Assembly: GCA_013265495.1 (NCBI GenBank)
Contig: MU058213.1
Coordinates: 5,973,149 to 6,037,148, forward strand
Direction of reading: 5' to 3'
Source: Vicugna vicugna
Taxonomy: Eukaryota
Length of the DNA stretch: 64,000 nt
Positions 1 to 64,000 of the stretch are shown here, in pieces; the first letter of the stretch is position 1, and each line of letters opens with the position of its first letter. Made by a program: the position numbers and the translations under genes. A model generated the notes under the pieces. The model was given only the letters and a program-made list of their open reading frames with translations, searched no databases and had not been told where the DNA came from.

Positions 1-752
1 AATTATTCAAGTAAGGATTTCACTACCTAGAACCTTTTAAATATTCTTAAGTCCCTTTTATATTGTCCAAATGTTCATTTAAAACTTCGTTTACCTATTC
101 ATTAAGTCACCATATCCTAGAAATATATTCTGGCCTAGTTTAAAAGTTGTAAAATCGAAACCTTTAACATATTCCTATAACTTAAAACTTTTTTAAAACT
201 AATTAATCATGGATTTTTTTTTCCCCTACCTTAGTAGTATGATTGGTGAGGTCTTTCTGAATTTCACTGAAAATCAGAATGTATAATGGCATAAATGCAA
301 ATTAAGTTCACCAAGTCAAACAAAATACTAAATATAAAGGTTACAGAATTTTAATATACTAGAGAAAACAGCAAGGAGCCAAGGTGAAAGATCTGGTAGG
401 AATTCCATCAATACTCTGCCAATTGTGGGGCAAGGTAGACATGTATTAAACTGTATTTTATTCTTCAAGTCTTCACACTATGAAGGAAGAAACAATGAAA
501 CTTGACTTTGTAATTTTTTTCAGAAGCAATAAAGAACAGCTCTCACTTTCAGGTCAACTTCAGCCAAATCTTAAGGGCTACTAGTCACCCAGAGCCTGGC
601 AACAGTAACTTTTCTTCCTTGACCCAACAAGGCAGAGTGCCAGAGGGAAACAGCAAAGAGTAGCACTATATAAACAGGGCAAGTGGCACAAGAGCAGAGG
701 CAAGTTATATAACCAAAATATATTTTAAAATATGTTTATAACTCGTAACAAC

Positions 753-840
753 CTTTGCCTTTGGTTGGTTTCTTGTTTGGAGTATCAGTTGAAACAGTTA
801 ATTCAATATTATCTGGATCGCCTCCTTCCTCTTCAATAGC
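753..840 (-). CDS. SLTM: SLTM coding exon 2 (88 nt)
   Basis: Not in the ORF track. The reverse complement reads TAG|GCT ATT GAA GAG GAA GGA GGC GAT CCA... = AIEEEGGDPDNIELTVSTDTPNKKPTKGK(G), continuing exon 1 in frame. Acceptor AG at 842-841; donor AAG|GTTGTT at 753/752. The gene continues beyond the left edge of the window. Confidence 0.95.
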
Positions 841-1429
841 CTACATTAGAAAGAGAAGTTAATATGCTACACAATCTATCTAAACTTATTTTATAAAAAT
901 GAAATGAAAAAAATTAGCAAACCTCAAGCCTCAAGACATTAGAATTGCCAGTCATTTCACACACCAACCTCAAAAAGAAGCAATTAAACTACACGAGTGA
1001 GAGAAACTTTCAGGAGGAAATATCATTAAGTATCAAAATCATATGAAGTTTTACATTTTACCCAGTCGAGAAAATTAACAATCACATATAATCACACTGA
1101 ATAAAAGTCTAAATATTCTCGATTGCAGAAAAGTTGCTAGCTGCGAAAGTAAAGAACTAAAAGGGGCTTTCCTAATTTCTATAATGCAAACTTATCTCTC
1201 CTCTACTACACTTTCAACGCTCACTCAAACCAGGAAAGATAATCAGGGATGAAAAAGCAGATTATAGCGCTAATGCAAAAACTGAAAACCCAGCCGAAAA
1301 CAAACCCCTTCTGTTACCCACCCATCAACTCCCACTACGAATTCCCCCCCAATACGGGGAGGAAACGGTTGGGCACAATTAAACGGTAACTTCGCACAGG
1401 TCACCAAAGTAACCAGTCCCTTCGAGGCC

Positions 1430-2430
1430 AAGAAATGCACGCGCTCACCATCGGTAAAGGCTGGGGACCGAGCGCCTCCCGGGTCTCCACGATCGCCCTC
1501 GGGAGGCCGCGCCGGCTGGTCGCAGCCCTCGCAGCCTGGCAGGGACGTCCCGGGGGAGGCAGGGGCGCGCTCGGCTGCGGCGGCCTGTCCCGGGCGGCTC
1601 GCGGGCCCCTGGAAGGCCGGTCCCGGCGCGCGGGGGCGGGGGCGCCGCAGGAGGGTCCTCCCCCACCCCGCGCGCGCGGGCGCCGCCCGGGGCCTCCCCA
1701 CCGCGCTGCCCCGCGGGACCCGGCGGCTGCGGTCGGCCGGGGACTGCGGCGGAAGTGGGGGTTCCGAGGCGCGGCCTAAGCTCGCCTTCCCGGACCTCGC
1801 CGGGCCTCACCTGCTTGAGTCGGGAGACGAGCACAGTCTTGACTCCGGTGATGTCCAAGTTCCGCCGCTTCAGCTCGGACTTGAGATCGATGACCCGCAG
1901 ATCGGTGATCTTTTTCCCTTCCGCCTGACCCGAGGCAGCCGGCGCTGCCACAGCACCGGTAGCGGCAGCCATTTTAGAAGAGCAGCGCGCCGCCGAGGCA
2001 GCGAGTGGGCTGCAGGGCGGCGGCAGCAGCTCCAACTTCGACCCAGGCCTCGCCGGCCGCCGGCGCCGCGCAGCGCTGCGCACAATGAGCCACTGGCCCC
2101 GCCCCCTGCTCGCCACCCCAGCGCAACCTGCAGCCGCAACCAGCACCCGGATGACGGACGCGCGTGCGCACTGATGCGGGGCGGGGGAGACGGCGCCCCG
2201 CGCGCCGCGGAGCCGGCCGCGGCCACCTGGGCGGTGCGATCGCTTGCGTGGGCTGGGAGGTCAGGCGAGTCCAACCGCGCCAACGTCCGCCCTGCCGCCG
2301 TTCCCCCGCCGCTTCGTTAGCCATTTTCTGGCAACGTCTCGAGTCTTGAGCAACAGCAGTGTGCTAGGCACCCTCGGCAGGGATAGTTCGCGCGTTACTC
2401 AACACAGCCCAAGGGGCATGTGCGCGCCCT
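1430..2430. promoter_or_regulatory. SLTM: SLTM CpG island / promoter
   Basis: Very GC- and CpG-rich. NRF1-like GCGCGTGCGCA 2160-2170; GC box GGGGCGGGG 2178-2186; CRE half-site TGACG 2152-2156; YY1-like GCCATTTT at 1968-1975 and 2320-2327. Confidence 0.9.
1811..1972 (-). CDS. SLTM: SLTM (SAFB-like transcription modulator) coding exon 1, 54 codons, most of the SAP domain
   Basis: Translates [54 protein letters not shown], matching the recalled SLTM N-terminus with SAP motif. ATG in AAAATGG context at 1972; donor CAG|GTGAGG at 1811/1810 (phase 0). Confidence 0.97.
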
Positions 2431-3129
2431 GGCCCTCTTCCAGGAAGGTTCTGCTGAATAATCGAAAAACTGTGGCCACCGTGCACGAATGAACTAGGTT
2501 CCCCAAGTTCCATTCAAAAGCTGGAAAGAAACCCAAGGGTGGTTAATATAAAGAGTATAAAGGGTTATAGGAATATAAAGGGCTGGCATGTGTGACAAGT
2601 CTCACCAGCTGTCTCAGGGGAAAACATGCCTTTGCCCAGGAAGGCTTAGTTTATTCTAGGGCTGCCCAGGTCACTGGAAAAGCGGGACAGCTTCCCTGCA
2701 CTGGCCTGTTAACTATCCTCCTCGGAGGACCTGGCGGCTAAACACGATATTGATTACTGAGTGAGGAAGTTAGTTTTTTAAGCGCTTGTTACCGTTCTCA
2801 GACATTGCGTTCATGATTTTGTGCCTCCAGAGTTTGGGATTCCAAGAACAATGACCATCTTCTGTGGAACTGGCCTGTACAAGTGAGTAACTTTTGCCAT
2901 TATTAATCATAAAAGCTTAAGCATTTATGGAATAAAAAGTATTCTATAAATTCCATAAACAGAGTGTGACACACAGTTAACTCCTACTGACATTTCTTGG
3001 TTTTAAAAGTCAAATTGATGAGGTCTGTGTACTTTAGGTTGCCTTTTCTCATTAACTATTAGAGCAAAAAAAAAAAAAAAAAAGACTGCATATTGTAAAA
3101 TAATACCTAACATTTGGGCCGTTCTTTAT

Positions 3130-3295
3130 GGTTTGTAATGCACTTTGACATGCAATAACCCCCTAATCTTTCCAGACCCTGTGAGGTAAATCTCTTTAAA
3201 GCTTAGAGAGATTAAATGGCTTGTCCATGTTCACATAGCTGGTATGTAGCCGAACTGGTGCTCAAATCCGGTCTCCTGATTCCAAATCCACCTCT
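3130..3295 (-). mobile_element. MIR SINE fragment
   Basis: Core similar to the MIR reverse strand (gagagattaaatggcttgtccatgttcacatagctggta...ctcaaatccggtctcctgattccaaatcc). Confidence 0.75.
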
Positions 3296-3619
3296 GTCTC
3301 TGTTACAAATTGTTTCACAGTCATAGAATGTTAGAATTCGAAGGATCTTTACAAATCTTATGACTCAGTCCTGTCTCTCTCTCTCTGTCTCTCTAATACA
3401 TGAAGATTTTAAGAATTTTACTGACGGACCCACAACTAATTATTGGCTAAACTGGCATTAAACCTCCAATCTCATACCAGTGCCTTTTCCCCTCAGCCAC
3501 CGTTCTCCCCTCTTCTATGGACACTATGACACCAAAACCTAATGTTACATGTAAAATGACTGAGTTTTTTGTCTTTAAGAAAATCTAATAATGAAGTTAT
3601 CTTAAAATGGAGATCTTTT

Positions 3620-4640
3620 CCTTCTGATCCAATGCACTTGAGGACACATCACCTGCCATATTGCCAAGAATGTTTAACCTAAATCTCACCGAAGAAAACA
3701 ATCAGACAAATGTAATTGTAGGACATTTCACAGAATAACTGCTATGGATTCAAAAAAGCAGTATAGATGTACCTTGGTATCAGACAGGAGACTGGTTCTG
3801 GGACCTCCTCAGATACCCAAACCTGTAGATGCTCAAATCTTATATAAAATGGTGTAGTATTTACATATATCCTGGGCACATCCTCCTGTATTTTCAAAAT
3901 CATCTCTAGATTACTTAAAATACCTAATACAATGTAAATGCTGTGTCAGTATTTATAAATAAGATGTAAATGCTATGTAAAGAGGTACTGGTATGCGGCA
4001 AACTCCAGTTTTGCTTTTTGGAAATTTCTGGAATTTATTTCTTTCTTTTTTGTTTGTTTATTTATTTATTTATTTAGGTATTTTTGATCCGCCATTGATT
4101 GAATCCATGGATGGTTGAATGCGTGGGTATGGAGGTTCTGATTATATCATAAAACTAAAAGTAGTTGAGCGGTTCTAGAATAAAGATGACTAAAGAAATA
4201 TGAGAACTGAATTTCACGTGTGACTGTTGTTTGGATCCTGGATCAGAGAGCACAAAAGCTGCTAAGTGGACAATTGAGAAATTTGAAACATTTGGGAGAT
4301 TTGGCTGTGTGTTAAATTCTGTTACTGTACCAAGGTTAAAAATCTGAAGTGTTATGTTGTGGTTATGTAGAATGTCCAACTTCTTAGGAGATACTCACTG
4401 AGGGTCTTAGAGGTGAAGTTTCATTCTATCTGCAATTTACTTTCTAATGGGAAAGAGAGAGAGAGAACACGCAAGTGTGGCAATATGTTACAATAAAGTA
4501 AGTGTAGCAAAATGTTAATAAGTAGGGAAACAAATGTGGCAAAATTAGAGAACAGTAACAATTAGAATATGTAGATGAAGGCCATAAGGTTGTTCGCTGT
4601 ATACTGTTTAATTTTTTCTAGGTTTGAAGTTATTAAAAAT
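3620..4640 (+). mobile_element. Old L1 (L1MC/ME-type) 3' UTR fragment, interrupted by MER2B
   Basis: Motifs aatcagacaaa...ggacatt...gagatactcactgagggtcttagaggtgaag...atctgcaatttactttctaatgg are typical of L1MC 3' UTRs. Confidence 0.65.
3764..4144 (+). mobile_element. MER2B-like TcMar-Tigger DNA transposon
   Basis: Matches the recalled MER2 consensus (gatgctcaa...tataaaatggtgtagtattt...catctctagattactt...atacctaatacaatgtaaatgct), with TA flanks and degenerate terminal inverted repeats. Confidence 0.85.
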
Positions 4641-6195
4641 AAATTGGGAGGAAACCCATACATAAATCTAATGTTTTTTGTAATAGAGGAAAAAATAAAA
4701 CAGAGATAATATATTTCTTTACCTTTAACATAGAGGATATTTAATTTTGTCATTTAATCTATGATTCTTGTTTTGTGTTTTGCTTTTTTTTTTTGAATTA
4801 TCTAAATAATTCACCTTTAAGTGAATCTTTGTTTACTACAATACATTTTTCCTCTTTTCATCCTGTAGTGAAATATATTTAGGCGAAGAAACGTGATGCA
4901 TTTGTTTCTCTATCAAGAATGATGCTAAAAAAATAATGACAACTTATATTTTATGTATAAAGCCTCTTGCCAGTTATTGAGTACTTCTACATTCATTATG
5001 TTATTTATTTTTACAAAAGTTCATCATTAAACACGTATCTATTGAATATTTACTACCTGCCAGGCATGTTAAGGTCTAGGAAGAAAATGAATACCTTATC
5101 TATATTGTTCACCATTGTGTGGGCTCCTAACAGAGTGTAAATGTTCAATAAGTACTGATTGCCTGAAGAAAACCAGACTGGCCTGCCCTTATGGGGTTTA
5201 CACTCTTGACAGCAAACTAAGACATTAGTCAATCTTAAAAATACGTATAAAATTGCAACTGTAGCTAGGGGAATGAAAGATAAAGACACAGTGCTCTGGG
5301 AACCTATAATAGGAAAATTTAACTCTTATAGGGATAGATTAAATGATCCTTATTTTATGAAAGAGAAATCTGAGATTCAATAATGTCAGTAAGTAGTCCA
5401 AGAGCAAAGTGTTAATAAAGGGAAGAAGATCCAGGATGATTCTAAATCTATTGCTTTTTTTTCTTTTTTTTTTTACTGTAACACCTTGTTTTCCATCAAA
5501 GTTTATTTGCGTTCCCCAAAAGAGTTTTATTCCTTCCTCCTAATATTAAGCCCCAATTGATACTGCTCTCTCTATTTTTTTTTAGATACCTCAGTCTTTG
5601 CTTACCATATTCCTGCCCAGCATCATTGTTCCTTACCCCTACTTTCAAATTAGGCCTTCAAACCTTTTGTGTCTTGAAATATCTTTGCTTGACCCCCCTA
5701 TTTACTATTGGCAACAGTTGCATTATTGTACCCTTCTCCTAATGGAAAGTGTATAGCTTCTCGTATTGACAGAGGAGGTATAATAGTTAAATGTCCCGTC
5801 TGAAGATAACAAAAATGCTTGACCAAATATATTATTCAAATCTTCTTGTCCTTACCGATTTCCTATGTGCTTGTTATATTACTTACTGTGAGAAGTGTGT
5901 TAAAAATTTCCCACCAAGAATGTCGATTTGTTGATTTTTTTGTAGAACTGTCAAATGTTACTTCATGTATTTTAAGGCTTTGTTATTAGGGGCATAAAAA
6001 AGTGTAATCGTTACATCATTACTAAATGGGCCTTTTATCTTTAGTTGGATTTTTTCCACCCTTAAATACTATACCAGCTTTTCGTTGGCTAGTGCTTACA
6101 AAGTACGTCTTTTTCCATACTTTTGCCTTCAGCCTTTTTTGTGTGCTCCTTAAATGTACTTTTCTAACTAGCGTACTGTTGTTGTTGTTGTATAT

Positions 6196-6395
6196 ATATA
6201 TTTTTAACTGAACTGTAATCAGTTTACAAAGTCTTGTCAATTTCTGGTGTACAGCATCATGCTTCAGTCATTCGTGAACTTACACATACTTGTTTTCATA
6301 TTCCTTTTCACCATAGGTTACTACAAGATATTGAATATAGTTCCCTGTGCTGTACAGTATGAACTTGTTGTTTATCTATTTTGTATATATTAGTT
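6196..6395 (-). mobile_element. Young lineage L1 3' end
   Basis: Poly-T followed by the L1 3' terminal motif ...tattgaatatagttccctgtgctgtacagta..., shared with copies at 56.3, 53.2 and 58.7 kb. Confidence 0.8.
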
Positions 6396-6483
6396 ATGTT
6401 TTTAATCTAGACTGATGATCATCTCTTTTACCTGAAATATTTAATGCATTAACACTTAATATAATTACTTTTAGATTTAGATG

Positions 6484-6965
6484 TATGTCAGGGTTCTCCA
6501 GAGAAACAGAACCAGACTGTAGTCTTGTCTCATACAATTTGGAGGCTGAGAAGTCCCAAGATCTGCTATCTGTATTGTGGAGATGTGTCTTCATTTTTTT
6601 TTTTTAATATATCCCACTTGGACTTTGTTGAACTTCTTAAATTTATAGATCAAGAAGATTTCCTCAGGGGGAGGGAATAGCTCAGTGGTAGAGTACATAC
6701 CTAGCATGCATGAGGTCCTAGGTTCAACCCCCAGTATTTCCATTAAATAAATAGATAAACCTAATTACCTCCCCCCACTAAAAAAATAAATAAAACTAGA
6801 CTACTTATTTTTTTTTTAAAAAAGACAGTTTCCTGACTTTACACCCAGGAAAGCCAATGGTGTAATTCCAGTCCAAGTCTGAACACCCGAGAACCAGGGG
6901 AGCCACTGGTGTAAATCCCAGTTTGTGTCAGAAGATTGATGCTCCAGCTCAAACAGGCAGGCCTG
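6484..6965 (+). mobile_element. MLT2-like ERVL LTR fragments, interrupted by other insertions
   Basis: tcagggttctccagagaaacagaacca...ggaggctgagaagtcccaagatctgc and acccaggaaagccaatggtgtaattccagtcc are MLT2 hallmarks. Confidence 0.75.
6667..6795 (+). mobile_element. tRNA-derived SINE (camelid Vic-1-like)
   Basis: Pol III A box (tagctcagtgg) and B box (ggttcaaccc), tail aaacctaattacctcccc, A-rich end; three more copies in the window. Confidence 0.88.
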
Positions 6966-7149
6966 ATCTGATGGTTAGCTTTCAAATTTGTCTCTCTTCA
7001 AAGATAATACTAGAAGAATATTATTATGATCTTGAATTAGGAAATTATTTATTTATAATGACACAAAAAGCATGAACTACAAAGGAAAAGATTGACTTAT
7101 TTGACTACATTAAAATTAAGAATTTTGTTTATCAAAAGATAACATTAAA

Positions 7150-10100
7150 AGAGTTACAAAAACAATACAGAATTCCCATGTACCTTTCATTCAGTTTCTC
7201 CAGATGATTGCCTCTTACATAACTATTACCACCATTATCAGAATCAGGAAATTGATATTGGTACATTGTATGTGTATAATTCTACACCATTTTATCATAC
7301 ACAGGTTCACATAACCATGACTACACTCATGATGTAGAACTAATCCATCATCACAAATATATCCCCTGTGGTACTCCTTTTATAGCACACCCACTCCTCT
7401 CCCCCACCCCCACCAACCCTAGCCCCTGGCAGCTTACCTATTCTTTATTTCTATAATTTACTTAAAGAATGTTACAAAAATGGAATCATTGAAATCATGT
7501 TTTTTTCCCAATCAGCATAAGTCTCTTGCAATCCAAGATGTTGCATGTATCAATAGTTTGTTCCTTTTTATTATTTTATTTTATTTAGATTTATTTTACT
7601 TAGTATTCCAATAGCATGGATGTACTACAGTTTGTTCAGTCACTCACTTATTGAAGGAAATTTTTGTTGCTTTCAGCCTTTCACTATTACAAAGAACTAT
7701 TTATATTTGTTATAGATTTGTGTGTGGACTCCATTTTCCTGGGACAAATGCCCAGGAGTGTGAATGCTATGTCAAAAACAAAAGATTAATATCCCTAATT
7801 TTAAAAGAGCTTTTATGCCAAATAAATAAATAAATTAAAGTACATAAATAAAAAGAGCTTTTAAAAGTAGAGAAGAAAAAGTTATGTGCTATGGATGTTC
7901 ACTTTTTAAGAAACTGCCACAGTTTTCCAGGGTGGCTGTACCATTTTATAGTCCCACTAGTAATCTATGAGACACCCAGCCTTTCCACATTGAATATTTT
8001 TTAATTCAGCTGTTTTAGTAGGTATATAGTGATGTCTCATCAAAAGTTGGCATTTTAAATGACTAAAGTGAACCCATTTCTAATACCAGGTTGAATTCAA
8101 ATGGATTAGATATTTAAACATGAGCGATGAAATCATACAAGTCCTGGAAGAGAGCATTGGTGAATTCCCAGTTCCTGGCAACCAGTGACCTGACTTCTTT
8201 CACCATAGTTTTGCCTTTTCCAATTTGTCATATAAATAGAATCATATAGTATGAAGCCTTTTGATTTTGGCTTATTTTACATGGCTTAATGCTATTGAGG
8301 TCCATCTATGTTCTTGCATGTATTATTGCTTCCTTCTGTTTAATGGCTGAGCAGTATTCCATTATATGGTTGTACCATTATTTGTTTATCCATTAACCAG
8401 TTGATAGGTATTTGAGTTGTTTTGAATATTATGAATAAAGCAGCTGTAAATATTCACACACAAGTATTTGTATAGATATATGTTTTCATTTTTCTTGGAT
8501 ACATACCTAGAAGTAGGTAGTATATATATTTGACTTAAGGAGAAACTGCCAAACTGTTTCCCAGATACGTTATTTTCCATTCCCACCAGCAATATCTGAG
8601 GATTTCAGTTGCTCTAAATTCTTATAAGCACGTAATACGCTCAGTTGTTTTTATTTTAACCATTCTAGTAGATATGCAGTGTATTTTATTGTCATTTTAA
8701 TTTGCATTTCTCTTATGGCTAATAATTTTGGGTATATTTTCATGTGTTTACTTGCCATCTTATATGTGATGAGATGTCTATTCAAATCTTATTGCTCATT
8801 TTAAAAGCTAGATTGTTGTCTAATTATTGAGGTTTAAATTTTTTAATAGTATGCATATAACTCCTCTTTTAGAAATGTGACTTTCAAATATTTTCTACTG
8901 TTCTCTAGCTTGTACCATCATTTTATTAGGAGTACTTTCAAAAAACAGGACTTTGAAACTTAGGAAATCCAGTCTATCATTTTTTCCATGATTAAGACCT
9001 TTTACATTTTATCAAAAAAATATTTGCCTAACACAAGGACACAAAGATTTTCTCTGATGTTTTCTTCTAGAAGTACTATAGTTTTAACTCATTTTGATCC
9101 ATTTTGAGTTAATTTTTGTATATGGTGTAAGAGAACAGTCAAAATTCACTTTATTACATATGGTAGTATAATTGTCACATCACCATTAGTTGAAAAAACT
9201 ATTCTTTCCCCGTTGAAAGAATAGTTGGCAACATTGTTGAAATCAATTGAACACATATGTTTTGAACTCTTTCTGAATTTTCTGTGTTCCACTGAGCTGT
9301 GTGTCTTTCCCTACGGGATTGCCACATTGTCTTGATTATTGTAATCCCATAGTAAGTTTTGAAATGAAATAGTGTGAGTCCCCAAATTTGTTGCCTTTTT
9401 GAAAATTATTTTACTACTCAAGGTCCTTTATATTTCTATATAAATTTAAGAATCCATTTTCCGATTTCTCAAAAAAAAAACTGTAGGATTTTAGTTAGAA
9501 TTGGGTTGACTCTTTAGATCAATTTGGAGAGAACTGACATCTTAACAACATTGAGTCTTCCCAACCGTGTATATGGTGGTATTTCTTTCCATTTAGTTTG
9601 ATCTTCTTTATTGTTTCTTAGCAATGGTTTGTAGCTTTCAACATACAAATTTTGTTTCTATCTTGTTAGACTTCGCCAAAAATATTTTGTGGGTTTTGAT
9701 GCTATTGTAAATTGTTTGGTTTTCTTAATATAATTTTTCAGTTTTTGTTACTAGTATACAGGCTACAATTAATTATAGTTTGACTTCTGTCCTTGTACCT
9801 TTCTAAACTTACTTATAGGTTGTAGCCACGTTTTGTAGATTTTTTTCTAGATGGACAGTATATCTCCATTTTTAATCCATCTGCCTTTTATTTCTTTTTC
9901 TTGTCTTATCTCACTAACTCGGAACTCAGAGTAATGATGGATAGAAGTGGTGAGAGCACATATAGTTGCTTTGTTCCAGATCTTAAGAGGAAAGCATTTA
10001 GTCTTTCAACATAAGTATGATGTTAGCTATAGGTTTTTCATAGATGCCCTTTATCAAGTTGAGGAGCTCTCCTTCTGTTCCTAGTTTACTGAACATTATT

Positions 10101-10710
10101 ATCATGATTGGATGTTGAACTTTATTAAATAATTTTTCTGTATCCATTGAGATGATCATGTGGTCTTCCCAAAAGTCTCTAATGTGCTAAATTATATTAA
10201 TTTTTTAATGTTGAGCTAAACTTGTGTTCTTATAATAAACTCTAATTGGAAAACTAAAATTTTCCTTAAAATTTTTTCAACCCATAGGTTGTATATTATT
10301 CTTTTTAATATGGCTGAATTATAGTAGTTAATATTTTGGTAGGAGTTTTTGAATCTGTATTTGTGGGGTATGAAATTTCCTTTCCTTTAATGTCTTTATC
10401 TGCTTTTGGTGTCAGGGTAATGCTGGTCCCCTAAAATGATCTGGGAGGTGTTCCTTGCTCTTCTATTTTTCTACAGTGTGAACAAAACTAGTATCATTTC
10501 TTCCTTAAACATTGGGCAAAGTTCCTCATGGAAGCCCTCTAAATCTAGAATTTTCTTTGTGGGAAGTTTTTAAGTACAAAATCAACTTCTTCAGTAGACA
10601 TATGGCTCTTCAGGTAGTTTATTTCTACTTGAATAAGCTTTGGTAATTTGTGTTTTTCAAGGGACTTGTCCCTTTCATCTAAGTTATCGAAAACACTGGC
10701 ATAACTGTTC
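7150..10710 (-). mobile_element. Cluster of old L1 (L1MB/MA-type) ORF2 and 3' UTR fragments
   Basis: Continuous T-rich antisense L1 motifs (aaactgccaaactgtttccc, aatttgcatttctctt, gaaagcatttagtctttcaacataagtatgatgttagctataggtttttcatagatgccc); no intact ORF. Confidence 0.85.
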
Positions 10711-11339
10711 CAGGTGAAAAGGAAATTTTTCTTCTTCTAAGAGACAAGAATATAGTGAAATGCCTTTGTTTTCCCTTAACATATTAGGTTGGCATGGAGC
10801 TAAAAGTTTGTTAACTTGCTGTGTGATCAAAAATATCTTGTCAAGATGTGCTCATGCAATGCTGATTAGAGAATAAGTTGACCTCTTTGGAGATCAGTTG
10901 AAAATATGTAACAAAATTATAATGCACAAATCCTTTGGCCCAGAAATTCTACTCATAGGTAATAATGTATTCTTATAGGTAATGACATACTTACGGGAAA
11001 TAACATGTGTACCAAGATATCTATTGCAGCATTGCTTATAATAGCAAAATATCCTAACCTGAAAATTAATCCATGAACATTCATCAATGATATGGTTATA
11101 CAGTAGAATATTCTGCACATATTAATAAGAGTGATAGATCAATATATATACTACTGTGGAAAGATCTACAGATCAATTAAAACACAAACAAACAAAGCCA
11201 GGCACCAGAGGATAATGTGAATGGTGTGCTATCGTTTGCAAGGGAAAATATTACGTTTGATTATGTATAAATACATAAGGCATCATCTGATAGAATATAC
11301 AAGTAACTTAATACTGGTTGCTTCGTAGAGGTATAATTT

Positions 11340-11658
11340 TGTCTTAGTCCATTCAGTCAGCTTCAACAAGAACACCATAGACCTGAGTAGCTCATAAACA
11401 ACAGAAATTTATTTCTCATGGTTCTGGAGGCTTGGAAATTCAAGATCAAGGTGCCAGCAGATTCGATGTCTGGTGAGAGCAGTCGAGACAAAGGGAGCTC
11501 TCTGGATTAGTGCCACTTTTTATAGGGCACTAATCCTATTCATGAGGGCAAAGCTCGCTCAATTACCTCTCAAAGGCCCCATCTGCAAATACTATCCCAT
11601 TGACGATTATGTTTCAGCATATAAATTTGGGGGAGACACAAACTTTCAATCTATAACA
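11340..11658 (-). mobile_element. MLT1A-like MaLR solo LTR
   Basis: tgtcttagtccattc...aacaacagaaatttatttctcatggttctggaggc...caagatcaaggtgccagcagattc...aatttgggggagacacaaac. Confidence 0.85.
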
Positions 11659-11659
11659 A

Positions 11660-12640
11660 ATTTGCATGCCATTTAAAATGTACAACTTATTGATTTTTAG
11701 TAAATTTACAAAGTTGTGCAACCATTCTCACACTCCAGTTTTAGAACATTTCTACCAAACCAAAATGATCTCTGGTGCCCATTTGTGGTCAATCCTTGCT
11801 CCCAGCTCCAGCCCTAGGCAACATTATCTTTATATAGATTTGCCTTTTCTGTACATTTCATATAAAGGGAATTATACAATATATGTTATACATCTGGCTT
11901 TTGGGGGGTTCATCCATTTTGTAGTCTTTATCAGTTCTTTGTTCCTTTATATTGTTGACAACGTTTATATATAATGACAATGTTTGTATATATATATGTA
12001 TATACACACACACATATATATAATTGTTTATCCCTGAGCTATTTGATAGACTAGGTTGCTTCTACTTTTTGGCTATTATGAATAATGCAGCTATGAAAAC
12101 ATATATATAAGTCTTTGTGTGGACATATGTTTTCATTTTTTTTGGATAGATGTCTAGGAGAGGAATTGCTGGGTTTTATTGTAAATTTATGTTTAATTTT
12201 AAAGAAACTGCCACAGTTTTCCAAAGCAGCTGCACTGTTTACATACCCATCAGCATATATGAGGGTTTCATTTCTCCACATCTTTTCTAACACCTGTTAT
12301 TGTCTGGTTTGGTTTTTTTTACTATAGCCATAATAGTGGATGTGAGGTGGTATCTTATTGTAGTTTTTTTTTTTAAGTTTTTGTTTGGGGGAGGAAGTAA
12401 TTAGGTTTATTAATTAATTTATTTTTAATTTTTTCAACAGAGGTCCTGGGGATCGAACCCAGGACCTTGTGCATGCACTCTACCGCTGAGCTATTCCCTC
12501 CTGATTGTAGTTTTAATTTGCATTTCCCTAATGGCTAATGAAGTTGAGTATCTTTCCATATATTTATTCCAGCCATTCATATACTTCTTTTGTAAAATAT
12601 TGCCCATTCATAAGTGGATTATTTGGGGGTTTCTTTAAAA
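11660..12640 (-). mobile_element. L1MB-like 3' fragment
   Basis: ttagtaaatttacaaagttgtgcaaccat...ggctattatgaataatgcagctatgaa...aagaaactgccacagttttccaaag. Confidence 0.8.
12364..12501 (-). mobile_element. tRNA-derived SINE (camelid Vic-1-like)
   Basis: Reverse complement of the 6667 element; target-site duplication (TSD) attgtagtttt at 12357-12367 and 12504-12514; lacks one GCATGC unit. Confidence 0.88.
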
Positions 12641-14526
12641 TTTCTATGATTGCTTTTCTATTTCTGGAATTTCTAATTGGTACATTTTGCATCTATTTAC
12701 TTTTGTTTACTTTCTGTTTTATAATTTCTTGTAGAAGTAACATTTGCTTCTTCATTGATCTCCAAGGATCTTCAACATCATTGTGTTTTCTTTCCGTAGC
12801 TTTTTATTTTGAAAAATTTCAAGCATAGAGGAAAGTGGAAAAATAGTATAGTAGACACTCATTAATTCTTCACACAGCTTAATGTATCTCCCATCTCCTT
12901 TATGGCTGATGCTCTAAAAAAACCTTGTCCTAGGCTACTCAAGACATAGCTGTTGAAATCATTCTCACACATCACGAGTTTCCCCATGTTGATGGTACTG
13001 GTGAATAGTAGGGCTTATTCATGTCATGCAACAAGTGGTCTCTTTATGACTAGTAGTAGGATGTTCTAAAATCCATGGTATTTGTCTTACCTAGCTCTTG
13101 GATTTTGGATAAGCTATACCAGCAGGACAGGAGAGGATGGTATGTAGGAAATCTTACCAGTAGATGAACACTCTAGCAAAGCTCTGAACTTGCCTTGGTG
13201 AAAAAGCGAAACCTCCTAGCCCTAAACATCCTGGAAGGTTTTTCTAGGAAGAAATTATTAAACAGTTTATTACCAGATCCACACTTTGACCTTTGTCAGC
13301 CTCCCTCTCATGTATTTCCTGTTAACTGGGCTCACCTCCTTTCTTAAAGAGTTGTGGAAGGATCTCACCATGGTATAGGTCTCCTCAGCTTCCTTCTCTC
13401 CATGAGACTCACCATGCATGTTGTTAAGAATGATGTCTACTGTCACACAGTGTCTTTTTAATGACAATAGTTCTTTCAATGAAAGGAAAATTTCTGCTTC
13501 TGAGACAACATTACCTTATTGATACTCATGAATCTTGTTACTGACTGCATTTCCCTGTTGGCTTTAGCTGAAAGGAAACTAAAATTAGATTTGTGGCTCA
13601 TGTCAAGAATTTGTCCAGGACTCCATGGTGTATTATTTCTTTGTCATAAATATCTCTGGTGAAATTTTCCTATCTTCATTTAATTTGTCATTATTTTTCT
13701 AAAGTCTTACTGTGTTTCGGTTTCTAACCTGATATTACATGTGTTCGTATAAAGCTCTCATAAATACTGTTAGAGAATAGGGCTGGGAATGTTTAAACAC
13801 ATAAGTAAATATAATGAAAGATGGTTCATTTAAAGTGGCACTTGTAGCAAGGAGTTAGTGAATATTTCACATTTTAAAAGTCATAATTTCGAATTTTTAG
13901 ATTGCATCTCTGAGCTCATCATCTTATTGTTAAGACTGGTTTTTCCTGCACAAACCAAAAATGAAACAGTGGAAAATATTCTTCATACAGCAACAAAAAT
14001 ATTTTTAATGTGAAACATCTTGCCTTTGTGTACTCATTCCTTAAACACTTAATATTGACCATGGGCAAGTAATTTAGACTTTCTCAGCTATTATTTTCTC
14101 ATTTATAATGGGAATAATGCCTACATTTCACTTAATGACCAATTCAAGGAGACAATATCCTCTAAAATGAAAAAAAAAGTTGACTATTACTACTAATTAA
14201 ATTGCTATAGGATATAGGAAAGCTACTTGACCTCTCTAGGGTTTACTTTCCTCTAGGGGAAAATAGGATGACAGAACTGGATAATTCTTTGAACCCTTTA
14301 CAAATCTTCATTGAATTATTCATTAACATTCATACAAAAATGAGTAAAACAAAAGATGTAGCCTTTACAAGGTCACAGTAAAGTAAGAGACAGAGGGTAG
14401 TTGGATTAATTAATAAGATGTGATAAGCGCTCTAACAGAGGGTATCAACGTAATTTTATCGATACAGAAGAGGGAAACACGAGCTCTAATTGCAAAGCCA
14501 GAGGAAGAGTCAGAGGGTGACATTGA

Positions 14527-15312
14527 CTTTCTTTGTTCCTTATTTTAGGGGAAAAAGCATTAGTCTTTCACTATTAAGTATGATATTAGCTGTAGGTTTT
14601 TTATAGGTGGCTTTTTTTCTATTGGGGAAATTTTTTTTCAATTTTTCATTTGCTGTGAGTTATCATGAGTGGCCATTAATTTTGTCAAATGATTTTTTCT
14701 GAGTCATTTGAGATAATCATATAGTTTTTCTTTTTTAGGGTGAGAATATGATGAATTACGTTGACTGATTTTTAATTATTACATCAACCACGAATTCCTG
14801 TGATTAAACACACTTGGTCATGATACATTGTCCATTTTTATGTATCATCAGACTTGATTTACTAAAATTTTGTTAAGGATTTTTGCATCTGTGTTCATGC
14901 TCTCAAATTTATTCATCTAAATTTTCTTTTAATATCTTTGGTTTTGGTTTAGGGTGATGCTGGTCCCAAAGAATGAGTTGAGATATATTCACTCTTCTGT
15001 TTTCTATAAGAGTTTATGTAAAACTGGGATTATTTCTTCCTTAAATATTTTGTAGAATTCACCAATGGAGCCATCTGGACCTCAGATGTTCTTTAGAGAA
15101 GTTCTCAAACAATGAGTTCAATGTATGAATTTAAAGTGATATCCTCTCTCTCACTCTTGATGTTGACAATTTGTTTCTTCTCTCTTTTATTAATCCATGA
15201 ATGGTTTGGTTACTGGTTTATCTGTGTTACTGATATTCTCATAGAACTGGTTTTAGGTTTCACTGATTTTTTTCTATTTTTTTTGTTTTCTAGTTCATTG
15301 ACTTCTGCTCTT
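14527..15312 (-). mobile_element. Old L1M ORF2 fragment (left half of the element split by the RBFA retrocopy)
   Basis: Antisense L1 ORF2 motifs (aaaagcattagtctttcactattaagtatgatattagctgtagg...tagaattcaccaatggagccatctggacct), ending ttctagttcattgacttctgctctt. Confidence 0.85.
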
Positions 15313-16654
15313 ATTTTTTCTACTTGAAATGTCAAAGAATTTTTCCCTTCCAAAGTAGAGTTCATTTGTGTAAATATAATACCACAGTACATAGACCTCA
15401 ACATTGTACAGACTTTTATGGAACTGCTGGTCCGTATTAGTCTAACTTTCCAAAAGAAGCTTATCAGCAGAGCTGATGCCTCACAGATACACTTCTTCAT
15501 ACTGTGTAACAAATTAACTTGATTCTTTTTTATCACCTCCTCTCTGTGCCTCCAGTTTCTCTTCTTCTAGTAGTTTGCATTCGTATTCCAGTGTGTGCTC
15601 CTCCAAAAATGCATCAGCATAATCTGGATCATTTACACTCATTCTACCCAACAGATACTTCTTACAGAGGGTGGGGGGTGGGGAGGGGCACGGGGAACGT
15701 AATCATCCGTGAGGGGGTTTGCTTTCTTCTTTTCCTTTTTCATTTGCTTTGTTAACTCAACCAATTATTTCTGCTCTTATTTTGGTCAAACTAGGCTTAA
15801 ACTTCCAAGCATTTCTGTCTTGCTTTTATATTCAGTTATTTGCTTGCCGAGTGTCTTGTGATTGATTCCACACAGACTTGAGTGCACAGCCAATTCCATG
15901 ACATCAGATCATGATGGACTGTCATAGGTTCCCTTAAGTCACTTTGTATAAAGTCTTCTTTTTCATCCGAGGTCCACAAAGGGCAACTGCCAGTAACTGA
16001 TCCATCTCAGCTAGAGCTCCATTTTGTCTCAAACAGACACTATAGGCAGCACATTCCTCCGAGTCTGCTGAAACATCAAATGGTGCCCCACAAGTAAAGC
16101 ACTTTTCTGTAAGATGGTTTCTGTGTGGTCACTCTGTTCAGCAAAAAGAGTTGTCTTCCAGTACACACAGCAGGCTGAAAGGTCTGCAGTCAGAGAGACC
16201 TTGAAAACTCCACATTCAGGTCACAGATCCCTTGGCTCACTTCAGAGGTGTCCAGCAAATCTGTCAGTGCTTTACAGAAAAGGTCACCCAGGGCCTTGAG
16301 TGCACATGGTCCTCCCTCATGGGTTTCTTTGAAGTATTCTTCTTTAGGAGTTCCAACCTGGATGATTGGAAGTCAAGAGAAATCCTAAGGAAAGACCTTC
16401 ATACTAAACATTTTTCTAACCAGTACTCCTTAGAATTGTCAAAAATCATGAAAAACAAGGAAAATTTGAGAAACTGCCATATTCAAGAGGAGTCTAAAGA
16501 GACACAAACGAAATATTTTTGAGGAAAATTTCTTTAAACAAGTTCTCATTGCCACAAGAGATGAAGGAGTCATGGAGGCCTCCAGCCCAACTGCTGAGTA
16601 GCCCCATGGCCCTGTGGGAGCCCCACGGCCCTCCAGCTGGTGCCCAAATGCCTT
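15313..16654 (-). pseudogene. RBFA: Processed pseudogene of RBFA (mitochondrial ribosome-binding factor A)
   Basis: Minus-strand translation across frameshifts gives IWAPAGGPWGSH..., [169 protein letters not shown]. These blocks are collinear with recalled human RBFA (MWAAAGGLW...[47 protein letters not shown]...SSLCGIDHEALNKQIMEYK). Intronless; start codon changed to ATT (16649-16647); stop TAA at 15516-15514; many stops and frameshifts. Confidence 0.92.
16416..16514 (+). mobile_element. ~100-nt L1MC/MD 3' UTR fragment inside the RBFA retrocopy (antisense to it)
   Basis: ccagtactccttagaattgtcaaaaatcatgaaaaacaaggaaaatttgagaaactgcc; its reverse complement aligns with the L1MC copy at 44027-44068. 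Confidence 0.8.
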
Positions 16655-16682
16655 GATGATGATGACGATGATGATGATGATG
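16655..16682. repeat. (GAT)n microsatellite at the retrocopy 5' junction
   Basis: gatgatgatgacgatgatgatgatgatg read directly from the sequence. Confidence 0.95.
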
Positions 16683-16687
16683 CTCTT

Positions 16688-19430
16688 CCTGATTGATTTA
16701 GATTTAATTCACTCTTCTAATTTCTTAAGATAGAAGCTTAGGTCATTGATATTAAAGCTGTTTTCTATCCTAATATAAATATTTGAAGCTATGAATTTCC
16801 TTGAAAACAGAGCTTTGATGGCATCCCATAAATTTTGAGTAATTGTGGTTCTATTTTCATTCATTTCATAACATTCAAAAGTTTCTTTTGTGAACTTCCT
16901 TGATCCATTGGTTATTTATGTGTTGTGTTTAATTTTAATTCTTTGGGAAGATTTTCCAAATATCTTTCTGCTATTGAATTCTAGTTCACTTCCTTTAAGT
17001 TGAGAAATACTTTGTATGAATTCAATCCTTCCGTATTTAGGACTTGTTTTATGTCACAGAATATAACCGGTAAAACTTGGTAAATGTACCATGCACACTC
17101 GAGAAGAATGTGTATTATGCTGTTCTTGGATGTAGTTCAGATTTTTGATACCGTTCTTCAGGTTTTCCATATCTTTACTGATTTTTTAAATCTTATTTGT
17201 TTATCAATTATCAACAGCAAAGTGTTAAAATATCTAGCACTAATTGTTAATTTGTGCATTTCTCATATAAGTTTAATCAGTTTTTTATTAATGTACTTTG
17301 TTTTATTAGATGCATACAGATTTAGAATTTTTATAGTCTGTTAATCAATGTGAAACTTTCATCATTATGAAATAACTTTATCTATGATAACATTTGTTTA
17401 TCTGAAATCTACTTTACCTAATATAGCCATTGTAACTTATTAGAGTTAGCATAATATATCTTCTTCCATCCTTTTACCTTTATCGTATCTGTGTCTTTTA
17501 GAGTTCTGGTAGGCAGCATATAATTGTTTTGCTTTTTTTAATCCATTCTGACAATCTCTGCCTTTTAAATGGATTATTTATACCATATACATTTAAATTT
17601 ATTGTGATTATTATATGCTTGAGTTTAAAGCCACCATCTTGTTCTCTATGTATCTCTTCTATTTGTCCCATCTGTCCTTTGTTCTTTTTTCTCTTTTTTC
17701 TGACTTCTTTGCATTAATTGAGAATTTTTTATGCTTCAAGTATACCTTCTTTATTGGCCTAGTAGCTATTCTTTTTATTTTTGTTTTTAGTGGTTTATAT
17801 AGCGTTTACAGTCCAAATATTTAACTTAGTCTCCTTCAAATAATATTGAAACACTGCGTATACAGAATAAGTATTATAGAACGGCATACTTCTACTTTTT
17901 TCTCTCCCATCCTTTGTCATGCAATTACCTTCACTATATAACAGACTCTAAAATATATTGTTATAACTATTGCTTTAGACAGTAAATTATCTTTAAAATA
18001 ATAAAAAAAGTCTTTTATATTAATCTTTATGTTTACTGTATATGGTGTTCTTTATCTATTTTGTGTATCCAAATTTCTATCTGTATCATTTTTCTTTTAC
18101 CTGAAGAATTACTTGAACATTTCTTATAGTTCCAGCTTAAAGATGGTAAATTATCTCAGATTTTATAAGTCTGCAAAAGTCTTTATTTTCCTAAGTTTTT
18201 GAGAGATATTTTTGCTAAGTATAGAATTCTTGGTTAGCATTTCCTTCCCCTTTAATGCCTTTAAGATACCACCCTACTCACATTCTTGCATTTTTTCTAA
18301 TGAGATGTGGCTGTCTTGCACTTTTTCTTCTGTATGTCTTATCTTTTTCTCTGCTTGCTTTCAAGATTTAATCATTGGTTTTTTTTAACATTTTTTATTG
18401 AGTTATAGTCATTTTACAATGTTGTGTCAAATTCCAGTGTAAAGCACAATTTTTCAATTATACATGAACAAACATATATTCACTGTCACATTTTTTAACA
18501 TTGTTTTTGTTTTTAAGCAGTTTGATTATTATATGCTCTAGTGTTGTTTTGCTTGAGAGTCCATTAAACTTGTTCGATCAGTAAGTCATATTCTTCACCA
18601 TACTTTGAATATATCCTGGCATTTCTTCAACTTCGTCCACTCCAGATCTCCTCAGGGACTCCAGATATACATATATTAGGCTACTTGGTATTTTCTCACA
18701 GCTCGTTGATGCTCTGTTCATTTTTTCCCGTTCTTTTTTCCCCTATGCTTCATTTTAAGTAGGTTCTATTGTTTTTTCTTCAAGTTTACTGGTAGTCCAA
18801 TCTAATGTATTTTATATCTCAGATACTGTATTTTTCATCTGTGGAAATTTGATGTGGGTCTTTCTTACCTTTTATTTTTTATTATGCTCGTGTTTCCTCT
18901 ACCTTCTTAATCAAATGGTGTATTTTTTAAATAGTTATTTTAATTTCCTTGTCTACCAATTATATCATCTGTGTAATTTCTGCATTTCTGTTGATTTCTA
19001 TTCTATTTCTTTCCACTTTGGCTAATGGAAAACACAAGTATTAACAGCCCTATGTGAGTTCCAGAGATGTCTTGTGCACTCTCTGTGATGGTTCCTTTCC
19101 TATCCTTAGTAGTTTTCTCGTATGCATGTGTAGATCAGTACTTGGTCAAAGACTCAAGGAGCCCCTCTGCATTTCTTGAGTTTCCCCTCTCTGTGTGTGC
19201 AGCCTCCTCTTCTCTGGTTGTGTGCTCTGTAAATTTTAGCTGCCTGGGCCTCCCTGGATCTCTGTCCCCTCAACTTAATAAAACTACTGGGATCTGTCTG
19301 GGTTCTACCTCTCAATATCAGGCACTTGATGGGTTCACCTTCTTAGTTTCCCTTCTCTCAGGATCACTGACTTGTCCTGCTTGTTGTCCAGTATCTGGAA
19401 AACTGTCTCAGATATCTGGTCTGATTTCCT
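16688..19430 (-). mobile_element. Old L1M (right half of the split element: 5' part of ORF2, ORF1 and 5' region)
   Basis: Resumes with ...ttctaatttcttaagatagaagcttaggtcattgat..., the expected continuation of the L1 broken at 15312; contains a short younger L1 3' end at about 18380-18500. Confidence 0.8.
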
Positions 19431-20479
19431 AATGGTTTGAGGCAGAACAATGGTGCTCTATTATGTCCTCATGGCATGAAGCAGAAACCCAGACCTGGCT
19501 TTTTAAATACTGATTTCAACTTTTATAAAATTACTTATATTCTCAGATTCTCTTTCCATAAGTCTGGTATAGCAGCAAATGAAAAGTATTCAATCTCACC
19601 AGGGATCAGAGAAATATAAACTAAAACTTTGGTGCTAAAATCTACATGGAAGATGTAGGAATTGAATGAAATAGTACGCATATTACTGGAATACATATGT
19701 ATACATATATGACTGGAATTATTGACGTGCAGATGCAAATCCAATTCTATAAATCCTGGGTTTGGGGCTTCCTGTGCGACACTCAAGTGGAGATGTAGAA
19801 TAGGCAGTTGAACGTATATAGCTGATGCTCAGAAGAAAGATCTGGGCAAAGACAGAAAATTTTGAGATATCAGCATATACATGAAGTAGCATATAAAATT
19901 ACTTAGGGAGAGAGTGAAATACAGTGAGCACTAAAGGAAACTCTAAGACTGAAACTTGAAGGCAAGTTATTTTGCTTTAAATTATGATAAACTAGATAAT
20001 TTGTACCTACCTTCCCACTGAATATAACTAAAAAAGCTAGAAAATAATGAAACAGCTAATAATTTAGTGAGGAATTACAAAGGAATTACAAAATAAGATA
20101 TGGGAGAGGTCAGGGGCCCAAAGACATATTTAGGAGCATTTTTTTTTTAATTGAAGTACAGTCAGTTACAATGTGTCAATCTCTGATGCATAGCACAATG
20201 TGCCAGTCATGCATGTACATACGTATATTCATTTTCATATTTGGAGCATATTTTTTAAATTGAGGTATAATAAATATGTAACATTACATTAGTTTCAGGT
20301 GCCAATTGAATGAAATAGTATGCATATTACCGGAATACATATATTATGTATATATATATGACCTAGGTACGTATGCCAATCCTAAGAAGGCAAATGAAAG
20401 ACTAAGCTGCACTTATGGAAGCCTTGCTGGGCTGAAGGAATGCAGACTGGTAGATGGAGCTCATCAAGGATGGTGACCC

Positions 20480-20582
20480 ATTCCTGTATAACTGAAAGAT
20501 TGTGCTCTACACCAGAATTTGACACAACGTTGTAAAAGGACTATAACTCAATAAAAAAATGTTAAAAAAAAAAAAAAAAGAA
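20480..20582 (+). mobile_element. Short young L1 3' end with poly(A) and TSD
   Basis: ...ctataactcaataaaaaaatgttaaaaaaaaaaaaaaaaa; TSD aaggatggtgaccc 20466-20479 and aaggatagtgaccc 20583-20596. Confidence 0.85.
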
Positions 20583-20819
20583 AAGGATAGTGACCCCGAC
20601 CCAACTCTGGGCTAGGGCCGTGACAGTCTACTCTTGGGAGAAAGGCTGTGGATTATGGTCTCCCTTCACGTCATGTAGAGGTGCAGCAAACCACACCTTG
20701 GTCCTGCCCTGCTGACCACCTTGAGCATGTGGCAGATGCCAACAAAAACTGTGGGGAAGTTAATGCCAATAACTGATATCAGATGATTTCTGTAATAAAA
20801 TTTAAGCACAGGTCCTGAA

Positions 20820-22370
20820 AACAAAGAGGCACATCAAGAGACACAAGGTGCCATAAATTAGAACCAGCAGGAAAAACAAATAGCAGAAACAGATTCAGAG
20901 GGACTCTAGAGATTGGAATTATCAGGCACAGACTCTATTAAAAAAAAAACTGTGATTATTGTGTTCAAGGGACAAAATCAAACTTGAAATTTTTAGCAGG
21001 GAACTTTATACAATAAAAAATGATATAATAGAACTAGGAGGGAAAAAAAGAAATCCAGAAGTGAAATTTAATACCAAATTTTCAAATTTTTGATTAGTAG
21101 TTTAGTCACAAATGAAGAGTGAATTAGGTGACAAATAAATTTCAGAAGAAACTCTGCAGAATGAAGCAAGGATTAATTAAAAATAGGTAATACAGTACAA
21201 AAGGCAGGAGACATGTTAGAAACAGGGTGGGGACCTAACCTGCTCAAGTAAAGTTCCAGAAGAAAAAGAGAAAAAAGAGTGGATCTGAGGCAATATTTTG
21301 AAGAAATGATTGCCAATAATCCACTGATACAAGAAGCCCCACAAAGCCCCAGCAGAATAAATAAAAATAAATCCTCAATGAAACACATAAAAAGGAAACT
21401 TCAGTAAGTCAAGACAAAGAGACAAATCTTAGAATAGCCAGGAAAAAAAGATTAACTTTGAAGAAGCTGCAGTTAAACTCAACACTGACATTTCAATGAC
21501 AAGAGCTTCAGAAGACAGTGAAATGCCATTTTTAAGGTGCTATGAGAAAATAACTACCCCTCTACATATACTTCAATAAAGATGGCAAAACTGATACATT
21601 TTCTGAGAAAAATAAAAGATACTAGCAACAACAGATAAGCATTAAAGGATGTTCTGTAAGTTGTTCATTATGCAGGAAGAAAATAATCTTGCACGAAAAT
21701 CAGATGCAGAAAGTGATAGAGACCAAAGAAAATGATAATTACGAGGATACATCTAAATCACATTGACTGTGAAAGTAGGGGTGTCAGAAAACAATAATGT
21801 GGCATTTAAATAATGTAGAATTACAATACTACATGGCAAAAATAACCATGGATGATATGTGTTCATGTTGCAGGGGTCTATGTGGTAAGTGTTGTTATAC
21901 CACTTATGAGTTCTTCCCCAGGAGGGTGATAAAGGTATCGGTATTAGGTTTTATTAAGTAAGGATGGCTTTGTTAAGGCATTTCTAAAGTAACCACTAAG
22001 AGAAAACAGTGTGACCCCCAAGGAGATGCCACTTTACACCCACTAGGATGACTATAATAATAATTTTTAAAAAGACAGAAAATAACAAGTGTTGGAGAGG
22101 ATGTGGAGATATTAGAACCCTCATGTATTGCTGGTAGGAATGTAAAATTGTGTGGCCACTGTGCAAAATGTTTGAGGAAACGAGTTCCTCAAAAAGCGAA
22201 TCACATAATGGTGGTATGACCTTATCAATTCCACTCTTAGATATGCTCCCAAAAGAATTGAAAACAGGGACTTAAACAGATACTCGTTGATGAATGCTCA
22301 TAAGAGCATTAGTCACAGTAGCCAAAAGGTAGAAACAACCTGAGTGTCCAGTGAGATGAAAGAATAAACA
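20820..22370 (+). mobile_element. Old L1 ORF1-region fragments plus an L1MB ORF2 3' fragment
   Basis: A-rich sense L1 motifs (gcaatattttgaagaaatgat, ccccagcagaataaataaaaataaatcc; cactttacacccactaggatgactataat...aataacaagtgttggagaggatgtggag). Confidence 0.75.
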
Positions 22371-25300
22371 GTTTTAGAATTTTAGAACTCTATACTTTCT
22401 TTTCTCCATATTCTTTGTTCTCCCTTTCTGGAAATTCTGTTGGATATTTTACCTCTAGGATTGGTCCTCTTTAATTCTTACCTTTTCTCTCACATTCCTT
22501 TCCTTTTTATCTTACACCCTGAAAATTTTTCTTGCTTTTATCATTCAAATGAATGAATTTTAATTTCAGAAATCATCATTTTAATTTCCAAGCACTCTTT
22601 CTTATTTTTTCATAGCATTCTTTTCCTGTTATAAAGAAGTAGTATCATTTTTTAAAAATTTCTGAGGATATTAGAGAGGCTAAAATATTTTTCCCCTTCT
22701 TGTGTTAAATTATCTCTACTCTCTGCAGTTGTTTTTTTTTTTTATGTTTAGCTTGGTCTCTTTCGCTTTACATGTTTTCCTCAAATACCTGGCATATCTT
22801 TGTTTTCAATAAATATTTTTTAATTATGTAATATAAAAACTAAATGTGAAGTCTGTGTAAAAGGATGACACCCACTGCCAAGCAGGTGTGAGCAGGTAGG
22901 ACCAGTTAGTAATCAAATTGAAGTATTTAGCATAAGCTGTCACACCAGCTGCTTTTTATCTGCTCAACTAGTTCAATCTGCTTGTTTTTCATTTTTCTTT
23001 TTAGCCTAGGACTTTAAAACCTAGATGCTGTATATTCTTTACATGGTGAAGAGAGGCGTGGAGAGGTTTAACGATGCCACGTACAGACTTACAATTAGTC
23101 TGTTTCTATTTCATTTCTACCTTTTTTACTTGGCCTCCCTTGTCTTTGGCATGAGTCCCTAGCTTCTGGTGTATCAGCTCTGTAATTGGTATAGCCTCTC
23201 TGGTAATAGTTAATGGTGTAGCTTTTTTTCACCACTCTGCTACAACAGTTCTCTGACTTCTATTTGGTGGAATTGCTTGCTTACTGATGACCTGCTCCCA
23301 TTTGCTTATTGTTTTGGGTTTGTACCATTTAAATTCCTTTATTGTTTGTCAGGTGATGGCGGGCATGAGAAATACAGATGGCTAGTCTATTATTCTGCTA
23401 GCAGGGAATATTTAGTCGAATATTTTTCAGAGTATTTTCTGTATGTAGATCCTCTTAAATGTATATCTTTGAGAGACCAATGTGAGAACTTTAGATGTTC
23501 TGAAAAATGAACTTAATGTTGAGATGTTTTAGTCATTTTGATTCAGTAGGTGGCAGTCTTTCCTAGCTTAACTCAATCCTAAATTAGTGTCCGAAGGTTT
23601 CAGAGTAGAAAGATTTTATTTATCCTTATAATCCGAGTAAATAAGTTTTCAGAGTCTGGTCATCATTAACTTTGACCTATTTATACTTTCACAACTTAAA
23701 AATTTTGAGTAAATTTCAAAGTAAAGATATGAAATTAAAATCTCTAACCTTTCCAAATTTCTGATAGTGTATTAGTGATTTATACTCTATCAAAAGTTAA
23801 AAATAATTACAATCTTATCAGAATTGCAGAGTATTAAAAGCATTCAGATTCAAGTTATTAAATATTTTAAAAATCTTTTTTTACACAGTTTCATTTCCTT
23901 CTCTTGTATATCCTTCCTTCTGAATAGTCCCCAAATATATCAGTATTTTAAATGTGTAGTATAATCTATAAACTCCACAAAGCACAAGCTTTGTTTACAA
24001 TCCTGTAATCCAAAATCTTAGTTAAGATACATGTTAGGCAATTAAACAAATACTAATACAGTTTAAGGAAACATTTAATGGTTTTGGAAAACTTTACATG
24101 ATCTATAAATAACAAGCAAGTGCATAGAAATATCTTTACTTCCTGTTCTGAATTTGCAAATAATTTACCAGTATGGAAATCATGCTTGAAATTGTAATAT
24201 TCACAGGGCTCACATAACTCTTATTAGGTCTGAAGCAAACCATAACATGTTAGAGCTCTAAGGGACTCTGGAGCTCATTAGTATTTTTACTGATTAGAAT
24301 TTTGTGAAATTTTTTTATTGCTAACAGAAGTGAGCCCTTTAGAAATTATGTTTTTTAAAAACATTGTGAAAGCATTCTAAAAAGAGTTAAAACAACTGTT
24401 GTAAAAGTTCATTAGTAAGCCTGTGACCAGTTTTGACCAAGTGTATAAAAATACTGGTAATTAACAGAACAAACTGTTCTGAGAACAACTGTCAATCAAT
24501 TCGGAAACCTCAGTGTAACGCTAGGCTTACATAACCATAGGTGGATGGTGGCTTTCTCTTTCATTTTTCTCCAGTTGTATTTTTAAAATAGGCTTTCACA
24601 GAACCCCGTGGCCTTAAGCATGCCCAGAATTTGGCCAGATAGCCAGAAATATTTCAGGATACTTGAAGTCTCAAATGCTTGTCTACAAAATTCCAGGCAT
24701 TCTATGTCTCCGTGTTAGTCCATAATTTGTTACTTCCATTTTCAAAGATTGAGCCACACACGTGGTATTAGTGCTTGATAATTCAAATATATCTTGAAGG
24801 TTGCATTCCAAAGACAATCAGAAAAACTTAAAAAAATGATAGGTATTCATGAAAATTATGCTGTCTTTTGAAGTTATCCTACCACCAAAGAGTGCCTCAG
24901 CTTTTCAAAATGATTCCATGAACTTCCAAACAATTTAATGGTAGGAAATAAGTGCTCTGCCTAATGATAACCTCACTTTCTGTTTTTCTGTCTCTCTGAA
25001 TGTATAATAAAGATTATAATCTTCAAACTAGAACAGTTTCTGCAATCTTACAGTCTGAAATCAGATTACATATATAGGATTTTAATGAGGACCTGTATTC
25101 CTGAACTAAATCAGCCCACTGAAATCCAATTTTGTGCAATCTATAAAATTTTTCTTTTAATTTCAAATTCCAGTGATACCGTGGTACGTCCGTAAGAAAA
25201 TAAAATGTTGTGAATCACTAAGTGTTCTGACCAGTGCATCTCTTAGGTCCTTTTAATTCTTGTGAAAACTTTCATCTGAGGAAATAGTCAATATTTTAAA

Positions 25301-25411
25301 CAAGTTCCCCATATCCTCTATCTCAGTGCATTAAATCACCAAACTTTGCTTCATTTTCTTTCAAAGAGCTCTTGAAGCCGACCATAACTACACTGTTCAG
25401 TCCTTTCTAAA

Positions 25412-25627
25412 CAAGGACTTCTCAGTTGGAATCTTATTGGCATTTTGGGTCAGATAACTCTTTGTTGTGGGGGACTGTCCTATGCGTTGTAGGGTATTTA
25501 ACAGTACCGCTGGCTTCAACCCCCTAGATGTCAGTAACAGCTGCCTAGTTGTGACAACCAAAAATATCTCCTGACTTTGCCAAATAACCCTTGGGGATCA
25601 AAATCAACTCCAGTTGAGAACCTCCAT
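25412..25627 (+). mobile_element. MER20 hAT-Charlie element
   Basis: cattttgggtcagataactctttgttgtgggggactgtcctatgcgttgtaggg...gttgtgacaaccaaaaatatctcc...ccagttgagaacc. Confidence 0.88.
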
Positions 25628-25699
25628 ACTAAAATGCAGGACAGTTGCTGAAACTGCTCCTATTTACAGTTCTCCTTACTGCCAAACTCAGACATTTCA

Positions 25700-26890
25700 T
25701 ATGCTTGATCACCCACGTCAGTGTTGTAACTTTCTTCTCACTTGACCTGTAATCTGTTTCTTAACTTTGTTCTGGTCTGTCCATATCCTTCTGGGACTCC
25801 TTTTCATTCCTCAACTTTTAAAATATCAGAATTCCCCAGGTATCTGTCTCCTCTCACTTATACTCTGGGTAACTTCATCAAAATTATGGCTTCGGCTATC
25901 CCATATAAGTTAATGAATCCAAATCTCGATCTTCAACCCAGACCTCTCTGGAGCTCCAGACACATATAGCCAACAGCTTACTGGAATCTCCACTTTAGGT
26001 AAATGCTAGCTATCTCAAACCCAGTTTTCCCAATAAAGAAGTATTTCCTCCTCCTTCATCCTACCCCAGTTAAAAGTCCCAAATCCCCAAAGCTGGGTTT
26101 TTCAAGCCTGTGTCTCTTTCTTGAATGACCCAGCACCCAACCATTTACCATAAATCTGGAAGCCTCTCCTTCTCCTTCACCTCCTATACCACTTAGTTAT
26201 TCAGTCTTCTTATCTTTTCTATCTGTCTCTTCCTTCTCATTTTCATTTCCACCACCCTCATCACTTTTTACCTGCAATTCCACATAGTATTTTCCCCTCT
26301 ACTCTTGACTTTCTTCAATCTATTCTCTACTCTGCTTACATAATGTGTCTTGAATAGTCAAATCTGATTGTTATTCCTTTAACTGATTTCACTGAATGGC
26401 TTTCCATAATTTTAAGTAAAACTATAGTTCCAGCTCCTTATCCTAGCAAAAACCACCTTACTTAATCCATTTCTATCTACTTTTCTTCTCTCATCTCTTG
26501 AGTTTCCCTGCATGACACATTTAATAGATCGTAGCAGAGAATTTGCTTCATGCTATTTCGACTAGAGGATTCTGTACCTTAGCATGTGCCAATCTGATTT
26601 CTGCCTGCAATGCCTTTTCTATTTGCTGTATTTAACTGTGTTCATTCATGTTGCAAAATTTAATTTAAACTTTCTCTTGATTTGACTACAGTGTTTCATC
26701 TTTGTGTTCTCAGAGTACCCAGCATACCATCCTACCCCTTCCACATTATAGTGTAAATAATGGGTTTGCTTTCATGGGTTTTGGAGAATACTTCAGGTAA
26801 GGCAGTGGTTATGTATCTGGTACTCACAGTGCCCAGCACAATGTCTAACACATAGTAAGTACTAGATGTTTGTTAAACAAATGAATATAC
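25700..26890 (+). mobile_element. L2 LINE fragments
   Basis: ccagacctctctggagctccagacacatatagccaacagcttactgga... and the L2 3' end cccagcacaatgtctaacacatagtaagtactagatgtttgttaaacaaatgaat. Confidence 0.75.
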
Positions 26891-27248
26891 TAAACACCTG
26901 GACTGGTGCAGATTTTACAGAGAGGAATGGGTTGAATTTTAATATCTAAGATATTTCAGAGGCAGAATTGGAAGAACTTCTTGATTGATAAGAGGTAGAG
27001 AGTGAGGAAGAGAGAGTCATCAAAGATGACCATTATGTTTCTAGTTAGATAACTTGGTTCTATTGACTGAGACAGGAAAGACTGAGATGGATGGGGTTTA
27101 AATACTGTCTACATACATTTATTTATTATTTTGGACATGATGTGTCAGAGATGCCGGTGGGACATTAAAGTGTAAATAACACATCAAGTAAACAGCCATA
27201 TGGGTCTAGATCCCAGTCAGTGCTGTCCAGTAAAAGCTAGATCCCAGT

Positions 27249-27789
27249 CAGTGCTGTCCAGTAAAAGTGTAGTGTGAGCTACAAATGTAACTTAAAATTT
27301 TCTAGTGGTCACATCTTAAAAGTAAAATGAATAGGTTAGATTAATTTTTAAGAGTGTATTTTACTTAACCTTGGTTTTCTCAACTGTACTATTAACATTT
27401 TGGGCCAGAGAATTACTTGTATAGGGTTATCCTGTGAGTTATAAGATGTTTAACAGCATCCCTGGCCTCTTGTTAGTAGATGACAATAGTCCCCTCCCCC
27501 TAAAGTTATGACAAACAAAAGTGTCTCCAGATATTGTTAAATATCCCAGGGGGAGGAAAGGGCACAAAATCACCTCTGCTTGAGAACCACTGATTTAACC
27601 CAATATAGGCAAAATATTATTTCAACATGTAATCAATATTAAAAATTGAGATTTTTTTTCAATTTTTTGTATTGTATCTTTGAAATTGGATGTATAGATT
27701 TCACTTACAGCACTTCTCAATTTGTACTGGCCACATTTAGATGCTCAACAGTTAATGTAGCTAGTGTCTACCTTATTGAAGAGCACAGG
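27249..27789 (+). mobile_element. MER33 hAT element with a nested MER20
   Basis: cagtgctgtccagta...aaaattttctagtggtcacat...atttcaacatgtaatcaatat...acttacagcacttctcaatt. Confidence 0.85.
27371..27592 (+). mobile_element. MER20 nested in MER33
   Basis: MER20 consensus motifs; 8-bp hAT-type TSD acttaacc (27363-27370) and atttaacc (27593-27600). Confidence 0.88.
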
Positions 27790-28909
27790 TCAAGAGCTTT
27801 AGGAAGAAGCTCTTTCTGGTTAGGTCTGGAAACACAGGACTTTGAGAAGTCATGAATCGATAACAATTAAAACCTTGGCAGTAGATAAGATAGTCCAGGA
27901 AGAATTTTATATTTAGAATGAGAAAATAGGAGGATTGAGGAAAAACTCCAGTCCAATGCTTTTCCAGTTTCCCCACACAATCTGCTACCCTTTCTTCATA
28001 TTATTATTTTAAAATATTTTCTTCACTGAACAATATGGAGAACATGAACGAAGAAAGAGTATTCAGAAAGATAAGCTGATGACAAAGGGAGGGAATCAAT
28101 GTTTATTGAACACTTAATTGGTAAGTAAAGTTCGAAGCATTATATGAACTGTCTTATTTAATGTCACAAGAACCCTTAGAGGTAAATGATGTCATCTCAA
28201 TTTATAGAGGAAACTGAGGTTGTTTGTTTTTGTTTTAGATATGCTTTAATTTTATTTCTTTTTAATTGAGTAATAATTTAATAATTGACATTTTTTTTCT
28301 TTTTTGGCAACAGATTTACAAAGGTCTAATCAATCAGCCAGCTGTTAACTGGCATCACTGGGATTTGAAAGAAAGTCTGACAGATTTCAAAGTCTACATC
28401 CTTTCCCCCTACATCCACCTAACGCACGTAATGAGGCATTTGCTATCTACTGATTTTTTTTAATGAAATAATTAAGAAGGCGCATGTGACTGCAGTTAGC
28501 TCCCAGGATATTTATTACCACTTTTGATCTGATTCTGGAAGCAAATTCACCGTAACGTTGACGTACCATGATGTCTCTGTCATTAGCAAGTATGATTCGA
28601 GTATCACTTGCTATGAAAGACACTAAACCATGATGGTTTTCTTTAATTGTACCCTAAGTATAGTCAATAACCCTGTGGTTAGTTGTAATTTATAGTTATG
28701 AAAAAATTAGCCAAGATGTAGTTAGTATTTTGTTTAAATACTGAACGCATTTCACCAAGGAAAATAAAATAATGAGCGTTATGACATCGCTCGGCTTCGC
28801 CAACAGACTGATAAAGCGAGTACAAAGGGGGAGGGCCGGGGAAGAGGGGGCGGGACAGTGAGAAACAAGAATCTGAGCAAGCGCAGAAACAAACAGATGT
28901 TAAGGGAGG

Positions 28910-29348
28910 CGTGAAGTCGCCTGCGTTCTCACTTTGCGAACTGTCGTAAAGCCCCGGAGTGTCGCGCTCGCTCGGTAGAGGAGGGATTGGTTAGGCGGCG
29001 GCGGCGGCGGCGGCGGCGGCCGGAGACCAGCCTCAGTGGCGGCGACGGTGGCGAGGTGTTTGGTCTGCGCAACATAGAAACGCCCGCAGCTTCGGGGAAG
29101 GAGTTGCTGTGGGACCAAGTCAGGCATTCTGAACCCAAGGCCAGTCAGCTGGGCCGAAGCAGGCGCTGCCGCTGGTACAGTTTTGGTGGCGGTGACAGAC
29201 GCTGCTCTTGACTGTGGGGGCCTATCAGGCCAACGTCTGAGGCGCAATCACTGGCTCTCGACGCATCCTCTTCCCCCCTTACCTCTGCTGTCTTCCTTCC
29301 TGGGCCAGTGATTCCCGGAGCCTGGAAAGAGGGTGGCTAATGATTAAG
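28910..29348 (+). other. RNF111: RNF111 non-coding exon 1 (start approximate)
   Basis: Lies in the CpG island upstream of the RNF111 coding exon and ends at the strong donor AAG|GTGAGG (29348/29349); the TSS cannot be fixed from sequence alone. Confidence 0.75.
28994..29020 (+). repeat. (GGC)9 trinucleotide repeat in the RNF111 5' region
   Basis: Nine uninterrupted GGC units. Confidence 0.97.
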
Positions 29349-31994
29349 GTGAGGGGCCAGGGGGGAGGGGATCGATCGGAGGCCGCGCGTGCGCGCAACG
29401 GGGGAGGGGCCGGCCTGAGGGGAGAAAGAGGAAGGGCTGCGGCCGCCGAAGGCTGGGGTCGGCGACCGGCCGGCTGTTGCTGGCTCCACGGTCACTTAGG
29501 GTCTGCGTGTCCGCAGAAGACTGATTTGTGTCTCAGCAAAGCGTTCGTCCACAGACACACCCACACCCCTCAGTAGGGGACTGTGGGTGAGGGGATTTCT
29601 TTCCCCTTTTCGACTCTCCCTAGGGTCTTAGGACGGGGGCTGAGGACTGAGGCGTAGGAGTGCGATTTGACAATGGAGCGATGAAGGTAACCTGCACCCG
29701 CGGTGTTGGAGGGCGCTAAGTCAGCCCTGACGGTTAGGGAGTCGGCTGCTTATGTGATCAAGGAAACGTAGACCGCGGAACAGGAGAAATACAGACGCGT
29801 CAGATTGTATATAGAGTTGGCTTGCTGGTCGTTAAAAAGGAAGCTTGATATTTTTTATGATTGTCCTTTGATAACTTAACAGGGACGGAGGCAGTGCTGT
29901 AGTAGAAATGTTTGTCCTATAGAGCAGAAATAGAGGTTTGTCACCACAGTTCTTAAATAGGTTTATAGTAGATCTTTACAGATAACTTCTTAACGCAAGT
30001 CTTAGTTTCAACGTTAAAAAATACCAGGAAGTATAGGGTATTCATTTAATTTTTTCGTGTTTGTAATATGGGATGACTCCATTGTGTTGCATGCTTTCCT
30101 GTTTCTTGATTTATATGCAGTATGAATTTAGAGCTCTCTGGAGTGGTAAGATATCAGCTGACAGAGACTTCATTTTATAGTTCTTATAGCTTTTGAACGT
30201 GACTTAATCCGAACTTTATTTCATTGTATGTTTTATGTTTAATTTAACTGTTTTAGGGACCTCTTCAACCAAAAAGAACAGACTGGGGAAGAGATAAGCT
30301 AAGGTTCCATTTCCTTTCCCATTTTTGTTTTTGTGTCGTTGTTTTCAAATGTTAGAGTGTGATTTCGGTATTTCGTAGAAGTTCTATACTACTGTTTTTA
30401 CTTGGCTTTATTAGGGCGAAAATCAACATTTTGACAGTTCGTTACTATGGTTTTTAGTAAAAATTTTCATGTCACTGTAAACCATGTTATTTTTCATACT
30501 ATGTAGTCGTGTTTGGTTGTGTTTCTGAGACAAAACAGGATGAGAGAGAAACCCTTTCACTTTGAAAAGAATCTTAAATTGGATTTTTTAAAAAGCCTTG
30601 AAATATTTTACTTTTGTCTACCTCCTGTCATTTAACCTTGGACAAATGACATCTCTTTCCTGTCCATTTGTATGCCTCCTACAATTCAGAGTAGTTTTCT
30701 AAGAACTGGTGAAGTGTTTATGAATTGGTTGGGAAAACTAGGAAGGGTAGGGTCTCTCCTTGATCATTGAGGATGCTATATTTTATGTGTTTGGATTCTT
30801 CTGTCACTTTTTCCTTTTTATTTGGTGTCTTCTAGTCACTTGCATGTTCTTTCACTAGAGTTGTTTTTTGAAGAAAGAATAAAAATAATTTTGTTTTGGT
30901 GAAAAAAGCATCATAGTGGAGATTACACACTGACAAATTTCACTTCGGGGCTCTGTTTCTATAGATAATTGAAAAGTAGCTATACTGATCTTCAAGATAA
31001 GAAGACAGCAATTTACTCCTCTAAACCACAGAATAGTCATCAGATATTCCTAAATAGTTATTTTCACTATAAAATTTAAAATGTGGAATAAAAAACTCGA
31101 ATCAAACCAATTAGATTTTTTTAGAAATTTCTTGAATTATTTTGTCAAAGAGGAGTTTCGGTACCATGCTTTGCTTAGAGCATAATTATATGTGCCCTTG
31201 TTTTGACTTTTCCTCTGGTGGCTAGGACTTCAATAGGAAAAAAAGTCACAGTACTAAAAATGATAGTGAAGTATGTTGTAACTTGACATCAGCATTCTAT
31301 GTATGACATCTTACGAAAGGGCAAAGGGCTAGATATAGGAGATCTGGATTTTGGATCTAGCTTTGCTTGCTGTTCATTAGATCTTTGACTTTATTGATGA
31401 GTCAAAGGGAACAGCAAATGCATCCTGAGCTTCAGATCTCTCTCAACTGTTAAATGAAAGTGTGGAATAGAAAACTTTAGCTTTCTCTAGGCTCTAAATT
31501 TAATGGTTTGTATCTTTAGTTAGGTGTTTTTGGTATTAATTGTATTCATCATGATCCAATCCCCAGAAAGAAATGCTATACCCAGAGTATAAATTCCCTC
31601 ATGATATACATATTTAAAAAAAAAACTACGTTTGAGCCATATTTGTTGTTCTGGATAATGCTTATTTCCCATCGTAGATATTACTCATAATTCAATAGCT
31701 CTCATACGATACTAAAAAATGAAACTTTATTTTACTTCTGACAATGCTCTTTAAATCATCCTGAATAATTTTTCTTTCAGAAACCTGTAATCATTGTTCA
31801 GTCAAAGTCCAGAAATGCATTTGAATGCCTTCCATCTCTGTTCTTTCTTTCCTGCATCCCATAGTGTATTGGTAACAGCTAGCCCAGGTTTCTACAGGTA
31901 CTCAATTTATATTATTATGTGAGCAGTGAGCTATAATGTTTAAAAACAAATAGTAAACTGAGCTTACATTTTAAATAGAGGTACTGCATTACTG

Positions 31995-32330
31995 TTTAGT
32001 CATTCAGTAAATATTTATTGGTGTCTCATGTTCTTGGCATTGTTCTTGGCCTTCAGTGGAGAAGGCAGTCTGCCTTCATGGAGTGGACATTTTACTAGGG
32101 AAACCGGATTATAAGCAGAATAGTTTTAGGTAATGGTTAAGTTCCATGAAGAAAATAAGAGTGTGTGATGGAGAATGAATGAAAGTGGGGCTCAACTATG
32201 GAAGGAGTAGTTGGAAAGGACTTCTTTTTAGAGGCAATAATTGATTTGCTGTCAGTGATTAGAAAGAATCAGCCATAGTGATGATCTGGAGGAAGAGAGC
32301 TGCAGACAAAGGGGCCAGCAAATGCATTAG
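31995..32330 (-). mobile_element. L2 fragment
   Basis: tcattcagtaaatatttattggtgtctcatgttcttggcattgttct...ctgccttcatggagtggacattttactaggg. Confidence 0.7.
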
Positions 32331-33319
32331 ATTGGGCTTGATTCTGGAGAATCTACAAATGTAAATTAATTGTTTGGTTTGTCTGTTAGGCTTTTTCATA
32401 ATTACTGAGAGACAATGTAAAAAGAAAGATTATAAATAGTATATATAGTAACCAAATGTAATGTGTTGATGGTGTTTAAATCCTGACTCAAGCCAATTGT
32501 AGAAAGTAATTTTTGAAACACTTTGGGGGAAGTTTGAATGTGGATGATATCAAGGAATTATTGTTAGTTTTGTTAGGGATGCTAATAGCATTAAGTTTAT
32601 GTAAGAAAATGCCCATTTTTTTAAAGAGATGGAGACTGAAGAATGAGGAAGGGAAAAAAGATGTCTGGTATTTGTTTTAAAATACTTCAGACCAAAAAAA
32701 AGGAGGGGAGAGGGGAGTTAGAAGAAGCAAGTGTGGAATAATCCTGGTAGTTGTTGGGTGGGAGTGATGGGTATATGCATACTAATAATATTATTCTCTG
32801 TTTTTGTGAGACTTGAAAATGTTCATTTTTAAATAAGTATTTATAATAACTTATATCATATTTTAGGTGTCTTCTTCCTTTCTCTTCCCTCAATTTTGAT
32901 AAAATACAGAATTTTGTTCCTCTTTCTAAACATTCATCATTTGTTCAACAAATCTGAGTAGTGTATTTCAGGCACCTTGTTAGTGCTTGAGTTACAACAA
33001 AGAGCAGGACTTTAAGACTTGCCTATGAGGCGCTTATGGTTTGCTGGAGGAATGGAGAGTCCCTCAATATGGACTATGTTGACATGAAACAGAGATTTCT
33101 GTGTTTTCCTAAGGGTATACAAGATTAGCATTTTAGTGTTTATGTGGTTACTTAAAAAGTATTTTTCTTTTTCTAGAGAATTGAAAGTTTAGGAAATTCT
33201 CTCCGGGGCTGTGTGCCAGTCTGCGTCACTGTTGTACTCATTTCCCTTATTCATATGTGCTATAGGGCATCAGAATAAATCACTTATTATCACCATGTTT
33301 TGACATCCCAATTTGACTT

Positions 33320-34510
33320 TAAATTTTTTATTTTGAAATAATTTCACTTACAGAGAAGTATGAAAAATGGTATTGAGAACTCTTCAATATCTTTTACTCA
33401 GATTCACCAGTTTTTAAAATTTTGTCACATTTGCTTTCTCATTTTCTCTTTTCTGAATCACTTGAAGGTAAATTGCATATTATGCCCATTTTTCTTTAAA
33501 TATTCACTGTGTACTGTATTCTCTTACATTATCACAGTACAGCTACCAGTTTAAGGAACTCTAACATTGATGATACTGTCTTGTTATCTGTAGTCCCTAT
33601 TTCAGTTTTGTCAATTTGTCCCAGTAATAGTGTTTGCTCCTTTGCAGCATTTTCCCCGTAGGATCCAGTTCAGGATTGCAAATTGCATTTAATTGTCATG
33701 TCTCTTTAGTCTCCTTTCATCTGGAATAGTGCCATAGCCTTTCTCTTTCATTGTATGGACATTTTTGAAGAATATAGACTACATATATTATAGAATATTC
33801 CTCAGTTTGGACTTACCTGATGTTTCCTCATAATTCGATTCAGGTTATGCATCCTCAGCCAAGAATGTTGTATCCTTCTCAGGGTGTGATACTGGAGTAC
33901 GTATCATTGGTCAGCCCCTTATTGGTGATGTTTTTAGTTACCTGGTCATGGTGTTGTCTAGTTTCTTTGCAGGACTGTATAGTTACTGTTTTCGCCTTGT
34001 ACCTAATAAACAAACTGTGCGGACAACTTTGAGATAGTGCAGTGATCCTGCTTCTAATTAGAGCTTCTGTATCTTTATCATAATTTCCCTTTTGGATTGA
34101 GCATCCATTGGTGGTTCTTGACTGTACTGATACTTATTTACGTTGATGGTTGCAGAACGGTTATTTTCTAACTCTCTTTTACCTTATCAACAGACATTCT
34201 ATTTTAAGGAAGAAGCATCCTTTTATCTATCTGTTATCAATATAGACTTACGTATTTCTTATACTGTTCAATGGGTTATACTCCATTACTGCCTTTATTT
34301 ATTTTGATGCTCAGATTTGTCCATTGGGAGCCTTTCTACCCTGACTTCTGTGTCTTTTTGACATACTCTCATAATCCTTCCCCCAACCCCCCTGCCCCCA
34401 GTATTTCCTCTCTTTTTGCACAGCAAGATGTTCCAAGTTTAACATATCTTTTCTATCTCAGTCCTGGAACCAGCCAGTCTTCAAGGATTCCTCTTAGTGG
34501 GGAATCCAAT
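33320..34510 (-). mobile_element. L1MC-type 3' UTR fragment
   Basis: ttttattttgaaataatttcacttacagagaagt...caggattgcaaattgcatttaattgtcatgtctctttagtctcc...tcagtcctggaaccagccagtcttcaagga. Confidence 0.8.
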
Positions 34511-35524
34511 TTGCTTTTGAGTTATCTATTTATATTTAGAAATAATCTCTTTTTCTGGATCAGAACATCTGAGAAACTAAATTTAAATTAGATTTTGGTA
34601 GTGGGTTTATATTTCTGTGATGATTTTGTGAAGTAATTATGTAAGATTTAGCAGCTTATATTTACTATAAAGCAATTCTTTTCTTTTTCAGATAAATAAA
34701 TTCTGATTTTATCTTAATCGTGATCAAATGAAAAAGCAGGGGGAAAAAAGATTATTTTACTTTACGTTACTTTGTGTGTGGAGGTGTATGTGTTTGGGGA
34801 GAGTTTAACCACTTAACTGTTAAAAAAAAGTGACTTTAAGGTTTATATACTTGTCTGTTTTTAACTAAGTCATCAGACATTCTGGCCTGAGGAAATTGTT
34901 GCTTTTTAACTAGCTTTTTAGATGAAAATGTGTTTATTATAGTATAAAGTAATACTTCATGTAAGAGTGGAAACTCACAGGCACATTATTCTAGGCAGTT
35001 ACTGTTACACCTTGGTATATTTCACAGCCAATTCTCTCACCTGTGCATAGGTATTTACATTATTTATCTTTTAAACTTAATTTCTAAGTGTTTTTCCAGG
35101 CAACATTTTTGAATTATTTTTATTTTTGAACCAATTAACATCTGTACATGGTTTTAAAGTTAGTTCCAAAAGGCTTATAATAAAAAAAACAGCAGTCCTC
35201 TGTGCTACTCCCCTACCAGTCCCCTAGTTCTGCTTCCTAAGAGGAAACATTTTGCCCTCTTAAAATTTTTTTTTATATTTACCCTTATATCTCTAAATAA
35301 TATGCTTATATGTTGTCTTAGCCACTTTAGATGCCAGTTTACTTTTTAAATTTTTTAAACAATTATTTAATTTTTTAAGATAAAATACATACAAAGGATA
35401 CTAAATTCAGAGTACAAAGTGGTACAGGGAAAAATAAGTCTCCTTGCCATCCCTGTCTTCCTACCACCCAGTTCTTTTCCCTGGAGATACATTCTCTCTT
35501 CTTATTTTATATGTATTTCCCTGG

Positions 35525-36535
35525 CAGTGATTCTCTAAGGTGTGGTCTGTGGACTCTTGGGGGGCGGGGGATGGTATTCAAATGTTTCAGGTCATCTGTT
35601 AGATTGAAACTATTTCATAATGATACTAAGTTCTTCTTTGCTACTTAACTATGTTTACATTTGCACTGATAGTGCAGACACAGTGATGAGTAAAACTGTT
35701 GGCCCTGTAGTGCGTATCACAGGGGTGGCAAAAATTGTACTAATAGTCATATTCTTCATCACTATACCTTTGTAGTTGAAAAAAAACTCATTTCATTTAA
35801 GAATGTCCTTCATGAAGCAATAAAGCTTGTTAATTTTATTAATCTTGACCCTGGCGTACTGTCTTTTTAATATTTCAATGTACAAAGTGAGAAAAATGTT
35901 ATAAGGCACTTCTGCTGCGTACCAAAGTACGATGCTTGACTGGAAAAATATTTCTGTGATTGAGTTGTGAGCTGAGCTAGCAAGCTAGTTGCTTTTATCA
36001 TGGAACACTATTTTTACTTGAAAGAATGACAAACTATAGTTACTTAAACTTGGATATTTGGACATATTTTCTCAAAAATAAATGAAATGAGTCTGTCACT
36101 TCAGGGAGAATAACTGACAGAATTTATTGCCAAGATAAAATTAAGACTTCTAGGCAAATACTAGAGTTTTGGAAAACATGTCTGTCATTATGAGCTAGGC
36201 AACTTCTCAGGACCTTGCTGGTAAAATTGATGGTGATACTAACGTGTGTTTGTGTGTGTCTTACAGTGAAATGTGTCAGTGTTTGGAAGATGTGTATAAC
36301 TCTGTGGACCAACTTTTTTCAAATGGTCAGTATATGATATACCAAGTCATTCTGTGAGTAAAAGATCTCCTTAAGTGTGAGATCAATAGATTTTAAATGA
36401 AATGGTGTGATTTCAGATGGCAGCTAACCTCTACAGAATTACACTTGTTAAGTCTTGGCTTAATATTAAAGAAGAGTAATATCCACACTTACCTGAAAAG
36501 TTTATTTAAAATACTTCTTTTTCAACTTCATGTTT
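35525..36535 (+). mobile_element. Charlie1-type hAT transposon with decayed transposase sequence
   Basis: Terminal repeat cagtgattctctaaggtgtggtc; decayed hAT transposase motifs ICTDSADTVMS (cf. ICTDGAxAMxG) and LLRTKVRCLTGK (cf. HTEVRWLSRGK); many stops. Confidence 0.85.
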
Positions 36536-36544
36536 GTGTGTGTA

Positions 36545-36767
36545 TTTTTTAAACATTTTTTATTGATTTATAATCATTTTACAATGTGTCAAATTCCAGT
36601 GTTCAGCACAATTTTTCAGTTATATGTGAACATATATATATTCATTGTCACATTTTTTTCTCTGTGAGCTACCATAAGATTTTGTGTATATTTCCCTGTG
36701 CTATACAGTATAATCTTGTTTATCTATTCTACAATTTTGAAATCCCGTCTATCCCTTCCCACCCTCC
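36545..36767 (-). mobile_element. Young lineage L1 3' end
   Basis: Closely similar to the copy at 58321-58564 (aacattttttattgatttataat...tatttccctgtgctatacagtataatcttgtttatct). Confidence 0.85.
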
Positions 36768-37699
36768 TTTTTTTTTTTTAATGTTTTTACTGTCAATTCA
36801 GTAAGGAAATTTGAGATATAGATATGTGTATAATTTACTGTGTTTAAGTAAAATGTGAATTTTACTTTTCATAAATATGACAGAATTAGCAGGTGCAAGT
36901 TATATTATTGATGTGAAACTGGGCTTTTTCCCCAACTCTTACTGGTAAAATCATATTTAAATATGTGAATAAATACAGTTTTCGTATATGTGATAAATAG
37001 GTTCACTTTACAAAGCCTTTTCGTACTTTAACAGGTATGTTCTTTATTACAAAGTAGTCTTATTAAAAAAATCATGTGATAGAAGATTTTTATTACAGAA
37101 CATCTGCAGAATGTGATTTATTATCATGGATTTGATTGTATTTTCTATAAAATCACATTTCTTTAAAGACCTACATATAGGAATGGATAAAACTGCCATT
37201 TTATTTTCAGAGCCATCTTTCTACCTGTCATTCCTCTGATATGCCTTTATCCTTATTCTCCACTTGAGGAAATCTTGCTTTTAAGGACTAGCTCTTAAAG
37301 GTCTGTGGTTTCTCCTGCAGAATCAGTAGTGTTCCCTTTTGTCTCTCCATAGTATTTGGTCCTTTTCTTATTTTGTAGCAATTATCTAATTTTACTAGAA
37401 CTTTAACATTCTCCCACTATGGAAGCTAAGTTCTGAAAATCTCTATGGTAAAGAGAAGAAATTGTGGTTGAGTAACATAAAATCATAAGTAAATTAGGTC
37501 ATGGGTACTGAAGTCATGAGAGCTCTCAAAACTATACATTTAGTTTAGAAGAAAGAGACCAAACCCAACAACTTACGTAGAAAGGTTTTTTTGTGTTTTG
37601 TTGCAGACCTTAGGCAAGTCACATAACTTCTGTAGTCTTCAGTTCCCTGGGTGTAGTAGTTTTTAGAGAGGATAAAATGGAAAAAAAGTGTGGCACACA

Positions 37700-38160
37700 G
37701 TTCCTTAAAGACCTTACCTAATCTAGCCCCTGTCCAGCTCTGATCCCATTGTGTGCCATCTTCGTTTCCTCCCACTCCTCTTCTTTCTGTTCTTTGCACA
37801 TGTTAGGCCTGTTCCTCCCACATGATCTTTTCTTACTGTTTCCTCTGCTAAGAATACTTTTCCTCCAGAACTGTGTGTCTTGGCTGACTGGTGGCTGGTT
37901 CCTTCTCATCATCCAGGTCTTTAGCTTCTTAGCAAGGAGGCTGTTGATGGTCAGTCTTTACTGTTTGTTTTATTTCCTTAATAACACATACTTCTTTCTA
38001 AAATTATCTTAATTGTTTGTCTACTTTTGTCTTGTTTGTCCTCATTTGTGTGCAATTTCCACAAAAGCAAAGACTTTATATAGTCTCTTCACTGTTGATC
38101 CCAGTGCCTAGAATGGTGCCCAGCCTATAATGGGCTCTCAATAAATATTTATTGAACGAC
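37700..38160 (+). mobile_element. L2a-like 3' end
   Basis: cccagtgcctagaatggtgcccagcctataatgggctctcaataaatatttattgaa. Confidence 0.8.
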
Positions 38161-40149
38161 AACAGTACACAAGTAAGTGGTAGTTAATGTATTATCAGTG
38201 ATATTGTATCTTCTAAAATATTTATAAACTACTGTAAAATTTATTTCTGTTACTGGGGTATCATTTCCAGTTTGTGATCTGATCCCTGATGTTTGGGATG
38301 GCAAAAGTTTGGAAAACCTAACTTGTATTTATCCTGCTAGAACTGAATTGATCTGTTTGAAACTGTCTTCCTAGACGTGGATTTACTTATTTTATTCCAG
38401 TGTGAGTGAATATTTCTTCACATAAATAGCAGTTCTGGGTAGCAATTCTAAGGCCTGGACTTAATTTTCAGTCATCTTCCTTTATCTTAAACAAGATTCA
38501 ATTTAAAATATTTTTTCTTTTCTCTCCCATCATCCTTGTTAATCCTCAGTTGCCTCTTTTTCAGTTGCCACTTTCTTCCCCAACAGGAAGAACTCATAGT
38601 TTATGTATACTGAAACCAAAATTCTGAAGATTGCCCAAAAAGTATATAGTAAATGTTTGTAGGCTGCACTTAACATGTATGGGAATCCATATTAGGATTA
38701 GGGTTAGTATATTTATCTAGAATATGAAATTCTTTGAAACAGGTTAGCATTTTAACTTTTTAAAGTTATCACCTTGTGCAGTGACTGGTAGCAGAAAAAC
38801 TGAAAAAGGTTTAGCTGACATTAGGCTTACCAAATAATTTCCCCAAACCAGTATCCTAGAATTGTTTAGTAGCTTGCTATTTTTATTTCTTGCCACAAGG
38901 ATTTTCACTTGCTGTCTGAATACACAGATTCAAGGAAGACAAAACTGTCATTTAGTCCGAATAACCTTGGAAATCCCTAAAGTTGCCCATAAAATACAAA
39001 ATATAGACATACAGTCTCTCAAAGTCCAACACATCCTGTTTTTCCTTCAGTATTGGAACAAATCATGTTTCATTGTTAAACACCAGATGAAGTAGTAGGC
39101 TGTGTTTATGGTCCATGTTGTGGGAAAAATAAATTTCTCTAAACATTAGAATCTGACAGAACAGCAAGATGCTCATAACACAAGAGGTACATGGAAAGTA
39201 AGACCAACTAGAAAATAGTAAAATGTTACCTTTTTGTCTTCTTTCTGGGCATATAATCATTGAACATTGACTAGCAAACATAATCTACATGGTCTAAATT
39301 ATTTTTTTTTATTTCATGTAGTTGAATTTATATTATGAGTGTATTCTCTATCCAGAGGTATTCCCCCGACCCAATATTCAGTATGCCTTACCTTCAGTCA
39401 TTAAAATATCAGTAACACTTCCTGGCTTTTCTCTTATGACTCTTTTCTCATTCTTTAGAACATACTCTTTAATGAATATTTTCCAATTTTATATTTTGAT
39501 CTAAATCACATAGGTAGAGGTAAAACAACTTTTATGTAAATAAACTTGTTGGACTTCATTCAAGGAAAAATTGTTCCCTTGGACACTTCTGCTCAATACA
39601 TTAGATCTTACATTCTCAGGGCACCTGCTATCTTTTCTAATCTAGTTTTCTGTCTTATTTTTATTTTATTACACCAACCTTTGCTTTGGGGCTTTAACAA
39701 CTCAGGGTTTTGGTTTGATCTGCAAGAGGAATTTGAGGTTCTCTTGAATAACACCAGGTGGGTGTACCTGCAAAATTGAAGGACTGCCCCCCAAAAAAGC
39801 GAGAGTGAGAAGGAATTCCTGTAGAAAAGCTTGCGGATTTTTTTTTTTGCCAGGATGATTTTAAAAACCTAGCTGACTTCCTATTTAAAACAATAATAAA
39901 AGTCAGGATGTGCATACATTATTTGGTTTAAAATTTACAACCTTTTGAAGTAGATAGTTCCGTTTTTCAAAGAAGGAAATTTAGGCACAGAATGGTTAGC
40001 AACTTGCTGAAGACTCACAGCAATGATAGGGTAGAAGGAATTTAACATCAGTAGGTTTTGTGTCACCTGAGAAAGGAATGCTTAATTCAGTGTCTTAACC
40101 AGTATTTCCGTAATGCCTTTAAGGAAAACAATAAACTGTGTTTATATCT

Positions 40150-40555
40150 CCACTGGGCACCCTCTTCCTCCCTGGTAACCATAAGTTTGTTTTCTATGCC
40201 TGTAAGTCTGCCTCTGTTTTGTAAGTTCATTTATGTCCTTTTTTTTTTAAGAGTCTGCATAAAAAGTGATATGGTATTTTTCTTTCTCTTTCTGGCTTCA
40301 CTTAGTCTGAAGGTCTCCAGGTGCATCCATGTAGCTGCGAATGGCATTATTTTATTCTTTGTTATGGCTGCATAGTATTCTATTATATACCACAACTTCT
40401 TTATCCAGTCATCTGTTGATGGACGTTTATGCTGCTTCTATGTCTTCGCTGTTGTAAATAGTGCTGCTGTGAACTTTGGGGAGCATGTATCTTTTCAAAT
40501 TAGAGTTATTTTCCTAATATATGCCCAGGAGTGGAATTGCTGGATCATAGGGTGG
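40150..40555 (-). mobile_element. L1 3' fragment
   Basis: ggtaaccataagtttgttttctatg...catccatgtagctgcgaatggcattattttattc...atgcccaggagtggaattgctggatcat. Confidence 0.85.
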
Positions 40556-42733
40556 TATGATTTTTGATATTATGGATTAGTTTTGTTCTAAGATCCTTAT
40601 ATAGTTATGAATCAAATTGTGTTACTTTTTTGTGTCTGGCTTCTTTTGCTCATCAGCTGTTTTCTCTCTAGCATTTTACTGTGAAAAATTTCAAACATAC
40701 AAAAATTGAAAGAATTGAACAGTGAACGTCCATTTCCCTATTACTTAGATTCTGCAATTAACAGTTTGCTATTTTTGCTTTATCACATATCATTCCATCT
40801 ATGTATTTATCTAATCGCCCATTAATCAAACTTATTGTTATGTGTGGTGTTTTGTTTTTGTATCTTAAATTAAGTTACAGACATCAGTGCATTTTATCTC
40901 TAAACAAATTCAGCTTCCATGTCATTAGCTAGAGTTGAATATTTGTTTATATTTCTTTGTTTTTTAAGTAAAATTTACATATAGTGAAATGTAAATGTTC
41001 TTGTTTTCTATTTGTCCCATCTATTCTCTGGTCTTTCTTTCCACTCCCACCTCCCCCTTCTTTTGCTCCTTTTAGGCATGAGTTTTTTAGTTTTTGCATT
41101 ATGTTTTATTTCCATTGTTGGCTTATTAGCTATACTTACCTGTTATATTTTTTCTCTATTATGGTTGCTCTAGGGTTTACACTATGCATCTTTAACTTTT
41201 CACAATCTGCCTTCAAGAAATAATAGAGTATTTCATGTATAATATAAGAAACTTACAACAGTCTGCTTTTATTTTCTCCCCTCATGTGCTTTGTGTTATT
41301 ATTGCTATACATTTTACTTTTACATGTTATTGGTTTTGGGGGGTTTCTTTCTTCAAATTTAGGGTTATAGCTAGAGAATAATCCTTGTGAGGATATCTCC
41401 ATGAGGAAAGATGCTAGTAGAATTCACTTTATTCCATTCTGCTTTTACAAAAGTGACCAGATGGTGATGATTTATGAAAAACTCTTTAAACTTTGATAAA
41501 TTCAGACCAGAAAACTTTGATATTTGAGTCTGAAAAAAGATGATTATGTCATGTATTCTTTTTATAGAGCAAGACCAAAATTAGAATTTAGAGCATTTGT
41601 AAGTGAATGTCTCTGAATATTATTCAGTTATTGACTCTAGGCAAATTATTCCATGAAAAACATTTTTTAAGATTCCTCCCCTGTGATTTTAATCTGTATA
41701 TGAGATAAATTTAGTTGTACTTTATATTTATTAAAGATTTTGTTTTTAAAGGATTTTGCTAATCTCATTCTAAGCTTTCACTTTCTGGTCCTGATTTTGT
41801 CATTCAGTTTATATGTAATCCTTTTTCAGCTTTGTGTCACTTGAGACTATGGTGAACATTCCATTTATACCTTCATGTGAAATCATGGTTAAAAACAGAT
41901 TTTGGAATGCATGTTGTAGGCTGATTTTTAATTATACACTTCATTTATATTGCTGATTACTTATACATTTCTAGACAAGTTTGGAAATTGATCTTTATTC
42001 TGTTTTAACTTTCACGTGTATTATAGCTTGTAGTTCTTCTCTCCCTACTCTGAAGGGTAATGAAGTTGAGACTGTTTTGCCTGGTGAGAGTGCTAGGGAG
42101 CTTAGTGTTATTGCTGGGGATTAAGGGAGAACATAGGGCTTTAGTTCTTACAGATTCCTCCCTCTGTTATTAAATTGAAACAAATTCTAGGGGAAATCTT
42201 GTAATTCTGTGGACCTTTGTCTAGTCTTTCATATGCTGAAAAGTATCCCTAGAAGTCGTCTTATTTTTCCCTTTTCAACAGTAGTTCTAGACAAATAGTT
42301 GTTTGAAGTGGAATGGCGTCTTTGAAGATTTTGTGTTGTCTGTGAGAAGAGCATATGATGTCTTTCAGAAAAATGATTTTGTAAATTTTGTAGATATGCT
42401 TCATCATTAAATATGTGGTTCATTCTGAGAACCTTTGCCATGGAAAATAGAATAATCAAGTCTCATTTCCTCCCATTTCACTGTTTTCCCCTTTATTCTT
42501 CCTAGAAAACCTTGCCTGATACACCCTCTCCTTCAGAATTGAATTAGGTATTACTTAAATTTGTTTCAGTGCAAACTTCTTTGATAACACTGTATTTTAG
42601 GTACCTACTGATAAGTTTCCCTACCTGCTCAACTGTAACTTAAGGACAGGTCTCTGTCTTATTCATCTTTGTATTTACAATATTTGTGGCAGTCTAACAC
42701 ATTTAAGATACTCAGGAAATGTTTATTGCATGA

Positions 42734-43072
42734 TGTATTCATTTGCTAGGGCTTCCATAACAAAATACCGCATAGTGGGTGGCTTAAACAGCAAAAATCT
42801 GTTTTCTCACAGTTATGGAAACTCCTGAGGTCTCTCTGTCCTTGATTTGCAGATGACTGCCTTCCTACTGTATCCTCACGTTTTTTTTTCTCTGACTCTG
42901 TATCCAGATTCTTCTTATAAAGGACACCAGTCACATTGGATTAGGGCCCCCTCATGACCTTATTTAACCTTAATTACCTCTTTAAAGGCCCTATATGTAG
43001 TCACCTTCTGAGGTACTGGGGGTTAAGATTTCAACATTTGAATGTTGAGGGGACACAGTTCCGTCCATAATA
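42734..43072 (-). mobile_element. MLT1B-like MaLR solo LTR
   Basis: tgctagggcttccataacaaaataccgca...aaggacaccagtcacattggattagggccc...ttctgaggtactgggggttaagatttcaacat. Confidence 0.87.
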
Positions 43073-43814
43073 CATAGATACTTTGATTTGGTATATATTC
43101 AGCTGAAGGTGATTTGTTATGATCTAACACCATACCAAGGTTGTGAAAGTTGGTAACAATGATTTCCTAGTTTGTGTAAGAACAAATGGTTTAATTTTGG
43201 TGTTTTAATTCCCACTTGGGTAATTGTAGTACATATTTAATGATCTAAGAACCTGTAGCATATGGTTTGAAGTACTACCTAGCCATTCTTGTTTAGTAAG
43301 TTTCTTTCCTTTATTCTTTAGAAAGGTCACTAAAAAATTGATAAAATGTACACTCACATACACATTTGGGCACATGTAAGCTTTGTAGACATATTGGCTG
43401 TTAATGCATGATTGCTGAACATTTTAACCCAAGTAAATCATGTTTATTTGTAAATTCCCAGTGGTAATTTGGAAAGGTTGATACCATTTAATAACTTCTC
43501 TGTGGAAATTCCGTGAATTATATGTAATTTCCCAATGTATACAGATACATGCCTTGCTATCCCAGTGGAGCTTCCAGATGGTTTTAGGCCCATTCTTTTC
43601 CCTTGATAGTGCCAACTTTAATTTCCCACTCCCTCCTCCCTTAGTAGTTCAGTGTAAGATTTGGGGTAATATTATTGTCAGCAGTGAGGGAATGGTGAGA
43701 TTGGAGAGCAGGGTAAACTCCATTGTCTCTAATTTGTCTCCTCCCTTTCCTAGGGATTTGGGAAATTTGCAAATAATGCCCTAGTGTTCTCTTCCCCCTT
43801 GAAAAAAAAATAAA

Positions 43815-44752
43815 GCTTTTATTTTACAGTAGTTTTTCATTTACAGAAAAGTTGCAAAGATAGTACACAAAATTCCCATAAACTCCTCCCCCCGTTTCCC
43901 CTATTGTTAACATCTTACTGTACATCTATTGCAACTAAGAAATCAACTTTGGTATATTACTATTAACTAAACTCCAGGTATTATTTGATTGTAGTCTCCT
44001 GTGGTCTCACATATTTTGGCCTTTGCTTGTTTTTCATGACTTTAATAGTTTTGAAGAGTGCTCATCAGGTGTTTTATAGAATGCCCTCAGCTTGGGTTTG
44101 CCTAATGTTTTTCTCATTGGTTTGACCGGGGTTGTGGGTTTCCAGAAGAATACCACAGAAGTGAAGTGCCCTTGTTAGCAACTGACTATAATTGATGATT
44201 ATTAACCTCGATCACCTGGCCAGGGTAGTGTCTGCCAGGTCTCACCACTATAAAGTTACTCTCCTTTCCCATTAGTTTTTTATTTGGAAGCAAGTCGCTA
44301 ATGGTGGACAAATTGTTAAGCTCCACCTCCTGGAAGGGCTGTATCTATGATAATCATTTGGAATTATTTTATTTAATTTTTTTAGAATTCTTCTGTAAGG
44401 AAGATTCATCTTTTTTTCCTCTCACATGTTTATTAATTCAATCGTTTGCATCAGAATGGACTAAATTGTTATTTATTTCATACTTTGGGTTAGAATTCAA
44501 TACTGTGTTATTTTGTTGGAACAGTTGTTCTAGCTTTGGCCATTGGGAGCTCTTTCAGGTTGGCTCCAGTGTCCCTTTGATATACCTCTATCCTTTTGGT
44601 TTTTTGTGTTCTTGGCTTTCTGGCGCTGTAAGATGCTCTAGGTTCATCTTCTGTTTTTCTTGCCATAGTCCTAGTATCAGCCATTACTCCAAGGAGCCCT
44701 GGTTCCTTTTGTTGGAGAATAGTATTAAAAATCAGAATCTGGATGCTAGGTC
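43815..44752 (-). mobile_element. L1MC-type 3' UTR fragment
   Basis: tttacagaaaagttgcaaagatagtacac...cagccattactccaaggagccctggttccttttgttggagaatagtatt. Confidence 0.85.
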
Positions 44753-47700
44753 CTAGTGCCTTTTCCCCTTGACTCTTCAGTTCCTATGCAAAATGTGGAA
44801 ACTCTGAACCTGGATACTTGAATGGATGTAGCATCACACATTTGTATCATAGCACTTGGTAGTATCTGTGTGTGTTGTCTTTGTCTTCTGCTGTGGAGTT
44901 ATAAATACAGCTTTCTAAAAGCACTTCTGAGTGTTTAAGAAAACGAAGAGCTGGTGATGTTCACAGGGTTTTCTGGACTTCCCAATTTCTTACCTTTAAA
45001 AATTCTGTTGTTCAGTCTCTGTCCTCCTACTTACATTTAGCCTTAGATCTTAGAATTGACACCCATGAGGGACCAAAGTTTTTAAATAACAAACCGAAAT
45101 CCCTCTCTCTCCCCCACCTTTTTCTTCCCCCGTTTGGTTATTTTGCTTTATAAATTGCTCAAAAATAAAGAATAAAAATAAGTAAAACATAGGATAGAAA
45201 TCACTCATGTTTTCCTTCTTATCAGTTTGAAGAAATTTTGCATATTAGGAATATAGTGTTCAAATTTTGCAGGCATTTTGCATATTTGAAAATTGTATTC
45301 TTTTACCATTTTCATGAATTTATATGCAGTTTTTTGTACTATTGACATTGTCATCTTATTTGTACATTTTCAATAAAAATTGAGATAATATTGTTAGTCA
45401 CAACTGTCATGTTAACCTGGTAAACAATTAAAAATTATTAATGATATTATTGTAAATATGTCTAAAACATGCTATATTTTGTTTGTTTTACTGAGAACAG
45501 TCTCTTCTGGATGGCTCAGAATCATGACTATGAACATCAGCTTTTATTCTGTGCTTTATTACAGTGTTGCTCTCAGAATCTGTTCACATAAATAATGTTA
45601 TTTAATCTAGACAACTGCTGGTTTTTTAGTTACTGGGCTCAGTGCCTTTGTCTGTCTTTTAATTGTTGTTAGGTGCTGCCACCAGTATCCTATCTGTTAT
45701 GCCTGTAATCCAGAGAAGTAAGCTTATTAGAATTATATGTAAAATAAATAGTCTCAGTATTAAATTGCATGTGACCTTTCTGACAGTTATTTTGAACCTT
45801 CATAGAATCATTTTCCTTTAGGCTCTGTTCCCAAGAGTTGAAGTTGCTGGAAATCTGACTTCCAAAGAAATGAAGTATTTATTACTGCCTCACAGAAAGA
45901 GAAAAAAGGGGTTATTTTAACAGCATGATAAAACCTGAAGAGTATTTTATGCAAGGAAATTATAAGTGAATTATGAAAGATGCAATATTTTAACATGACT
46001 ATTTGCTTGGGTGGGAGTATGAGGTTTATGTCTAAGTGTGATACCAGCAAAAAAACAACATTTATCCCCAAATAGTGTAGTTCTATAGTGTTCTGCAGTT
46101 TGTGGCTTTAGCTTGCTTGTTGAGCAGTACTCTGAAAAAATGTTGAAACCTTCAAGGTCATATTTTGGTGTTTTGGCTCAAGTTTTTTCACTTCTGAGGA
46201 TGCAGTCCTTGATTTGGTAAACCACTTTTCCTTCCATCACTTTACCCCACACCCCCTAAAACTGCCCTTTGCCCCCACCGCTGCAAAGCCCCCTTCTCCC
46301 TGGTCTCTACTTTCCTTCCAGCCTACTCCTGTCAGCACTCCTTAAGTCTTCCTAAACTGTGGTTAGTAGAAACATAATCTCTCACTTCTTAATGATTTGA
46401 CTCCAGCTTATTTTCTCCCACTAAAAAACAAAAATAAAAACACCTACACCCCAAACATTGGAGTATTTAGATACTGTAATTTCTTACCATGTCTCAGCAT
46501 TGTTTGAAATGAAGGATTTTCTCCACCTGCCATCACCTTCTGCACCCTTCATGGTTTGACTTAGATGTCATCTTCTCTGTGAAGCCTTTCAGAGAGACAC
46601 CACATGCTTCCTCCTTTGTGTTCCATAGGGAATGCTTTTATTTATATCATTGTTCATAGTATTCTGTATTTTGGTTATTTATATTCTTTCAACTGTACTA
46701 AATTATGAGCTGCTTAAGGTAGGACCCTGTATCTTACTTTTATCTTCACCCACAGATCCAGCATACAAAGTAATTATTCTGTAATTAATTGAATAACTGG
46801 ACATATACTGTATTAGTCAAAAATTGTCAGCTTGACATTTTCAGCCCGTCATCATTTGGTTCCACCGTATTTTCACATAGTGATTCCTGCTTCTCTCAGG
46901 GATGTGTGCTCAATCCTTCGCTGAGATTGTTCTCTTCAAAGTCTTGTGTAAGGCACAGTAATTTTTATTTTTATACTTTTGATTTTGTTTCTCCTTACTT
47001 CTTTAGCAGCATTCAACATAGGTAACTGCTTATTCATAAGTAAAAGACCAAGTCACTTAAAATTATTGGCAAAATTCAGTTCAAAATGTTAAATGTGCTT
47101 CTAAAGATTTAAGACCTTATTTAGCAGTGTGGTTTAATTTTACATTTAGCTCTTACAAGACTGTTAAGTTTTGATAAGATATTAGGCATAAAAAAATACT
47201 GTCTTTGAGTTGGTTTCTATCACTTTAAAAAAAAGAGAGAGAGAGAGAGAGAACTCTCAATTCACCAAGTTCCAGTCTCCAGGGAATCCTGGAGACCACT
47301 TGAAGTTCAGTTTTGGAAAGTGGAAGTTTAAATAATAGTAATCTGTAAAAGTAGTTTGTAAATTTGAAGCTTTTTGAAAGTTGTCAGACTGATTACTTGA
47401 AAAAATATCAAGAACAGAAGGTTGTGAAGGTTTGTTTTCTTTGTACATTTTTTTGACTTCTTATTGACATTTCAATTAACTAAACAATAATAGTTGGCTA
47501 TACTTTCATTGGTGAAAGATTTTGTAAAATGTTTTGATGATAGATTATTACTTTCCAGGCATTAAAATTTTTTCAGTGAGTTATGTTCAGAAACAACATG
47601 CCCAGGACTGTAGACTAGTATCAGTAAATAAAAAGCATAATCGGCTCTCAAATTTGACAGTTCCATTCAAATTTGCCAATAATCGGATGCCATCTGTCTA

Positions 47701-48184
47701 TTTCTACCCTACTCTGTCATTAAGCTGTCCAGGACTGGTGATCATTTCTGGTCACTAAGGAATTTTATTGCTTAGTCAAGATTCTTGGAAAAATCATACT
47801 AGCATATATTTGATTTATGCAGTAATCTGCTATTTAGAAAGTTGTGTCCTGGTCCAGTGGAAGAATAAAGTATGTGCAGTGATAATTTCTCACTCCTTTA
47901 AAAAATCCTTGTACTTTGATTTCAGAAGCGGCAAATGGTCAGTTTATAAAAAAAGTTCAAAACATGAGGAAATTTGTAACATAAAAGGTAAAAGCTCCTA
48001 ACCTAGTGCTGTAAATTACTACTCTACAATTTTCCCCATGCACATATAAACATAAGTTGTTTTTACAGAAAGGACTTGTATAGGCTTATTTGCAACCTGC
48101 TTTGAAAAATTATCATTTTATCTAGAACCTACCTCATTTTTAAAGACTACTTAGCAGTTTATTTTATACATATACCTTAATTAG

Positions 48185-48500
48185 TTTTAAATTGAAGTAT
48201 AGTTTATTTACAATATTGGTTTCAGCGAGTACAGCATAGTGATTCAATATTTTAATAGATTATACTCTATTTAAAGTTATGGTAAAATAATGGCTATATT
48301 TCCTTGTGTTGTACAATGTATCCTTGTAGTGTATTTGTTTCATGCATAGTAATTTGTGCCTCTTAATCCCCTACCCCTGTCTTGCATCTCCCTTCTTCCC
48401 TCTCCCCATGGGTAACCACTAGTTTTTTTCTTTATCTGTGAGTCTGCTTCTGTTTTGTTGCACTTATTTTTATTTTAGATTGCATATATAAGTGATAACA
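48185..48500 (-). mobile_element. L1 3' end
   Basis: ttttaaattgaagtatagtt...ggtaaccactagt...tatctgtgagtctgcttctgttttg. Confidence 0.8.
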
Positions 48501-49639
48501 GGATATGCCCTAATTTTATCTTTGTTTTAAAAATTGATGCTTGATTTAAAAAAGGAAAAAAATTTTTGAGTTCAGAATTTCCCTTTCAGTTCTGTCTTCC
48601 TCAGTTATATACGTAACTGTATAGTTATTATTTTAATTGTTGATTACTTGAGAGTTCCAGTGAACAAAATGATGAGATACTGAATGCAAACAACATGAAT
48701 TTTAATTTTTGTATTTATGTATTTAGACTATTTGAAAAAAAATACAATGTTTTAAAAGACCTAACACGTCTATGGTGATGTATTTGTGTTTTACATTTCA
48801 AAAAATGTATGACTTTCTTCTAATTTATAGCAGACAATTTGGAGTCTATTCATTTAGAAATGAGGTGTCTCTCCAGTTATGAGAATTGTCTTGTAGTTTT
48901 TTGCATATAGGCCGTTTTTGGTTAATTCTTTCAGATTTTCTCTGTAGAGCGTATTTTATTTAATAGATCATTAGCAGTATCTTTATTTCTCATATTTCAT
49001 GTTACAATATAAATTTCAGAGTCCAGACCAGAAATGTTAGACATTTGTGCATTGTACCCTATAATTTGTAGTACTGCCTTCCTAACCAGTTGAAACTAAC
49101 TGCCAGATACTCTTTGGGCTTCCCAGGCTAGATAAATCCTTCATTTCGCCACTGGCCATGATAATAGCACAGTCATGACTAGAGCAGTAGACTCTGTATA
49201 ATGTGTTGAACTCCGCCCAGTTTGTACTGATAGGAGACCTAAGTAGATGTTAGATGTGTTTTTCTTTGATGACTAATACTTAGAGATTTTAGAGTTCTTT
49301 AAACAAGACCAGTAAGAAAATTATTAAGTTCATTGAGTAATAGAAACCTATTATTTGAGATATTTATCTTTTTCCAAAAGTAGAATGTACTGGTATTAGA
49401 AATTAGGGAGTGGAAATATCTAGCTCCCCAAACTTTCTAATCCTTCATAGAAAAGTCTAGAATTTTTTGCTTTTATAGGTTTTGTGCCAAAGAAACTTAG
49501 TCCTTTATTTCTTTTAAGGTTCTCTAGAAATAATCAATTTTATACCCCTCTTTGTCTCTAAGGATTTTATTTCTAGTAACAAGGCAAGGCCTTAAACATT
49601 ATATGCCTTATGTGTGTAACTGCTCCTCTAGAAAAGGAA

Positions 49640-49830
49640 TTAATAATAATAGTTATTATGCCAAGTACTCTGCTAGGTACTCTCATTTAACCCTGAAGGC
49701 AATTTTATGAGGTACATACTATAATTGTCCTAATTTTATAGAGGAGAAACAGTGTTAGTTTAGGTAATACGCCCTAGGTTACACAGCTAGTCAGGAACAG
49801 AGCCAAGACTTGAATCCAAATATTTTTAGT
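49640..49830 (-). mobile_element. MIR SINE
   Basis: tctcatttaaccctg...tatgaggtacatactat...ttttatagaggagaaac...ctaggttacacagctagtc...agagccaagacttgaatcca. Confidence 0.8.
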
Positions 49831-50555
49831 ACTCAAATAAATAACACTTATCTTTGCTTCATTATTTAAAAAGGAGTCTTTTTGTCAATGATCCCACTTA
49901 AATGTGGATAATCACCTTCCCTGTTATCACTCAGTATCCTTTGAGCGTTTCATTTTCCTTTATGTTTTCCCAGAGTTCCTAGATTTGCTATAGCTTTTTT
50001 TTGGTTATTGTTATAATGCCTTAATTTTCTCTTGCTTTCTCAAAAATTTTGTGAGACTTCTTAGTTTTGAAATCTTCCTCTTCATGATTTGGTTAACTAG
50101 TTTTCTACCTTGAGTCATTTGAGGTCAGATTTGTCCTGGGGGGTGGGGCACAAAGATTCTACATTCATAGAGTAAGCCTTAGGTGAGATAATCAACCCAT
50201 ATGAACTGAACTCTAAATGTAAACATGGTGCTATCTGTGCTTCTCAGTTCCCCTTTCCCTTTTAGAGGAAATATGATCCTGGGCAGACCTCTCACAAGGC
50301 AACTTTCAGAGTCTGACAGTTATAAACTCTATTGTACTATATCTTCATTGTACCACCTTCATTCCTTTTAATACCATGAGCAGTAATATCGAGAACAACG
50401 TGAAATGGAGGATGTCTCTGAATCTTCTCACATGAGTATCCCATGTCCAGTTCCTCTCAAGTCATTATCTCTGTGGATATCTGTTTAGGTTAAGGAGTAA
50501 TGTGAACATCCCTAGATTTAGGTCTCAGTCCTTTCACTCTCCATATAAATCATTC

Positions 50556-50692
50556 TTTTTTTAAAAAAATGTTTCTTGGGGAGCGGTAATTAGGTTTGTT
50601 TATTTATTTTTTTAATGGAGGTACTGGGGATCGAATCCAGGACCTCGAGCATGCTAAGCAGGCACTTTACCACTGAGCTATATACCCTCCCC
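50556..50692 (-). mobile_element. tRNA-derived SINE (camelid Vic-1-like)
   Basis: gtaattaggttt...ggtactggggatcgaatccaggacctcgagcatgctaagcaggcactttaccactgagctatataccctcccc. Confidence 0.88.
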
Positions 50693-51553
50693 CCCATACT
50701 TAATTCAGTGACTTTGAAATGCAACCCTAAGACTGATCTGTGACTCTAGCAAATAATAGGACACTCCTTTTTATATCAGTGTAGAGTCATTCAGTGAGAC
50801 TCCCTGTCCTTCCTTTTTTCTACCCAGAGGGTTTCAAGATTTTACTTTTCAAGATTTAGTTTTTCAAGAAATTCTGATCTCCTTAACACAGAACTATGAA
50901 CAGATCTATAGTGTTCTGGAGGACTATGGATAACAGGGAGTGTTTGAAGGTGAAGAGAACTAGAATACTAGTTTCCCTTATTTTATAATTTAAAAATTTT
51001 CCATTAAATTTTGCATAATTGACATAACAATAGTTGTTTCATGTAAGTCCTGTGTCTCATTAAATTTGATACTAGGTATTAAATCTTTTCGTCTCTATGG
51101 TGAGTGGTATATTTTTGTTGTTCTGTAACATTTTCTTTTTTTTATTTATTTTTTTGTTGTTGTTCTGTAACGTTTTCTAACTAGCTACTGTTTGTTTAAA
51201 GGGAGGTCACTGATTTTGAAGTAGTATTTTGCTAAACATACATATAACTGGCCTGTCTTACTGTTTCCAGTGGCTTTCCTGTTGATCTCATCTGTTGATG
51301 TCATCTGAAAAAAATGACCAAAAAAACCCTCCTTTTTAAATGTTTATGTCCGTTCTTTTGTTTGAGTGACTTAACTGATCTTTCCAGAGCAGTGCTAAAT
51401 AGCAATGAAAACCCTTTTTTATTCCTTCTTGATTCTAATGAGAACGCCTATAATGTTTCACCATTAACCATCTCCTTTTTTGCCCCTGAATTGTGCAGGC
51501 CAAATAAAACATGTCTGTGAGCTGAATCCAGCCAGTTCTCTGGTTTGAAGATT

Positions 51554-52433
51554 GATTGATTGATTGACTGTAATACAGTTGATTTGCAATGTTGCGTTAG
51601 TTTCTGGTATACAGCAGAGTGACTCAGTTATACATATATATTATTTTTTATAGTCTTCTCCATTATCGATTTGTTACAGGTTATTAAATATTGTTCCTTG
51701 TGCAATACAATAGGACCTTGTTGTTTATCTGTTTTTTTAAAACAGTTTTATTTTGGAGGGGGTAATTAGGTTTCCATTTATTTATTTATCTTTTAATGGA
51801 AGTACTGGGGATTGAACCCAGGACCCTGTGCATGTTAGACACATACTCTGCTGCTGAGCTATACCCTGCCCCTATCTGTTTTATACATAGTAGTTTGTAT
51901 CTGCTAATCCTAAACTCCTAATTTATCCCTCTCCCACACTCTTTCCCCTTTGGTAACCAAAAGTTTGTCTTCTATGTCTATGAGTCTGTTTCTGTTTTGT
52001 AAATAAATTCAATGGTATCATTTTTTTTAGAGTCCACATACAAGTGATATCATAACATTTGTCTTTGTCTGATTTACTTCACTTAATGTGATAATCTCTG
52101 TGTCCATTCATGTTGCTGCAAATGGCGCTATTTCATTCCTTTTTATGGCTGAGCAATATTCCATTGTATGTATGCTGTAGCTTTTTTATCCATTCATCTG
52201 TCAGTGGATATTTAGATTGCTTGCATGTCTTGGCTGTTGTAAACAGTGCTGCTGTGAAACATTGGAGTGGATGTATCATTTCAAATTAGAGTTTCCCCTG
52301 GATATATGCCCGAGAGAGAGATTGTTGGGTCACATGGCAACTCTCTTTTTAGTTTCTTAAGGAATCTCCATACTGTTTTCCATTGTGGCTGCACCAATTT
52401 ACATTCCCACTAACAGTGTAGGAGGGTTCCCTT
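51554..52433 (-). mobile_element. 5'-truncated L1 3' end with (ATTG)n tail, carrying a nested SINE
   Basis: TSD tttgaagatt at 51544-51553 and 52434-52443; L1 3' UTR and ORF2-end motifs. Confidence 0.87.
51736..51872 (-). mobile_element. tRNA-derived SINE (camelid Vic-1-like) nested in L1
   Basis: Perfect TSD tatctgtttt at 51726-51735 and 51873-51882. Confidence 0.9.
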
Positions 52434-53214
52434 TTTGAAGATTATGTTTTAACCTTGGGCCTTGATACCCTTAGAGACATTAAAAGTGCTCTATACAGAC
52501 TTTCTGAAAGATACAACCACTTTCCTATTTTATACTTACTGTGAATCTAGAAGCAGCATGTAGATCGGGTTATCAATTTTATAGACAAGAAAATCTCTTC
52601 TTTCCCTACTGTTCTCTTTTGTGATTAGTTTCTCTATTTTAAGGGCTTGTTGGACTCCCACATGTGAAATAAATGTCTTCTGTGGTTCTAGAGCTTCTGT
52701 AACTGAAAATGTTCAAAAAGTCTTAGACATTATTACATAATTTGATTACTATTCTCATTCTTCATATCTCCTCTTTCCTATCTTAGTGATTGGTATCATC
52801 ATATTCTTAGTTATCCAGGCAAGAAACACAGCAGTCATTTTTTAGTTTTATTCATTCATTCTTTTACTGATTAATCCAATACAAATAAATATTAATTGCT
52901 TATTATGTGCCAGTCACCTGTTTTAGTGTAAGAGGTCAGGCAGTGAATAGTACAGACACAGTTACTGCCTTGTTGGAACTTGCATTTTAGTGAAAGAACT
53001 TATACAATATATAATAAAAATAACTGACAGTCAACTACTTGATGAAAATCAGGATGTCATATAGAGTGATGGGGAAAAAAGACTTTTAAGTGGAGTGTGT
53101 GTTAGTCCAGGTTCTCTGAGTAAGCGATGCTACAAAAGGATTAAATGTGTAGGGAGTTTGTGTGTGTGTGTGTGTGGTAAAATATACATAATAAGAAATT
53201 TACTACTTTAACCA

Positions 53215-53432
53215 ATTTTTTTTGAAGCGTAGTCGGTTTACAGTGTTGTCTTAATTTCTGGTATACAACATAGTGATTCATTTATACATATATATATATT
53301 CTTTTTCATATTCTTTCTCATTATAGGCCATTAAAAAGGTATTGAATATAGTTCCCTGTGTTATACAGTAGGACCTTCTTGTTTATCTAGTTTATATATA
53401 GTAGTTTGTATCTACTAATCCTGAACTCCCTA
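53215..53432 (-). mobile_element. L1 3' end
   Basis: tttttgaagcgtagtcggtttacagtgttgtc...attgaatatagttccctgtgttatacagtaggacc. Confidence 0.8.
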
Positions 53433-54429
53433 TTTATTTATTTAAGATTCTACATTTTAGCCTTTTTTTTTCCTTTAAATGCAGTCTAGTTTTATTCACC
53501 TTTATAAATGACTCAAGTGATATCAACTCTTTAGTGGAGACAGTGTGTTTACATGAAGACAACATATATTCATTTTGACTATGGTAAATTTTCAAAATCA
53601 CATAGTAGATTTCACGACTTAAAGCCAAATAATTTATCTAAATTAATATAAAGCTTTGTGTTTGTTTATATTAATCTTATCAAAACCACCTCAAAATATA
53701 ATCCCTGTTTGCCACAAATAGCACTAAACTTATCTTTACCCAGCCAAGTACTTCTGCTGAGAATGATTAAATTTGTCAGATTTTACACCATTATAAACTA
53801 TTTACTAAAAGTTACTAGTCTCTTTTGGTTATATAGATGATAACGAAATTTCTATGCTCGTATTACACCATTACAACATTGTAAAGATAATAAAACTTTG
53901 CTTAAAGTGTTAATAAGTTTTTATTTAATTTTTTAAAACTGGTTTACAGATACACACATGAGTTCCTGATTCTGAGTACTTAGATTATAAATGCTTTCCC
54001 CTGTGTATTATGTATTTTCTAAATTACATGCCTTGAAAGATTTCAAGGTGTAAGAATTTGCTATGTTAGGTGAAGAATGAATTTGATTAACCTTCCTTAA
54101 AATATTCACAGTTGTTAAAGTGTCTATTAAGTATTTATTGATTTAGATATTGGTACAATATATTATTAGAACTCTGATATTTGGATAAATGAATTAACCC
54201 AATAGGAGCTTAGGTACTCCTATTCTTGGTTTTCTTTTTTAAAGAAAAAATTCAAATTGTAAGAAAGATAATTTACTGTAACATTAAAAGAATCTTTTAG
54301 ATGTTATACTTAAGGGATTTAGTTATGTATTTTATTTTGTAATTTTGTTTTATGGAATTACTTTATGAGTTTTCATTGCAATTTTATTTTACCATGATTG
54401 TTTCTATTTTGCTTTTTTTTTCTTTTTTA

Positions 54430-56170
54430 ATCATTATTTTAAACTGTTGTCGGTTTACAATGTTAGTTTCAGGTGTCCAGCAAAGGGATTCAGTTATACA
54501 TATACATACGTGTTTATTTTTTTCAGATTCTTTTCCATTATAGCTCGTTATAAGATACATTTTAACCATTTCTAAGTATACAGTTTGGCATTAAATACAT
54601 TCACTTTGCTGTACAACCATCACTACAATCCACATCCAGAACTTTTTTATATAAAAATTTCCCGGCTGACACTCTGAAGTCATGTAACTCTCTCATTCCC
54701 TTCTCTCCCTAGCTCCTTGCAGCCACCATTCTACTTTCCGTCTCCATGAATTTGACTACCCTAGGTACCTCATAAAAGTGGAATCATACTGTTTGACCTT
54801 TTGTGACTCACTTATTTTGCTTAGCCTAATGTCCTTCAGGGTCCATTAATGTTGTAGCATTTGTGAGAGTTTTCTTATTTTTTAAGGACTTTTTAAGAGC
54901 AATTTTAGGTTTACAACAAAATTGAAAGGGGGATGCAGAGATTTCTCATACATTGTCTGCCCCTACATATGCATAGCCTTCCCCATTATCAGCATCAGTC
55001 ACCAAAATGTTACCTTTTTTTTTTTAACCATGGATGAAGTTAATTTGACTCACTATAATCACGCAAAGGTTTATAGTTTACCTTAGGGTTCACTCTTGGT
55101 ATTGTACATTCTTTGGATTTAGACAAATGTGTAATGGCATATGGCCATCATTATAATATCAGAGTATTTCTACTGCCTAAAAATTCTCTGTACTCTACCT
55201 GTTCATTGTCCCTCCTGCCCCTGCCCTGCCACCTCTGATCTGTTTGTTGTCTCCATAGTTTTCCCTTTTCCAGAATGTTAAATAGTTGAAACTATACAAA
55301 ATGTAGCCTTTTCAGATTGGCTTCTTTCATTTAATAATACGCATTTAAGTTCCCCCCATGTCTTTTCATGGCTTGATAGCTCCCTTTTTAGGACTGAATA
55401 ATACTCCATTGTCTGGATATACAACAGTTTATTTATCAGTTCACCTCCGGAAGGACATCTTGATTGCTTCCAAATTTTGTCAGTTATGATTAAAACTCTG
55501 TAAACATCTGTGTACAGGTTCCTAAACTTTTAAAGCTGAAAAATATTCCATTGTATGTATGCCACATTTCATTTATACATTCATCTGTCAGTGCATGCTT
55601 AGGTTGCTTCCACCTTTTGGCTATTATGAATAATGCTGCCATGAACACATGTCTGCAAATATCTGTTCTTCAAGTCTGTGTTTTCTTTTAGGTATATACC
55701 CAGAAGTGAGATTGCTAGATCCTATGGTAATTCTATGTTAACTTTTTGAGGAATTGCCACACCCCTTTCCACAGCTGCTGTACCATTTTATGTTCCCATC
55801 ACCAGTGCTCAAGAGTTCCAGTTTTTCAAAGTTCTTAACAACACCTGTTATTTTGTTTCTTTAATAATAACCACCCTAATGGGTGTGAATTGGTATCTCG
55901 AATTTTTGACTTATACTTCCCTAATTGTCAGTGAAATCTTGAGCATTTTTTCATGTGTGTATCTTCTTTAAAGAGATGACTATTCAACTCCTTTGATAAT
56001 TTTTAGTTGGGTTATTTGTTTTTTTGTTCTTGCATTCCACGAGATCTTTATATATTCTTCGTACCAATTGCTTATCAGATATGTGATTTGCAAATATTTT
56101 CCTCTGTTCCATGGGTTGCTTTTTCACTCTGTTGATACTGTTCTTTCTTGCTAATGAAGTTTTCACACTA
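54430..56170 (-). mobile_element. Nested L1 fragments (L1MB/MA-type)
   Basis: caccattctactttccgtctccatgaatttgactaccctaggtacctcata, gagcaattttaggtttacaacaaaattga, atcagatatgtgatttgcaaatattttc; ORF 55984-56187 is a decayed L1 ORF2 C-terminus (KIFANHISDKQLVRRIYKDL). Confidence 0.85.
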
Positions 56171-56286
56171 TTCATATTATGTAACAAAGTATATTATCCT
56201 TATTATCTAGCTATAGGTAGTGGTCATTATAAAGCATTTGGATAATAGGAGAGAGTATTCTGTCAGGGTCTTGATTTAATACTCTT

Positions 56287-56864
56287 TTTTAAAAAAAAAT
56301 TTTATTGAAGTATAGTCAGTTTACAATGTGTCAATTTCTGGTGTACATAAATGCTTCAGTCATACATGAACATACATATATTTGTTTTCATATTCTTTTT
56401 CACCGTAAGTTACTACAAGATATTGAACATAGTTCCCTGTGCTATAGAGTATGAACTTGTTGTTTATCTGTTTTATATATATTAGTATCTGCAAATCTTG
56501 AACTCTCAGTTTAATCCCTTCGCACCTCTTTCCCCCTCCAGTAATCATAAGTTTGTTTTCTATGTCTGTGAGTCTGCTTCTGTTTTGTAAATAAGTTTGT
56601 CTTTTTTTTTAAGATTCCACATATAAGTGATATATGGTATTTTTCTTTCTCTTTCTGGCTTACTTCGCTTAGAATGACAGTCTCCAGGTCCATCCATGTT
56701 GCTGCAAATGATATTATTTTATTATTTTTTATGGCTGAGTAGTATTCCGTTATAGAAATATATCACAGCTTCTTTATCTAGTCATCTGTTGATAGACATT
56801 TAGGTTGTTCTCATGTGTTGGCTATTGTAAATAGTGCTGCTATGAACATTGGGGTGCATGTATC
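56287..56864 (-). mobile_element. Young 5'-truncated L1 3' end
   Basis: TSD tgatttaatactctt 56272-56286 and tgatttaatattctt 56865-56879; ORF 56511-56693 (MDLETVILSEVSQKEKEKYHISLICG) is the L1 ORF2 C-terminal motif. Confidence 0.9.
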
Positions 56865-58320
56865 TGATTTAATATTCTTAAGCTAGCACAAAGTAAAATA
56901 CATAGCAGTGAAAGGGAATTAAAATTTTAAAACATTCCCTAAGTAATATCCCTATGGTACAAATATTAATCTTCCATTGAATTATATGAAAAAAGATAAA
57001 CCATGAACATTTCTAGTTGATTTTCTGAAAATCTCTAAAACTTTTATAGAAGAATGCAAAGTTATCTTATGGTTTTCTTTTATCATCTTGTTCCTTTAGA
57101 ATTCTGTAAAATTAATTACCATTTTCATTTATAAAATTAAAAAATTGTGTTTATCTTTTAAAAAGTGTGTATACTTATCATTGATAGTGAAGGTTTATAC
57201 CAATAATGACTGTTTCTAAACTATATCACAATTTAGGGGTAGAGTTCCTGAAAGTTGTATTGGTAGTCTTAATGAGTTTTTACTGCCTCTTATTAACCTA
57301 ATACCCTCACATAAGCTTAATTTGTCATGTAAATTGCCAAATCCTAATCCCAGTTTTTAATTTTGAAAATTAGACTTTTTAGCTATTGTGCTTTTTTCTT
57401 GCAAGATTTACTGCTCATTGTTTATTCTGAACTGATACCAGGAGTAATTGATATGTTGCTATTATGACATAGCAATAAAATGATTGGATCAAACCAGTAC
57501 AAAGAGGGACAAGTGTTACGGTTTCAGTATTGAATAATGTATAATATCAAGCTATTCATAATGTGGCCAAGGAGATAGATATATCTAGTACATACCTGCC
57601 TCATTTGTAAATTTGATTAGCCAATAGTTTTTACAGAAATAAAAGACTAGATTGTGATTTTAGCAAATAGCAAATTGTTCAGAATATTCTTTACTGATCC
57701 TTTGTGTTTTGTTGCTTTTTTAGTTAAAAAATGTAGTATTTGTGTTTATTTCTTTACATGACCTTCCTCCTCCTCTTTTTCTCAGTTCAAAATAGAGCAT
57801 GTATTTATACTTCCTTGGTGGGAACATCTCAGGTAATATGGGATGTTAATTTTGCATTTAATGACTGCATGACATGATAACTCAGAGAACAGTTGCTCGT
57901 GTACAAACACATAGACCATACGATACACCACCTCTCTCCCTTACCCCCTCACTGCTTCAGTTGGGCAGACACAGTTCACTAAAAGCCAGAGCAGAGTTAA
58001 CCATAAAGGCTTCATTATTTTGGTTTTGAGGTATAAACTGATGGAAAAGAAACTGAGTTTAGTGAATTATGCCAAGAATCACTTCTTTGTAAATTCACTT
58101 CTGGATTCCAGTTCTCAGAATTTATCTGTTCTTTTGGCAAGTTTTTGTTGCCTCTCAGGACCTCCATTACCAAGCCCCAGAGGATGACTTGGTAATTAAG
58201 GATTAGGAGTCTAAAACAGTTTTTTTTTTTTTCTTCAGCATATAAAGACTGTTTCCTCAGAGATCCAACTCAGCACAACTCTTGGGAGACATGGGCTTCT
58301 GGAACAACCCCAGATTTTTT

Positions 58321-58564
58321 TCTTTTTTTTTTTTTCTTTTTTTAACAGTTTTTATTGATTTATAATAATTTTACAGTGTTGTGTCAAGTTCCAGTGTAGA
58401 GCATAATTTTTCAGTTATATATGAACATACATATATTCATTGTCACATTTTTTTTCACTGTGAGCTACCATAGGATCTTGTATATATTTCCCTGTGCTGT
58501 ACAGTATAATCTTGTTTATCTGTTCTACATTTTGAAATCCCAGTCTGTCCCTTCCCACCCACCA
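58321..58564 (-). mobile_element. Young lineage L1 3' end
   Basis: TSD ccagatttttt at 58310-58320 and 58565-58575; poly-T head. Confidence 0.88.
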
Positions 58565-58657
58565 CCAGATTTTTTCAATGATGTGTTTCTTTTGATGTGA
58601 ATCAAAAGAGGGGTCCATAGTTATCAGAAATCTTGATACTTTCCCTCTTGACTTTTT

Positions 58658-59351
58658 TTTAAATTGAAATATAATTGATTTACAATGTTGTGTTAATTTC
58701 AGGTGTGCAGCAAATTGATTCACTTATACATATATATATTCTTTTTCAGAGTCTTTTCCATTATAAATTAAAAGATATTGAATATAGTTCCCTGTGCTAT
58801 ATAATAGGTCCTTGTTGTTTATCTGTTTTATATATAGTAGTGTGTATCTGTTAATCCAAACTCCTAATTAATCCCTTCTCCACCTTTCCCCTTTGATAGC
58901 CATAAGTTTGTTTTCTGTGTCTGTGTCTATTTCTGTTTTGTAAATAAGTTTGTTTGTATCTTTTTTTTTAGATTCCATGTATAAATGATATCGTATCTTT
59001 TGCTGACTTCCTTTCTTTAGGTCTGTTCATGTTGCTGCAGATAGCATAATTACATTCTTTTTATGGCTGAATAATATTCCACTGTGTATATATAGCATCT
59101 TATTTATCCATTCATCTGTTGATGGACATTTAGGTTACTTCCATGTCTTGCCTACTGTAATAGTGCTTCTATGAACATTGGGGTGCAAGTATCTTTGCAA
59201 ATTAAGAGTTTTCATCTTTTCTGGATATATGCCCAGGAATGGGATTGCTGGATCGTGTAGTAACTGTTTTTAGTTTTTAAAGGAACCTTCATACTATTCT
59301 TCATAGTGGCTGTACCAGTTTACATTCCCACCAGCAATGTAGGAGGGTCCC
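58658..59351 (-). mobile_element. 5'-truncated L1 3' end
   Basis: TSD ccctcttgacttttt at 58643-58657 and 59352-59366. Confidence 0.9.
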
Positions 59352-59369
59352 CCCTCTTGACTTTTTGGC

Positions 59370-60000
59370 AATGTCTTTATTGAGAAATAATTCACATACC
59401 ACACCATTCTCCCTTTTTAAGTGTACAGTTCATTGGTTTTTAGAATATTTGCAGGGTTAAAAAACCATCAACCACAGTCAATTTTAAAAAATTTTCAGTT
59501 CACCAAAGCTAAATCCTATATTCTTTGGCCATCACACCTCAGTCATCCTGTTATCCCTATCCCTAGAGAGTACTAATCTACTTTTTATTTCTGTGGAGTT
59601 GCCTATTCTGGACTTTTTAAGTAAACAGAATCTTAAAATACGTGGTCTTTTGTGACTTTTTAAAACTTAGTGTAGTATTTTTGAGGTTCGTATCATGTAA
59701 CATGAATCAGTACTTCATTTATTTTGATTACTGAGTATTAGTCTGTTATCGATTTATTTACTCATCATTTGATAGACATTTGTTTGTTTACACTTTTTGG
59801 CTCTTGTAACTAGCTAATGGTGCTATGAATAGAATGTAGTAACTCTGTATTTAATCTTTTGAGGAACTACCAAACTACTTTTCCAAAGTGTGTATACCAT
59901 TTTACATTCCCATCAGCAATGTATGAGCGTTTCAATTTCTTTACATCCTTGCCAACCCTTTTTACTATCTGTATTTTTTATTATAGCCATCCTAGTGGGA
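59370..60000 (-). mobile_element. L1MB-type 3' fragment
   Basis: ctttattgagaaataattcacataccac...ttttaagtgtacagttca...cattttacattcccatcagcaatgtatgag. Confidence 0.8.
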
Positions 60001-61588
60001 CCTGCTTGAATCTTAAATCACGTGCACCTGTGCCTTATCATTGTGACTTGTTTTTTCTTGCATTTAGTTATGATGATCCTTGTCTGATTGGCTACCTCTT
60101 GTAATTTGCTCACTTCTTTGCCCATATGTTCACCTATCTTATTATTCCTCCTTTGCTGCTGCTCCACACAGGGCTGATCTTGGATACAACACCTCTTGCC
60201 TTTGTAAATAAGACTAATAGAAGATAGTACTTCTGATAGTTTCATATAGAAATAAGCTGTTAGATTTTTTAAATTGCTGTTGTCTGTTCTGATAATAGTC
60301 ATATACTAAAATACAGTGGGAGGCCTGTGAGGTTGTATATTTCTGTAACTGTCATTTGTGGAAAAGGGAAAAACTTGCTACTAAATATCTTTTTTTCGTC
60401 TCTTTTTAGACAGTGGTTTACAAAGTGCATAAGTACAAACTAATCCATGGTGTTAGAAGTTAGGATAGTGATTATAGCTCTTGGTGGATGGAGTAACTGG
60501 AAGGGGATTTCTGAAGTGCGAGTTATCTTATGTTTCTCAATCTTGGAGCTATTAACATGAATGTTTTCACTTTATGAGAATTCATCAAGCTATAAACTCA
60601 GAATATATATGTGTTTCACTTCAATAAAAATTTAAAATTGTTAATATCATTTAAATCATTTTCAGCACTAGTGAAAGTCTTCATTTGTCACATTAACTAC
60701 ATTTTAAATGAATGTGTTCCATTTTAAGTCATGATATTTACTACCTTACAGTATCACCATTTCATATGTACATTGCATTGATGTAGATACTTTAATTTCA
60801 AGTCCCCTTGTTCAGCAGCTCGTAATTTCAGAGATTAATGATTTAGCTATTTAGATTAGCTGTAGGAAGTTTGATTTTTGTTTTCTGCTGTGTTGCTTTA
60901 ACTGAGTGATCTTCAGGAACTCACAGTCTTGGCTCTAGTCTTCCTGTATAAATCTAAAACTTTCTGAAATGCAGTAGTAGTGCCTACTGTCAATTGGTGA
61001 GTTCAGATTCTCATTAGAGAAAAGAGTAGTTTGAAGGAAAGAACCATGAAAGAGTAGTTATATTTATACTAGTTCATTGTTTATAGTAATCCATCTAACA
61101 TAGTAACCATTTAGATGTACAGAAAACTATTTAATGTAATTATCACTTTAAAATGTGATACCAGGAGAAAAACATTGTTGACTAATCAAAGTCTTCTGAA
61201 TTCTAACCATTTTGTTTGCTTTTACTATTCTAGGTTTTGAAGAGATTATTGGATTTTGACCAAATATGTTGCTGAAGTTAGGAAGATACACAGTAGAATC
61301 AGCTTTTGGTTAATAGAAAGAAGTTTTTACGCAGGCCTATGTTCTGTGATCTTTACTGTATTTCTAAAAATTGGATATATGGGTAACAGCTATCAGAGAA
61401 AAAATGTTTCCAAGAATGTTAAATGACTTGTTATAGTCATTATATTCTGGTGAAGAAAAGGCATTTCTGCCCTAATATAAAGATATTTTCAGTGGACTCT
61501 GAGAACTCTTTAAATAGTATAAGAAAAGCCACATTAACAATCTTCTTAATATCCAATTGTGTCTTCTAGGCCTTCCTTACAGTTTCCC

Positions 61589-62465
61589 ATGTCTCAATGG
61601 ACTCCTGGATATAATAAGCTCTATACCTTAGAAGTGGATATGAAGAGTGAGATTCCTTCTGACGCGCCAGAGACACAGGAGAGTCTGAAAGGGATCCTCT
61701 TGCATCCAGAGCCCATTGGGGCAGCCAGAAGTTTTCCTGCAGGAGTTGAGATGATTAATAGTAAAGTGGGGAATGAATTCTCTCATTTGTGTGATGATTC
61801 TCAAAAACAAGAGAAGGACATGAATGGTAACCAACAAGAACAAGAAAAAAGTGTTGTGAGGAAAAAACGCAAAAGCCAGCAGGCTGGCCCTTCATACATG
61901 CAAAATTGTGCTAAAGAGAACCAGGGAATATTAGGATTGAGGCAACACCTAGAAACACCAAGTGATGAAGATAATGATTCCTCCTTTAGTGATTGTCTTT
62001 CTTCTCCTTCATCTAGTCTGCATTTTGGAGATTCTGATACTGTGACTTCAGATGAGGATAAAGAAGTCTCTGTAAGACATTCCCAGGCAATTTTGAGTGC
62101 TAAAAGTAGAACTCATGGTGCACGGTCCCAAAAGTGGCCTCGGACTGAGACAGAATCTGTTTCGGGATTGTTAATGAAAAGACCCTGTTTTCATAGCAGT
62201 TCATTAAGGAGACTTCCATGCAGAAAGAGATTTGTAAAAAACAATTCCTCACAGAGGACACAGAAACAAAAAGAGAGGATATTAATGCAGAGGAAAAAAC
62301 GAGAAGTATTAGCCCGAAGAAAATATGCATTGCTCCCCAGTTCTAGTAGTTCCAGTGACAATGACCTCAGCAGTGAATCCTCTTCCAGCTCATCAACTGA
62401 AGGAGAAGAAGATTTGTTTGTTTCTGCCAGTGAAAACCACCAAAACAATCCAACTGTTCCCTCAG
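61589..62465 (+). CDS. RNF111: RNF111 (E3 ubiquitin ligase Arkadia) first coding exon (exon 2; exon begins at 61570)
   Basis: [76 protein letters not shown]...[13 protein letters not shown]...[50 protein letters not shown] matches the recalled Arkadia N-terminus. Acceptor tctag|G at 61569/61570; donor CAG|GTAAAA at 62465/62466 (phase 1). The gene continues past the right edge. Confidence 0.97.
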
Positions 62466-64000
62466 GTAAAAACTGTGTTTCTAAAGTTTAGTAAAGGATG
62501 GAAGCTATTGCATTGTTTGTGCTAATCTTCTACACTTTATGATTTCATTGTATTTAGAAGGAATATGAGGTTCTATTAACTTATGTTTAAGCCTGATAAG
62601 TAATTACCAACTATAGTATTAAACCATGGCCCCAATTCTAAGATACACATTTTTAAATTTTTTAAATAGAAAATTTATAATTTTTTCTGATAAAAATAAA
62701 GCAAGAGGGTTTATGATTTTTTTAAAAGAAAATTTCATTTTATATATATTAGATTATGTTTTGTGAGTTGCTGATTTATGGTACAGCTTTTTTTTTTTTT
62801 CTTTTAGTTTTTTTTTTTGTATGTTGAACTTTTATGAGTACTTTTTCAGGTAGCTCTGTAATGGATTTCTTTCACATTCATATACAGTAAGAACAATTTA
62901 ATCACTAAAAAAGACATTTATTTTTCCTTTAAGTACTTTATTATTGTTTATGATTCCCTTGTCATGTTCCTTATAATTGAAAAATAATTTCAGGTATTTG
63001 AGAGGTAACTTTCATTCTAATACTAGAACACAAACTTTTAGTCCTGACAGTGTCCAGTCGAGCATATGATTAATCAGTTAAAATTGAATTGATAGATGAT
63101 TAGCTTGAGTGCATCCCCCACCGCAGTAAAAGTTCCATTAACTAGAATAAGTTTATGTACAATCTCTGAAGTATAAGTATGTTCTATATCTACTGTTTTT
63201 ACAGTTTGTTGTAATTTAAAGTAAGTTGAAGTGAACATTGAGGAGTGAACTCTGAACTGAGGGAAGAGATTAATTTCTTGTGAAAGTGTAAGGAAAATGA
63301 GGGGTGGAGCGTTCTAACATCATGGTTTTCAATACTGACACAGAGCTTTCCCACTCTTTGCCTGATGTCCTCCCTGTTTTATGCCATTTCTCCCTCCCTC
63401 TCTTCCTTTCCCAAGATTCTGTTCCCTCTTACATGTTTATTTTTCTATTCCTGCCAGAACCCTGAAACTAGTAACTTTGTTCTTAATTTTCATCTTAGCT
63501 GTGTTTAGTTTAGTTCATTTTTTTAAAATCCTATCCAAATATTTGTTTTTAAAAGGGTTCATTGAGATCACCTACAACTGGGAAGAGGTTACAGCAACAA
63601 TACTCTATACAGTTTCTTGAGAAAGAGGGAGATGAGAATAAGAATTGTCTTGCTTAACTGTCACATTTCATATCTTTCTTAGGTAATTAGAATGTGAAGA
63701 CTGTAGTTTGGGGAGAGGGAGCAGCGGAGCCCAATTTCTGCTTGAAATTAGTGAGGCAGGATGGTTGATGATCGTAAAGCAGAAGTTCCAAGGAACTGTT
63801 ATTTGTAGGAGGCATGTGAGAATAAACATAGGCCAGTATCAGTGTCTTTTCCTGGGAAGAAAGGAGCTCATATATCAAGCATTCAAGATAAATGCAAACT
63901 CTGTAATTCATTTTTAAATCTTGTTTATACTTATTGTAGCATGTGGGTTTTGGGTTTGTTTTTTTTTTTTAACTCTTTCTTAGAAGGATTACATTGTTTC

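What the first reader, a model, noticed from the sequence alone, without database searches (positions are those of the whole stretch)
16416..16514. RBFA retrocopy appears to preserve a TE-exonised (possibly poison) cassette exon
Seen: on the retrocopy sense strand, ...TCC TCA AAA (KFSSK) is followed by ~100 nt of antisense L1MC/MD 3' UTR sequence and then AAA AAT GTT TAG TAT GAA (cf. KKVWYE). The fragment has no poly(A) tail or TSD. It ends at GAGTACTGGTTAG, exactly where the homologous L1 copy in this window (44027-44074, ...gagtgctcatcag|gtgttt) continues with GT, a potential splice donor. Recalled, not verified: the RBFA exon 1/2 boundary falls near K53, and L1MC/MD families are older than most retrocopies. 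Inference: the fragment did not jump into the pseudogene but was spliced into the parental mRNA as an L1-derived cassette exon. It contains TAG and TGA triplets and could be an NMD-type exon, so the retrocopy would record an old alternative isoform. The 5' boundary is ambiguous by a few bases.
Basis: partly seen in the sequence, partly recalled or inferred. Interest (0 to 1): 0.75.

Follow-up and report, generated by a model that had tools for sequence, protein, structure and literature searches.

The report
Pseudogene fossilises a lost LINE-1 exon
An old dead copy of the mitochondrial ribosome-assembly gene RBFA carries, exactly between exons 1 and 2, a ~100-base piece of a repeat (likely LINE-1) that also sits in the parent gene's first intron, so it likely records an accidental, frame-breaking exon spliced in early placental mammals whose donor site is now mutated in this camel-family genome.

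Summary
Observation confirmed; the core interpretation holds. The window carries an old RBFA processed pseudogene (minus strand, ~16650-15330) inside an ancient L1. The parent gene lies on G000:C5072. Its 2,516-nt intron 1 holds the only good match to the insert in 50 kb, on the same strand (80%). Insert and intron copy share 6 derived substitutions against about 1.8 expected (P about 0.005). The 3' join falls on the repeat family's AG|GT and the start of exon 2. The 5' join lies within 5 nt of the exon 1 donor but fits the nearest AG acceptor poorly (simulated P 0.04-0.08). Every candidate exon (94, 113, 125 nt) shifts the frame and stops early. 'Poison exon' as a function is unsupported: the parent's donor now reads CT, and the segment has decayed like unselected copies. 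No RNA reads were obtained. The retrocopy likely predates the split of bats, carnivores and ungulates. Verdict: a fossil of a cryptic L1 exon, a new case of a known phenomenon.

The parts
15330..16650 (-). RBFA processed pseudogene (exons 1-7 joined, many stops and frameshifts; 3' end approximate)
   Evidence: 127 mismatches in 484 aligned bases over exons 2-6
16515..16649 (-). exon-1-like part; decayed start codon at 16649; keeps the extra codon before K-N-L-L that sampled Laurasiatheria lack
16416..16514 (-). ~94-98 nt repeat-derived insert (antisense L1M-type 3' UTR by recall), homologous to G000:C5072:6253868-6253952 in parental intron 1; 5' edge uncertain within 16511-16517
16374..16415 (-). 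exon-2-like part, joined at the family's donor position (plus or minus 1 nt, AG/G ambiguity)
15931..16373 (-). exons 3-6-like part, introns cleanly absent
15550..15930 (-). exon-7-like coding part
16653..16683 (-). (CAT)n microsatellite at the retrocopy's 5' edge
16690..17602 (-). host ancient L1, ORF2 residues 38-353, upstream of the retrocopy
14528..15320 (-). host ancient L1 continues (ORF2 about 386-686); paralogous L1 copies run from one flank almost directly into the other
44021..44750 (+). another copy of the same repeat family, GT at 44069-44070; a paralogue, not the source

Best explanation
The insert is a piece of the repeat in RBFA intron 1 that was likely spliced into an ancestral RBFA mRNA as a cryptic cassette exon, then likely frozen in the genome when L1 reverse-transcribed that mRNA. 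Shown: homology and shared derived changes with the intron copy, position at the exon 1/2 junction, 3' end at the family's AG|GT, clean loss of the other introns, and a CT in place of the donor in today's parent. Inferred: (1) an L1M-type element landed antisense in intron 1 carrying ready-made AG acceptors and a GT donor; (2) the spliceosome sometimes joined exon 1 to it and it to exon 2, giving a 94-nt exon (or 113/125 nt with a later deletion in the retrocopy); (3) that isoform had a frameshift and a stop 17-32 nt into the exon, so it was probably non-functional and partly degraded; (4) one such germline mRNA was retroposed before bats, carnivores and ungulates split; (5) the donor G later mutated on the camelid line, ending this exon there.
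For: Only one good match to the insert in 50 kb around the parent, in intron 1, same strand, E 7e-15; the other matches of the insert have E 0.079 or worse. A given 2,516-nt intron would hold such a copy on that strand by chance with P about 0.001-0.005 (from 35 exact motif hits). Six shared derived bases against 1.7-1.8 expected, P 0.004-0.005; 1 of 325 unselected copy pairs reach 6. 3' join: 84% of the fit lies on the donor position or 1 nt before it, with exon 2 intact or short by the ambiguous G. GT follows that position in 19 of 26 unselected copies. All best 5' joins lie within 1-6 nt of the exon 1 end. Age: extra codon kept, ancestral state at 4 of 5 cetartiodactyl-derived sites, and placement outside a 90%-supported Laurasiatheria clade. 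Neutral decay: 13 changes versus a mean of 13.9.
Against: The canonical TTTAG acceptor fits 4.2-5.4 log-likelihood units worse than a join 7-8 nt upstream that also trims 4-5 nt off exon 1 (7.3 units against today's parent). Simulation gives that gap in 4-8% of true canonical cases. That acceptor has only 8 of 15 pyrimidines. All 6 shared changes are common transitions, and 2 of 38 copies chosen for similarity also share 6 with the insert. By overall identity the intron copy (80%) is not the top hit among 39 copies (77-86%). No RNA junction was seen. No second RBFA retrocopy exists to replicate it. No eulipotyphlan or pangolin protein was named in the dating set.
Confidence: 0.74

Rival explanations
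1. The exon was a regulated poison exon (splicing coupled to nonsense-mediated decay) tuning RBFA levels in early placentals, and may survive in lineages that kept the GT.
For: All three candidate exons shift the frame and stop early, far upstream of the last junction. The only RBFA retrocopy in the genome contains it, which is likelier if inclusion was common. PMC3176834 (passages) notes that 30% of conserved alternative exons are less conserved than average constitutive exons.
Against: Donor lost in this genome. Divergence equals that of unselected copies, whereas the poison exons described in PMC3176834 for RBM39 are 98-100% identical across species. A rare isoform is occasionally captured among thousands of retrocopies (inference).
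Confidence: 0.1
2. The template was a partly spliced RNA: the L1 donor was spliced to exon 2 as an alternative 5' splice site, and the 1.2 kb between exon 1 and the repeat was skipped by a microhomology jump of the reverse transcriptase or deleted later.
For: The best-fitting 5' join has no AG before it and shows a short A-C microhomology between the end of exon 1 and the repeat.
Against: The jump would have to land within 5 nt of the exon 1 donor by chance, about 1 in 100. The poor canonical fit is only borderline unusual. A longer cassette from the strong upstream acceptor (13 of 15 pyrimidines) plus a 25-35 nt deletion gives the same join.
Confidence: 0.12
3. A repeat fragment inserted independently into the pseudogene after it formed and landed at the exon junction by chance.
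For: The retrocopy is old enough that the family may still have been active. The family has thousands of copies.
Against: No poly(A) or duplication; the piece is an internal segment about 250 nt from the element's tail. It would need a chance hit on the junction, a chance end at the GT, a chance same-strand copy in that intron and 6 shared alleles.
Confidence: 0.02

Closest known systems
Retrocopies as records of past splicing (Pan and Lin 2020, PMC7692494: abstract and section 8 read; Shemesh et al. 2006, PMC1360558: not held, title seen in a reference list, content recalled)
   Same: A retrocopy preserves an exon or splice site that current annotation lacks; PMC7692494 describes sites since mutated in the parent.
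   Different: Here the exon is transposon-derived and frame-breaking in a protein-coding gene, rests on one retrocopy, and its donor is lost in this genome.
Antisense L1 exonisation and LINE-derived cryptic exons (Attig et al. 2018, PMC6108849: passages read; PMC2176070: search listing only)
   Same: Antisense L1 carries splice sites, and older L1s near exons are the commoner source of exons.
   Different: Those are seen in living transcriptomes; this one is inferred from a genomic fossil, in a short 2.5-kb intron.
Transient SINE exonisation (discussion in Baertsch et al. 2008, PMC2584115: passages read)
   Same: Most exonisations are transient and lost in some lineages.
   Different: Loss is usually inferred from splice-site phylogeny; here the spliced product itself seems preserved.
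Conserved poison exons, e.g. RBM39 and SR proteins (PMC3176834: passages read)
   Same: Early stop codon in an internal cassette, NMD-eligible by position.
   Different: No conservation and no intact donor here; no regulation shown.

Membership tests
Processed pseudogene | Introns precisely absent | tested here: met
   Exons 2-7 joined at the parental boundaries
Processed pseudogene | Disabled reading frame | tested here: met
   Stops and frameshifts
Processed pseudogene | Poly(A) tail and target-site duplication | tested here: inconclusive
   No clear tail; a candidate duplication matches 8 of 12 bases; flanks are contiguous L1 in paralogues
TE-derived cassette exon | Source repeat lies in the matching intron, same orientation | tested here: met
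   shared alleles
TE-derived cassette exon | 3' end at a GT donor joined to the next exon | tested here: met
   Join at the family's AG|GT; the parent now has CT, so the ancestral GT is inferred
TE-derived cassette exon | 5' end after an AG acceptor, joined to an intact upstream exon | tested here: inconclusive
   Within 5 nt of the exon 1 end, but the canonical model fits worse
TE-derived cassette exon | Junction reads in RNA | not tested
   Runs were listed but no reads were laid
L1M (L1MC/MD) 3' UTR | Match to a named L1 consensus; link to ORF2 and a poly(A) end | tested here: inconclusive
   No repeat library available; name recalled. A/T-rich start in most of 30 copies; ORF2 in the expected orientation in 4 of 20, opposite in 3 of 20; collinearity only about 850 nt
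Poison exon (AS-NMD) | Premature stop more than 50 nt upstream of the last junction | tested here: met
   Stop at codon 49-54 in all reconstructed cassettes; start-proximal stops may partly escape NMD (recalled)
Poison exon (AS-NMD) | Conserved exon and splice sites | tested here: not met
   Donor CT; 13 of 86 changed versus a mean of 13.9; one genome only
Poison exon (AS-NMD) | Regulated inclusion, stabilised by NMD inhibition | not testable with these tools
   Needs knockdown RNA-seq

The most novel reading that the evidence does not exclude
Early placental mammals controlled the mitoribosome assembly factor RBFA through an L1-born poison exon common enough to be retroposed; camelids lost it, it may still work in lineages that kept the GT, and a roughly 90-million-year-old pseudogene is its direct record.
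Probability: 0.1. Interest if true: 0.65.

Novelty: new member of a known kind. Interest (0 to 1): 0.42.

Why it matters
It is a rare direct record of a splicing event that the parent gene can no longer make at that site. Transposon exonisation is thought to be mostly transient, but lost exons are normally invisible. This case shows that old retrocopies can date and bound such exons, and it suggests a simple genome-wide screen: repeat fragments at exon junctions of pseudogenes that trace to the matching parental intron. It does not reveal a new mechanism, and function is unsupported.

Tried and rejected
RNA check: 24 runs listed, none laid; inclusion in living camelids stays open, and run shares are no evidence. 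Protein isoforms: none of 118 mammalian RBFA proteins shows a repeat-like insert between exons 1 and 2; odd N-termini in P0002, P0054, P0074 and P0088 did not resemble it by eye, and a frameshifting exon would not appear in protein sets anyway. Dating by the host L1: its best relatives are only 67-74% identical, too old to exclude contemporary activity. Overall identity as an orthology test: uninformative. The first shared-allele test used copies picked for similarity (3 near-duplicate rows dropped) and was redone on 30 motif-picked copies, 26 kept. Whole intron retained then two deletions: rejected, since both ends would have to hit splice positions. Literature: no RBFA exon or retrocopy report among the listings, and no matching case in the listings. 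The 5 readable supplements of PMC6108849 lack RBFA, but two large files could not be read and two PDFs were stubs, so its exon tables were probably not searched. Earlier scan notes: nothing relevant. A Pfam call failed on stops and PF08333 was not held.

Full report
Observation. The minus strand of 16650-15330 is a decayed RBFA processed pseudogene. A DNA search of the own genome found the parent on G000:C5072, and a protein search found only the parent and this one retrocopy. The parent has seven exons with GT-AG introns; its joined CDS differs from the protein named Vicugna pacos RBFA at 2 residues, so the genome is likely a camelid. Exon 1 ends AA|GT within a lysine codon and intron 1 is 2,516 nt. 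In the retrocopy about 98 nt of repeat sequence lie between the exon-1-like and exon-2-like parts, while introns 2-6 are cleanly gone.

Source of the insert. Against 50 kb around the parent, the insert has one good match, 6253868-6253952, inside intron 1 and on the same strand, 80% over 87 columns. It is part of a ~1.1-kb repeat in that intron. The family has roughly 1,000-8,000 copies by a motif-based estimate, so a given intron of this size would hold one on that strand with P about 0.001-0.005. Identity alone does not single out the intron copy, so I counted shared derived bases. Over an 86-nt core the parent copy has 13 and the insert 15 differences from the family majority; 6 are shared. 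Among 26 of 30 copies chosen only by an upstream motif, the most any shares with the insert is 4; the expectation is 1.7-1.8 and P(6 or more) is 0.004-0.005; 1 of 325 pairs reaches 6. Against this: all six are transitions, and 2 of 38 copies selected for similarity also share 6.

Junctions. At the 3' end, 84% of the fit falls on the family's donor position or one base before it, the two being confounded by the G that starts exon 2. GT follows that position in 19 of 26 unselected copies and in the window's own copy at 44069. In today's parent it reads CT; a GT 5 nt upstream remains, with 6 of 9 matches to the recalled donor consensus, so other rare use is not excluded. The 5' end is less clean. 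The nearest AG acceptor gives a 94-nt exon and nearly the right length, but a join 7-8 nt upstream that trims 4-5 nt from exon 1 fits better by 4.2-5.4 log units. Simulating the canonical model gives such a gap in 4-8% of 300 replicates per setting. Either the weak acceptor was used and the join then decayed, or a stronger upstream acceptor (13 of 15 pyrimidines) was used and a 25-35 nt deletion followed, or the join is a reverse-transcriptase jump. All best joins lie within 6 nt of the exon 1 donor, which favours splicing.

Coding effect. Reconstructed cassettes of 94, 113 and 125 nt all shift the frame and stop 17-32 nt into the exon, at codon 49-54. That is NMD-eligible by position, though start-proximal stops may partly escape (recalled). 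Function is not supported: the donor is lost and the segment has decayed at the rate of unselected copies. None of 118 mammalian proteins includes it, which is expected for a frameshift and says little. No RNA reads were examined.

Age. Of 118 proteins, 90 covered the exon 1 motif: 24 from lemurs, colugo, Glires, Afrotheria and Xenarthra (one unnamed) have an extra residue before K-N-L-L, 51 (46 named bats, carnivores and ungulates, 5 unnamed) lack it, and 15 simians have a different deletion. The retrocopy has the extra codon. It shows the ancestral state at 4 of 5 cetartiodactyl-derived sites, and a protein tree of 35 mammals places it outside a 90%-supported Laurasiatheria clade, with its exact position unresolved. 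It therefore likely formed more than about 80 million years ago (date recalled), and orthologues may exist in other placentals. It interrupts an even older L1 ORF2 whose paralogues run across the site. Because it is so old, family age alone cannot exclude an independent insertion; the orthology and junction evidence do.

Repeat identity. The L1MC/MD name is recalled. Support here is limited to a tail-like A/T-rich start and ORF2 hits in the expected orientation in 4 of 20 copies versus 3 of 20 opposite.

Comparison. Retrocopies recording past splice sites are known: PMC7692494 (abstract, section 8) and Shemesh 2006 (title only; content recalled). Old antisense L1s are a known source of exons (PMC6108849, passages), and most exonisations are transient (PMC2584115, passages). 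Described poison exons can be extremely conserved, though not all conserved alternative exons are (PMC3176834, passages). I found no report of this RBFA case in the listings; unreadable supplements of PMC6108849 may bear on the human orthologue.

Verdict. Real and well supported as a fossil of an L1-derived cryptic exon (0.74); partly spliced template 0.12; regulated poison exon 0.10; independent insertion 0.02. New member of a known kind; interest 0.42.

Noticed in passing
window 15769-15783 and 15303-15317: A 15-nt stretch inside the exon-7-like part is identical to host L1 sequence at the retrocopy's 3' junction; about 0.002 such pairs expected from base composition. The retrocopy seems about four codons longer than the human protein there. 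Possibly a small insertion templated from the target site.
   Followed up: partly
L007 about 4890-5030 (G000:C5072, ~1.5 kb upstream of RBFA): The last exon of a glyoxylate/hydroxypyruvate-reductase-like gene lies just upstream; protein P0002 (Camelus bactrianus model) joins that gene to RBFA exon 2, either read-through splicing or an annotation fusion.
   Followed up: no
window 16600-16632: A 14-nt direct repeat spaced 19 nt in the exon-1-like part; the retrocopy's exon 1 is about 9 codons shorter than most non-artiodactyl forms.
   Followed up: partly
G000:C5072:6252634-6252642: The RBFA exon 1 donor matches only 5 of 9 positions of the recalled consensus.
   Followed up: no
G000 genome-wide; L109: Dozens of young L1 copies with an open 1,293-aa ORF2 among 150 scored RVT_1 hits, suggesting recent L1 activity in this lineage.
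   Followed up: no
P0007, P0010, P0012, P0074: Some bat RBFA models carry extra or replaced sequence around exon 2, hinting at loose splicing in this part of the gene.
   Followed up: no
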